Assembly (NCBI GenBank): GCA_025201805.1
Contig: MU619376.1
Location: 12,107-76,106, forward strand
Source of the DNA: Parasitella parasitica NRRL 2501
Lineage: Eukaryota > Fungi > Mucoromycota
Length of the DNA: 64,000 nt
Direction: 5' to 3'
Below, piece by piece: positions 1-64,000 of the stretch. Below the pieces are notes generated by a model. The model searched no databases, was not told where the DNA came from, and was given only the letters and a program-made list of their open reading frames with translations. The position numbers and the translations under genes were made by a program. Each line of letters begins with the position of its first letter. The first letter of the stretch is position 1.

Positions 1-13
1 TTCTCATATTTGA

Positions 14-418
14 ATGTGTAGAGTAACGGACATGAAAGGCGATGTTATGATTTTGAACCCTCATATCCCACCAATCAATTTATCAAAGATTGCATTTTCG
101 TACGGGCTGGGACGAGCAGCAAAATTAAATAGTATAGAGCACTCCCTCAAAGATTATCTAGCAGAAATTAATGGGATTCCTGATGACTTTTGCAATGCAG
201 AGTGTACAGATGGGAGATTGAGCAATCGATTATTAACCGGAAAACTATTATGTATCCAACAAAGAATGGTAAAAGGATCTCGAGATGGGCTGTTGGGCAC
301 GTCAGATTTTCACTGGGCAAGGCCTGAATTAAAGGGATATGTGGACAAGATTTCAGCTAGGTTCGATGTGGCTGCAAGGATTGCAATCTTGAACAAGCTA
401 ATAGGTAATCATAAGTAA
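14..418 (+). CDS. DUF155 / RMD1-like (Sif2/Rmd1 family) protein, C-terminal part, divergent; 5' end probably outside the window
   Basis: Translation 'KIAFSYGLGRAAKL...LLGTSDFHWARPEL...ISARFDVAARIAILNK' resembles the DUF155 pattern (SxGLAQSxKL ... PdffW..PeL ... ldi..Ri.vLN). Confidence 0.6.
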   Translation: MCRVTDMKGDVMILNPHIPPINLSKIAFSYGLGRAAKLNSIEHSLKDYLAEINGIPDDFCNAECTDGRLSNRLLTGKLLCIQQRMVKGSRDGLLGTSDFHWARPELKGYVDKISARFDVAARIAILNKLIGNHK

Positions 419-1466
419 GATGGGTCTCTGCCCTACAACTAATACATTAGGCTTGTAGAATATGCAAAAAGTGTCATCAATGCTGCCAAAGACCATGATT
501 TATTGAAATAAAATGCTTGTCTTTAAAATCTCAATCCATGACATCACCGTAAAGCAAAAAAGTACCTTGATGCCTTATAACATGCGTTTGAGCAATCTAT
601 GCTGTCCACATTTCAACTATCCACTATGCAAAACATATTGCAACGAGGCTAAACCTGCTTTATCTCTCTCTCTCTCTTTGTAGTCAGCAGCATCGCCATA
701 TTATGAATTCCAGGTCCTGTTGTTGAAAAAGAGCCTTTGCATTGTGCGCATGTCATACAATGCATCCGTGCCTTTTTTTTTTTTTTTTTTTTTCTGCTGG
801 GGCTGTGACATCTAGAGACAGACAGTTGGATACCGTACTCAAATCTCAACTCGTTGTTGACACACCATATTTCCTGTCAAGCCGACGCAAACGCTTGCAC
901 TATTTTCAATTAGATCTATTCCAAGACGAATGCCTTGTTAACCAATATTCAATCCCATTCGTCAAGACTCGCGGCTTTCAATCTGCTGCATTTACCCGTG
1001 TCAACCCACATCTTTTTGCTCAAACCGCAATCAAGAAAATCAGCACCACGGCTTTTGTCTGCGACATTATGGCACAATTATCAGCAAGAGGATTGGGCAT
1101 CTACTGCAACTCACAGTAACGCTAAACCTTCTGAGAATAGAAAAATGGGTATTTCTTACAACAGCTGGCTCGACCATCTACCATTTTTGACTACTCGAAT
1201 TGAACACACCTATTAGTACTTGGCTTCTTTTTTGGTCCTGTGGCGAGTAAAACATCTTGCATAGGTGAATGGCTCAATTGACATTACGTAGCTTGCGGTA
1301 TTTCAATGACTGCTTACAATACTGCCAGCTGCTAGTCCAAGTTTAAGAGGAATACATGGACAGGTACTATTTTGTGGTCTGGCATTGCAGCTGATGCTGC
1401 GTGGTCTTCCATCGCAGTTTGATATATACTATTACTATAGACTTGATAAAAAAAGATACATTTTAT

Positions 1467-3039
1467 TTATTGGGGATAAGTGGGATAACCGTATTGATCG
1501 TTTTGTTGCTGATTGTTGTTGGGCCTGTTTCCAGGAACTGAAGGAGCAAGTAGATATCCTGAATTACTAGACATGTCTGTTTGCTGATACCTATTTTGAG
1601 ATGGCTGGGGGAAACTAGGCATGTCAGATGTCGGGTAATCAGGATTTGAAGCTGGATAGCTGGGCATTTGATTAACAGGAGCAGAGGGAGAGCCAGGTAA
1701 TTGTTGATAGTTGCTATAGTTAGATGATGGTGAATAAGGTGACACCTGTTGAGAAGGAAAACTGGGTGGCGATTGCGGAGGATGTGCATAGTTGGAAGAT
1801 GGTTGAGGAATTGGTGGGTAGGCTGAAGCAAGTGGATAACCGCTTGAATTAGCTGGAGGCGAGAAAGAAGATGTAGCATTGGCAGGAATAGGTTCAGGAA
1901 AACTAGATGGGGAAGGTGCTTGTCCTTGTTGAGCACTTGGAGGAGGATAGACGTCCTTTCTAGGTGGAGGTGGAGGGTAATTGTTTGAAGATGGTGCTTG
2001 GCCGGGTTGGGCAGGAGGAGGAGCAATGGGAGTGCCGCCATAGAATGAGCCGTAGTTAGCTAATAAAGGATCAATGCGAGAATTGCCGGCAGCATTGGTA
2101 GTAGAAGAAGCCGGTATGTTGCTCCCAACGCCAGCAATCTTGTTGTTCTCGGGCACCTTTTTCAATTCTGGAGGTACGCCCGGTTCAGCAGCGTAACCAG
2201 GTCTCGGCTGGCCAAATCCTTCTTTTTTATGCAATGGCACACTAGTGGTAGCCATGTTCAAGGCATTTTCGAATTGGTGGTAGGGTTCAAACTGCCATAA
2301 TTGATTCAAATTATCCGTCTCCTTTCGTTTGTACAGTAAAACTTGAGCGCCGCCTTTGGCACTATCCCCCTAAGAATACATGTTGGTATTCCAACACATG
2401 GCAAAGGGATTCGTACTTACTCGAATATCAAGAACAAGACTGGGATATTCTTTTGAACAGATAAAGCCGTTCTCATAGACCCACTACTCTATCATCAATA
2501 CCAGCCATTACTCGTTGCATAAATACCCTTTTACCTCTTGAGATTGCTTGTTCGGTTTGATCTTTTTTTGAACGATTGATTTATCAGATTTGAAAGCGCC
2601 TACCAATCAATATAAAAAAATTGGAAATTACACCAAAAACGGTTTACTTACGTGAACTAATATCCATGGCTTTTGAAAAAAAAAAAAAAAAATGCAGAGC
2701 TTAGTGAATGATATCATTCTTATCGCACAGGCTACTTACCGTGACCAGATTTTTTGTTGACCAATTTGCCTTTGTCATAGGACCAAAGTCTAAACAAGCA
2801 AGAATCACTTCTAGGCCCCATTCTGATCACAAACCCAACTTACTGGTTATCACTGTCTTGGAACTTTTGAGGCCATACGATTATATTGGCATCATCCTGT
2901 GCAAAAGTGATGGAAAGCCGTCAATGGAGGGCTTCTTAATCTTTTCAAAACGAAAATGATGAATTACCTTTGTCTGACCATCAAAAACATCAAGCGCAAA
3001 ACCGTGCTTGCGAGACAAAATATAAAAATATCCTTCAGG

Positions 3040-3045
<6 letters not shown>
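1467..3045 (-). CDS. Ricin-type beta-trefoil (CBM13-like) lectin domain protein with long Pro/Ser/Tyr/Gln-rich C-terminal tail; multi-exon
   Basis: Exons encode 'FPEGYFYILSRKHGFALDVFDG', 'WPQKFQDSDNQ', 'LVLDIR' and 'NQLWQFEPY' (QxW repeats), followed by a ~270-aa low-complexity tail. The start codon is obscured by the 81-nt poly-A run at 3040-3120. Confidence 0.75.
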
Positions 3046-3123
<78 letters not shown>

Positions 3124-3540
3124 GGAAAAAAAGAGAAAAGAGGAGTAGTTGATTGTTGAGTTCGAGTTTTTATACGAATATTTGTGCGGCAATTTAATAA
3201 ATCACAATGTTGAGCACCACACTGCACTAGCCACGCATTTTATGAGACATGCTCTCGTTCAGGCTTTTCAGCTGGGCAATCGCAAATATTCTATTAAATG
3301 ACACGTACATCGTTTTGCGATTTTTCAATTTCATGTGTAATTTGATAATGTTAGTGTTTATTAATAAACAATGGCTAATGTGTAACTTGCTTTGTTTGGA
3401 AGTCAACACCTCCTAATAAAAGAGGTGCATTTTATGCTCTTTTGATCCACAATGAACTTTTTTCCAGGAAAAATGGCGACGATAATTTACTTGAATCTAA
3501 ACCTTTTTGGGAGCAAGAAAATTATGGAGTCACTGGAGTA

Positions 3541-5194
3541 CTAAAACACAATGAAATAGATGGCGATACTGGATGCCAGCATTAGGTTCATGATTTTACA
3601 AGTCCTTATTAAACCCAAAGATGACAGACCACCATCGTTAGCTAGTGCATTCATGACATCAGTATCTAAAAAGCCAAAGCCTGAGAAAGTCGCATTCGTA
3701 GTAACACCGCCTGTTGCACTTGAATTTCCACCGGTGGCATAGCCAGGAAGCGTGATCAGTAGTAATTTATTAACTCGAGTGGAAGGTGCTTGTGATCCCC
3801 AGATCCAGTCGTCCGTGCTATAAGCAGGAGCGCCAGCTAAAGCGGTAGGATCGATGCCAGTAGTCCATGCAGCTGTCATTCCCGAGGATGCATCAGAAAT
3901 GTTGACAGTAGGCTGATATTCTGAACGGCCCTGAGTATAGTCGCCAATGGATAGACCATACGTCAAATTGGTCTTGATTTTGTTGGCGACATCCAGAGGC
4001 GTTGTTATGTTGACGTCAAAATTGACGGGAGTTGCAGCTTTGGTTGACAATAGCTGAACCACACCCAAACGAGCATTAGGGTGTGCGTTTGCTACAGTGA
4101 CAGGGAATCCTTCTACGCTAAAGTCATATTGAAGAGAGTTTGGCTGCATGATGATGGGAGCTGTGTTGTTTAATTGCAAATTACTGGTTCTATAGATAAT
4201 GCGAATAGTGAGATTAGAATTGTCAGCAGACATGTTGCCGCCAGTATTATTGTAGACAACATTCGCAGTTGTGCCGGTCTGGAGGTAGGATTGTGTAGCG
4301 TTGTTGGGAACAGTGAGATTTGTCACTTGGAACGGCTGCCATGCCAGATTCTGCAATGAAGTGACTGAATAAATCGGCTCGTTTGCATCATAGAATCCAT
4401 TTTGGTTGGCATCTTCGAACTCAATGACGTGAGAAAACTGTAAACGATAGACAAAATCAGCATCGCGAGCATTGTGGTCTGAAGAGCTAAAGAATGCATG
4501 ATCGACCATAGGGTACTGGTTGTTTGTACTAATGTTGAAAGAATAGTGGTAATTATCATCCTTTCCAGAGTTGGTTGTGCCATTGATGACCGCATTTTGG
4601 GTATTACTGCCTTGTTCGGTTAGCTGTGGTGCATAATAATAGCCGTTATTTTGGTTGTAGCGATGATATGCTGAATTATATCCGTAAAAGAGAAAGGGCG
4701 GCAGAATTGCAAAGTAGAGCAATGATGGATTATAAAATCCTGTATATCCGTATCTAGAGGCTGAGCTATATCCTCCAGAATAAGCGGGGGGATAGTTGGA
4801 ATATGTCGCTAAATGTGAAATCCATTGTTAGCCTATATACTTGCAATGTACCTAATACGGTTCTAAAGCTTACATCGTGTGCTAGCATAGTAGGGAGGCG
4901 GTGCTCCACCAAAACCCCCACTTCCGCCCTTGGATGACACCGTTTTGGAAGTAGATCCTGTGCCTATGATTACATGTCAATAGACATTAAGTTATGCCCT
5001 TATTCAAGCCTACCTGCTACACCTTGGCCTGTACTTCCAGTGCGAGTTCCACTACTGGATCCTCCACTTCTACTGGATCCTCCACTGGATCCTCCACTGG
5101 ATCCTCCACCTCTACCGCCGCCCCCACCTTTGGCAAGAACGGCTATGCAAAACAAATAGCTGATAAATACAATACTGAGCGACAATAATGACAT
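3541..5194 (-). CDS. Secreted or GPI-anchored hypothetical protein with Gly/Ser-rich N-terminus (3 exons)
   Basis: Hydrophobic signal peptide followed by 'AKGGGGGRGGGSSGG' (ATG at 5194); large exon ~3541-4808 ending in the hydrophobic tail 'NLMLASSIAIYFIVF'; GT-AG introns between. Confidence 0.7.
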
Positions 5195-6267
5195 GCGACT
5201 TACCAAGTGTACAATATATCAGCCCAATGGCTGTTTTCAAAATAAGCTTCATTGAAATATATATAAATCTATTTTTTTTTTATTTTTTTTTTTCACTCTG
5301 TTAAAGAAAGAAAACTGTGAAAAATGAAGAAGAAAAAAGAAAAGAAGCTTTATAATGGGGAAACAGAAGTCCAAGAACAAGCTGCTGGTGTTACTTGCCT
5401 ATTTGGTCAAGTTTCGTACCTTTTTAGCTGCTAAGCAAGGGATATCACAAGGCTGGTGAATGTGTAACAGCGCTTCTGCGCTCCACGGTATTCTGCCAAA
5501 ATACAGTGATTTTCATACAATTGTCCTACGCCACGCCGTATTCGAATGGCATGCTTAGCCTTTTGAATCTTTTTGCATTGACATGACAAAAATTGAGATG
5601 AGACCAAGTAGACGCAATAAAATTTTCTCAGCTTAGCATGATGTCTTCATTGTGTGCTTCATTCTTTTGTTTCTCGTGAGCATATACAAGATAAAAATAA
5701 GCACGTAAACATAGCATACAACGATTATTTGATGCACCTCTGAGGCCTTAAATCAACCAAGAAGCCCGTAAATTATTCCTTCAAAATCACCGAAAGCTTT
5801 TTATCTCTACTCTTTATGGCCGTCAAATTTTTTCCATTCCACTCAAGAACTGTTTTATTTATGATGGTTTTTTTTTTTTTCGGGAAAGTCAACTTACTGA
5901 ATTCTAAACATCAATACTTGTCAGAATTATTACAGTCATTACTAAATTCTTTTCTTTGGATATATTGTAGCATTTTAGTACACTAAATAAAGCTTATTTT
6001 CTTCAGTTAACGTTCGCTACATACTCAGAAAGGAGTATAAAGCTATCATTCTTTTGTTACGATCTAGTATGCGAGTTGAAATCTCTCAAGTTAAATCTAC
6101 TTGACATATAATACAAATTTAAAAGCTGTTTCGCGACTCGGGTTGATTACACTCTAACGCAAAGATTGAAAATTGATTTGTAGCATATATGTTATGTATA
6201 TAAAGAAGCTGACCAATTCCTGTAATTAATTAAATGGTTTATATAAATATATGAGAATGCGATAAAA

Positions 6268-8214
6268 TTACATCAAGAATTTGAGCGTCGTAGCAAGTGC
6301 AATCACAATGGTCGTCAAAGAGTTGACAAGATTGGCTACAGCATTATTGGTTTTTTTCTTGGAATTATTTACGACACAATCAACAGAGCATTGAAATGCT
6401 AAACTTTGAGGGTTGTTTACGATGCTTTGATCAGGGCAAGATTGAAATTGATTTGGAGTCATATAACAGTATCCGAGAGCAGGGGCTGCCATTGAAGAAG
6501 GAAATTGACCATTCAATGCATTAAAGTTGAGACTAAGATGTTCGAGCTTGGTGAGTTGATCGATTTGGCTGGGTATAGGGCCTGTGATGATGTTGTGCCC
6601 GAGGTTCCTAAATCGAGTATTGGAGATTATTTCGCCAAGATCGAACAGATGTCTACTTACAATCTTTTGACATTAGTAATCTGGCCCAATTTTGGTGATA
6701 AAGTACCAGTCAATCTGTTGTTGGACAAATCTCTACATTAAATTTATGTTAGACGTCGAATATTGCAATTGTGTAAGAGACATACAAGACTTCCAGTTTT
6801 AGCAATGAATATATCTCTTCAGGAATAGATCCATTTAACATTTGGTGTGACATGACCCTGCGCTCATTTTACATAAGTTTGCATCTATTCAAAACATGAT
6901 GAAAAAAGAAAAAAAAAATTTTTCTTACAAGGATTGCAAATTTGTCATATTGCCGATAGAAGCAGGAATATTTCCAAGCAAATGGTTACCTTTGATATTT
7001 CTATATGAGGTATAAGAGTTTGTAATTCCATCATCATGTATCATCAACTCACAGTTGAACCAAACCAGAAACACTGCCTAAATCAATAGGTAAAAAGCCA
7101 TTCAAAGCGTTGTTGTCTAGATAGCTGTAATTGAATGATAAATACCGACTTATCTTGATCATGAAAAATAACAACTTACAGGGATCGAAGAGATGAAATC
7201 TGAGTGATTACTGTTGGGAATGGACCTGTCAAATTATTGTTGCCAAGATACAAGTTTTCAAGTGATTCCATGCTTTTCCAAGAGTCTGGAATAGTCCCAG
7301 TAAACGAATTATTTTTGAGATGACTGTGTGTATATTTGGGTATCACCCAGGTGTGAGATAATTGAGCATGACTATCTCATAGATAACCGACACTTACATG
7401 TTTGTTAAATTTACAAGGTTGCTAAAACCGGAGGGAAGGCCACCAGAAATCGAATTTACATCTAAATTACTACGTAGATAGATGTTTACTCAAGTGTAAA
7501 TAAAGCGTTGCGCTTCAGCATCTTACATTGACTTTAAACTGGCAAGATTTGCAATTGTTGCGGGCAAAGGTCCAGATATGTTGTTGTTACTCAAATCGCT
7601 ATTAAAATTATTTAGACGCCACTTTTTCAAAAAAAAAAAAAATCTATTTCCAATATGTTACATATTCTGAATATCTGGCAGTTGATCAAAATTGTTTGGG
7701 AGCTGCCCTACAAGATTATTGTATGCAAGATCACTTGAGGGGGGGGGGGGGGGAAGGGGGATTAGCGTTCAATGCAAGGGGCTCGTAGATAAGAAGCTCA
7801 CATCTTTAATACCTGTCCAATGCTGTTGCAATGAACATTGTACCAACTACAACATGTGGACATATCGGTAGAATCCCATCCAGTTCGGACGATCCATGCA
7901 TTACCGTTCAATGATTTATACAATTGCTGCAAATTTTGACATACAGTGGGATTCACAGTTTTATTGACAGCTGGCATCTCGGATTCAGTGAATGTCGATT
8001 GAGCTTCTTGGTCAGATGCAGTTGTTGATGTGGCGGGTTCTGCTGTTGATGAAGTGCCAAGTTCCGTCTCCAGAGCTGTCGTGGTGGAAGTCGCTTGACT
8101 TTCGATGGCTGAAGATGCGTCTGACATGGTTGTGTCATCGTCACCACTATCGTCCTCTTGGCAAACGGCGAAAGCTATGAAAAAGAGCAAAATAATTAAA
8201 ATGTTACTTTTCAT
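6268..8214 (-). CDS. Secreted/GPI-anchored leucine-rich repeat protein (LRRNT cap plus plant-type LRRs); many introns
   Basis: Signal peptide, Ser/Thr stalk, 'CCSWYNVHCN' LRR N-cap, repeated LxxNxLxGxIP exons (e.g. NNLVGQLP, NNISGPLP, NNLTGPFP), hydrophobic C-terminus. Confidence 0.8.
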
Positions 8215-8526
8215 TTCAAAGCAAGAAGAAAGAAAAACAAGATGGGGAGAGAAAGAGAGAAAGAGAGAAAGAGAGAAAACAAGACATGATTTTTTTTTTT
8301 AAAAATAGATATCTTTAGAAAGGGGCATAGCAACAAATCCAAGGAACCAGAAGCCATCAAAACAAATTCTAGCCTGTGACCGGGATGAGATGGCCACACG
8401 TGGAAAATTACAAGGTATTTATAACCATCACCATCATCCGCCACGGCTTTCTCCCCTTTTAAACTATATTGCCAACAGCTACATAGCAACAACAACAACA
8501 GCAGCAACAGCAACGCAGTAATTACA

Positions 8527-9185
8527 ATGTCCGAAGTAACCATCAGAATTGGCATTCTTAATGCTAAAAACCTTGCTGCAGCGTAAGACATCACAATGGT
8601 AGATTTTGTGCTTATTTGTTTATCGGCTCTATCATACAATCTAGTGATAAAACAGGCTTCTCAGATCCCTACGTTGTAATGAGAGTAAAGTAAGTGATTT
8701 TGGGCCACTAAAGCTTGCATACAAACGATGATCAATATATAGCAACAAAAAGTACAAGACAAAGTCTATCAAACAGACATTAGATCCTGTATGGGATGCC
8801 CATTTCGACATACAAGTGTCCCCCAAAAAGACACCCACTTTGTTGTCATTCACTGTCTGGGATAAGGATACATTTGGAAGAGATTTCCTTGGTGAAATAA
8901 CAATTCCGTTCAAAAACATTTTTGATAGAAACAATCAAGGCGTGTCAGATGGTGTAGCGAGAAACTACAAGGATCCCAACAACTTTGAAGCTTATTATCA
9001 ATTGGCAAAGAGGAGCGAAAAGAACAATGTATCTGGAGATCTCTGCCTGAAGTTTGGCATACTTGAGGACCGTGTTGGAGATGTCAAGAGGTAATGTTGA
9101 TTGACTGATACTACAAAAGACCGCTTTTTTCTAATTGTGCAAATACTTTAGATATGCTGATGCTTGGCAAGTATTGAATGCGTAA
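8527..9185 (+). CDS. Small C2-domain protein (similar to the N-terminal C2 region of Psd2-type phosphatidylserine decarboxylases)
   Basis: Exons encode 'IRIGILNAKNLAA', 'DKTGFSDPYVV', 'KTKSIKQTLDPVWDAHF', 'TVWDKDTFGRDFLGEITIP'; stop TAA at 9183-9185 after a short last exon. Confidence 0.75.
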
Positions 9186-10332
9186 CTCTTTTATATATAT
9201 GCACAGAGCATGCATTCTTTTAGATATCGTTTATTTATACCATCATCCTCTATATATATATATACAGTATTCCAAATTTATTTTTAGACATGATTGTACC
9301 ACATTTTGCACTTGGCTTTCATGTTCAGTTTATTAAAGTAATTTGAATGATAAATTTGACCATATTGTCTATAATCGTGATTCTACTTTATGCTCTGCCG
9401 AAAAATCGGTTTAGTATACAGTAGTCAGACTCGGATTAAAGCCCGTATTACCATTTCTCCACTATGGATAACTCCTCGAATTCTTCAGTTTTTGATGTGA
9501 CATTGTCCTTGACAGCTATAAACGAATCACTGAAGTCAGAGCCTGGTGAAAGGAAAACTAGCATTCTGTACCATATATACCCTTTTATTAGATCATGACT
9601 TCATGCTCCTCTTTGTACGAATGAGTTTATCAATCATATGTGTAGGGTTACTTTTTCTCTGGGGGTGCATCGGAATATGGTGTACCGGCAATCTCCGCAG
9701 AGCTATAGCTATTATCAGCATCAAATTCTGAAAATATTATATCATGGATAGTGAGTTTCCTAGCAGAATGAGTATTTCCAAGACCAGCATGACACTGGGG
9801 GATTCATCATTAACAATGGATTTAATTGTAGAATGAGAGTCGCTGGAAACAGCATCGCCATCACCATCGCTGAAGCTGAGCAATTCCGTTTTCCTGGTAT
9901 TTGCATAATCAAAAGTAACAATGGCAAACTTTTGTGAGGCTTCTTGCCATTTTCTTGTTTTAGATTTTCCAACAAGCGACACACTGGCTTTTCATATAAA
10001 AATTGCATATAAACAACGCTAATAGGCTTCGATAAAGAGCAAAATATAGATTAATTTACATTTGGCTGACATTGACGAATTGTACTTATTGTAGAGCCCT
10101 TGATAAAAAATAAGAATATAATCGACATCTCTAAAGACAAATTTTGGGACAAAAATGTTTAGGGAAGGGGAATCTTTGGATAAATTATTCTCTTGTTTTG
10201 CATCCGGAAACTACACCTATGCGGAGGTAATGGCTAACAGATTCAATTGAAACCCAGGACCATGAGTCATTTTATTGAGAACAACTGTGGAAAAGCTTCT
10301 GGTTAGTTTTTTACTCTTCCCACGCAAACACA

Positions 10333-11886
10333 ATGAGTTCAGATCGTAAAACCTGGAGTATCAAAGCATCAAAAACTGCCAATCAAGCGAGCAACCCTAT
10401 TAGAGCGATTGTTGATAAACTAAAGTTGAATCCTAATGCTACAAAGCCCCTCATCAGTTTGTCAATCGGTAAGGCCACGAAATGAGCAGAGACTTGAATT
10501 TTTGACACATTTAAATAGGTGATCCTACTATCTTTGGTAATTTCAATGTTGATCCTAGTATCAATGATGCCGTTGCCAAGCAATTGAACAGTTTCAAGTC
10601 TAATGGCTATCCACCTGCTGATGGTAAGCAACTTCATCATAGCCGTTGCAATGAAATGTTGACCAAAATCTGCTATAGGTACATTGGCTGCACGTACGGC
10701 CGTTGCCCAAGTCAATAACGACCCTACTGCACCATTGACAGCCGATGATGTTATCTTGGCTAACGGTTGCTCTGGCGCACTCGAAATGTGTATCAATGTG
10801 CTTTGCAATGATGGTCAAAATATTCTTTTGCCTCGCCCTGGGTTCTCGCTTTACGCATCAGTGGCTGCCACTCGTTTTGTCGAGCCTAGGTACTATGATT
10901 TGGTGGTAACAGGAGCATACAACAATATATCTTGCATTTAATACTGACGTGCCTGTTTTGTAGCCCGAGAATAACTGGGAAGCGGATCTATTGCAGATGG
11001 AATCTTTGATCGATGATAAAACAAGTGCAATCCTTGTCAACAAGTAAATATACGTGCATCCAAATGGTTGTGGATTGAAGCTANNNNNNNNNNNNNNNNN
11101 NNNNNNNNNNNNNNNNNNAAAAAAAAAAAAAAAAAAAGCCCTTCCAATCCTTGCGGTTCTGTTTACTCTCGTCAGCATCTGGAAGCTATTTTAGAAATTG
11201 CCGAAAAATACCACGTTCCCGTCATTGCTGATGAAATCTATTGCGATCTTGTCTTTGAGGGCAACAAGTTTTATCCTATGGCTACCTTGACGTCGACTGT
11301 GCCAATTTTAGCAGTCGGTGGTCTCGCAAAAAAATGGCTTGTTCCTGGATGGAGAGTTGGGTGGATTTTGATTCATGACCGTAACAATGTGTTTGCTGAA
11401 GTCAACGCTGGCCTTCATCAGCTGGCTCAAATTATTCTAGGCCCCAATTCTCTTATTCAAGCTGCTATCCCGGATATCCTTGAGAAAACGCCCGAGTCTT
11501 TCTTTAAAGACACTATCAAACAGCTCGAAAAAAATGTCGAGCTGAGCATAAGGGAAGTATCCAAGATTGATGGCATGGTACCTGTTAATCCTCAAGGAGC
11601 CATGTATATGATGGTGCGCATTCAAGTCGAAAAGTTCAAGGATATTGAGTCTGATGTAGATTTCAGTGCTAAATTATTGGACGAGGAAAATGTCGTTTGT
11701 CTTCCAGGAGAGGTATATAATATGGAGCACTGTTTGAAGAATCGAGACAGTAATAACTGATTCTGATCTATTTTATAGTGTTTCAAGTATCCTAATTTTG
11801 TCAGATTTGTCATTACTCCTACATATGATCGTCTGGAAGAGGCTTACAAGAGAATGGACGAGTTTTGTGCAAGACATCGCAAATAG
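10333..11886 (+). CDS. TAT: Tyrosine aminotransferase (class I PLP-dependent aminotransferase); multi-exon, N gap inside an intron
   Basis: Motifs 'NPIRAIVD', 'LSIGDPT', 'NPSNPCGSVY', 'IADEIY', 'GGLAKKWLVPGWRVGW' (PLP lysine), 'PQGAMY'. Confidence 0.9.
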
Positions 11887-12259
11887 GCTTTATACAGAAT
11901 TAAACCGCACAGACCCTTAAAATTTCTTGTATAAAAAAGATGATAGTGAAGGAGGAGTTTATGGATACAAACTATTTTTAAAAGCTACAAGTATAAAACA
12001 AAACCAAGGAGACTTATTATATACATGATTTTTTGGCTCCTATAAAACGCTGTTGCATAGCAACATGTATATATATAAAAACTACCCCCCCCTCCTTGAG
12101 GCACCAGATACAGTACTCCTAATCTAAGCTATCTTCAACTTAGCTTCGCAAATAGGAGTAAAGCAAAGAGCGGATCAGTCTGCTGTAGAGGATGTTATAT
12201 ACGATCTTTTGCCTTTCTTCTTTTCTTTCTTCATTTCCCTGTCTATAAGCAATCCAGAA

Positions 12260-14175
12260 ATGAGATTCCACCACACAACAATTACTACTGCTATCGTTGC
12301 ATTTGTCAGCTTGACATTTGCTCAGTCAGAGGGAAATACGGTGCAGCCTGGTGCGGCAGCAGCAGCAGCGTCCTCTGCTGGCGCCTATTCTTGCGATCCA
12401 AATGTCTGCAAACTCGCCAATGGTTGTGTTTGTGCATCCAAGAATCCCCCCAACGGATTAGCACCTAACGATACGCCGCAATTTGTTACGGTAACATTTG
12501 ATGACTCTATTCAACCTCAATTATACAAGACAGCAAAGCGAATGCTCAACGTCACGTAAGTTTTGGTGATTGCAACTGTATGCCAATTTAGAACAGAGTG
12601 CCTAATCACAATTGTTAGGAATCCTAACGGTTGCTCTGGCCGCGGCACATGGTGAGAACGTAAAATATACAGCATTTATCAAACACTAAATCGATATAGG
12701 TATGTCTCGATGCAATACACAGACTTTTCTCTAGTACAGCAATGGTACTCTTCAGGAAATGAAATCGCAGAGTAGGTGTTTGTTATCCAGTGCAAATGTA
12801 TACCATCTCATTCTTGTGTAGCCACACGTTCTCTCACGTAGGCACTCCATCTGATCGTAAGTCCTTTCATGATATATATTAGAAGAAGCAAGAGTCTAAC
12901 AAACGAATCTGCATCTTTCTCCTTCCCTTGCACCCCTTAAATCTGCTTGTTCTTTCAGAGGAAATAACGAGCTGCAAAGAAATGTTAAACACCTACGGCG
13001 GTGTTCCCAATGGCAAAATCCAGGGATTCAGAGCCCCTTTCCTGAACTACACAAAAGAAACATTGAATCATTTGTCGAAATTGGGCTTCCTGTATGATTC
13101 AAGCTCTAGTGCACTACAAGATGATGCATACTGGCCATACACGTTGGATTATGGCATGGCAAACGATTGTTGGACTGGTATCTGTGGCGCTGGCCAAACT
13201 AAATTGCCTGGCCTTTGGGAGATCCCCATGTACGCTGTTCTCGACAACATTAGCACGCCTCAACTTATGGACGTCTACATCTCTGGACAACCTGAGGATG
13301 TGACAAAATGGAGTCTTGACACATTCAACAAACATTACAATGGCGGCAGACAACCTTTTGGTATTTATGTTCATCCTAGTAAGTGGAGTCAAATGTCGCA
13401 TCCGTGAAAACAGCCCCTAATCGTCAATCAATAGCCCATTTGACTGGATATCCTGGATTGCCTGATCCTGCGCCAAAGCTGGATGGATTGGTGTCTTTAA
13501 TAAAGACACTCTCCGAGAAACCAGACGTATGGTTTGTTACAAACCAGCAACTACTCCAATGGATGAAGAACCCAGTCAAAGCATCAGAGCTAGGAAAACA
13601 AGATTACATGCGTTGTGAGCAACCTGTCATTGCCAAAGAAATATGTAATGGCTTAGATGATGATAACAATGTGAACGTAGACGACGGCCTCTTGAATAGG
13701 TAGGATCGCATCTTAATTCTGGCCATGCCATATTCGTTGTATCTATATGCTAACGTCCATGCCAGTTGTAACTTTGGCACAACCACATTCAACACTTGCT
13801 TCAACTGCCCAAGTACTGCACCCACATTAGATACACCAAAGCCAGCCACTGCTGCTCAAAACGGAACTGCTGGTTTTCGTTATCCTTTGCCCAACGATTG
13901 CGAGTGAGTCTTTAAAAGCATTAGTCGTAAATAGCTACTAATTCACAATGATGCATAGCACGAAATGGTGGGACCCTATTGGAAACTCCTGTCTCTGCAC
14001 ATCAACTGAATGCCAGTATAAGGACACTGCTGTTCCAGTCAATCGCACTGCAGGCGGTAACGGTGTTGCCTCCAATGGATCTGGCTCATCCAGTGGTGCA
14101 AATAACATTATGAATAATCAATTAGAAAATGTATTCTTTATTACAGTTACACTTGTCGTATCGTTGTTATTTTAG
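12260..14175 (+). CDS. Chitin/polysaccharide deacetylase (CE4), secreted, Cys-rich C-terminus, probable GPI anchor
   Basis: Signal peptide; CE4 motifs 'VTFDD', 'HTFSH', 'GFRAPFL', 'YDSS', 'WPYTLDYG', 'LWEIPMY', 'PFGIYVH'; hydrophobic tail. Confidence 0.88.
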
Positions 14176-14432
14176 ACAAACATACATTTTCAAAGCAAAC
14201 GCCATTATAGCAACTTTATTTTATATTCTAATTAACACACAAACACACACGATCATAAACATTTAGCTGCCCTGAACAGGCAGATTAGAGTGGCAAGCCA
14301 CTGTAGTGAACCAATTCAGTAGAAGCCGTCACTGTATTCAGTATACTTGCATGCTTTTGAGCTTCTTTTTTTTTTTTTTTTTTTNNNNNNNNNNNNNNNN
14401 NNNNNNNNNNNNNNNNNNNTATACCATTCAAC

Positions 14433-15975
14433 ATGACTGAAGTTGTTGAGTATAAGGACAATGGCTTGATACAAGTGCAGCAAACTGTGGTTATAGAAAT
14501 GCCCAGCGGAAACGCTAAACTAATTGTTTTGAAGCCCAACACGTAAGTTTAAATGTGCATGCCATTGCTGATGTCAATTGTTAATTTTCTCTTGTTATAG
14601 CATGATCAACCTGGGTAAATTTGGCAGCTTTCAGTCAGACTTCTTAATAGGAAAGCCCTTTGGTTTGTCGTATGAAATTATTAGCAAGCAGGGCGAAATC
14701 CGACCTGTTGTTCACGTATCAAAAAATAGTAGCATTGGTAAATATGGTATGCTTTCAGATTGTATCGCCACTTGACATTTGCGAGTAGAAGAAACCGCTG
14801 CCAATAATCAACTGATTATTGATGATTCCTCAAATCAGAAATTAACGCACGAACAAGTGTTGGCATTGAAAGAAAAGGGCTTGCAGGGCGAATTAGCGAC
14901 CGAGGAAATTATTAAGATGATGGTCAATTCTCATTCCAGCTTTTCGAAAAAGACCGAATATTCCAAAGCGAAATACATTGAACGTAAAAAGAAAAAGTAA
15001 GCATTTTTCTTTGGAATAGGCACCATTCATAACTCTTTGTTTCAGATTCATGAAAACATTCACACCAGTCCGCCCTACAATCAACACAATCAACGATTAC
15101 TTCATCTCCAAAAACCCTGAAAAAATCAAACATATGCGCATCGATACACTTTCTCAACTACTGAGCATGGCCAATGTTCGTGCTAACTCCAAACTGCTGG
15201 TTGTAGATGACACTCAAGGTTTGATTGTCTCATCGTGTCTCGAGAGGATGGGCGGGTATGGGCAAGTGGTGGCAATTCACGAAGGTGACCATCACAACTA
15301 CGATCTTTTACGATACATGAATCTCTCGAAATCCGCACAAAGTATATTGTATCCCGTACCCATGACTATGATAGACCAAAGCATACCAAACGGTAAGAAT
15401 GAATTGAACTGCAGTAAATGATGCTGATGAAATCGGTAGATTCGTTCGAGATTTTAACAGATGAGCAAGTGTTGCAATTATCAAGAAATGAAACGACTTC
15501 TTACGGCAGACGTAAAGCAGCTTGGCAAAATCGAGTGAAATGCAGAAAGGCATTGCATGATGGGAATTTTGATGGCCTCATCGTATCATCTTCGTTCCAA
15601 CCCGAGACAGTCATCAAGGAGTTGATGCAATACGTCAATGGGTCAAGGCCTGTCGTGGTGTACAGTTTCAACAAGGAAGCCCTATTACAGACAGCATACT
15701 GGATGCGTAGATCAAGGGACTTTTTAAATGCAGAATTGACGGAAAGTAGTATGCGTCAGTACCAGGTCTTGCCAGGACGTATGCACCCCAATATGAACAT
15801 GAGCTGTGGTGGCGGCTACTTGTTATCTGCACTCCGTGTTATTGATTGTCCGTTCGATCCATCTCTTGTCAAAAAGAGCGCTGACGACGGCAATGATAGA
15901 AGGTCAAGAAAGAAAAAATGTTTGCCTGCCATCAACGATGGCGAAGAACAAGACCAGGAGCAAGAAGCAAACTAG
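14433..15975 (+). CDS. TRM6: tRNA (adenine-58-N1)-methyltransferase non-catalytic subunit (Gcd10/Trm6)
   Basis: 'INLGKFGSF', 'FSKKTEYSKAKY', 'MRIDTLSQLL', 'RQYQVLPGRMHP' motifs typical of Gcd10p. Confidence 0.9.
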
Positions 15976-16190
15976 ACTTAAATATTTATAAATGTACAAT
16001 AAAATTTGCACTAGGTATTACTAGGTATTCCTTATTGGGTGCCTTGCTGAAAGAACAAGCGAGAAGGAATTGTTAGTGACGATGTTTTAACTGGTGTCAA
16101 AGAAAATCAAAATTTTCGAGAACATGTTTGCTTTGCCTTACTTTTCCCCCTTTTTTCTTTCTTTCATTCAAATACATCATATTATACAAC

Positions 16191-18195
16191 ATGGCGCCTT
16201 CATCTATGATGGTAAGTATCTGCGAAATTGTCAATACCCTCAATTTCATCGAGCGAATACACAGAAAAGGGGAAAAGACTCGACACAGAAATATATACAG
16301 CACGGCATGTTGGATCTGTGAAAACAAGCAAAGCCCAACATGACGCGTTTAGCTGATTCCCCGTTTTCAAACGCCAAAGCCAAAAAATTTCTGTGTTTTG
16401 TCTGATCCCTATATATCCTGGGTGAATATTAATCATATGTTTTGTTACTATAGCAACCACAAATCATCTTGCTAAAAGAGGGAACTGACACATCTCAAGG
16501 TAAAGGCCAGCTCCTCTCCAACATCAACGCTTGTGCAGCAGTCGTCGATACCGTAAGAACTACCTTGGGCCCCAGAGGTATGGATAAGCTCATGGTCGAT
16601 AGCAGAGGCCAAGTGACTATCTCCAATGACGGCGCTACCATCATGAAATTACTGGATATTGTGCATCCTGCTGCAAAGACTTTGGTCGACATTGCTCGTT
16701 CTCAAGATGCCGAGGTAGGAAACGGGGAAATCAAAAAGATATGCTTATATATTGATCAATGAATGAAAGGTTGGTGATGGTACTACCAGTGTCGTCTTGC
16801 TTGCTGGTGAATTGTTAAAGGAAATCAAGGGTTATATTGAAGAGGGTGTTAGTCCTCATGTCATTATTAAGGGCTACAGAGCTGCCGCCCGTTTGGCTAT
16901 TAACAAAGTAAAGGAATTGGCTGTCAAAATCGATAAAAATAATGAAGTGTAAGTCTACTGCTGCTTGTTTACTTGATAAATCTAACGTTGTGCACAGTGA
17001 GTTCCGTGATTTACTCTCCAAATGCGCTTCTACTGCTATGAACTCCAAGCTCATCTACTCTCAAAAAGATTTTTTCACAAAGATGGTGGTTGATGCAGTC
17101 ATGTCTCTGGACCAAGAAACACTGAACGAACGGTTGATTGGTATCAAGCGTGTTCCTGGCGGTGCTATGCAGGATTCTGTTCTTGTTAGAGGCGTTGCTT
17201 TCAAAAAGACCTTTGCATATGCTGGCTTTGAACAGCAGCCCAAATCATTCAAAACTCCCAAGGTGCTCTGTCTCAACGTTGAACTGGAGCTGAAGGCGGA
17301 GAAGGATAATGCTGAAGTTCGTGTAGAGGAAGTCTCTGAATACCAAGCTATTGTAGATGCTGAATGGCAGATCATTTTCCAAAAGTTGGAGGCTATCGTT
17401 GCTAGTGGCGCCAAGGTTGTCTTATCCAAGTTGCCCATTGGTGATTTAGCCACCCAATACTTTGCTGATCGCGACATTTTCTGTGCTGGTCGTGTTGCCA
17501 AGGATGACATGGATCGCGTCGTTCAAGCCGTCGGCGGTTCTGTTCAATCTACTTGCTCGGATTTGCGTACTGAACATCTTGGCCAGTGTGAATCGTTTGA
17601 GGAGAGACAAGTAGGCGGCGAGCGCTTCAATATCTTTGAAGGCTGTCCCCAAGCAAAAACTTGTACTCTTATTCTTCGCGGTGGTGCCGAGCAATTCATT
17701 GCCGAAGTCGAACGATCTCTCCATGATGCTATTATGATTGTTAGACGTGCTATTAAGAACAATCTGGTTGTTGCTGGCGGTGGAGCTACTGAAATGGAGC
17801 TTTCCAAATACCTCCGTGTCCATTCTCGTACCATTGAAGGAAAGCAGCAGCTCATCATTGGCGCCTATGCAAAGGCATTTGAAGTTATTCCTAGACAATT
17901 GTGTGACAATGCTGGTTTTGATGCTACTGACATTCTGAACAAGTTGAGAATGAAGCATGCTCAAGGTGGCGTCTGGTACGGTGTTGATATCAATAATGAA
18001 ACCATTGCAGATAACTATGAGGCATTTGTCTGGGAGCCTGCACTTGTAAAGACAAATGCGATCGCTGCTGCCACGGAGGCTGCTTGTTTGATTTTGTCTG
18101 TTGACGAAACTATAAAGAATGCTCCAAGTGAAAAGCCCCAAGCAGGTCCAATGCCTGGTGGTGCTGGACGTGGTCGTGGTATGCCCAGACGATAA
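16191..18195 (+). CDS. CCT7: T-complex protein 1 subunit eta (CCT-eta)
   Basis: '[21 protein letters not shown]', '[11 protein letters not shown]', 'EVGDGTTSV', '[18 protein letters not shown]', '[18 protein letters not shown]'; first exon MAPSSMM, then a 242-nt intron (16212-16453). Confidence 0.95.
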
Positions 18196-21100
18196 ACCAT
18201 CTGCTGTTGTTCTCTTCCCACTATTTTATATATTTTTTTTTTTCTCTCCTATCAAAAGCAAAGAAATCTGAATGCCCCCCTTCTACATTCCCTATTTTGT
18301 TTGATTAATAAAAACATGCTTTTTAAGTAATGCCTAGTCTCAAAAATCAAGAACTGCTCAAGATGTTTAAAGCCTTATTTACAGCAGTTCAAAATGATGA
18401 TCTCTTTGATGATAGTCATATGATCTATATACGACAGTATAATATATAACACGTCCGTTTTTCCAGAATAAACTTCATTTGTACTTGGCAGAGATGCGTG
18501 TAGGCATAAATATCTGGTTGTTCTCTAATCTGGTAATGTATGTCATATTGTGTCCCTCCACTAGAAAAGCAAACAATACGACATAGGCCCAGAACGGTCT
18601 TTTGATATTACAAAAATCGTATACTTCTCAAGCACCATTTATATACTTTCATTATTCAGGTAACTGCAATTGCTAGTTCAAATACTTGATGTGTTGTTAA
18701 TGCATCGTTTTGTCGTAAGTACATATACACTAGTTCCTGATTTTATACAAAGACTGAGAATTGTGCATGATTGTGAAACGTGCGCTTTTTTTATGTGATA
18801 AAGAATCTGTTTCAAGGATATTGATGAAGACAAGAAATGGTCTATACTCCTCTCAAAATATAGAGAAAGTCTATTAGGACGAAGACGTCATAAAAGAGGC
18901 TCTATAAGTGCTTGTCATGAAAGTGGAAGAAGAAGATGTCGAGTTATTAAGTGCTTTTAACAAAGACGAAGAATTGAAAGAAGAATTTTTGGCTAATTAA
19001 CCTTGAGTAAAGAGAGGTAAAGCTGGTGAAATAGTAGTAGGAAGGGCGTATTTTAAAATACACATGGCCATCGCTATCAGTGACAACAAAACTACTACTA
19101 CCACTACAACACTAAGGGGTGTCAACGAGAGCATAAATTCATCAGGATAATAATCATATAATCTTGTAATAATCGTAACAGCAGCAACAGCAGCACCACA
19201 AAAGCAAATAATGTTAGTAGTAACAATACACAACAACTAAATGGTATGTGGGTGGAGCAATAGCAGCAAAAATAATGACGAAAGAGTAGGCGTGAAGGTA
19301 TGTTCATCAGCGTTATCTTGTATTATTAATAGCCACAATAGATAGATTGTAGAGAGAAGGATCCGATGCTGAAACCATTACAAAAACTGCCTTCATAAGA
19401 ATAGTGTTATAAAGGCTAGGAAGAATAATCATCGCAAAACCTTGCGCACCAGCACTGCCACAAACAGCAACAGTGTATCAGCAGTGGTAGACATAATAAA
19501 AGACTTAAGGGAAAGAATGCATCTTTAATTATTATGGTTGTTATACAAGAATTTTTTTTAAGAACAACGGTGAAGCCCTCATTACGACAGCACGACTCAT
19601 AGCAACATTAACGCCTACAGAAAGGTGGGATAAAAGTTATATTCGTTATAATATAATCAGATTGGAAATAATGTGAGTAATTTAATAGGCAAATTGCTTT
19701 ATAACTGTCACGGGATAGTTGTCAGAACAGCAAAAGGTTTCCTACGGAACTAGGATATACACGGTGTATATTTTATAGGTTGATTTGGGGCAAGCAATAG
19801 CATTGAAACCAACGACTTGCTAAAAAAAATCTTATCTGAATGCCATTACAGAATGTCGATTTAGATTTTTTATCAACTTGTCTCTTGCACATGATGACTA
19901 TTAGTATTAATATTCTAGTACAAATCTCATCTTATCCCAATTTTTAAGACAGAAAAACAACCATACAAATCAGGGTACCTAAGGCTTAATCAATTAGTAT
20001 ACTCATGAGTGTGAAGGCAAATTACTGCCTCACTGCAGATTATACTAAACAATTCTACTACTACAAATCTTATTGATACATTTATTAGTTTGAAGCTGGT
20101 TTACACACGTCAAGTCATTCGAGAACAATAACATTGATAACTAGCACTGATTTAAAAAGATTGGATATAAAAAACGTGTTACAGTGCGCTATGGTGTTTG
20201 TGATAATATATTTTAGAGTCTTTGGAAACAAACCTTTTATTTCTGATAAAAGTCAAGTTTTTGAGAGAAGAGAAATGTCTTCCTTAAAATTTTTAAAGTG
20301 TGGATTTCGATATTTAAAGAAATAGAGTAATTACTTTGTTCATTCATAATGGAAATACAAAGTGAATGTTTTGTGAAACAAGCCATCTACATCATATCTT
20401 TAAGTTCAAGGTAGTCTTTAAAAAAGGTTACGGTTGTCTATTGACAGACATCAGTGATTCTGGGTTCTTGTAAATCCAGTCGCACAGCAGAACAGCTAGT
20501 CAAAAATGTGCCATCTTTTCCATAATATTGGAATGGTTCAAAAGTGTGTGTCTTTGCAAAAGCCAGCGTAGATTTTTAGACGTCTAATTTTTATTTTTTT
20601 TTATTTTTTGGTCTACGCGAACTTCTGTGTAGTATTGTCAGAAAAAAAGACAAAAATTGTAAGAAAACAAAGTTTAACGATTTCAAAAACAAAAAAGAGT
20701 AGTTCAAAGTAATGCATTAGACTATAAGGAAGCTTTGATTGCATATTTGCATATCTTAGAGAAAGTTTTTGTGCTCTTTGAGTTGAAATCAGATGAAGGT
20801 AATGAGTTTTTTTTCGGAAAAGTATTTTTCAAAATCGGAGCGTGAGACTGTCAGGCCAGGTAAAAGCATGCAAGTACTACCATTAGAGAGCTAAGAAGCA
20901 CATTATTAAAAAAAAACTAAATTACAATTGCTTTTCTTTTGAATTGGGTAAGATATGGCTTCTCAAAGCTAATGCTTTCCTTAAAAAAACACTATTCTTC
21001 TTCAATAGCGGAGATTAAACGCGTCCAAAATCAGGAAGGAAAAAATTCTTTCAGAAACTCCATTTGGATAATTAGAAAACAAAATTGCTTCTTTAAGGCA

Positions 21101-21993
21101 AGACATCATCCTCTGATACTATGCATACCACGGCTGTCAGTCTATGATAATAGCTGTCTTTTTGGACGCTCTACATGCTGGTATCATTTCATAATTCCCG
21201 TATACTTATGGAATGAATTACGTCTAGAAAACTTCAAAAACAAATCAAGAGGAAAAGTCAATATTTTGCTTAATAAAAGCGTATTTCCAGTCTCTCAGAA
21301 CAAAGAATGGTCTCTTACGATCATTTTTCTCCAATACATGTTATAGTAAAAAGTTGCATTTTTGAGGTCAAAATCGAGAATAATGCATAATCAATGATTT
21401 TGAATGGGTGGATACAAGAGAAAAATCGAAAAAATCCGTCATTTTGCGTTAAAAAAAAAATCATGCTCAAATTGTACCAAAATTAGATATAGTATAGTTC
21501 CTTCGCACTGGATACTATTTTTGGTGTTTTCAGGGCACTTTTGATTATGAAAATCAATCAAAAAATGGCATATAAGCTGTAAAAAATATTCTTCTGGAGA
21601 TAATATCATGTTAATATCAATTTTAGTACATAATAGAGCTCTATGAAGTGAGTAATTTTGATCCCACAAGTATACCTTTCTTTATAGTAGTTTGATAAAA
21701 CAGGTGTGGCTCATTGAGTTGGAAGCAGAAGAGAATAATTAATGAATACAATGTTTTGTTGTAATAACCCCTTGATATTTGTGAATTATTCATAAATTGC
21801 TAATTGCTAGTGACAGAGAAGCCCTATTACCATTGATGCTTATAATAGTGCTTAATGTCAGTTCGAAAGTCTCTTTTTTCGTGATTCTAATGCTGAACAT
21901 GTAAAATAAAAAGTAGAATTGAGGGTAGAATTGAGGTTGCGGGTAATTTTACTAACAAAGGTTAATGCTTCATGATAGGCTTCTGGTAGATTT

Positions 21994-22059
21994 CAGGTAC
22001 CAGGTTCCAGGCTCCAGGCTCCAGGCTCCAGGCTCCAGGCTCCAGGCTCCAGGCTCCAG
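21994..22059. repeat. Heptanucleotide tandem repeat (CCAGGCT)n, 7 perfect copies (22007-22055) plus degenerate flanks
   Basis: Directly visible in the sequence. Confidence 0.95.
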
Positions 22060-23122
22060 TTACTGTACTGTAAAGTATCAAATTCTAAATAGGGGACAAC
22101 TTGCTATACCAAACATATTTTTGTACACCAACTGTTTCTTTATAACGAGTCTTGACTGTATATTTTTTCCTTGATATTGTATGTGCTGACTTCACTCAAC
22201 AGATGTAACATAAAATGATAATGCGAAATTATAAAAATAAAGATTGCCATTGACTAAATCTACTATGATTTTTCATTGTGTAAATGCATAATTTGACGGA
22301 TACGTACATTTCAATGCCTTAATAGTATATGCAGTTTAATACTTTGACACTTTGATGGTTCTGTGGTTCTATGGATTAATTTTAATACCTATGCAGTTCT
22401 ATAGACTAGTCTAAATATTTGAGCTTATTTAGATGTCTAATATCTAAAGGATATATCTGAAATAGTTTATCAATTATAAAATTCAATCAATTTTGAATTG
22501 TGGCCTGTTAGGTATCTGAAGTACATGTCGTTAATTTCGTATATATTATCACAAACACTGTGACATTTACCAATTACTTGAACTTTTTTTTTCAAAAACC
22601 ATAAAAAGACCGTATACGCCATGAGCTCCTTTTTCTTCTTTCGTTCTTTTGACCACATTAAGCACAATGAGTATATTTTCTTGGTAACATAAAGAGCTAT
22701 TGTGCTGCAGAGCTTCCTATTAACTTTCTATGCGTCTCCAAACAACCAAAATAGGAAAGCTATTGAGTGGCTAGAAAAATACAACACTGCCATTGGTTTT
22801 TTTTTTTATTTTATTAAAGGAGGATATCTGTCCAAAAACAAGGTCGTCGCTGAAGAAGAGTTTAGGGTAGCAGTTGAGAGTTTGAAAGAGAAAGGGGACA
22901 ACGATGTGAAAAGATGGGCTAGCTAAAAAATAAAGTATAGTTAAATCATTTTTAGGTAACCGTCAGAGCAGACAAAATTTACCAGCCGCATCATATTAGA
23001 ATACACGTTCATCAAGGGGGTTTGAATGAAACAGATACATGCTTCAAGTCACGATAATGGTGAGAGGGTCCATCTCCTCTTCAACAAAAGTTCTTCGTAA
23101 ACTGACTTTTGTATACCAACGT

Positions 23123-23602
23123 ATGATATTAGGCATAGGGGTCGATATTGTGCATTTACCACGTATTGCTGCCTTGATTTCAAGACGAGGAAGTGATCAA
23201 CTTGCTAAACGTATACTGAGCCCAACAGAATATACTGAATTCCAAACGAAATACAGTGTTGAAAATAGCAATCAATTAAGATTTTTGGGATCCAGGCAAG
23301 TTGCATTTATTTGTTGGTTTCGTGTGAGACGCCAATTAACAGTCGATAGATGGTGTATTAAAGAAGCTGTATACAAAGCCTTATACCCAATCCATAAACT
23401 AGAATGGAAACAAGTTACTGTATTCAAAATGGCTGGTAATATGATGACACTGCCATACCTATGTATAAATATCCCTAATGCCTATATAGGGAAGCCGTAT
23501 TTAAGCATCATAAATGGCAATGTATATGGTATACGTAAAGCGCATGTATCACTATCGCATGATGGACACTACGCTATAGCCCAGGTTATTCTTGAAAGTT
23601 AA
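23123..23602 (+). CDS. PPT2: Holo-ACP synthase / AcpS-type 4'-phosphopantetheinyl transferase (Ppt2-like), two introns
   Basis: 'MILGIGVDIV', 'FLGSRWCIKEAVYKA' after splicing, 'GKP', 'HVSLSHDGHYAIAQVI'. Confidence 0.88.
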   Translation: MILGIGVDIVHLPRIAALISRRGSDQLAKRILSPTEYTEFQTKYSVENSNQLRFLGSRQVAFICWFRVRRQLTVDRWCIKEAVYKALYPIHKLEWKQVTVFKMAGNMMTLPYLCINIPNAYIGKPYLSIINGNVYGIRKAHVSLSHDGHYAIAQVILES

Positions 23603-23962
23603 AAAGAATCCCGATCCTATTTTTATCTCGAGTTACAGCACCATTTTAGGTTATTTTGCCTTCCTTTTTGTACATGATAATAAAGCGTTGTAATTATTCT
23701 GCTAGCTGAAGATGTGTACATTGATTTTTGATCTTTTTTTTCTTCTTCTCTCTTTTCTAATATTAAGATAGTTCCCCCTTTTTTTCCCTCCTTTTTTTTT
23801 TCTTTTTCCTTTGGTTTTCTTGCAGTAGCAGCTTAGTTTATTCTTTTATTCTTTATTTCCTTGTATGAAAAGTATATCGATTGTAAATCAACACATACAC
23901 TCAACACAATAACCATAGCAACAAAGAACAAAGGGAAGATCGCCACAGAAACAGAGCAAATC

Positions 23963-26900
23963 ATGTCACAACAAGCTACGCCGACAACCACCACTGCAAC
24001 TAGTCATACAGACAATACATCAGTAGTTACAAGTGTTAAACACGCACTGGTTTGTTCAAAATGTAATTTGCCTTTAGGCGATCAACTTGTAAGAGCTTTA
24101 GAAGGTGCATTTCATCCAGAATGCTTTACATGCTGGGTAAGACATTGAGTAGGTATATAGAACGTATGTACTCACAGATACATAGGACTGTAATACACCA
24201 GTAGCATCAAGATACTTACCCCATCCAACTGAAATTGGCCAGCCATTATGTGAAAGAGATTATTTCAGAAAGTTGGGTCTTGTATGCGCTCAATGTAATG
24301 AAGCTTTACGTGGAACATACATTATCGCATTAGATAAAAAATATCATACAAATCATTTCACATGTAATGATTGTTCAACTGTATTTGGGCCTGACGATTC
24401 CTATTACGAACATGACTCAAAAGTGTACTGTCATTTTCACTATTCTACTCGATTCGCTGTTGCTTGTGCTGGATGCGACATGTCAATATTGAAGCAGTAT
24501 GTGGAAATTGAAAGGAATGACAAAGTCGATCACTGGCACCCAGAATGCTACATGATTCAAAAGTTTTGGAGTGTGAAAATTGCCTACCCTTCACACAAAG
24601 AAGATGACTCTGTTATTTTTAGAGGTAGATGTCATCCATCCTTATCATTCAATATAATGTATTGATCTGTAAATTATAGAATACAAACCAGAGACTCCAC
24701 CAGAACTGCTCAAGTCGCAAAAAGAGATGGAAGAAAAGGTGATTAGTATATGGTCTGTACTGTCAGCCTTTGAAGGTATTTTTGCTTTGTTTTTTTTTCT
24801 TTTGTGTCAAATCAGTCGCATGTATTCTGATGTATTCTGATTCCACATACTTTTCCTATAGAATCGTCGGCTGTTTGTATCTCTGAAATGCTGCTTCATG
24901 TGTCTAATGGTGCTTATATCGAGAGTATATGTCTTTCAGAGAGATTCCTTGTGCATGTCGAAGCATTGTTTGCTGGGATCGACAAGATACAGTCAGTTTA
25001 TCAAGAATACGAGCAACCTGATTTTAAATACACAAGAGAAGCCAAGATGCTGTGTAAAAAGATTATCAATTTCTTTTCATTATTATCAAGAACTGGAGAC
25101 ATGGAAATGAAAAAGCTGGGTATAACGCAAGAGCTACTCTCCCTCGTTACTGGATTAGCGCATTACCTCAAGATTCTGATTCGATTAGCGCTGACCTCTG
25201 CTTTACGTTTGGTAAGCTTATTTATAAACTGTCCAAGTGATGTACTCACTGCTGCTATTTATAGGAAATCACTGTTGGGAAACCTGTAGTCGTTTCTCGC
25301 CTACTTGCCAAGTTGATGGAGATCCCCGGCAAAGAAAGATATAGCCGGGATTGCCAGCGTTTGATTAAAGCGAAAAACACAGATTTCTGCTATTCGTGTC
25401 GAAACACAATCGAGGACCAATGTATGAGGTATGGCGACTATAGATGGCATATGGCTTGCTTCAAGTGCAGACAATGTTCTCGCCAACTGAACCGTGATTA
25501 TGCTGTATTCAATTCTGCCTCATGTACGACTCACTGCATCCAGTGCGCTGGAGTGCCAAACGGAGAAGCGACTCCATTTGAATATATCACAAAACTTACT
25601 CAATATAGTTTCCTACTGAGAGTTGCGCTTAGCAGACTCTGTAACTTGCTTCAGATTACAGGTACAGTGTATTTTGACCCTCTTTTTTTTTTATGTTTTC
25701 TAACGTTTTTTTTTTTTTTTTTTCTGTAAATCATGTCAGATATGCAGCTATCTTCAGTCGACTACTCGTCAAAAGTCAAGCCAAGTAACAGCAATAATAA
25801 CATAATAAAGGACGCCGTGCAATTGTCTCCTTCAGCCGAAAAACAACTGACCCTGATGACAGACGACAAATTCTATCCCACCGAAATCATCGATGCTAGA
25901 GATACAGTATCATCTTCAACGACTCACTTGGACAGGAAAGTCTCAAGATCATTCAAATCGGCAAACAAACGCTCTACTATTCTCGGTAATGCGGATCTGG
26001 CTGCTTCACTAAAAACACAGCCTCAGTCAACCGCCTCAAACGACACCAGAGCCATGCCACCTGCTCGTATGGACAGTTTGCAGCGTGGCAGACTTGGCCG
26101 ATCAAGTCCAGGAGCCGATCAACACAAAGACCTGCCTGACTTGCCTGACTCTAGAAACAACAACGCTACTCGCCACAAAGCAACTCGCAGTGTAGGCTTG
26201 GACGATCTACCTCAGTTGGCTGCTGCCGCTGTTGCCTCTAAAAAACACATGATGACAAATCTGCCCCACAGCATTCATATCACGACAGGCGCATCAGGCA
26301 GGCCACGTATATTTCTGTCTGAACTCTCAGCATTGCAATACATGATCATTCGTTATGTCGCCGTTGTGCAAATCGAACAATACGTCAAATCTTCATTCTC
26401 GTCAAGCGAATTGCTCAACTTGGTTGAATTCAAAAAATCATCCATCTGGGGCAAGTTTTTCATTCCATTCAAAAACAAAAAGAATTACGGGCCAAAAGCT
26501 AAGGAGGAAGGAACTTTTGGTGTTCCATTGGATGTATTGACTGAAAGAACCGGCGTGGAATCCAACCTGGGCTCTGGCCATTCTCCATTGAAATTAGCCT
26601 CGTTCATCGATGACGCTATTACCGCCATGAGGCAGATGGACATGACTGTAGAAGGCGTGTTTAGAAAGAACGGCAACATCAGACGTTTGAATGAACTGGT
26701 TGATGCTCTGGATAAAAACGCAAGTGATGTGGATCTGACGCAAGAAAATGCCATCCAAGTTGCGGCCCTGCTCAAGAGGTTTCTCCGTGATCTACCGGAT
26801 CCGCTATTAACACATCGACTGCACCCTTTATTCATGTGTGCAGAGCGTAAGTTGAGCATGGAACTCTAGTTGCGCCATTATTCATATTGACGGCTTTATT

Positions 26901-27821
26901 AGGAATTGAAAACCCAGTGGAGAGGCGTCGCGCACTACATTTGGCATGCTGCATGCTGCCCAGATGTAATCGCGCCACTATGGAAGTCTTGTTTGTCTTT
27001 TTTAGATGGGTTGCGTCGTTTTCTCATGTCACTGGGGATGTTGGCAGTCGAATGGATATTCCCAACTTGGCCAGGGTGATTGCACCCAATATTTTGACAG
27101 CAAATTCAAAGGATCCTCTCAAAGATGACTCGTTTGCATCGATTCGCGTAATAGAGGTCTTGTTAGAGTCCCACGAAGAGTTTTGTTTGGTAACGTATCT
27201 GCGCAAAGTAAACGATAGCCGTTGTACTTACAGTCTCATTAGGTCCCTGATGACCTGGAAATTTTCCTGGAAGACCCTAACCTCAGCGATGTGGATATCT
27301 CGCCCAAAGAATTTTTGAAAAGAGTCGAGCAAACAGTCAAGCATAAGAATCCAAGCAGCCTCAACCTAAATGGAGGAGGCGCATCATCCAAAGCCAGTAT
27401 GCATTCCAGCAACCCTACCTCCAATGCCGAAGGAGCCAAGCTCTTTGATGGCACTGTCACCGATGGTCGCCAGCACCCTCCAACATCCATTTATGCGCAG
27501 CAGCAGTATCTACCATATACCAACAACCATCCTAACTCTGATTTTGTGCCGCAACAGCTGAACATGAGGTACCACCAGCCTGGCAGTCCTGTTCCTGCTC
27601 CTCCTCGTCGCATGGATAGTCATGAGTCGTTTACCTCTATAAATTCCCATCATCCAATTAACAATATAGACCAACATCTCCCTCCGCCACAGCATAGATT
27701 TGTACCTCAACATAACAATTATCAGCAACAGCATCACCATCATAATGATCAACCTCCTCTCAATACGGCACCTACTTCCACTTCGTCTCAGGCTGCCAAC
27801 ATTATTCCTACCCAATTTTAA
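23963..27821 (+). CDS. LIM-domain Rho GTPase-activating protein (Lrg1/Rga1-like)
   Basis: Several LIM zinc fingers (CxxC...HxxCFxC) and a RhoGAP domain 'FGVPL...EGVFRKNGNIRRL...LLKRFLRDLPDPLLT...NLARVIAPNIL'. Confidence 0.9.
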
Positions 27822-29828
27822 ACAGATAATATAATGCCCCTGCGTCTTTCTGTACAATATATACATATATACACTTTTTCTTTTTTTTTTTTTTTTGTTT
27901 TTCCCAAATTTAATCATTCAAGATTACCTTAAGCAATTGGCTATTGCTTCATATTGTGGGCGATTGAATCTCTGTTGGATTTTTCAAAAATAACGTATAG
28001 ATTGATCCCCGCTAGTTAGCTTCAGTTATGTAAGACTGATCAGCCCACAAATTATAATGAGAAATGGCCAGTTGCAATGAGCCACAACGAACTTTTTTAC
28101 ATGTCAAATTCTCCAAAATAAAATAAAATAAAATGGAATTTGCATTACCTGATGTGGATGTGGGCAGAATACCTTTGTAGTCAGGTATGAGGAAATCATG
28201 TAAACATGACACTATAAAGCAGCGCCAGGCATCAAGTGTCTTTTGCACCAAATACAAATACAACATTGTGCAAGTGGGAAAAAGAAAGTTTAAACAGTTG
28301 ATTGATTGGTGAGCAATCAGCTAATATTCGTTGGAAAATTACGGGCAATAGTAATGCAAATTAGTAATCTCCAAGACCTCCCTTGGGGATGTAATGATTC
28401 CACGCAATGCGACACTTACTTTATTCGAATTTGGTTGGTATAACACAAGCATTTTTTGGGCTTAACACTGTATATTGCTACGCATTAGGCAAATATATAT
28501 CATGGCTGCTCTTTATATATTCGTGATGAATTAAATTTCTACATGAAAATAAACATATAATTCAACTGTTACTCAAAGGTGCCGGATATTATTGGGCTGT
28601 AAAAAAATGGCATGTCGCACAACAATAACATGATGTTTTCAAGACTCAAATCAATGAGCATACAAATCCATAAATCAAGATATGCCCCGTATTGATCGAG
28701 TGCCAAAATTGGTACCATTATCCTTCTGTAATATTTTTGAAAAGCAGTGGTGCAGCCATTTAAGCGCAGTTGGTATATGGTGTTGAACAATTTCATGTCT
28801 TTTCTCGGGATTAATCAGTGTTCACAACACAACGAGAAATTGCGGAGGCCTTGATACTTGTGTTCCCGCTAAAGTAAGCGCGGGGAAAGCCAAAAAATTA
28901 TACTAGTAGTTTGTGTGATCTCCCTATGGTAGGCTACATAATTTAGGTGCTGTTTGATATTACGGGCACTATTTATTCTGTTAATACAGATATAGACTTT
29001 GATGTACTGTTATGTTTTAGCGATATACGAGGATGCGGATGTTTTATAGGGCTTTCAGGGTGTCTTTCAATTGATAGAAATAATGTGGGGTAAATATATG
29101 AAGATGGGTCCGATCTTTCTGTTGACAATTTTGTTAAAGTCTAGTCCTGAATAGTACACGATGATTGGTCTGCTTAATCAGTTTTCGTGGCAGTGGATAA
29201 TCGTTTATTCGTTTGATGGATATACATTTAAACATGACATTTATCAGAATATTTAGACGCAAACACGGCGCAAAGTATCCATCGAGAAACTAGGTTGACT
29301 TTGATGCCATCATATATTGTTTGCAGCTTTCTACTGCACTGCACAAGTTTTGTGAACTGCATGATTGCCAGGTATTTGTGAAATGGCAAATTGCGGCAAA
29401 AAATGGGTAAAACAGAGAATTTTCGTGGTGAAATGGGACTCAGCCGTATAATGGATATATGGAAAAAGGGGTTTGTCAGGGCAAATGCAAAGAAGGTTTT
29501 GAGTTACCCATGTGATACTTAGATGCTCGTTGAAATGAATACAGTTGTGTATAAACACCACGATGAAGTATAAGAGGAATGCGAACCTGTATATGTGGTT
29601 AATAGGCAGCGTGGAGAACTAGACCTTGCATGAGGTGCTTATGCTCGACACAGCCAACTGTAAAGAATAAACGGATCAAGAGCATAAACTTGATTATAAA
29701 TAAAAAATTCATCATCGTCTTCCCCGTGAAAATTCCGGGTTTAGCAAAGTTGCGAGCCCCCCGCAAAGTAAATAAAAAAGGGTCAGATTTGATTTGAACC
29801 TTTTCTCTCTCTTTTCACTTATTACAAA

Positions 29829-30845
29829 ATGACAGACATTAATTACAAAAGCGACCCACCACTTTACGACCTCCAAGATGTAATCCAACAGTACCAATCA
29901 CAACCAGAGTTGCTCAAACTGATTTTAACAAGCAAAGTAGAGGAAGACAAACGAAGAGCTGAGGAAGCAAAATTGCGTGCAAAGGAGCTCGATCTTTACT
30001 TTCAGCACAAGCGCAAGAAATCACACAAAATACTGCCTTCCATTTCACCCTCATTGAAAAAGGCTCGCTCTGCTTCATACGCTATCCCGCCTCAACAAGC
30101 ATCTGCCTTTGGCACTCCTTTCTCTGGTACTTCTGCTGGATCTGCATACCGCAGCCACCATTCCTCGATCTCATCCACGTCTTCCTTGTCCGGCTCAGTC
30201 TCATCATTGTCAGAACTTGAAAATGAGGACGAGGAAGAACAGGGTCATTTGGATCATCAACAACGTAGACACTCTGCTGCCGCTGCCATGCTGGCCATGG
30301 GAGGCGCTGCAATGAGCGACTCCAATATTGAAACCATCTCAAATGCCTATCCGTCGCCCATTGACGAGCATTTCAGTGATGGGAAAGAAGAAGAAGACGA
30401 AGACCTGAATAAGCCCCGTCGAAGACGGGAAATGCAACCCATCACTAAAATTGTGGAAACAAGAGAGTTTCCCTACGTTGACAATTATTTTTGGAAAAAT
30501 AATGGCAATACTGTCCAAAAGAAAACAGGCTGCAAGAGCATCTATTACAAATGCTCTAATAGTAACAAGGTACGATCGCAACGGGATTTGGCGGGGGGGA
30601 GAGTTGGATTAACGGGTTTCCCCGTGATTCATTTTATTGGTCTTGATGGCATATGAAATTCATGCTTATTGGGTTTTCACACGACTGTTCATTGGATGCT
30701 TTGACTAATGTAAAGTCTTTATATGTAATAGGGGTGCTCTGTAAACAAAACTGTAACCGCTAGACCGAACGGTGAATATCTTATAAAATACAGAGGCTGC
30801 CATCTACAGGAATGCGGCAGAGTTGAAAGAATACGAGATTTATAA
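29829..30845 (+). CDS. WRKY-like transcription factor (fungal WKNNGNT variant)
   Basis: 'DNYFWKNNGNTVQK...YYKC' followed, after an intron (~30570-30731), by 'GCSVNKTV...IKYRGCHLQEC' zinc ligands; stop at 30843-30845. Confidence 0.8.
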
Positions 30846-31449
30846 GACCAAGTCGAAAAGATATAATATACCAGAATCATTCAGCAATATTCATTCATCA
30901 AGCCATACAAACAATTGTAATTTAGCTCTCTCTCTCTCTCTCTCTACCGTCCCTTCTCTGAATCATACATTATTACATTCAATTATAAAATAAAATAAAA
31001 TAACCGACTCAACAAACATTTCTATTTTACACTTTTTGTATAATTATTTCACATACAACATGTCGAACGATTACAACACACTGGTCAGATTGCCTGGTTC
31101 CACGTTGGATCCCTGTACACAGCTGGTGTTGTATGACACTAATCCTCCATTATCAACATCAGCACCATCCGTACCATCGGCATCGTTGGCTGTCAGTCCA
31201 AACAAGAGATTGCCTCCACTAAAACGTCAACATAAACCACCGGCCATCATTATAACGAACGATAAGCAGAACAGTGTTAGCAGAGATGAGGACTATTCGC
31301 CCTGGTCTGGATGAAGCTTATCCATCAGTAATCTCTTTATGTTGGATACGGGTTTAGATGTAGCACATGGACACTATATGAGTTAAACTTTGTATTCAAC
31401 ATTGTTATTAATATTAAAGTCATGATGTAATGAAGTACAGTTATCTCGT

Positions 31450-31670
31450 AGTAAAAGGGTAGAATGATGTACTGTATTAATGTCAAGTTGGCATTTCTAT
31501 ATGCTAACATTGCTATCTGGGCCATTACTAACTGTATAATATACGTGGATACTATTGGACAAGTAGTAATTGACAGTAATGTATGGGGGTAAGTTTACGG
31601 TGATAAACTTCTTTATGATGATAGATGTTGATCAGACACTTCTGATCAATTGTGATTAGTAAAACTAACT
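31450..31670. repeat. Repeat A: ~220-bp segment, diverged inverted copy of 34121-34330
   Basis: 'agtaaaagggtagaatgatgtac...ctaacattgctatctgggccattact...gtgataaact...gatgttgatcaga' matches the reverse complement of 34121-34330 with scattered substitutions and small indels. Confidence 0.85.
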
Positions 31671-31684
31671 ATGCTTTTAATTAT

Positions 31685-31788
31685 TTACTACTAGCTGACC
31701 TGCTCGCTTCGCTCACGACAGCCATCGTCGCCCTATCGAGAGTGCAATCTCTTGATAAATATTTAATGTTCTCTTATTACTTTCAACA
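31685..31788 (-). repeat. Left inverted repeat = Helitron 3' terminus on the minus strand (CTAG at 31691-31694)
   Basis: Reverse complement of 36107-36210; contains GCTTCGC (GCGAAGC on minus) near the terminal CTAG, which is followed by T. Confidence 0.9.
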
Positions 31789-32105
31789 GATCAAATCTTT
31801 GCATGCACATTACTGACAGACTGGCAGGCTCATTGGCGCGTTATTTTCGATGGCATCCTGTTTCTCCCTCACTCAGTCCTACAGCGTACTGTCCGTTCCT
31901 TCTCCCGACCGGAAGATGAGCTACGGTCCGATCTTTAGATCTTTGGTCTTTTACATGTTATTTCCTTGACTCTCTTCATTTATACTATTTAATACTATTT
32001 CCTTATATATACCCACATCAATCTTTTTATTCCCTCAATATGACAGTTTAAGGGCTTTAAATAAAGGAGGCAAAACTCCCCTATGAAAAAAAAAAAAAAA
32101 AAAAA
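31778..32105 (+). mobile_element. 5'-truncated non-LTR retrotransposon (LINE) 3' end with poly(A) tail
   Basis: Encodes 'STDQIFACTLLTDWQAHWRVIFD', nearly identical to the LINE fragment at 45709-46056 (-). Followed by a 3' UTR, AATAAA (~32060) and poly(A) at 32086-32105. Confidence 0.85.
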
Positions 32106-32109
32106 TAGT

Positions 32110-33683
32110 TCTTTTACTGTTGTTATATATGAAAGTCGGGCTGGCCAAACCTTCTTACGATGTTGATGGCGTTCTGTATAGCTGCTGCATATAACGTGCT
32201 AATCTAATAAATGAACTTGGCAAAATTATTCTACTTCCAACTATACTCAAATCGGTGGATCCATCTTCCAATCTTATTGCATCCTCTAAACTGCTCAGTT
32301 AATGAGATCTTGGTAACTTTTGATTGTGTCTAAGAAACTGAAGATATTGTAGCTCAATCTTGGCGTATATATCCACTATTTAACCGCTGAAACAAATTGC
32401 CAATAAACGAAGATAACGATTGCCACCTCTAATCACTAATGTAAAAAAAAGCATAGTAGTTCATAGTAGTTACATTTTTGCTACTCAAAGAGATGGTCTT
32501 AATATTCCAATATGCGGTGCCATTATGAAACATCAAGACATAGGCCATCGCGTCATACCATTGATTCAATTCACTTATTCTCTAAAGAGAACTTCCAGTT
32601 ATAGGTCGAATTACAATTTCTATTGTTGTTTCTGGGTTATCGTCTCCAACAATGAGCACACCAATCTCGGTAGTTGGTGTGTTGTATCTCCTTTGATCTG
32701 GTGTACCTTCAGCTCTAAATACTGTAACATTGAAACATCAAGAACAAAGTTAGGGTCCTCTGCAATTAATCGAGCCATTGACTTGAAGTCATGAACAAAA
32801 CGATTTATGTCATGCATCAGTGCTTGAGGTTGGTCAAGGAGGTGATGTTAAAATGCTGGTTATGAGCGTGGCGGTTTCGAATCTCATTTCCTGAGTAGAG
32901 GATATAAATTTGAAGCAAATTTAGGTGCCTCGTCTACTCCTGGATGCAATGTTCTAATTCTATGATAAAGGCTGCCATGAATTCTAAATGAATGGCAACC
33001 TGCAGATGCATTGGTTATTGTCGAATTAAGGGTACAACCTAGTGAGGCGAACCTCAAAGCACTATTGTAAGCTCTTAGGTTTGACCTAAACTCCTTGCTT
33101 TTTCCGTCTGATCCTCTCAATAAATTGGCAACCAACTCAGGCAACTCAAGCAAAGGGTCAATAACATACTTACCTTGCCACAGCACAAAGAGAAATCGGG
33201 ATTTGTACTGGTGCCTCCATTCTTCTCTGAAGCCTACATGCATGCTTGACAATGGCGACAGATGCTATTCATTCCACCAAGATCATGGCGTTCGGTGACA
33301 GAGGGTGTATCTCTTCTGGCCATGTTGTGAGTATTGTTGTGCGTCGAGTTGGCGCACAATCTACTGGTAAATCGCAAATGACCTTCTTGTCCAAAGCTTG
33401 AACAAACACGACTGCTGGTTGTTGCATTATTAGCGCTGATTGTTTCTATTTGCTGATCTGATCTACTTCCATAGCTTTAGGTTGAGATCCTAGTTTATAC
33501 AAAAAATTCGATTATGATTGTAAAATGAAAACATATTTGTGGCATACGATTAGCAATGTTGTTAGCGCAATCACAATAAAAAGATCGACGATAGCCTATA
33601 CCACCACAACTTGCGCAAAGCCTGCTTGTAAAAAGTAAATGGCCTTTTTGACCACAGCTTGAGCAGATTCTGGTAGCAGGCAT
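32110..33683 (-). pseudogene. Helitron Rep/helicase N-terminal half (Zn-knuckle repeats plus Helitron_like_N region), frameshifted and truncated at Rep motif 1
   Basis: Across frames: 'CSSCGQKGH', 'EFRSNLRAYNSALRFASLG', 'FRIHGSLYHRI', 'DQRRYNTPT', 'YDAMAYVLMF', 'IVDIYAKIE', 'RIILPSSF', 'IVRRFGQPD'. These are conserved Helitron RepHel motifs in the expected order. Confidence 0.88.
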
Positions 33684-34120
33684 TTTGTGTTCGTAGTAAT
33701 AAAATGTGCCAACATATTATTAAATAGAACAGAGTGTACAACTTAAAAAATCGCCTTTGCTGGTTAGACCATATCCAATTTCGAGAGATTTGTCCGACCT
33801 TCAACATTATTCATTCTGTTTAGAGAGATTTTATTTTAAATGAAAATACATGTCAACTTATTTGCGTTGTTTCATACGCACATGTTTTACTTCTAATTTT
33901 TGTGAAATGTTTACGTATTTTCAATTAGTTTCAGAAAATGACGTTGTGCCTGAACTGAGAAACCAACTAAAAGGAATTAGCTCCATTTCTTCTTTGTGTA
34001 AGTTTGTTTTATTGATAGAATAAACTGACTTGGAATTTGACAGTTTCTACGAAGCGTATATAAAAAAAATTAGCAGACTGGCAGACTCCCCTTTTTGAAT
34101 TATTATTTTGATTGATTGAC

Positions 34121-34330
34121 AATTAGATTTACTATCACAATTCATCTGACACTTCTGATCAACATCAATCATCGTAAAAGAGTTTATCACCATAAGCTTA
34201 CCTCCATACATTGCTATTTGTCCAGTAATATCCACGTATAGTACTTGGTAAGTAATGGCCCAGATAGCAATGTTAGTAATTAGAAATACCAACTTGACAT
34301 TAACATAGTACATCATTCTACCCTTTTACT
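34121..34330. repeat. Repeat A': inverted copy of 31450-31670, in the intergenic region between Rep and the capsid-like gene
   Basis: Manual alignment with the reverse complement of 31450-31670. Confidence 0.85.
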
Positions 34331-34618
34331 TTATCACTGTATAATATCTATCTTTTACGGACGTGAACAACCTCCCCTAAATAGGCTTTTATACAAGAAC
34401 TCTATTCTACCGCAACACTTATATAAAGGTAAGCAATTTAACATTTTTCCATCTTTGTCTACATCAACTGTAGACTCAATCCCATCGACCGGAGCAACCC
34501 CATTTCATCCTTTTTAAATAGTGTTATCAACGTTCAATTCAGTAGATCCTGACAGTGGCCATAAACAATCGAAGAATTAAAACCCCAAGATCGCGATCAA
34601 TCTCAACCAAAACGCAAG

Positions 34619-35356
34619 ATGTCTTCTCCCCACGATGAGTTACCCCACGATGATTCAACTTCCAGTTTACTTTCCGGAGACTTTAATTCTAGTACTCAGC
34701 ATAGAATAAGCCCATCCAGCACTCACAGTGTAGCTCCGAGTGGAACCATGGAGACATACACTTCCAACGTGTCTCGTAGCATCGGTCACTTGGCTCATGG
34801 AGCCGACACCCCTGACGTTTCCGTTGAGAGTAACCTCTCGTCTCTGGATTTCCGCCTTGACAAGTCCCTCAACCAAATACCATCTGACTTAATTCGTAGT
34901 AACGTTATGTCCATCGAAGAGCGAAACGCGGTGTTACAAGCTCTCTTCGCGACTGTCCCTGGAACCCTTGATGACAGAGACAAGTCCGCCATCTTATTCT
35001 TCATCTGCTCTGTCGCCGTAATGAACGGTACTTCTGACATGGGCCTATACGGAGGGTCTACCATCTTACCTGGTGGCGGAGTATTTCACATGTGCGCTGT
35101 TCCCTCTTGCACGGATTACGCTATACGGCGTTTCTTCCGCTCATTGGCGGCAATTACGTACGAGATGCTCGAAAGCAACCACGAGTTGGCTTCTGCCGCT
35201 GCGGAGAAATGGGGTATGCCAAGCTCCCTTAAGTGCTTTGCATTTGACTATGCCGATGCTTTGACTGGTCTGCCCACCGAGACTCGTCGTCTGATCCAGG
35301 AGTTCAAGCGCCGCCGCATCCTTGCTGCTAATGCTAGACGAAGAGTTCGTCGATAA
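34619..35356 (+). CDS. Filamentous RNA-virus-like (potyvirid/flexivirus-type) coat protein homolog; endogenous viral element carried by a Helitron
   Basis: Intronless 245-aa ORF, GC-richer than its flanks, with a Ser-rich N-arm. Motifs 'MNGTS', 'IRRFFR' and 'SLKCFAFDYAD' parallel the potyvirus CP motifs 'ENGTS', 'LRQIM' and 'SLARYAFDFYE' in order and approximate spacing. TATAAA at ~34422. Confidence 0.72.
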   Translation: MSSPHDELPHDDSTSSLLSGDFNSSTQHRISPSSTHSVAPSGTMETYTSNVSRSIGHLAHGADTPDVSVESNLSSLDFRLDKSLNQIPSDLIRSNVMSIEERNAVLQALFATVPGTLDDRDKSAILFFICSVAVMNGTSDMGLYGGSTILPGGGVFHMCAVPSCTDYAIRRFFRSLAAITYEMLESNHELASAAAEKWGMPSSLKCFAFDYADALTGLPTETRRLIQEFKRRRILAANARRRVRR

Positions 35357-35671
35357 GGTCATTCTTGGGATGATCGCCGTCCAAATGACGGGCGCACTGA
35401 ACAATAGCGCATCAATTATGCTAAATCTTTCAACAGATCATTGCTTTTTTTTTTTTTTTTTTTTTTTTTTTTCTGAGACTAAATTAAATGTCCAAATGAA
35501 AGTAACCGATTAGGAAGACTTGTAAACATTCACTACCAGTGCACATAGTATGATATGTCATCATGTGACGAGTTATACCGACGACAAGGTGAGGTATGCT
35601 AAAGTATAGAGGTTGATCGAGCTTAGTAAGACGCACGAGAGACGTATTACGCTTGTCTGAACCTTGAACCC

Positions 35672-36112
35672 ATGGACGGTGCCGACAAATTTATGACCAA
35701 GGATGACCAACTCAGTTTATCCGCTTGCAGAGAAGGCATAAGCAATTGAACATTGGGATCTTTCAACAATTGCTTGAGTGATGCCTATCGTTTTATGACA
35801 AGAGTCGACAATTTCAAACATGGGAAAGATACTGTCACCATTCTTTCGTTGGCAAACCTTAAACAGCATGCGGCAGATATTCTGAGGACATCTACGGGAA
35901 ACAAACATTTGATGTACGGGTTTGACGTGGGGCAAATCCACGTACCTCAATTGAAAAGGTTTCTTTCGGTCGATATATCTAATTTGCAAACTGTCACCGA
36001 ACAACAAGACCTTCTTAGGTTTGCAGTACGCAATAAGAGATTGAACCGTTCCTGGATAAACAAGGTTCTATCCCGAGAACTCCGGATAACAATGCATGAG
36101 AAGGAGTGTTGA
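35672..36112 (+). pseudogene. ORF3 of the element: unknown protein with one in-frame TGA (35747-35749); its stop codon lies at the inner edge of the right terminal repeat
   Basis: ATG at 35672 is in frame with the 119-aa ORF 35753-36112; no recognisable domain. Confidence 0.45.
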
Positions 36113-36210
36113 AAGTAATAAAAGAACATTAAATATTTATCAAGAGATTGTACTCCCGATAGGGCGACGATAGCTGTCGTGAGCGAAGCGAGCAGGTCAG
36201 CTAGTAGTAA
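36107..36210 (+). repeat. Right inverted repeat = Helitron 3' terminus on the plus strand (GCGAAGC hairpin 36183-36189; CTAG 36201-36204)
   Basis: '...gtcgtgagcgaagcgagcaggtcagCTAGt': subterminal hairpin plus CTAG|T, the canonical Helitron 3' signature. Confidence 0.9.
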
Positions 36211-36485
36211 TAATTTAGATCAGAGTAAGAAATATTAGAATTAGGCAGATATTTTCACTACTGTCACAAGATCTGGTAAGAGTTGAACCTCTTTATAATA
36301 ACTGGATGTTTCATGTAAAGTGAGACATCTTGTAATGTGAATCATTACCCATGCCTGCCCATCAATAACAGTTGTCTGTCGTATTTCAAAATTTCACAAG
36401 AGATTGGTGTCTCAATGACGAAGATCATTCTTTTTAAAATCTGTAGATTTAGAGAACAGAATTTTCTATTGTTATTGTAAAAAAA

Positions 36486-39400
36486 TTATACTTGTTGCGG
36501 GAAACAAGTAGGCCCATCATGGCCACCGCCATTTACTATTAATACACGAGCACCGAATTCAAAGGGGTTGCTGTTGTAAGCAACGAAATTGGCTTTGCCA
36601 CCTCTGTTCAAGACGCCTGGTCCGCCCAAACCTTCAGTGTCAATTAAACCAAAGATCTCTGCAAGATTCCATGTTACTAGGCCAACAGCATCCTGTACAG
36701 TCAGGTGAGGGTTGTGTGCAAGATTCCATCCAGCCTCCCAGATCAAGTTGCGAGCGTCTCCGTTATCAACATCCGTGCTTCCCAAGCCAACACGCACTCG
36801 ATGCTTCAAAAGCACATCCAACACAGTGCTGGGTGTGATTGGAGGTCCTGCAAGACAAAATCGAGATTGCCAGGTGGTGGGAAAACAGCGCGCAGGCATC
36901 AACACGACAGGAACGTCTAGTCGGCTTAAATGCTCAGCAACCAAATGTGATTCAGCACCACCGAGTATAACAAATTTGACATCATGGCCATGTTCCTTGG
37001 AGATTACTTGCTTGATCAGCAAAATAGATGCAATCTCATCCTTGTCGTCTACTTGAACAACAACCGGAATTAAACCACGAGCAGCGCGAGCAAAAACGTT
37101 GTATAGCGGATCTTTTTTGATGTTGGAAATCAAAAGATTGCGGATCGTAGCAATTTGCTTGGAAACAGTCATTGCCCCTATACAATTTCCATCCACATAC
37201 ACAGCATCAGCATCAGCATCAGCAAAAAGTGAGCATTGTGCTGCTCTATAGCGTCTTACCAGAATGGTCAATCACAAAATTCAGTGCTACTTCCTCCTTG
37301 ACTAATGCATCCACCGCATCCAAAATTGTGTTTTCAACACCAGTGCCAAAAGCAACAGAAACACCAGCAAGTAAATCAGAGCCTACCTGGGGCTGAGACA
37401 CAGCGGTAGTGACACCTTTTATCATCTGATGAGTCTCCAAAGTTTGCTGCAAGATATATAAAGATAATCATACCTGCTTTGTAGGCTTTTTGAAGGTGCA
37501 GACCGTTGAATTTGAGTCCATCCACAGCACGAACTATCTTTTTGTACAACCCATCGTCAGTAACATCATTTTTAGCATAGCCATCTTGTGTCGTTTCTTC
37601 TGCCTGAATCTCAGAAAGCCCCAAAGGTACTCCCATAGACACAATACCCTTTATGTATGAAAATTAGCACTTGGCATTTCGTCGTTCGCCAGATGGACAG
37701 CTTACCGGAATTACAACAGCGCCCCCCATTTCAAAAATAGGGCTGGAATTCGGCCATTCCACATGATCGCGATCACAATCGATGCCGATGCAAGAAATTT
37801 CGCCTTCCTTCACTACTATGTAAAGCCCTTGGTCGAGTTCACTAGCACGCAAAGTATTGCTTGCATTCATGTAAATCTCACCAATGTTGCGCAAAACGAA
37901 CGAATCAACACCACTTGCACACGCAGCACTAAACGATTCGGGGTTGTTCAATCCATGGTCCTCTAAACGCATTGTTTTTTGAGAAAATGGTGGCAAATAG
38001 TGCCTTTCGTCGTCAGTTGCCGCCTCTTTTACGGATTCAGCTTCCATCACTTGCTTGAGAACAGCCTCTTGTTCAGTAACGCTCTTTCCCCAAGGCTTTT
38101 GAAAATCGAGTTCCTCGCCATCAATAATAACATGTTTTGGACGAGCACCTAATCTCAGAGGATGGCGCTCCCAAATGACGATATCGGCATCCTTTCCCAC
38201 CTCAATACTGCAAAGAGTGTCTAGTTTCTAGTTTCTTTTTTCTTTTCTTTTTTTTTGGTACTATAATTGCATGCCTACCTTCCTATACGATGACCAAGCT
38301 TTAAAGAATTGGCAGGTACAGTTGTAAGTGACTGAAGCGCTTTATGCTCATCAAAGCCGTAATGATACGCTTTCTGTGCTTCATGCATTAAATCACGCTA
38401 TATCACAGAAAATGGTGAGTCCATTGTCACTAAAGGACTGATTTTCCAGCAATCTTACAGCATTTGTCACAGGGTGGTCGCTCTTGAACGCTACTGGGAT
38501 ACCTGCAGTATCTAAAATCTTGGGTGCATGGACATTTTGATCCCAAGCTTCTGCCTAAAATGAAAATCAGTTGGCTGTACTCTAACAATTGCCAACAATA
38601 GATTGACCTTGTATCCCCACATATCTAATAGCAGCCTCTTTTAGTATACAACCAAACATTGTTCCAGTGTAAGTCACTTGCCTGCAAAAGTAGCGATTGT
38701 AATGTTGGTCTTTGCCCGCTTTATAACCTCGGGTACCTGCCAAGCACTGAGAGCATGATGGAATGCAGCAATTTCAAAGTCAAATTCAAGCGAATGATGC
38801 ACCATGGCTTCAATGTCTTGAGGCAAATAACAATGTACGTTCAAATTGACTTGCTTGCGTAAAAGCGCTATCAAGCTGTTCAAATCAAGATGCTCAGGAT
38901 AGCTCTCTGTGAGCCGAGTGATTTTGCGTTCATCAATGGCTTCGTCGGCAGGGAAGGTTTCGTGAATCCGAGCGGCAGCATCACACCAATCGTCTTGCTT
39001 CCGCATTAGCTTCTGTGCCTGTTCAAACCTGCGACGAAACAAGTAGTTTTCACCGAGGCCTTGGTTAACAGGTAAGCATCCGTTACATGCCAATTGTTTT
39101 TGCTTCTCTACTTACGAGTCATGGGCATCATGTTGAGTTCCCCACCATAATAACCTTTGGGGTTTTCTCCACAAGCCATCTTCATGTACCGCCAAACAAT
39201 CTCTTGGTCTTCTTCCGATACACCGGCCCCAATCAACATATCTTGGTTTGACAGTGTAGATACAGGGCGAAGTTTAATAACTGCAGCCTCACCGCCCATC
39301 AAATTACCCGAGCCAGGCAGTATTAGAGACGTGGTGATACCTCCGCTGGCAACAATTTTCAGGCCAGGATCAGTAGGGCTCAAGGCGTCAATTACACGTA

Positions 39401-40040
39401 CATAGGGCGTAGTGGGCGAAGTCATTTCGTTGGTATCATCTGAAGCAGTTAAACCCCCTAATGAGTCCACGGTCATATGCGAATGCATATCGATTACACC
39501 AGGTGTAACAACTCGTCCGCCAGCATCCAGTATACGCGTATCTTTAGGAACATCTAGGTCAGTGCCTACGGCTGCAATCAACCCATTCTTCAGGTAGACT
39601 TGGCCTCCTTCAAGGTAACTGTTGCCCAACCAAATGTGGCCATTGCGGATTAAAATATCGGAAGCCTTGGGGGCAACGCGGGGATTACGGTGTCGGGTAC
39701 GGGTGGTATTCGTGTAGGACTGGCCTCTCTCCATAGTATATTGACATTTGGCGAGGCCTTCTTTGAACGAATTCAGCGAAATACCAGGGGAAACAACCTT
39801 CGCAGGGCTTGAGCTATCCCAGAATCCTTCAACTTGCGCATTGCTGGCGGACACAATTGCTGGTAGGTGGCTTGAAAGATAAACACAACTGGTGCCGAAG
39901 AAGGCTAGTGCTGATACCGTCAAGATGAGCCGATTTCTTTGCTGTTTACGGCTGTAAGAAGCAGGCAAGTCTGGAGTCAGCAAGGGTCTAGTCAAAGATG
40001 CTGACTTGCCCTTGCTGCTGGTGTTGTTATCGCCAAACAT
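36486..40040 (-). CDS. Membrane-anchored amidohydrolase-family protein with tandem amidohydrolase-like domains; multi-exon
   Basis: N-terminal TM helix; 'TPGVIDMHSH' metal site, 'ILPGSGNLMGG', 'KMACGENPK', 'KSDHPV', 'GKDADIVIW'; a second degenerate repeat ends 'ANFVAYNSNPFEF'. Confidence 0.85.
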
Positions 40041-40397
40041 GATTTGTTTTGAAAAAGAGGAAAGGAAAGGGGAAGAAATTGTATATTTACGCTATTTATG
40101 TGAAACGTGAAATTGGCAAATGAGATGCATAATGTGCTATTTGGCAAGGTATCTGCCCTCTCTGCGAAAATCTTCAGTGACGAGACAATCAGAACCGTGA
40201 ATACCCGTAGGATGGAACTGGACAATCTCTGGGTCTTGAAGAGGAAGGCCAGCACAAGAGACAGGCTGCTTGGAATCCCATTTATGCTCTTTTTTTTTTT
40301 TCGTCAATCGGTCTGTCAATAATGCGATAAAAGGCCTGTTCAAACCGCAACAACTCGTAGCCTTTTCTCTTCCCTTGCCTTTAGGACATTACTCATA

Positions 40398-40882
40398 ATG
40401 TATTCAAAACTTGTGGAAGACACTACAAAAAAAAACATGATCGAAGAGGTAAAAACTCTCATCAGTCCTAATCTGTTGAACGCTTTCACAAACTTTTATC
40501 TATAAGGTGAGGATCTTTAGTCCTTCAGAGAACGGTGAATTATGGAAATGCCCATTTTGTGACCCATCAAATACAGTGTACAAATTATTAGTGCCGCCTG
40601 CTAAAGAAGCAGAGCGACTACACCAGATAAAAAGACTTGTTAGAGAACATGTCGAATTACATCAAAAGGACCTGATGAGCAAAATGACGGAAAGAGATTA
40701 TGACAAGGTAGGAACCATCCATCTCGTCTCTTTTTTTTTTTTTTTTTTTTNNNNNNNNNNCTATTGTACATGTACTCATAATCGTCTAGACAAGGGCAGA
40801 GAGCATCAAAAGAGTCAGATTATGGATTACAGGGACCATTGCAGACCGTGGACTATACGAAGAAAATCCACTCCAGGAATAA
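40398..40882 (+). CDS. Small hypothetical protein with possible zinc-binding motif (CPFC...HVELH); spans an N gap
   Basis: ORF 40507-40983 fragment 'WKCPFCD...REHVELH' with flanking GT-AG introns. Confidence 0.4.
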
Positions 40883-40931
40883 AAAAAAAAAAAAAAAATC
40901 TTTACACAATATACGCCACTGTTAATCGTCG

Positions 40932-41585
40932 TTATACGGGCACAAAGCTACTCTTCAGTAACTCGACATTTGGCCATACCTAGCGTGATGATTTATCAGG
41001 GTCCGTTATATTTACATGGTCAGGGCGTATATACCTTGGCAAATACTCTCCCTTTGATCAATCCCATGGCAACCGGCCCGTATGCTCTCGAATCTGTCGA
41101 GTTGCTTAAATTATCCCCACTAACCCAAACATGTCCTTGAGGAACATTCACATATTTTCTATCTGCTAATGTTGGATCTTCACAGACACTATCTCCAGCC
41201 TAAACTGGTAGCATTATTACACATGTCCTGTAGAGGAGTACAGCAAACTTACCAAGCCTATCACTCGTTTCAAAACAGATCGACCAGGCTTTGCTGGTGA
41301 CATGCAGATAACAACATCGCCTATCTCTAGATCTCTAAAGTGATGTGTGATGTGATCCACTGCCACTATACCCGACATTTCAAAATTGGGCAGCATTGAA
41401 GGACCAACGCACTATATTCTCTAATTTAACATCAAGGCAGTACCATTGGAAAACTAAACTAATCAGGCATTTACCCAAGTAACTTCGGCTACATAGGAAT
41501 TGAAACAATGAGCAAAACACCCAAACTGAAATGTGATCTTGGCGAATTTCAATGCTGCTATTCCATAGCGTCTGAACACACCCAT
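40932..41585 (-). CDS. IMP1: Mitochondrial inner membrane peptidase subunit 1 (peptidase S26); missed by the ORF track because of introns
   Basis: Spliced translation 'MGVFRRYG...GPSMLPNF...GDVVICMSP...[11 protein letters not shown]...[40 protein letters not shown]' with the Ser/Lys dyad. Confidence 0.88.
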
Positions 41586-41608
41586 TCTCGTCAAAAAGTA
41601 CAATGTGT

Positions 41609-41705
<97 letters not shown>

Positions 41706-42002
41706 AAAGAGAAAAGGGCATGCTGTAGGGGGGCGTATGACAAATGAATGCTGAATTGGATCTCAGTTGGACAGCTGTATGCTGAAGTGTCAAATGTATT
41801 TGCTTCGGACCCCCTCTTGAAAACGAAACGGATTAAGCGCAGGGTACGAAAGCCCCACAGCCTTGTCCTATATGATTAGAGTCTTGATTGTATCTATTGA
41901 ATGGTCTGCTTTGAAACATTCAAGTACAGTAGATAGAGCATTTTTTTTGATAAAAAGCTTGGCGATCCTCGCTAAAGAAACACACTTTTATTGATTGATA
42001 AA

Positions 42003-43089
42003 CTAAAGCTTTGGCGTATGAGGGAGTACAACAAAACCAATGACGGGGAAATGAGTATAGGAAGCGAAGCCATATTCTTCGTGTTGATTCTCAATGACAG
42101 TTTCATGGATAGTGCTGTGTACCAAAGTACCGATGGAAGGCACCAGGCCTGTGTCAGTAGGCATAACAGAAACAACTTGACCCAATTTAGCCTTCAAAGA
42201 GCCATCATGTGTAGCACTAGCAAGTTTCCAAGATTGCTCTCTAGCTACAACAAGTGCCTTTTCTGCGTTAATTTGGACCAAATTACCAAGTTCCTTAAAG
42301 CGAACAGCAACCAGTGTCTTTTTTAGGTGCTCATTCAAAACAGGAACGTTGGACTTGAGCCATTTATTGCCAACGAACTGGCCAAGGAACCAGACATTCA
42401 TGGCAATGTGAAGATCAGCCAAGGATAAAGCTTTGGTGCCCAAAGCCCAGAGCGAGCCATTCTGATGGCGAGATTTAACGAGGTTTTCGACAGCTTGAAG
42501 CTCTGCATTTAGGCTTTGAAGCATATAGGGAGCGGTGAATGCAAGCGACTCTGGGTCAATTTTACGGCCTGAGAATTGCCCACGATCTTTGACAAATGCT
42601 TCGCCCAATGCACCCATAGGGATCTGAGAAACGACAGCCTGGAATACTGATCCCTCTGTCCATCTTGCCAAGGATAAAGCTGAATGCTCGGTAGAGTTTC
42701 CTTGATCATCAAGAGGGTAAAATGTCGGCTCTGGGAATCTACAAGCAAGGTTAGGAATCAACTGGTATCACTTTTGCAAATTGTTCAAATGACCTTTTTT
42801 CGAGTTCAGCAAAGATGGCCTTGGAGTCGCAGTAGGTATGGTTGCCGATTTGAAGGACGGGAGTCTTGCGATAACCAGCATCCAGAGGTCTGCGAAGAGG
42901 ACGAGGCTCAATGGGCGAAATTACTACAAGTTTGAAGTCGACATTTTTGTATTGCAAGGCCCAGGCAACTTTTTGAGCAAAAGGAGAGTTTGGATACCAA
43001 TGCTATTGACGAACAGGTCAGCTTTTGTGCTTTGTCCCTCAATGAGGTCTATGTATGATAAATACCAAAATAAGTTGAGGATTAGACAT
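42003..43089 (-). CDS. Glutathione S-transferase family protein (GST N-terminal domain)
   Basis: 'YPNSPFAQKVAWAL', 'PRP...GYRKTPVLQIGNHTYCDSKAIFAELE', 'LSLADLH'. Confidence 0.85.
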
Positions 43090-43568
43090 GCTTTAGTTTC
43101 AAACGAACGGGACAAAGAAGGCTAATTACGTTCATTTGAGCCTTTTATGTTTTTTCCCTTCATCACCTTCGTGACCTTGATTTCTTTTCAAGATGAGCAA
43201 GCATTAATTCAATAAGGAAAGGAACACAAGCAAGTTATCAGCATGCTTTAATTTGGGTGTTATCGTATTCTCAGGGTTCAGAAACAGCACAAGCATCGTG
43301 TAAATCCAATTAAGCTTTGTTTATTATTCATCACATGTCCATCTAATGCGGTAGGATAAATTGAATGTTGTTGATTTGAGCCAACATCCCTTCATGACTT
43401 ACATCTCATTCATCGTTCCCGCAGAAACAACCTCAAGAATGGTCATGAAGCCGGTTGGAATAAATTCAGGACAAGGTGCAAAGTGGTCAAGGCACATTAT
43501 ACTTCACCACGCATGACTTGATTGTTGGCAGCCCCTGAGCAGTTGTCATTTGCAACAAACAATCGATA

Positions 43569-45050
43569 CTGTCATTTTAGAGTTTCTGGAGAATAAGTTG
43601 AGGTTTCTGAAAATAAGTTTCAAGGTTTTTGATCATTTGTCCGGCGTTTCTGAAAAAAGCTGAGGGAGTTGATGATACAAGCTGAGAAGTTTCTGAGAGG
43701 AGAGAAATGCGTCCTGAAATAAAAAAAAAAAAAAGGAGAGTTTATAGGTAAAATCTCTGTTTATTCATGCTGGAAAAAAAAAAGAAAGATATCTACATCA
43801 TATCGGTGAGATTGAGGCAATCTTGAAAAAAAAGAGACAGAATGCCTAATCCAACCACGGCAATCACTCATAGTTACAGTTTTGCCTGCTTCCTTGATTC
43901 TGGGTGTCAATGTATCATTTGTATCTAATGCTGATCTTTTGACATGGTATTTGACTTTGGACCAAAATTCTTCAATGGGATTCAAAAATGGAGAGTATGG
44001 AGGCAGATAAACACATTTATGGCCTTTAGATTCATTAAGTTTTCGTATGCATCCATTTTTATGAATAGGTGCGTTGTTCATAACGATGTATTGTCCTGGT
44101 AGATTGTTCTTGTCCAGTACATTTAGAACATTTTCGAGATAGTTCATGAAATGCTCGGTTCTTGTTCCTAATTTCGCTGTGACTCTGACAGTTTTACCAT
44201 CGGCAGACCTCTTCTTGGAAGCAGATCCAAGCACCTCAGGCAACCTCAAAGAAATGTCGATGATACCCGCTGAAGAGATGGCACCAAGAATAGTGATGTT
44301 CCTACCCTTTGATTTAGGCACCAAAACCTTGCAAGGCTTTCCTTTTCTTGACCAAACTCTTGTTCTGCTGATGTAAAGATTGAATCCAGCTTCATCCAAA
44401 AAAAACACAGTTATTTTCAAAATCCATATCTTTGTCAGCCAGCCATCCTAATACAGCTTCTCTTCTTTTCTGCTTTGTTTCATCTGAATTTCTGTACTCA
44501 GATATTTGTTGAACTTTCTTGATTGATAGCGCGCAATTATCTCTGATAAAATGATAGAATGCTGTTCTGGAAATGACTACGTCTGGAAATTTCGGCATTA
44601 AAATTTCACGCATGTATTCGAGAGTGTACGTGCCACGATGGTCGATTAGTTCTCGAATAAAAAAATCCTGTGCTTTTCCTAAGATCTGAGCTTTTGGTGG
44701 CCCCCCTTGGTTTCCAGATATCAGGGACTTCTTGATGTTCAGTATAATACTGAGCATACGGTAGGCAGTCTGCAGGATGATACTAGTTTTATTTGCTGCT
44801 GCTTTGATGGGCCATCCTTCTTGCGTTAAGCCGCAAATTCAACTACTTGTTCTCTGGTATATTTTCTGCAAGTCTTCCTCGTTTTGTTTTGTCTTAACGA
44901 TTGCTTATATCTCTGAGATTTATTTTGCTCTGCTTCAGAGTCGTCTTCATCATGATCTGATCCTTGAAGGTCTTCTACCAGAGATTGATCCATCTCTATA
45001 TATTCTTCATCATCTTCATTTTCATATTGATTCTCTGTACGATCACCGTG
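43569..45050 (-). mobile_element. Tc1/mariner (IS630-like, DDE_3) transposon, inactive
   Basis: HTH region and DDE domain 'FLDEAGF...MNNAPIH...YLPPYSPFLNPIEEFWSKVK'. The second catalytic Asp reads Asn and there is a frameshift at a poly-A run (~44400). Repeated GTTTCTG(A)...AAG motifs at 43580-43700 look like subterminal repeats. Confidence 0.85.
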
Positions 45051-45351
45051 AAAAAAAATAGGATCTTCCTCAAGTGATTATGGACCGCAGATTGAACTAC
45101 GTCCAAATCAGAGAAGGCCTCCAGCAGTTCCTCGTGGGCAACCTTCATCTTGCCTTCCTCATCATTCTCAAAGAAAGCCGAAAGAAACATGGTATGAGCC
45201 GGCAGCATTTTTGGGGGGGGGGATGAAAATTGGAACAGCCCTAGTGGTCGTTTTAGGGCGTTCTAGCTGCTGCTGTCGTTGTTGCTCTTTGGCTCTCTTC
45301 TTGCTTTCTTGATGGGCCGCCTGCTTTGTCAAGATTATCTCTGTTCTTCTC

Positions 45352-45582
45352 TCAATGGCTTGTTCCATGAAAGAAGGGTACTCCACAACAACCTCCTTCT
45401 CCTTTATTTTTTTTGTTGACTTTGCTTATATATCCACAGCCTGTGGGGTACTTGATGTTCATCTTGGCAGAGGCGTGTTTCATGGACAAGCCTTCGACAA
45501 AATACCAGGCGGCCCTACTTGATTTTGATTTTATTGTAAAGGCGCAAACAGCAGGATGACTATCATGCAGTATCAGTACCAC
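45352..45582 (-). pseudogene. Transposase-like helix-turn-helix remnant
   Basis: 'GLSMKHASAKMNIKYPTGCGYISKV' resembles the HTH segments at ~52610-52745 and ~53820-53960. Confidence 0.45.
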
Positions 45583-45708
45583 AAACCCAGCACATTTCTA
45601 GTGTATATACACACGTATAAAAGTGCTTGGCAAGATTTTTGAGATTGTGATGGGGTCATAAGAGTGGGAGGTGGGTAGCAAAGGCAAGCGCTTGCAGATG
45701 GGATAGGA

Positions 45709-46260
45709 TCATAAAAAAGCAAGATCGAAAATCATGCGCCAATGAGCCTGCCAGACAGCCAGTAATGTGCATGCAAAGATTTGATCTGTTGAAAGTAGAG
45801 TACAAGGTAATTGTTCAACTCGTGGAAGAGGATTGTCGGAACAAGCCAAGATGGAGACCAGTTGATGGACGAGTGCATGGTCAGAGAGAGCGAGTGGAGA
45901 GATATAATAGCTTTGGAATATGGAGTTTAAGTGGGCAAGAAAAAAGAAAATGGCAGAGGTCTTCTTCCGCTTGGCCAGAGCAAAGAGAGCAGAAAGGAGA
46001 GGAATGGAGATGCGACATGAGTCGGTGAAGGAGAGACTTGGTAGGGATTTTAGCATGTAAATCTCGATACCACACCGTACGAGAAGAGAGAGGGATGACT
46101 AGCGACCAAAAGTGCGACCACTCCGTAGTAGGGGGCGGTAAAGATGAGGCGAGTGGAGGCGAGTGGAGGCGGAGGCAGTAAGGACCGATAGCAGGTGATA
46201 CTGTTGAGAGGTATGCGTCGAGAACAACGAGTCAAGGAAGAGGAGGCCGTCGTCGTACTA
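45709..46260 (-). mobile_element. Non-LTR retrotransposon fragment (zf-RVT zinc-binding region, C-terminus of ORF2), degenerate
   Basis: 'WYRDLHAKIPTKSLLH...CSLCSGQAEEDLCHFLFSCP' (CxxC...H..F.C) and 'LLAVWQAHWRMIFD'. Confidence 0.85.
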
Positions 46261-46474
46261 GGTACGAAGAGGCTCGAGCAAAATGAACGTAAGGTTGGAG
46301 GAAAGAGATGGGAATGTTGTAAAGTCCTGCGTACAGTAGGATATGCTAAATATAGTCAGTATATTTAAAGAAGAGAAAGAGACTGACTTTATTATATAGT
46401 AATTGAATAGGTTATTTATATGATTATTAGAATGACTTGGCAATATATACAGTACATGTGGCAAAGGGTGCTGC

Positions 46475-48360
46475 TCACTGATGCGATGGTGAATAGATCG
46501 GGCCTAATGTAGCCATCCCGTGGTGGTCGTCTCCCTTGGTCAATTTGAGTATGATCGGGTTGACAATGTCACTCAACGACTGCTGCTCGTCTAGAGAAAA
46601 CGCATGCTCAATGCTATTGGCGTCGTGCTGTTGCTTCAGTGCCATGATGTTGCTAATCGAATCCTCTACAAGACACTATACGCAGAAAGATCAACAGCCT
46701 ATACTCGTGCTATCGTAAATACCCATTACCTTGGTGCTCCAGAAAAACTGCACAAATCTTGGGACATGTACGGCTTTGTCAGATTCATCAGGCAAAATGT
46801 GGACTGAGGCCTCGCGCCACAGATCAAAGACACCTTCATTGCGATAGCCAACACTCCAGAGATGCAGCCTCTCGTCTAAAGCCAAAAGAAAAAGCTGTTA
46901 TCATTGAAAATATCCTTTGCAAAGCGACATGATGGCGTACCTGCTGCGTGAATAAAGTAAGTCTTGATCTTCATAAATGTGTCAACAGAACCGAACCGAT
47001 AGTCGTCTGCGATGCACTTGATCATTGAGAGCAGCCCATACACCCCTTTGTGATGATCGAAATTGGGTTTCGTCTTGTCTAGATTGGTAAAGGATCCGGA
47101 GGTTTCGAGTACTAGTATCTCTTGTTGCTTCAGGCCCGACGATGGCACTACCAGTCAAAATGTATGCAACTTACATCTCCTCCAAAATGTTTCGAAGAAA
47201 CTCAAAGCTTACGTCCTTTTGCTCAAACAACATCATTGATATGCTGTTGACAACTCTTTCACGACCAGCCTCGTCTTGCTAAAAAAATAAATAAAATAAA
47301 TTCTTTGCTACAACGTGAATCAAAGCGTATGTACTTACAGCAGCCGTAAAAGCCATGATGTATTCCTTGAAAGTTTCTGGCATTGGATAGGGGCATTTTT
47401 GTCTTCATCTGCATGTGCGTTGCATACAGGCTTTCATCCAAATCAGGCTTTCCCAAGACGCCCTTACCAGTACGAACAATGCCATTAGCTATCAAGCTAT
47501 TATAAATCAGAAATAAGAAAACATTAGCTTCTATGGCAGTGACTTTGAAAAGCCCTGATTTACCTAAAGGGATCAAAGTCATTGATGTTGCTGTTGGCAT
47601 AGGCAACCCAGTCTTTCCATACGCTAGCTGGCGATACCTAACAGGCTAGTTGAGTGCTCTTATGAAAAGGATAGCCACTCATATCATTACCTGGTTGTGG
47701 GTTGCATCCTCTTTTTGCGCTGGCAGTACTGAGGAAGGCTTGAGCATGAGTGAGAGATTAGTTTTTGTATCACTATCAAGGGCAAGCAAGCGAACTTACC
47801 TCAGCAGGGGCACCACGGACATTAATGGAGCCGTGATTGGTCGAGTTGTTGAGATTGACCATGTTGCCGTAATTGACGATAGTTTCTGCGTTGTTCAGCT
47901 TGCGTTTTTTGCAAGCTTTTCTTGCTTGATTTGCCTTTAGCAGGGCAGGCGTTGGCTACGATAATGTCAATATCTTTCAAAATCAAATATCATGTATAAT
48001 CTGTACCTTTTTTGCCGCTATCAAGTCCTGTACATAATCCTTAATTCGTGTAGGAATGCCTTCGAGCCTTGAGATCCAGTTCAAATCGTTGGCGTAGTCA
48101 TTTAATATTTTGCTAATTTTCTTCTGCTTCTTGACTGTTGTTGACGCTTCAAAATAGGTCTCTGCATCCCATTCAACGGCGGGTTTGGTGTTAAAGAAGC
48201 CTCTTGAACCCTCACCAACAATGGGAACCTTGAACTGTTTCTCCTCTTCTGTGAGTTAAATCATGGTAGGTATGTCAATGCCAATATCAGTGGCATTAAA
48301 ACCAAGGCACGATCTGTTGTCTTGCCAATCCACTCTTGGAGCTCTATTGTATCTTTTCAT
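46475..48360 (-). CDS. Multi-exon hypothetical protein (possibly degenerate) with a putative PD-(D/E)XK-like 'EILVLETSG' motif
   Basis: Exon fragments 'GFFNTKPAVEWDAETYF', 'EILVLETSGSF...FDHHKGVYGLLSMIKCIAD', 'ERLHLWS', 'IVNPIILKLT' separated by GT-AG introns; boundaries uncertain. Confidence 0.45.
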
Positions 48361-51300
48361 CTATCTGTATCATCCACTTCAAATAATCCAAATGCTTGCT
48401 CATATACACGATTCGTGGGAAGAGACACGATTTTGCAGAGGTTAGTATTTTAATAGTAATACGGATTCCCTTTACCGATGATATTCTCCAGGTTAAGGCT
48501 CACTCGCTTTTGGTAACAAGATTCTCAATAGTTGAGGCAAAAGGTCGCCGGTTTCAAGAATACGCTCCTTCGACCCACTCATGGCTTTAATTCAAAGACT
48601 ATCGCCAATGGTAATGGCAATACAATACAGGAAGTATCTATATTTCGCTGCTTCACTTTTAAGGGCAAACACGATTTACACACAGGCTTATCGCCTCTGC
48701 GACCGGCTTCTATCATGCTGAAGGGCTTTGTAAGGCATGGTGGGAGCTTTTTATCGTGAACAGTCTCCGTAGACTTGGAAGCTACTCTTGCTTTGACACA
48801 ACTAAATGCAAAAAGAGTTGACTCGTTTGCTTGCAAACAAGGTGTCTATTGAGATTTGGTTTGTCTCATTAGCATTCATGTCTAGATTTTACATCCATGA
48901 TAAAGAATACTTTTACTAATCTACTTAAGGGTGGACAGCAAATGTTCACTATGCAAGGGACTCTCTAAAGGCCAGGATATTACGGTTCAAGGCCATCCAT
49001 GGTACTAAATGCGTCTCGATAAGGTTGTCACTGGAGGTCAAGGCTCTTGTACAAAGGAATTTGAGGATTGTCTAAATAACTTGATCAACCCGATTAATCA
49101 TTCTAATCAACTTGAATACCTTTTACAAATAATTTGATTATCCTTTGCAAATAACCCCAATTTTTATTTTAAACAACTCGAAATAACTTGTGTGTTCATT
49201 CCAAAACTGTGATGATGGTTTATGATTACAATTGCTCAACTTTCAAAATGGATCTCATTGCACCAGCCACATACAGAATGATCAAGCTAAAATCATTCTT
49301 TATCCCTCGAAGCCTCTATGATCTCTCTACTCTGCACACTGCCACAGCCTCCTTGAAGCAAGTCAATCTTTAGGTCAAGAAACAAGTCGCCTTGATGAAT
49401 GATGCCACCAGAAACCGTATCAGTGACTCCCTAGAGTGGTTGCGTTTACCTGTGATCATGAAATCATAAATAAGCCATTGCTTCTTTTTACACCAACATC
49501 CATACCCTCCACATGTAAGCATCATTCTCTTACGACATTTCTCACATCACATATATGTGGTCGCTATTGCTCAAAGTGAGCATTGCTTGTCTTTTTTCTT
49601 TTTTCTTTTAGCTCTCTTTATACCGTGTTCTATTTCACATATATGTTAACCCCATAGTACAATACAACATATTTCTTTTAATAAATTATTAGTCTAGTGA
49701 ATTATTGCTAATACAGTCCACAAAAGAGCTCTATCTTTTTCTTGATGAGAGCGGCAGTGTTCACAGTCAAAGGATTGAATGGATGCAGCAGTCCAACGAG
49801 CGTGGCAGATACGGTCGCATAGTTGGAGATTCGAAGGTGGCAACAAAAGAGATGATGTTACGTGTCCATGAAGCCAAAGAGCGTCCGGTGGCAAGATCAA
49901 GACCACAAAAGGCTCCTTTTTTTTTTGCCTGAATGGCAATGCCAAACGCCTTGGAAGCGGCATGTCGTAATCAAGTCTCGTTAGCTGGTCTCGCCAGCAT
50001 TTTCTTTGACTTTCTGCTGTATGCTTTTGTTGCTGCTACGACACAAATATGTGGTAGTGTCCCTTGTTTTGACGAGCATCCAAAGCGCACCAAGCTAGAT
50101 ACATTCAACAGTTAGCCCTCTCGTTTTTGTATCAAAAACAGAAATGCACTCAAGGATGGATAATGTATAAAAAAGCTACTCATTGTCAGCATCACAATGC
50201 TGATCGACGTAAATCGTGTCGGTAGAAGCTGAATCTACACTTGAAAACGCTTTTCTTTCCAAATCATTCGACCAAAAATAAAAATAATAAACTAGCTGCT
50301 AGCATACGAGCCCGAAAATTTGTCGACTGGGTCTTCTTCTTTTCAGGCAAGGTTCTTAACATGCATCTTTAGGACATTATTAAAATTACATAAACCTTAG
50401 TTGTTGGTCACAACTACATTAATCGATTGACTGGTATCGTGTTATTTGGCGGATGAGTGAAAAGAAGAATGTCTCTCGCTCACTCTGAGGACATAGCCTT
50501 CCCTTAATATTAGAAAACACTTATCGTCCAGCAGATGAACAGAATTGATTTATTTTGTAAGATTTAACATTGCATTATTTGGGTAAGCCCGCTTAAATTA
50601 TCACCGTAGTGAAACGAAGGTCAACATAGTTTTGGAGGGGGGGGGGGCGGATTACAGCTCGTAAAACTTTAAATGTGGAGCAATACGGTCCCATCGTTAG
50701 ATAGCAGCCCAATTTTAGAACAACATTCTGGTGGTGATGATGTGGCATTATCAAACATTTTTTCCTCAAATTTCACTTCTCTACTCCAACTCGTAGATCA
50801 TGGTTGTATTACTAGCTCCTATGGCGTCTGTGGCCCTTTGACCACGTTTTCCGAGTCAATGGGTGTGCAGTGTTCTTCCGTTCATCGGCGATGCGTAATG
50901 TGGCGTGTTGCTCAGGCTTGGAACAACTACAATGTTTCGTATTGCTTGAAATGCTTTCTGAATTATTTTAGCTATTACTCACAGTGTTTCTCATTTTAGA
51001 ATCTTCCTGATCAAATCACGCCTTGGGATGTACTGCGTAGTTTCCAACCGTACTTGAAGGTGAAGAACGAGAGCCTACAGTATGTTCGAAACGTTTTATC
51101 AAGATTGCAGTTTAAGATAAACAATATGTATTAGACTAATAGAAGGCTCTGGGATGCAGTGGAATTTTGAATGTGCACGGAGCTCAAGATGCTGGTTATC
51201 GCATGTACCAACGAAACAATTCCAGCTATAACGACCATATTCTCAGCACACAACTAGTATATATATATGGCTTTTTATTTTATATTCAATGTATACCTTT

Positions 51301-51901
51301 TGATAATAGCTCTTTTTATTTCTTTCATATACCTCAATTCTTTTAAAATCAATTTAATAAATAGGATAATACATCCGTTGGCACAATAGCATCATACAGT
51401 TCAGGGCCATTTGTGTGCTTTCATTTATTGGGGTAGTACCTGACATGTTTGTTTGAAATAATGACAATTTAATACAAATTTTCTTACTTTATATATATCT
51501 CAGATCAACTTATGGCTAAAACAGGAGCAATTTATGCGATTCACCAATCATTTGATCATTTATATGCCAAAAACGATATACTTTATTTTATATATACTTC
51601 AGAGAGTTTTCAAACAGTCAAACCGACAACATAAAGCTTCCATTGCTTCTTCATAATCAAAGGGGATTTTCCCAATCAATTCGGGCAGTTCTGTATTCTT
51701 AGCTAATTTTACATATCTATATCCTGTGGAGATATTCACTTGACAGGCAATGCTAGATTCTTTTACGGTCTTTCTACCAATAAAGTAACTGTGTAAAAGT
51801 TTTAATATCTGGTCTTTGCCGTAGTGTTGGTGCTATCGTGTGTATTCATGCAAGAACTCGTTTTTTGATCTGACAGTTTTGTGCGACCAAATTTGGTAAT
51901 C

Positions 51902-51961
51902 GTTGATATTTTTGTGTTTCCGCAGTTGATATTTTTGTGTTTCTGCAGTTGGTATTTTTGT
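51902..51961. repeat. 23-bp tandem repeat (GTTGATATTTTTGTGTTTCYGCA) x ~2.6
   Basis: Directly visible, upstream of the transposase-derived ORF. Confidence 0.85.
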
Positions 51962-52316
51962 AGTTTGTTGCTTAGTGATTAATTGAGACTTTCAACTTTT
52001 TTTAGTTTGTTGCCACATTGATTACTGTAAAATTGGGTAATCAATTGAGAGTGTAGTGCTTTTGTGTTTCGGCACTAATGCAGCTACTACTCATTTTTAT
52101 AGTTTGTCGCCACATTGATAACTACACAGTTTAGTATCAAATTGGGACGTTTGTATTTTTTGAAGTTGGCACTTGTCCTAGTTTCATGGATCAAGCTACG
52201 GGCCTTTGTTCCAAAAAAGAAAGACAACAGATCAGAAATTTTTTCGTATATAAGTGAGCTGTTTTTTTTTTTTGAAATGTTCAAATCAATTAAAACTTAT
52301 TCTACAATCCAAACAA

Positions 52317-53564
52317 TGAACAGCCAAGTCTCTTCTCAAACTCTTTTCTCAAATTTACCTGCTCAAAACATCAGTTCTAGTGAATTTTCTAAATTTACGG
52401 GAATGGGCCGTTTCGTTCAGGAAGCCGCTAATGGTCACTTTGATATGTACAACAATTCTTCAGAATTGATAAATCTTCTGGGCCAAACTACTGCTGCTGC
52501 CACTGCCACTGAAAAGCCTGCCTCTGAAAAGCCTGCTACTCAGGAGAATCAGCCGACACCTGTCGTAGAATTTGGCATTCAAGTCTTGTTTCCTTCCTCG
52601 ACCAAAAAACGGGTTTACACAAGAGAGCAAGTTAAGGAGCTACTTTTTTTGGTTTTCGAGTCAAAGATGACAGCAAGTAAAGCTAGCGCCTTCTGCGGTA
52701 TTAACTCCAGCACTGCCTATGGATACATCAAGCAGGTTAAAGACCAAATGGCGACGAACAAGACGTTTGTGGAATTTTATGCGCCAGCAAAAGCAAAAAC
52801 GGCAGCAACCCCCGCAGCAGCTACAACAACAGCAAAGACTGGCAACAGAAAATTGTTCGATATTCACTTCCAGTTCCTAGCACAGCTTTCCCAGAATGAT
52901 GAATTCGCAACCTTGGTCTCAGCAAGACGAGAACTGATCGAAAAATTCCCAGGATTGCAAGTCTCAACCTCTTGCATCCATTCAAACCTTCGTCAAAATT
53001 GTGCTTTGGTGGTAAAGGCTTCTTTCGATCCTAGCTCCGTAGTGAAGCTGGCCAGCTCTATGATGTTCGAAGAAGAGGTGCTGGTTGGAATGACATTTTT
53101 CACAATGTACTTGCATAGCGCTTTTGGCTGGCCAAAAGGCTCCGTAAATGTTGGTGAGCCTGCTTCTGCTCGTCTGAGTGGAATTCGAGTTCCTGTGCTG
53201 GCGGCAATAACCTCTACAGGTGTCCAAAGGTTGTCCGTGGTGTCTCCTGTTGCTGTTGCCAAGGAAGGGGCAACCGATAGAAAGTAGCATTATAAGCATT
53301 TTAGACCATTCCTAAAAAAAAGTAACTGCCGGTTTTGGAGAAGGAGTTGACCATACCTTGATGATTGAAGAAAAATGGCCGGTAAGCAACAAGAGTACAA
53401 GATTTGGTGCAGTCAAAGGGCTACAAATGTGTTTACCGGCCCACAACATTTCTCGGTTCGTTTTTCACCAGCTGCAGATGGAGATGACAAGGCATCAGCT
53501 GACAGAGGATGATCCCCTTCTACCAAGGATTGCAGAAGCAGCCAAGAAAATCAAGTGGACTTGA
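52317..53564 (+). CDS. Tc1-transposase-derived protein: HTH regions retained, DDE catalytic domain eroded; C-terminal part separated by a stop
   Basis: 'YTREQVKELL...ASKASAFCGINSSTAYGYIK' and 'TLVSARRELIEKFPGLQVSTSCIH' HTHs. 'VLAAITSTGV' and 'DDPLLPRIAEAAKKI' align to 'ILGAISSAGI' and 'NDTLTPRIKEAGKTV' of the Tc1 at 43761-44420. Confidence 0.6.
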
Positions 53565-53720
53565 TTTTGCTTCTCCATCTTTTTTTTTTTTTTTTTTTTT
53601 TTNNNNNNNNNNTATGCATTTTGATGTCAGAGCTTAGATTATGCGATAGTGAAGTATTCAAGCATTACTGAAGAATTAAAACATTACAGGTATACAATTC
53701 AAAATGTTCAGTTTATTTTA

Positions 53721-54090
53721 TTATTCATAACTTCGATGAGAAAAAATGCGTCTGCGGTACCACCTACTGCACTTGTGCTCGGAATTCATGTTGATGGTTA
53801 CATTGTCATTTCTTTTTTTCATGGCTTTTCTCACCTTCCTGATGTATCCTGTACCTGTACTTGGATTGATTCTACAGATAACGCTAGCCCAGTTTGCAGG
53901 AACTTTCTTGATTAGACATAAATACAACAGTTTTCTGGTTTGCTGGACGTGATATTTTCTGTAACAATTGCCATTGCCATAGATGATTTTTAAAGAGTTT
54001 TGAATGGTGATGGCTTCACCAGTGTTGATGCAGAAACATTTGAAAGACATGTGAATTGTGTCAAGAAAAAAATGAATTGCTTGCTTCATG
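53721..54090 (-). pseudogene. Transposase-like HTH remnant or small HTH protein
   Basis: 'YHVQQTRKLLYLCLIKKVPANWASVICRINPSTGTGYIRKV' parallels the HTH at ~52610-52745. Confidence 0.45.
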
Positions 54091-54463
54091 TTTTGAGAGA
54101 TAGTAGTTATTGAAGTAAAATCATATATAGTCAACCTCTATTTATATTTCGATCTGTCAAACGCTTTTTTAAAAATATCTTTTCAAGAAAGCGAATTCAT
54201 GTCAAAAACAGAAATCGAAGATGTGCAAATCCACATATAAAAATAAGGCGTTGTTAAAAATCTTCCTGTGAGAGATACCATCGAAATGAAATCATGGTAT
54301 CCATTTCAAGAGAAATCATTGCAAAGACTTGGTCGAACAACTATTATTTATTAACTTAAATAAAAAAAAAATCAATATATCTATCGTATTTAGCATATAA
54401 TATAGCTGTTGTGCAAGTAGGATCAAGTATATACATGGAAGGAGGGAGGGGTATTTCTAACTT

Positions 54464-56361
54464 TTAAAGTTTTTTGAGCGCATCAGACTTGACAAGAGCT
54501 GTCTCTTCAACAACAGTGTTTGTATCCTCTTCATCTGTGCTGGTGTCTGTATTAGTGGCGTTTATGGTCTTGGTATCGTCGTTGGTAGTCGTAGTAGTAG
54601 GTGCGGATTTATGATTTTTGGCATGATTGTGTTCCACAGCTTGTTCGCGGTCTCTTGCAACAGTCGCCAAAAATGCAGGCACGGCGTCCAACAAATAAGT
54701 GTAATCTACAGATTTCTTTTTGTCTTCATCTACATCGAAATCCTCATGGTCCATCATGTTCATTATAAAGAAATTTTGAAGCTCTGCAGGAGTAACTTGC
54801 AAATCAGGTATCATATCAGTGAACTTTTGAGCAAGATCGTTGAGTTCTTGGGAGTAAATCGTCTTGGACTTCTTCTTTTCAGCATCATCTGCATCTGCGT
54901 CGTTTTCATCAATAGGCTCGATGTCATCCTCGCCCATAAAACGCCAGAACATCTTGTTGATTTGAGTCTTATCTGCATAGCCCAACTCCATCTTCATATC
55001 AATACGGCCGGGTCTTAGTAAAGCAGGTTGAAGGCGGTTGACATCATTACAAGTCATAAAGACCATGGAGCCTTCTTGAGCCACAACACCATCTAAAGCA
55101 TTCAATAACCCGCTCATGGAGATTTTGGCATTGCTTGTATCGTTGTCAGAGTTGGGATCCTTGATGACACAGTGATCGATATCCTCCATGACCAAAATGC
55201 TGTTGCGAGGCACCTCTTGCAAAAGGACGTTGAAATTCTCATCATCCATGTTGCCAGAAAGACTTATAATAGCAACATTCATATTGACTTTACTAGCGAC
55301 AGATTGCACAAGAGAAGTCTTGCCAGTACCAGGAGGGCCATAGAGTAGATAACCTCGACGGTAAGGAATACCTCGGATTGAATACCAATGTTCACGGCGA
55401 CGGAATGTTTGGATATCTTTCAGAATGTGTTCCTTTTGGCCTTCTTTCAAAATGACGGATTCAAATGATCGAAGTTCCTTGGATCCAACTGTTCTCCATT
55501 CAAATCCTTCATAACGAGTAGGAACGCATTTGTAGATGGTCAACTTTCCGTATTCCTTCTCAAAGTGTGTATCAATCCATTCTTGTATAAATCCCTTTAA
55601 AAGGCTCATATCTTGGCCTCTCATGGTGATTTGGATGCAGGGATTGCTGTTCATCATTCCAAGTAGGTCTTTGATGTTGTTGCTATAGTAGTTTTCATTG
55701 TTATTGCCCACACCACCATTTTTCTTCTTGGTGACCCAAAGAGTGTGATTCTTGTAGGTGATTTTGTGCTCAATTTCATCCACTATTCGTAAACGCATTA
55801 ATTGCTGCTCAGCTCAATATTCTCAAAAAAAACAACTTACAAGGATAGAGATGAAGTTTAGGAGGAGGACTAGGTCTTTGCATGTCACTATCATCAGAAT
55901 CGTCGTGGATACATCTGCCTTCAACATCGCGCAGGTCACGAATGTGTGCAGTTTTTGTCGCAACAAATTGCTGAATGGCATCATATCCAGTTTCGTTTTT
56001 ACCAATTTGGATAGAGACATACATTCTTTCTTTTATATAGTTGACAAGGTAATAGAATAAACTATGAAGCTGATACCCCACAATAGCTAAACAGGTGAGA
56101 CGTATTAGCATATATACTTTCTCTATAGATAAAAGACTTACGTGCAAGATATACAATGAAACCCAAAAAGACAACATCACTGCCAAAGTAGCGCTTCAAT
56201 AGATTCAAAACTCGGTCGCCAAACAAAGCATTCCAGAATGCTTCATCAGAGACCTTTTCAAGCAAACATAGGATGCGATCCAACAATGAGTTTAGCCGGC
56301 CTGGTCCTATTACTGGCGAAGTAGATGCTGCTATTCCTCTAGTGAGTTGAGTAGATGGCAT
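54464..56361 (-). CDS. BCS1-like AAA+ ATPase
   Basis: 'GIPYRRGYLLYGPPGTGKTS' (Walker A), 'VMEDID' (Walker B), 'SGLLNALDGV', 'ALLRPGRID', 'TPAELQ'; N-terminal TM/BCS1_N exons. Confidence 0.9.
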
Positions 56362-57071
56362 ACTAATTTACAAGATGCGGTCAAAGAGCGTAGTCGTATA
56401 AATATAAAGTAAAGAAAGTAAGATTCCAATTTTTTTCTCCTCTTATATGTTAAAGAAACGGCGCAGTAACAAGTATATGTTTAGCGCATTAATACTAAAC
56501 TGCTGCTTACTGCTGCTGCGAGATTTGAAGTCTAATTTTAGCATCGTACCTTTCCTTTTTGTCAGTTGTTGCCATCAGTATATGTAGCGTCCGGAATTAC
56601 TTTTTTAGAATAACATTTGCTGAACTGATTTTCGCAGGCTCAAGTTCCAAGTAACTTAATAGGTTTGGAGCAGATTTTGGCTCAAGCAGACGACGCAGTA
56701 AACAGGTATGATACAATCAGACAGCTTCCTATTTTACAGAGGCACTCCCACCCAAGATTTTGTTTGTGTCCCAAAAGTGATCAAGTTGCAAGCCACAAAA
56801 TCAGGGACATGAGGTCGGTATGAATCATCCTGAAAGGCTTGCCGTCAATTCAACAAGAATCTAAATGAAATTTCGTTGATAAAACTTATTCAAGACGCCA
56901 TTCACTTGGTATAAATATCTGCCATAGAATTTTTTCAAGTACAAATTTAGCTTGTGGATGCATTTGTCTGACCTTTCTCATTCTTCTTGCGCGCCAATTT
57001 AATGCCAGCTTACTACAAAACGTTTTGTTTGATTATATCTCTTTGTCCTGACTAAACCTATAGAAAGAATA

Positions 57072-57774
57072 ATGTCTACGGGGTAAAATGCTAATCAGTA
57101 AATAATAAAAATATTTTATTGACTCTAGAGGCAGAAAACGTGATTTAGAAGATCTATCAGACGATGAAGCTCTCTTTCAAGAGCTTGAAAACGAACGAGA
57201 TGATGAGGAGTCTTATATTATTCGCGAAAGAAGAATCAAAGAAATTCAAGAAGAGTAATAGTTAAAGTTACTTTTGATAAATACCGTATATCTTAATATT
57301 GTGCGTAGAATTCAAAGGCGAAATACTAGAGCAGAAAACCAACATGGACTTTACACAGATATCACAAAAGAAAAGGAATTTATGGAAATTACTACTTCAG
57401 ATAAATATGTTGTTGGTCATTTTTACCACAAGGATTTTAGAAGGTGTAAGATCATGGACACGCACTTGGAGACCCTCGCCCAAAAGTACTATGATACCAG
57501 GTTTATAAAGATTGATGTGCAAAACGCACCATTTTTAGTAGAGAAATTGCAAATCAAAATGCTGCCATGCGTCATGGCATGGGTTGATGGATTTGCGCAA
57601 ACAAAAATTGTCGGCTTTGATGAACTTGGTAGTACCGATAGTTTCCAAACAGCTGCATTAGAATTGAAGTTACTTCACGCTAAAGTCATTAGGAAGAAGG
57701 AGAAAACCTTAGCACAAGAAAAGAGATCAATATTCCAATCTATTGATACTGATTCAGAGTTAGAAGATGATTAA
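57072..57774 (+). CDS. PLP1: Phosducin-like / thioredoxin domain-containing protein (Plp1/TXNDC9)
   Basis: 'HGLYTDI..EKEF', 'VVGHFYHKDFRRCKIMDTHL', 'APFLVEKLQIKMLPC', 'VGFDELG'. Confidence 0.88.
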
Positions 57775-57804
57775 TGTAGGGTATCTTTTATATGAAATAA
57801 ATGA

Positions 57805-59594
57805 TCAAGATCTATCTAGACTATGCTCTTCATCTTGTAGCTCGTCTAGCTGATGTTGCGATTCTGCTCCTTTTTCATTCTCGTCTTCTGATTGTTGCAT
57901 TTTCTTAATGGCTTCTGTGCGCAGCATACGACCTCTGAATGCAAAGCAGAGCAGCATCATTAATCCAGCAAGTGCGGCTTGCAATATCAATGCTCGGTAC
58001 ATGTTGTCTTTGGGCGTTCCGTTCGAATCTCTCAATAAGTCCATGACCAAGACAATCAAGAATCCAAATGTCTGGCACCCTTGCCACATGATTGAGTTTG
58101 TTGTAGCATCAGCGACAGGGAAAGAAGCTATAGAGTGTGTGTTAGCTCATCGCATACGCGCTGGAACGGAGATCGGCATGGCAGCTTACTCTCACTACTC
58201 AATTCAATTACGACCGGCACAAGAAATGATAAAAAAAACTGATTCATAGACAACACGAATAAGATGGCAGCATAAGAATTCTGTTTTACTGAAGAGACAC
58301 CGTTACTATATATATATACATGTACATATACATTTGGTAGCAGACTTACCAATAAAGATGAATCCAATGTCCGTAACAAATACCATGGGAGCCATCAACC
58401 TCAAAAACAGTTTATGCTGCTTTGTTGTATCAAGGACAGGTCCTGCTATGGCTATTTTTATATAATTAATATATCTGAACACGACAGCAACGATTTGATA
58501 ACTTACAACAACCTAATGTACCAGCAAAAAAGGCGACTGCATTCATTTGGCCTGCCTGAGCATCGGTGTACCCGTAAGGTGAAATTACTTGGGTGAAAAT
58601 GGAGCCAAATGCAATACTCAAACCAACATTGAAGCCGTGTACTAGAAAGAGAATCCAAAAATTATAGTTCTTTGATAGCATGCGAATACCAACAAAGAAG
58701 GAAGGAGTAATACCTTCCGATGCTGCCCTAGAAGGCGGCGTTGGTGGTTTAGATGGCATGACAAAGATTGGAATCAATGCTGCCACTGCAATGCCTGATA
58801 CAATGTGGACTACCATTGGAATTTTATCAAGGCCACTGGCCAGATTAGGGATCAAGAACATGCCCAAGATTGCACCGTAATTAGAGGCTATAAAATCGCA
58901 GTATAGTGAGTATCCTTATGCCTGTAGATAACCTTATACTTACCGACAAACATGCCAGCTGTTGCTCGCATATTTTCGGTAAACCAAGTCGCGGCAAACT
59001 AAAGCCAAGTATTTAATGTCAATGAGCTGCAATATATTGATATGAAGTCTTACTGTAGTCATAATATTCAGTGCTAGGGGAGCAGACGATGAGCCTATAA
59101 TTTGACCTAGCATGGTAATGATGAAAGATGGGGGATTTAATTTGACTGCAACCGAACGTATAGCAGATCCAGTTGCATTTAATACAGCAGCTAAAATGAG
59201 CTATACATATGTAAAAGAAATGAGAAATAGCATCATAGATCAGATGAGGACTTACAGATCGCTTGACACCTAATCTTTGGAAAATCCAACCAGTAAAAAA
59301 ACTCATGAATACATACATGACACCTTGAACATTTGCTAGCCAATTGACAGCTGTAAGGGACACATTGAACATTTCACCGGTGAGTGTTGGCACAACACTG
59401 AATGTGAATTGGAATACAGAAATGGCAGTTCTCAGAATGACAAGAAATAGTAGGGCGATCCATGCTTGAGGATATGTTTTTAATGGATATGCGAATGGAT
59501 CTACAACTGTTGACCGTCCTGATTCAGATGAAGTATCATCATCTACAACGATATCTTTTTTGCCACCGCGAAGTCTGTCTTTAATGAAATTCAT
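57805..59594 (-). CDS. Major facilitator superfamily transporter (FLVCR/SLC49-like); multi-exon
   Basis: Multiple TM segments; 'VNWLA', 'WFTENMRATA', 'SKPPTPPSRAA' motifs typical of FLVCR-like MFS proteins. Confidence 0.8.
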
Positions 59595-59956
59595 GTTGAT
59601 GTGTGGATATGCGTGTAAAGAGAAAGAAGAGCTTGCGCTTTTATATACAAGTGCATAATTCTATGATACCCCACATTTTCACTAAATTGTGCATACAATA
59701 ATACGGATAGATTCCCGGGCTACATAGGAGACAAGAATTACGATGACTACCAATAGGAGAAACTTTTGATCTAGAATAAATCATGCTTGGTGCATGGAAT
59801 TAAGTTTAGAAAGCAACCATCATATCATAATTGTATGCATTTAATTATAATGTATGCCATAAAGGAGTATATATATGGCTATTTTATCAAAGTAAAGGCC
59901 ACATTCTCAATATCCGTCAAGAAACCCGTTAACATCATTAAACTGTACAACGATAT

Positions 59957-61495
59957 TTAATTTGCCTTGACTTTGGAGGCAGTACTATTGCCCCCACCCC
60001 AGGTGGATAACCACACTGCACTGAACACGAGGAACCCAATAATCATAGACGCTGTAGATGCATAGTAAGGGTATGCAGCCGTTAGGAAGCGAGGATACTC
60101 ATTGTGTCTAAAGGGTCTGATAGAAACTTGATCTTCAGCTAAAACATAACCAAGACCTGCACGTTTGTAATTGACCCGAAGTGTGAAAACGCCATAGACA
60201 TCTGGAAGCTTGATGTTGGCTTCAAACCTGCCATAGTCGGTGTCTGTAGGGACTTCTTTAAGGGTTGTACGAATATAAGGATCCAACATGATGATTTCCA
60301 ACTGAATATCGTTGGCATGGAATGGCACCCAATGATCGTCTCTGTATTCCGAAATATCAACATGATATGTCTATGATATGTTTGAATAAAATAGCGTAAA
60401 AAAATGCCAACGCAACTTACAATGTCATCCTTGACACGATACCAATCCAATTGTTCAGTCTCGTTCTGTTTGCTGTGTGAATGGCCAATCACCTTCAAAA
60501 CACTCTTTTCTTGGAAGGTCCATTGAGATAATTGCTTTGCAAATTCTTCATTACCGGATTTCTCAAAGCTGCAGCCGTGTTATATATAGAGCAACACAAT
60601 ATATTGTCAGATATACTTACAATTTATCAGATCCAATGCGGACGGGAGCAGTTAAATAATCATCAGAAAACACATCAATAGAACCAACAAAAGTTACACG
60701 GGCAGAATTAAGGGATTGTAGTGCACCTGCTAAAGTTACAGTGTCTAAAGCCTTTGTACTTTTGTCGTAACTCTCGGCAAGAAATGCATCTGATTCAGCG
60801 GCCATGATGGCAGTAGAAAGAGGGAGTTGTCCCACTCTTAATCCAGCACCCGAATAAAGAATAGGTGCATTGATTTGGGTCGCATCGATGATGGAAGAGG
60901 GCCCAACAAACTCGTTGGTAGCAATCTTGTCGTGTTTATCGACATAGTTGGTATGACCATATACGGCATCAGTGTCTAATTCGATATCAAATTCGGCTGC
61001 AAAGGCGTGCATGCTATCACTGGCATCAACACCAGAAACTGCAAGAATATTGCCACCCTTTTTAACAAAATCTATGAGTTGAATATTGTTTAAAGCAGGA
61101 TGTTGTCCGATTTCTATTCACATATTTAGTACATCAGGTAACAAATCCGCGGATAGCAATATTTACTTGGACTCTTGGGTGCGAAATGGATGATATGATT
61201 AAATAGAGACTCTCCGAAATACGTCAACGTGGTAGTAGGGTCCTGTGCTTCCTTAAACAAAAGCTGAAACTGACGGTCTATGGTAGAAGTCAATGACGCG
61301 AAAAATAGAGTGCATAGGATGCTTGCTGTTACCTTCCAATTGTTGCCAAAATTGCGAGTACGAATCTTTTTCGGCTAAAGAGTCCAAAAGAACTAAAACA
61401 CGACTACCTGTAGCTGATTTTGCATCAACCACAGTCGAGGATAACAGTGTCAAACCAGAAACAACAAGTGCTGCCAATGAGTATATTCCTCTCAT
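59957..61495 (-). CDS. WBP1: Oligosaccharyltransferase subunit Wbp1 / OST48
   Basis: Signal peptide, 'RVLVLLD', 'GGNILA', 'QSLNSARVTFVGS', 'MLDPYIR', 'LPDVYGVFTLRVNYKRAG', 'RPFRHNEYPRF', C-terminal TM plus KxKxx ER motif. Confidence 0.93.
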
Positions 61496-62689
61496 AATGT
61501 TTGTAATGTGTTGAAAAAGAATACAGCCATCCAATTTGGCGTTTAATTATTTGTCAAATAAAAAGCCGGCATGTGTTTCTGTTGATGATGCTCTGAGTGT
61601 TAAAAACCAAGCTGCTTCTTGTCATTAATATTTAAACAAAGCTCTCCATGCAACTACTTCTTTTTGTATTACCACTTGAAGGTGGTTAACATTAGTTGCC
61701 TATAATCAATCATTAAGTCTTGATGGAGAGTATCTTTTTTTCGGTGTTCAATAATCTCATTGACAAGTATTATATATAGCGGATCACTGAGAGTTTTAGA
61801 TTCAAAAGTATTTTATATAAGATGGCGAGCTTTTTCCAGTGTGTAGTTTTCAATGGATTGAGATCCAAGTCTGCAGCCATCATCTTTCACACCGTTTTGT
61901 TGTCAGCTTTCAGAGGTTACTGCATTTCTTTCCATTTTGATATCGTTACAGCTTCGGCAATCAGGTGCTATAGCTTAAATGAACAATACTTATATAAGGA
62001 TGAAGTGGGAACTTTGATACCCATACAGACAAAAACATCGCCTTCCTTTCTTTATATTACGATTATTTAGCAATAAGACAAAGAAGTTGGCTCTTGCTGC
62101 CGACAAAGGTGTATGTAACGTATAAATTGACTAAACGAGGCATATTGAACACGGCAAATAGCTTGGAAGAACTTTAATTTTGATCTTGGAAATTTCGCAG
62201 AACTTAAGATGTTGAATGTGTTGCGTGTAAGGTTGATTATATAGTAATTTACTGTAAAAAGCAGCTAGAATATAATGAATAAAATATGATAGATACAAGC
62301 CAACGAGGAATAGGATTGTCCTGTTGTGCCCAAGACAATCCCTGTTGCCTTCGCTTCGGTCTCCGAAGTGGTACAGGCTTTCCAGCCACGCTTTATTTTC
62401 ATTTTGAAAATGGGTCGAGACACTAATTTGAAAATGGGGCACTCATAAAAAGTGTGGTATTGGGACAATTAATAGTTCTGATCATAAGATATAAAATGAA
62501 AAAAGATGAAGAATGCCTCTAAACCGGATGAAGTTACTTTCTGTTGTTAGATTAAGTATATGTGGCTAAAAACAACCAGCAAAACACCAAGTTTATTGCA
62601 ATATATATTAAAAATAAAATCCGGACAGGTACCTTACTCTCTCTTTTTTCTTAGATCAATATGCAACATCTTTGTTTCATTTTACACAA

Positions 62690-63720
62690 GCTATACAACT
62701 GTCCCAGAATAATAATGAATGCTCAATCCAAGTTTGAAAATTTTCTTTGCTGATATGTTCTGATGCTTTGGTGATGTGCTTGCTGATTTTCGAATTTTTT
62801 TTTTCTAACTGATGCTGGATCCTTGTTTACTACACCTTTTAGCTTGGACCAAAACTCCTCTATAGGATTTAAAAAAGGAAGAAGGACTGGTAAATAGATT
62901 ATTTCGTATCCACGTTGTCGGATCCAATCTTTAACATACAGAGTTTTGTGAATAGTAGCATTATCAAGAACTAAATACTTGTATTTCAAACCAGCAATGT
63001 CAATTGCACTGAGCACTTGCTCTATAAATTCTAGAAAGTCATTATTTTTGGTTCCTTTTCTTTTTACAGATCATTTTTCTGATCTTTGACGTTTTGCTCC
63101 AACCGCGGGTAGTTGTTGTTCAAGGATGACCTCTTTTCTTAAAAGGCAATAACACCATCTTTGGTGATGGCGCTTAAAATAGTAATACTCGGACCTTTAG
63201 GTTCGACTTTGCTCACCATATAAACGATGCGTGTTTCGATTAAACCCTTTCGTCAATAAATACACATTGCCCCCCATAAAATCAATCCCTTCAATCTTCC
63301 AAGAAATCACTTCATCTTGTCGCTTAGTAATGGTGTCTGGGGTATTTCGTGGGTGAATACGCTTATAAGTAAGATGGCATTTTTTCTTCGTATAGGTTGC
63401 AATTGTTCGAGATGTTTAGCAAAGTCTGTCAGTTATATTTTGAATTGCCAAGATTGGCTTATTTTTCACCAATAAAAAAAAATAAAAACAGTACACACAA
63501 AAACGATTCAAATACTGTACATAGTATAGTTCTTAAACAAAGTTTATTTATTATTTATTTTTTTATATTCTTTCCATGTTGAAACACATTAGCAAGTGTT
63601 TTTGCGAGTAACGGATATAAGCTGCACAGCGTTTGGCGGTATCAGTTTTGGTAGCTTCTGCAACCCTGTCAGCAATCATTTCTTTCTTTTTAAGGGGTTC
63701 TTGACGAGCTTCTGACTTGA
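62690..63720 (-). mobile_element. Tc1/mariner (DDE_3) transposase pseudogene
   Basis: 'FIDE', 'ITILSAI', 'GTKNNDFL', 'LVLDNATIH', 'YLP..PFLNPIEEFWSKLK' across broken frames. Confidence 0.8.
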
Positions 63721-64000
63721 TTTTGATGAATACTCTTTTAAGTTCAAAAAGTTTCTTGAATTGCTTTCACAACATCCCAACTTGCTATAGGTTAATGATG
63801 CTTCATCACTGCCTTTCATAAAAACATTCTATGCTTAAATTATCAATAGTTAGTAAAGTTCAATGTAGTTATCTATAAGCTTGAACAAAAATGATATCAA
63901 AGCAAAACAGTCTCGATAAACACCTTGTTTGCAAAGCAAACAAGTCAACTCTTTTTTTCATTTAGTTGCGTCTTAGCCAAGGGTGGCGCTCAAGCCTACG

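Follow-up and report, generated by a model that had tools for sequence, protein, structure and literature searches.

A filamentous-type coat-protein gene, single-copy and transcribed, in a fungal nuclear genome

Background

How does an open gene for what looks like the coat protein of a filamentous RNA virus come to stand in a fungal chromosome, and does the fungus keep it for a purpose? Endogenous RNA-virus genes are known in fungi, and for Mucorales their mechanism and significance are described as not well understood in the accessible part of one report (PMC11351042). Our literature search, with most subscription papers outside its scope, turned up neither the locus studied here nor any fungal genome with a described coat gene of filamentous type. 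A first-pass annotation of the 64-kb stretch of DNA analysed in this study (hereafter, the window) had proposed an intact, potyvirid-like coat-protein gene (CP) in a fungal nuclear genome.

Several known systems are of use for comparison; for each, the statements rest on a partial text of the source. RmVV1 of Rhizopus has seven poly(A) segments, Met-Hel and the RdRp being on different ones; assemblies of Rhizopus, Circinella, and Mucor contain hypothetical proteins that match these segments, for which the authors suggest endogenization (PMC11351042). The vivivirids (e.g. Fusarium asiaticum vivivirus 1) have monocistronic poly(A) segments, including a Mtr-SF1H segment without RdRp (PMC12282112). 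The families Potyviridae and Potyliviridae encode one polyprotein with an SF2 helicase (preprint 10.64898/2026.08.03.742603).

In the present study, we examined the reading frame, predicted fold, relatives, transcript, neighbourhood, and allelic variation of the gene, and then weighed the possible routes by which it reached the chromosome.

Results

The gene is the following frame:

34619..35356, plus strand: coat-protein (CP) ORF, a single open frame of 245 amino acid residues

The hallmark motifs named in the first-pass annotation are present: N136 (position 35024) in NGTS, R170 (35126) and R174 (35138) in IRRFFR, and D210 (35246) in FAFDY. In an alignment of the CP ORF with its 18 relatives (see below), only five columns are invariant in all 19 rows (S139, R170, R174, A177, and D210), and the Ser, Arg, and Asp columns are among them. 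The low-complexity arm proposed to precede the core also exists, as a long, Ser-rich N-arm. The C-terminal tail is short, with 37 residues beyond the [FY]D motif versus 47-72 in all 18 relatives; it is Arg-rich, with 11 basic residues among the last 25. The frame is thus fully open, as had been claimed, but 'intact' is an overstatement. Similarly, 'intronless' applies to the coding sequence and not to the transcript, which has two leader introns. The GC content of the CP ORF is 0.508 versus 0.395 for the whole window, in agreement with the claim that the gene is GC-richer than the host DNA; however, its excess over coding DNA is small, because five host exons reach 0.42-0.49 (GC3 0.41-0.48, versus 0.52 in the CP ORF).

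When the CP ORF was used alone, the Pfam search matched no family, viral or cellular, so that the competing assignment to a cellular protein family gained nothing; the atlas search gave nothing usable, and the PDB search gave only a weak hint, the coat protein 4DOX (E 0.49). An exhaustive protein search gave 20 hits, namely the ORF itself, one false hit, and 18 proteins of 140-285 residues with 24-39% identity to the CP ORF; P0006 (846 residues) was left out as a relative because it matched the low-complexity arm only. A word-indexed protein search found the ORF itself only and, with the alignment as query, three proteins. The relatives (among P0002-P0030) make up 18 clusters of filamentous-type coat proteins that all score below the Pfam cut-offs, and one of them is misnamed 'phage tail protein X' by its source. 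In the profile comparison suggested by the first-pass annotation, the ORF has no Pfam match, but nine of the 18 relatives have sub-threshold matches to Flexi_CP, Poty_coat, or Closter_coat (Poty_coat at most 15.3 bits versus a cut-off of 27). All 22 rows that the profile built from the family returned from the PDB are coat proteins (best E 4.5e-8, a potyvirus coat protein; 4DOX, E 5.9e-7), and this profile aligns the triad motifs of CP with NGTS and AFDF of the potyvirus proteins. The leave-one-out profile score of the CP ORF (138.8 bits, rank 13 of 19) is unremarkable; therefore, the core is not visibly decayed.

For the fold, we used an AF2 model built with 19 sequences (pLDDT 89.6) and set aside a single-sequence model (pLDDT 42.7). 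In VIA, the best matches were JGMV (Z 13.6), PVX (13.2), and PepMV (12.8), at rmsd above 5 A; the top two alignments cover 167-168 residues at rmsd 5.3-5.7. The next unrelated row had Z 4.6, with phlebovirus N in between at 6.0 and 4.9. In Foldseek, potyvirus coat proteins ranked first (TM 0.64-0.66; PVX 0.60), so that the structural check named in the first-pass annotation came out in favour of a filamentous-virus coat protein. Among predicted viral proteins, the poty-, potex-, carla-, and closterovirus coat proteins were intermixed in their likeness to the model (13-25% identity). CP is thus predicted to carry the helical core fold of flexuous filamentous virus coat proteins. As the poty- and potexvirus matches are about equal (Z 13.6 and 13.2), CP belongs, according to the model, among the flexuous-filament coat proteins but to none of the described families, and is equally distant from these. 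The term 'potyvirid-like' is supported by the fold only; identity to potyvirus, potexvirus, carlavirus, and closterovirus coat proteins is 10-25% and alike for all four, and the helicase adjacent to CP is of type SF1, not SF2.

Among the 18 relative clusters, 17 are recorded only on contigs shorter than 2 kb, and one on contigs of 2.4 and 6.8 kb. Short contigs are the norm in this collection and the DNA was examined for one relative (contig L001), so the segmentation of the other relatives' viruses can only be inferred. On L001, P0019, from the cluster with the longer contigs, follows an RdRP_1 frame, which we take from its motifs to be poty-like; therefore, the CP family also serves unsegmented viruses. 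In L001 (1-2135), the coat protein is in another frame after RdRP_1, as either a separate ORF or the product of an assembly frameshift in a poty-like polyprotein. In the tree, the L001-type pair P0016/P0028 is separate (support 100/100), and the CP ORF is on a long, unplaced branch. No relative was found when viral contigs were scanned with P0001, P0002, or the helicase frame, and four marine loci from a metagenome scan with P0002 were rejected (E 6.6 against the CP profile). Protein searches found no close CP homologue in any other genome.

Copy number was judged from the depth of sequencing runs. The stretch was found in seven of the 16 listed runs, from six studies, and three of these runs may represent its source. 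In the DNA runs X3, X5, and X6, the depth of the CP ORF was 31.6, 38.2, and 30.4, versus 29.8-40.6 for the flanks, and the repeats around CP were many times deeper than the ORF. The window carries intron-bearing eukaryotic genes (TCP-1, LIM-RhoGAP, BCS1, and OST48, by Pfam); judging by the style of the genes and the size of their introns, the host is probably a fungus of Mucorales type. CP is a single-copy nuclear gene; the flank-level depth in the three DNA runs and the spliceosomal introns in an RNA run bear out the nuclear location given in the first-pass annotation.

The transcript was studied in X4, the only RNA run that we found. No run holding the stretch is recorded as RNA, and X4 was taken as such from its introns: GT-AG joints occur there in neighbouring host genes and are absent from the DNA runs. 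X4 provides contigs only, which carry neither strand nor expression level. A 913-nt contig covers 34520-35432, including the CP ORF. The features of the transcript are as follows.

34123..34330, minus strand: repeat A', a multi-copy element, 81% to 31450-31668, which provides leader exons
34248..34308, plus strand: leader intron 1, 61 nt, GTAAGT..AG, within repeat A' (X4 joint 34246>34308)
34331..34618, plus strand: AUG-free upstream stretch, single-copy; no ATG versus 2.3 in shuffles (P 0.05)
34429..34521, plus strand: leader intron 2, 93 nt, GTAAGC..AG (X4 joint 34426>34520; unspliced in X3, X5, and X6)
35357..35426, plus strand: 3' flank of CP, likely the 3' UTR of the coat segment, without its own poly(A), within the RNA contig 34520-35432

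CP is transcribed as a spliced RNA, with one intron inside a repeat; the RNA-seq check proposed in the first-pass annotation is thus answered, in one RNA run, by a transcript spliced through two GT-AG leader introns. Both upstream ATGs are in intron 1 and are therefore absent after splicing, and the spliced leader (340 nt) has no ATG versus 3.6 in shuffles (P 0.0065). The upstream stretch, the CP ORF, and the 3' flank together make up 1,096 nt of unique sequence with a single ORF. The stretch 34331..34618 is likely a viral 5' UTR, and repeat A' likely provides the promoter. In 35606-35972, within the helicase stretch described below, RNA contigs of X4 are present as well, at a mean depth of 46.7.

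On the 3' side of CP is a second viral piece, in the opposite orientation.

35427..35444, plus strand: linker from the CP flank to the poly(A), 18 nt; nucleotides 1-14 are shared with the LINE piece at 31780 and with 45782-45795
35445..35472, minus strand: poly(A), 28 nt, 11 nt past the stop of the last helicase frame
35473..36106, minus strand: viral SF1 helicase remnant (PF01443), broken and 5'-truncated, C-terminal half

PF01443 matched the minus strand at 35720-36067 with 24.4 bits versus a cut-off of 21. The remnant has motif-like stretches across three frames, presumably motifs III to VI of alpha-like viral helicases, and one in-frame stop. The neighbouring 'ORF3' of the first-pass annotation, which we take as the plus-strand frame 35750-36112, is therefore a reading of the wrong strand. 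The 28-nt poly(A) is probably the tail of the helicase RNA; this reading rests on position and orientation, because long A/T runs are common in the window (11 runs of at least 18 nt). The CP and helicase pieces abut tail-to-tail via the 18-nt LINE-like linker, whose 14-nt word has three matches versus 0.04 expected, and the other end of the helicase remnant borders on 11 nt from the same LINE junction, inverted. The pieces differ in GC content (CP 0.51, helicase 0.42). None of the 83 window frames of 100 or more residues has an RdRp match in Pfam. Searches for helicase homologues were empty of named relatives; the atlas matches were below 0.9 and of SF1 type.

The two viral pieces are within a nest of transposons.

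31450..31668, plus strand: repeat A; its other copies run straight into sequence like that from 36234 onward (joints 31585>36234 and 31678>36234)
31665..31788, minus strand: repeat B, inverted partner of B', high depth
31778..32105, plus strand: LINE-like 3' piece, 5'-truncated, with poly(A) at 32086-32105; its LINE status beyond 31851 is putative
32884..33790, minus strand: 5' part of a Helitron transposase, broken (Helraiser 7LCC, E 4.5e-11)
36107..36229, plus strand: repeat B', with CTAG at its end as in Helitron 3' ends; matches 31665-31788 in inverted orientation (92%)
45700-46400, minus strand: decayed end of a LINE-like ORF2, including a zf-RVT domain, matching 31778-31851 and the linker at 35427

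Since other copies of repeat A continue directly into sequence like that from 36234 onward, a 4.5-kb block interrupts repeat A here. Within the LINE-like piece, 31778-31851 is 93% identical to 45724-45797, beside the zf-RVT frame. Repeat B' has the 11 nt of the LINE junction in common with repeat B. The neighbouring 'Rep' of the first-pass annotation is not viral but the N-terminal Helitron transposase fragment matching 7LCC, and the repeat boundary at 33790 is marked by loose contig ends in a TC context. Capture of CP by this Helitron was rejected, as CP is single-copy and outside the 33790-31684 element. No significant Helitron-type hairpin was found at the CTAG ends (z -0.76 and 0.79).

Other features of the window were recorded as well. 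The transcript of the host gene 29829-31827 (plus strand), in which we recognised a WRKY-like motif (no Pfam match at 1e-4), crosses repeat A and splices out 31589-31694, its 3' splice site being the CTAG of repeat B; it is an exonisation of the same transposon nest. Remnants of Tc1/mariner-type DDE_3 transposases are at 43764-44838 and 62726-63070 (both minus strand), and a short frame at 40137-40388 (minus strand) resembles, to our eye, a fragment of the succinate dehydrogenase flavoprotein, possibly a pseudogene piece. A second inverted repeat pair (48768-48870 and 63890-64000) is 79% identical over 111 nt.

We then considered whether the CP frame is under selection. An allele in X5 has seven differences in the CP ORF, six non-synonymous and one synonymous, in 556 non-synonymous and 179 synonymous sites (neutral expectation, about 5.3 to 1.7). 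The chance of at least six non-synonymous differences of seven is 0.001 at omega 0.1, 0.015 at 0.2, and 0.05 at 0.3; seven changes between two alleles are a small sample, and within-species variation inflates pN/pS. None of the six amino acid changes falls in an invariant column. The CP contig is the more variable part, with allele differences at 11 of 1133 sites versus 16 of 3820 for the right flank (P 0.037), and this, like the short tail of CP, fits weak selection. Lesions number about four in the roughly 205 codons of the helicase and none in the 245 codons of CP (P 0.043, or 0.137 if the short tail of CP is counted as a lesion). In simulations, the probability that a neutral CP frame stays open is 0.48 at 1% divergence; at 5% with indels, it is 0.03. 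CP is present as near-identical DNA in runs that bear the labels organism A and organism B, and protein searches found no diverged orthologue. No empty site was seen among the runs examined. X8, X10, and X11 lack both the words of the stretch and its unique flanks at 96% likeness, and are uninformative on the presence or absence of CP because the flanks are missing too. Given their identical species or sample label, this lack of the flanks suggests mixed labels or distinct lineages.

Strong constraint at the protein level is thus rejected, and weak selection, later arrival, or a role at the RNA level is compatible with the data. Since CP is open next to a helicase that carries about four lesions (P 0.04-0.14), some selection is possible. 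The first-pass annotation had argued for purifying selection or domestication from a gene that is open while Rep and ORF3 are broken. This argument is weakened, because Rep is a host transposon and the allele ratio is 6:1, a comparison of low power. Its alternative, more recent acquisition, fares better: recent or unselected acquisition fits the data better than selection, although selection on the frame is possible.

Discussion

We consider that the CP locus arose when a LINE enzyme copied two segments of a segmented mycovirus, and that it is expressed from a repeat-derived leader and is mostly unselected; we give this reading a probability of roughly 0.55. The source would have been a polyadenylated, segmented virga/vivi-like mycovirus, whose coat segment and helicase segment may have been copied into the fungal chromosome by a LINE reverse transcriptase, both pieces probably from one virus in one entry event. 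The tail-to-tail joint via a LINE-like linker and a poly(A) points to LINE reverse transcription of two segments. The signs of a LINE retrocopy are the poly(A) and the 5' truncation of the helicase piece; the CP piece has no tail. No direct target-site duplication was found at the viral block, as the flanking LINE-like words are inverted, not direct; this arrangement suggests template switching by the LINE reverse transcriptase or break repair. The signs of a segmented source are that the SF1 helicase ends beside a poly(A) with no RdRp after it and that 17 of the 18 relative clusters are known from short contigs only. Repeat A' would then drive transcription of CP, and the AUG-free leader would allow translation into an RNA-binding coat monomer without its own virus to package. 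The fungus would gain little or nothing from it.

The evidence may also be read as an antiviral locus co-opted by the fungus, which keeps the frame because the CP monomer would interfere with how related viruses assemble or uncoat, or because the RNA would feed small-RNA silencing, in which case coat-sense and helicase-antisense RNA would be the source of small RNAs. The open CP beside a badly broken, co-inserted helicase (P 0.04-0.14), the spliced AUG-free leader, and the retained RNA-binding triad are in its favour, as are the RNA contigs, of either strand, over the helicase stretch. In addition, the coat protein of PVY lacking 40 C-terminal residues still makes RNA-containing particles, according to the title of entry 8OPE, and a role at the RNA level would not require low dN/dS. 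However, six of the seven allele differences alter an amino acid (P 0.015 at omega 0.2 and 0.05 at 0.3), and protein searches gave no close homologue in any other genome. We regard co-option as a serious but somewhat unlikely explanation. Its fullest form, in which a transposon promoter and a spliced leader yield a dominant-negative, tail-shortened CP, read-through is antisense to the helicase, and CP reveals the capsid type of RmVV1-like viruses of Mucorales, is more doubtful still.

The difference in GC content (0.51 versus 0.42) and the contrast in decay between the pieces fit different ages or different viruses and count against a joint origin; the lesion-free state of CP, with only 3% of simulated frames open at 5% divergence, favours selection on the frame or later arrival of CP. 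CP could thus come from an unsegmented poty-like virus of the Potyliviridae type and the helicase from another alpha-like virus, captured at different times. Such a history would agree with the family member that follows an RdRP_1 frame on L001 and with the potyvirus coat protein as the best solved match of the profile. We nevertheless hold it to be improbable: the CP ORF starts with an ATG of its own behind a 288-nt AUG-free leader, RdRp-like frames are absent upstream of it, the pair P0016/P0028 (100/100) excludes it, though its branch is long and unplaced, and the pieces abut via one 18-nt linker. An assembly chimera or contaminating viral sequence is scarcely credible. No listed contig of the three DNA runs spans 35434 to about 35950, but such holes prove nothing; against them stand the presence of the stretch in seven of 16 listed runs from six studies, the flank-level depth in three DNA runs, the spliceosomal introns in the RNA run, and the diverged allele in X5.

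The preferred reading, a copy of two segments, has its closest counterparts in segmented mycoviruses. A helicase that ends a poly(A) RNA without RdRp, together with a stand-alone capsid gene, is the arrangement known from viviviruses and RmVV1. The capsid segment of vivivirids has a poty/clostero-like helical fold with TM 0.61 to SPMMV, and CP has 0.60 to the same entry; however, according to the partial text, vivivirids are exogenous, are found in ascomycetes and rusts, and have a coat protein of 295 residues versus 245 here (PMC12282112). Their (CAAAA)n 5' motif was not seen at the CP locus, and the systems are compared by description (PMC12282112); the main text of the vivivirid paper has no occurrence of 'endogen' (PMC12282112). 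RmVV1 is likewise likened to the CP locus by description only: in the part of the report available, no capsid is assigned, RNA7 being a hypothetical protein, and no locus structure or expression is described for the endogenous matches (PMC11351042).

With the coat proteins of Potyviridae, Potyliviridae, and Alphaflexiviridae, CP has in common the predicted fold (Z 10.8-13.6) and the Ser/Arg/Asp triad. Unlike in Potyviridae and Potyliviridae, CP is a stand-alone ORF with an AUG-free leader, not the end of a polyprotein after the RdRp, and the helicase beside it is SF1, not SF2, a difference that applies only if the pieces share a source. The domesticated, totivirus-like STORM genes of Scheffersomyces likewise stem from non-retroviral RNA viruses and lie close to transposons in the nuclear DNA of a fungus; as far as the partial text goes, they are an array of four dsRNA-virus genes that at least seven genomes have retained for at least 15 My (PMC13756089). 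The CP locus, in contrast, consists of a single filamentous-type gene, found in one species group and without demonstrated constraint.

The CP locus preserves traces of its capture route, in the form of a poly(A), a LINE-derived linker, and two viral genes placed tail-to-tail, and it shows how a neighbouring repeat can turn a viral insert into a spliced transcript. Were the antiviral reading true, the locus would offer a natural fungal example of coat-protein-mediated protection. The locus also ties 18 environmental coat proteins to a fungal host, and it leads to the prediction of helical capsids for the virga-like viruses with segmented genomes in these fungi, with RNA7 of RmVV1 as a candidate.
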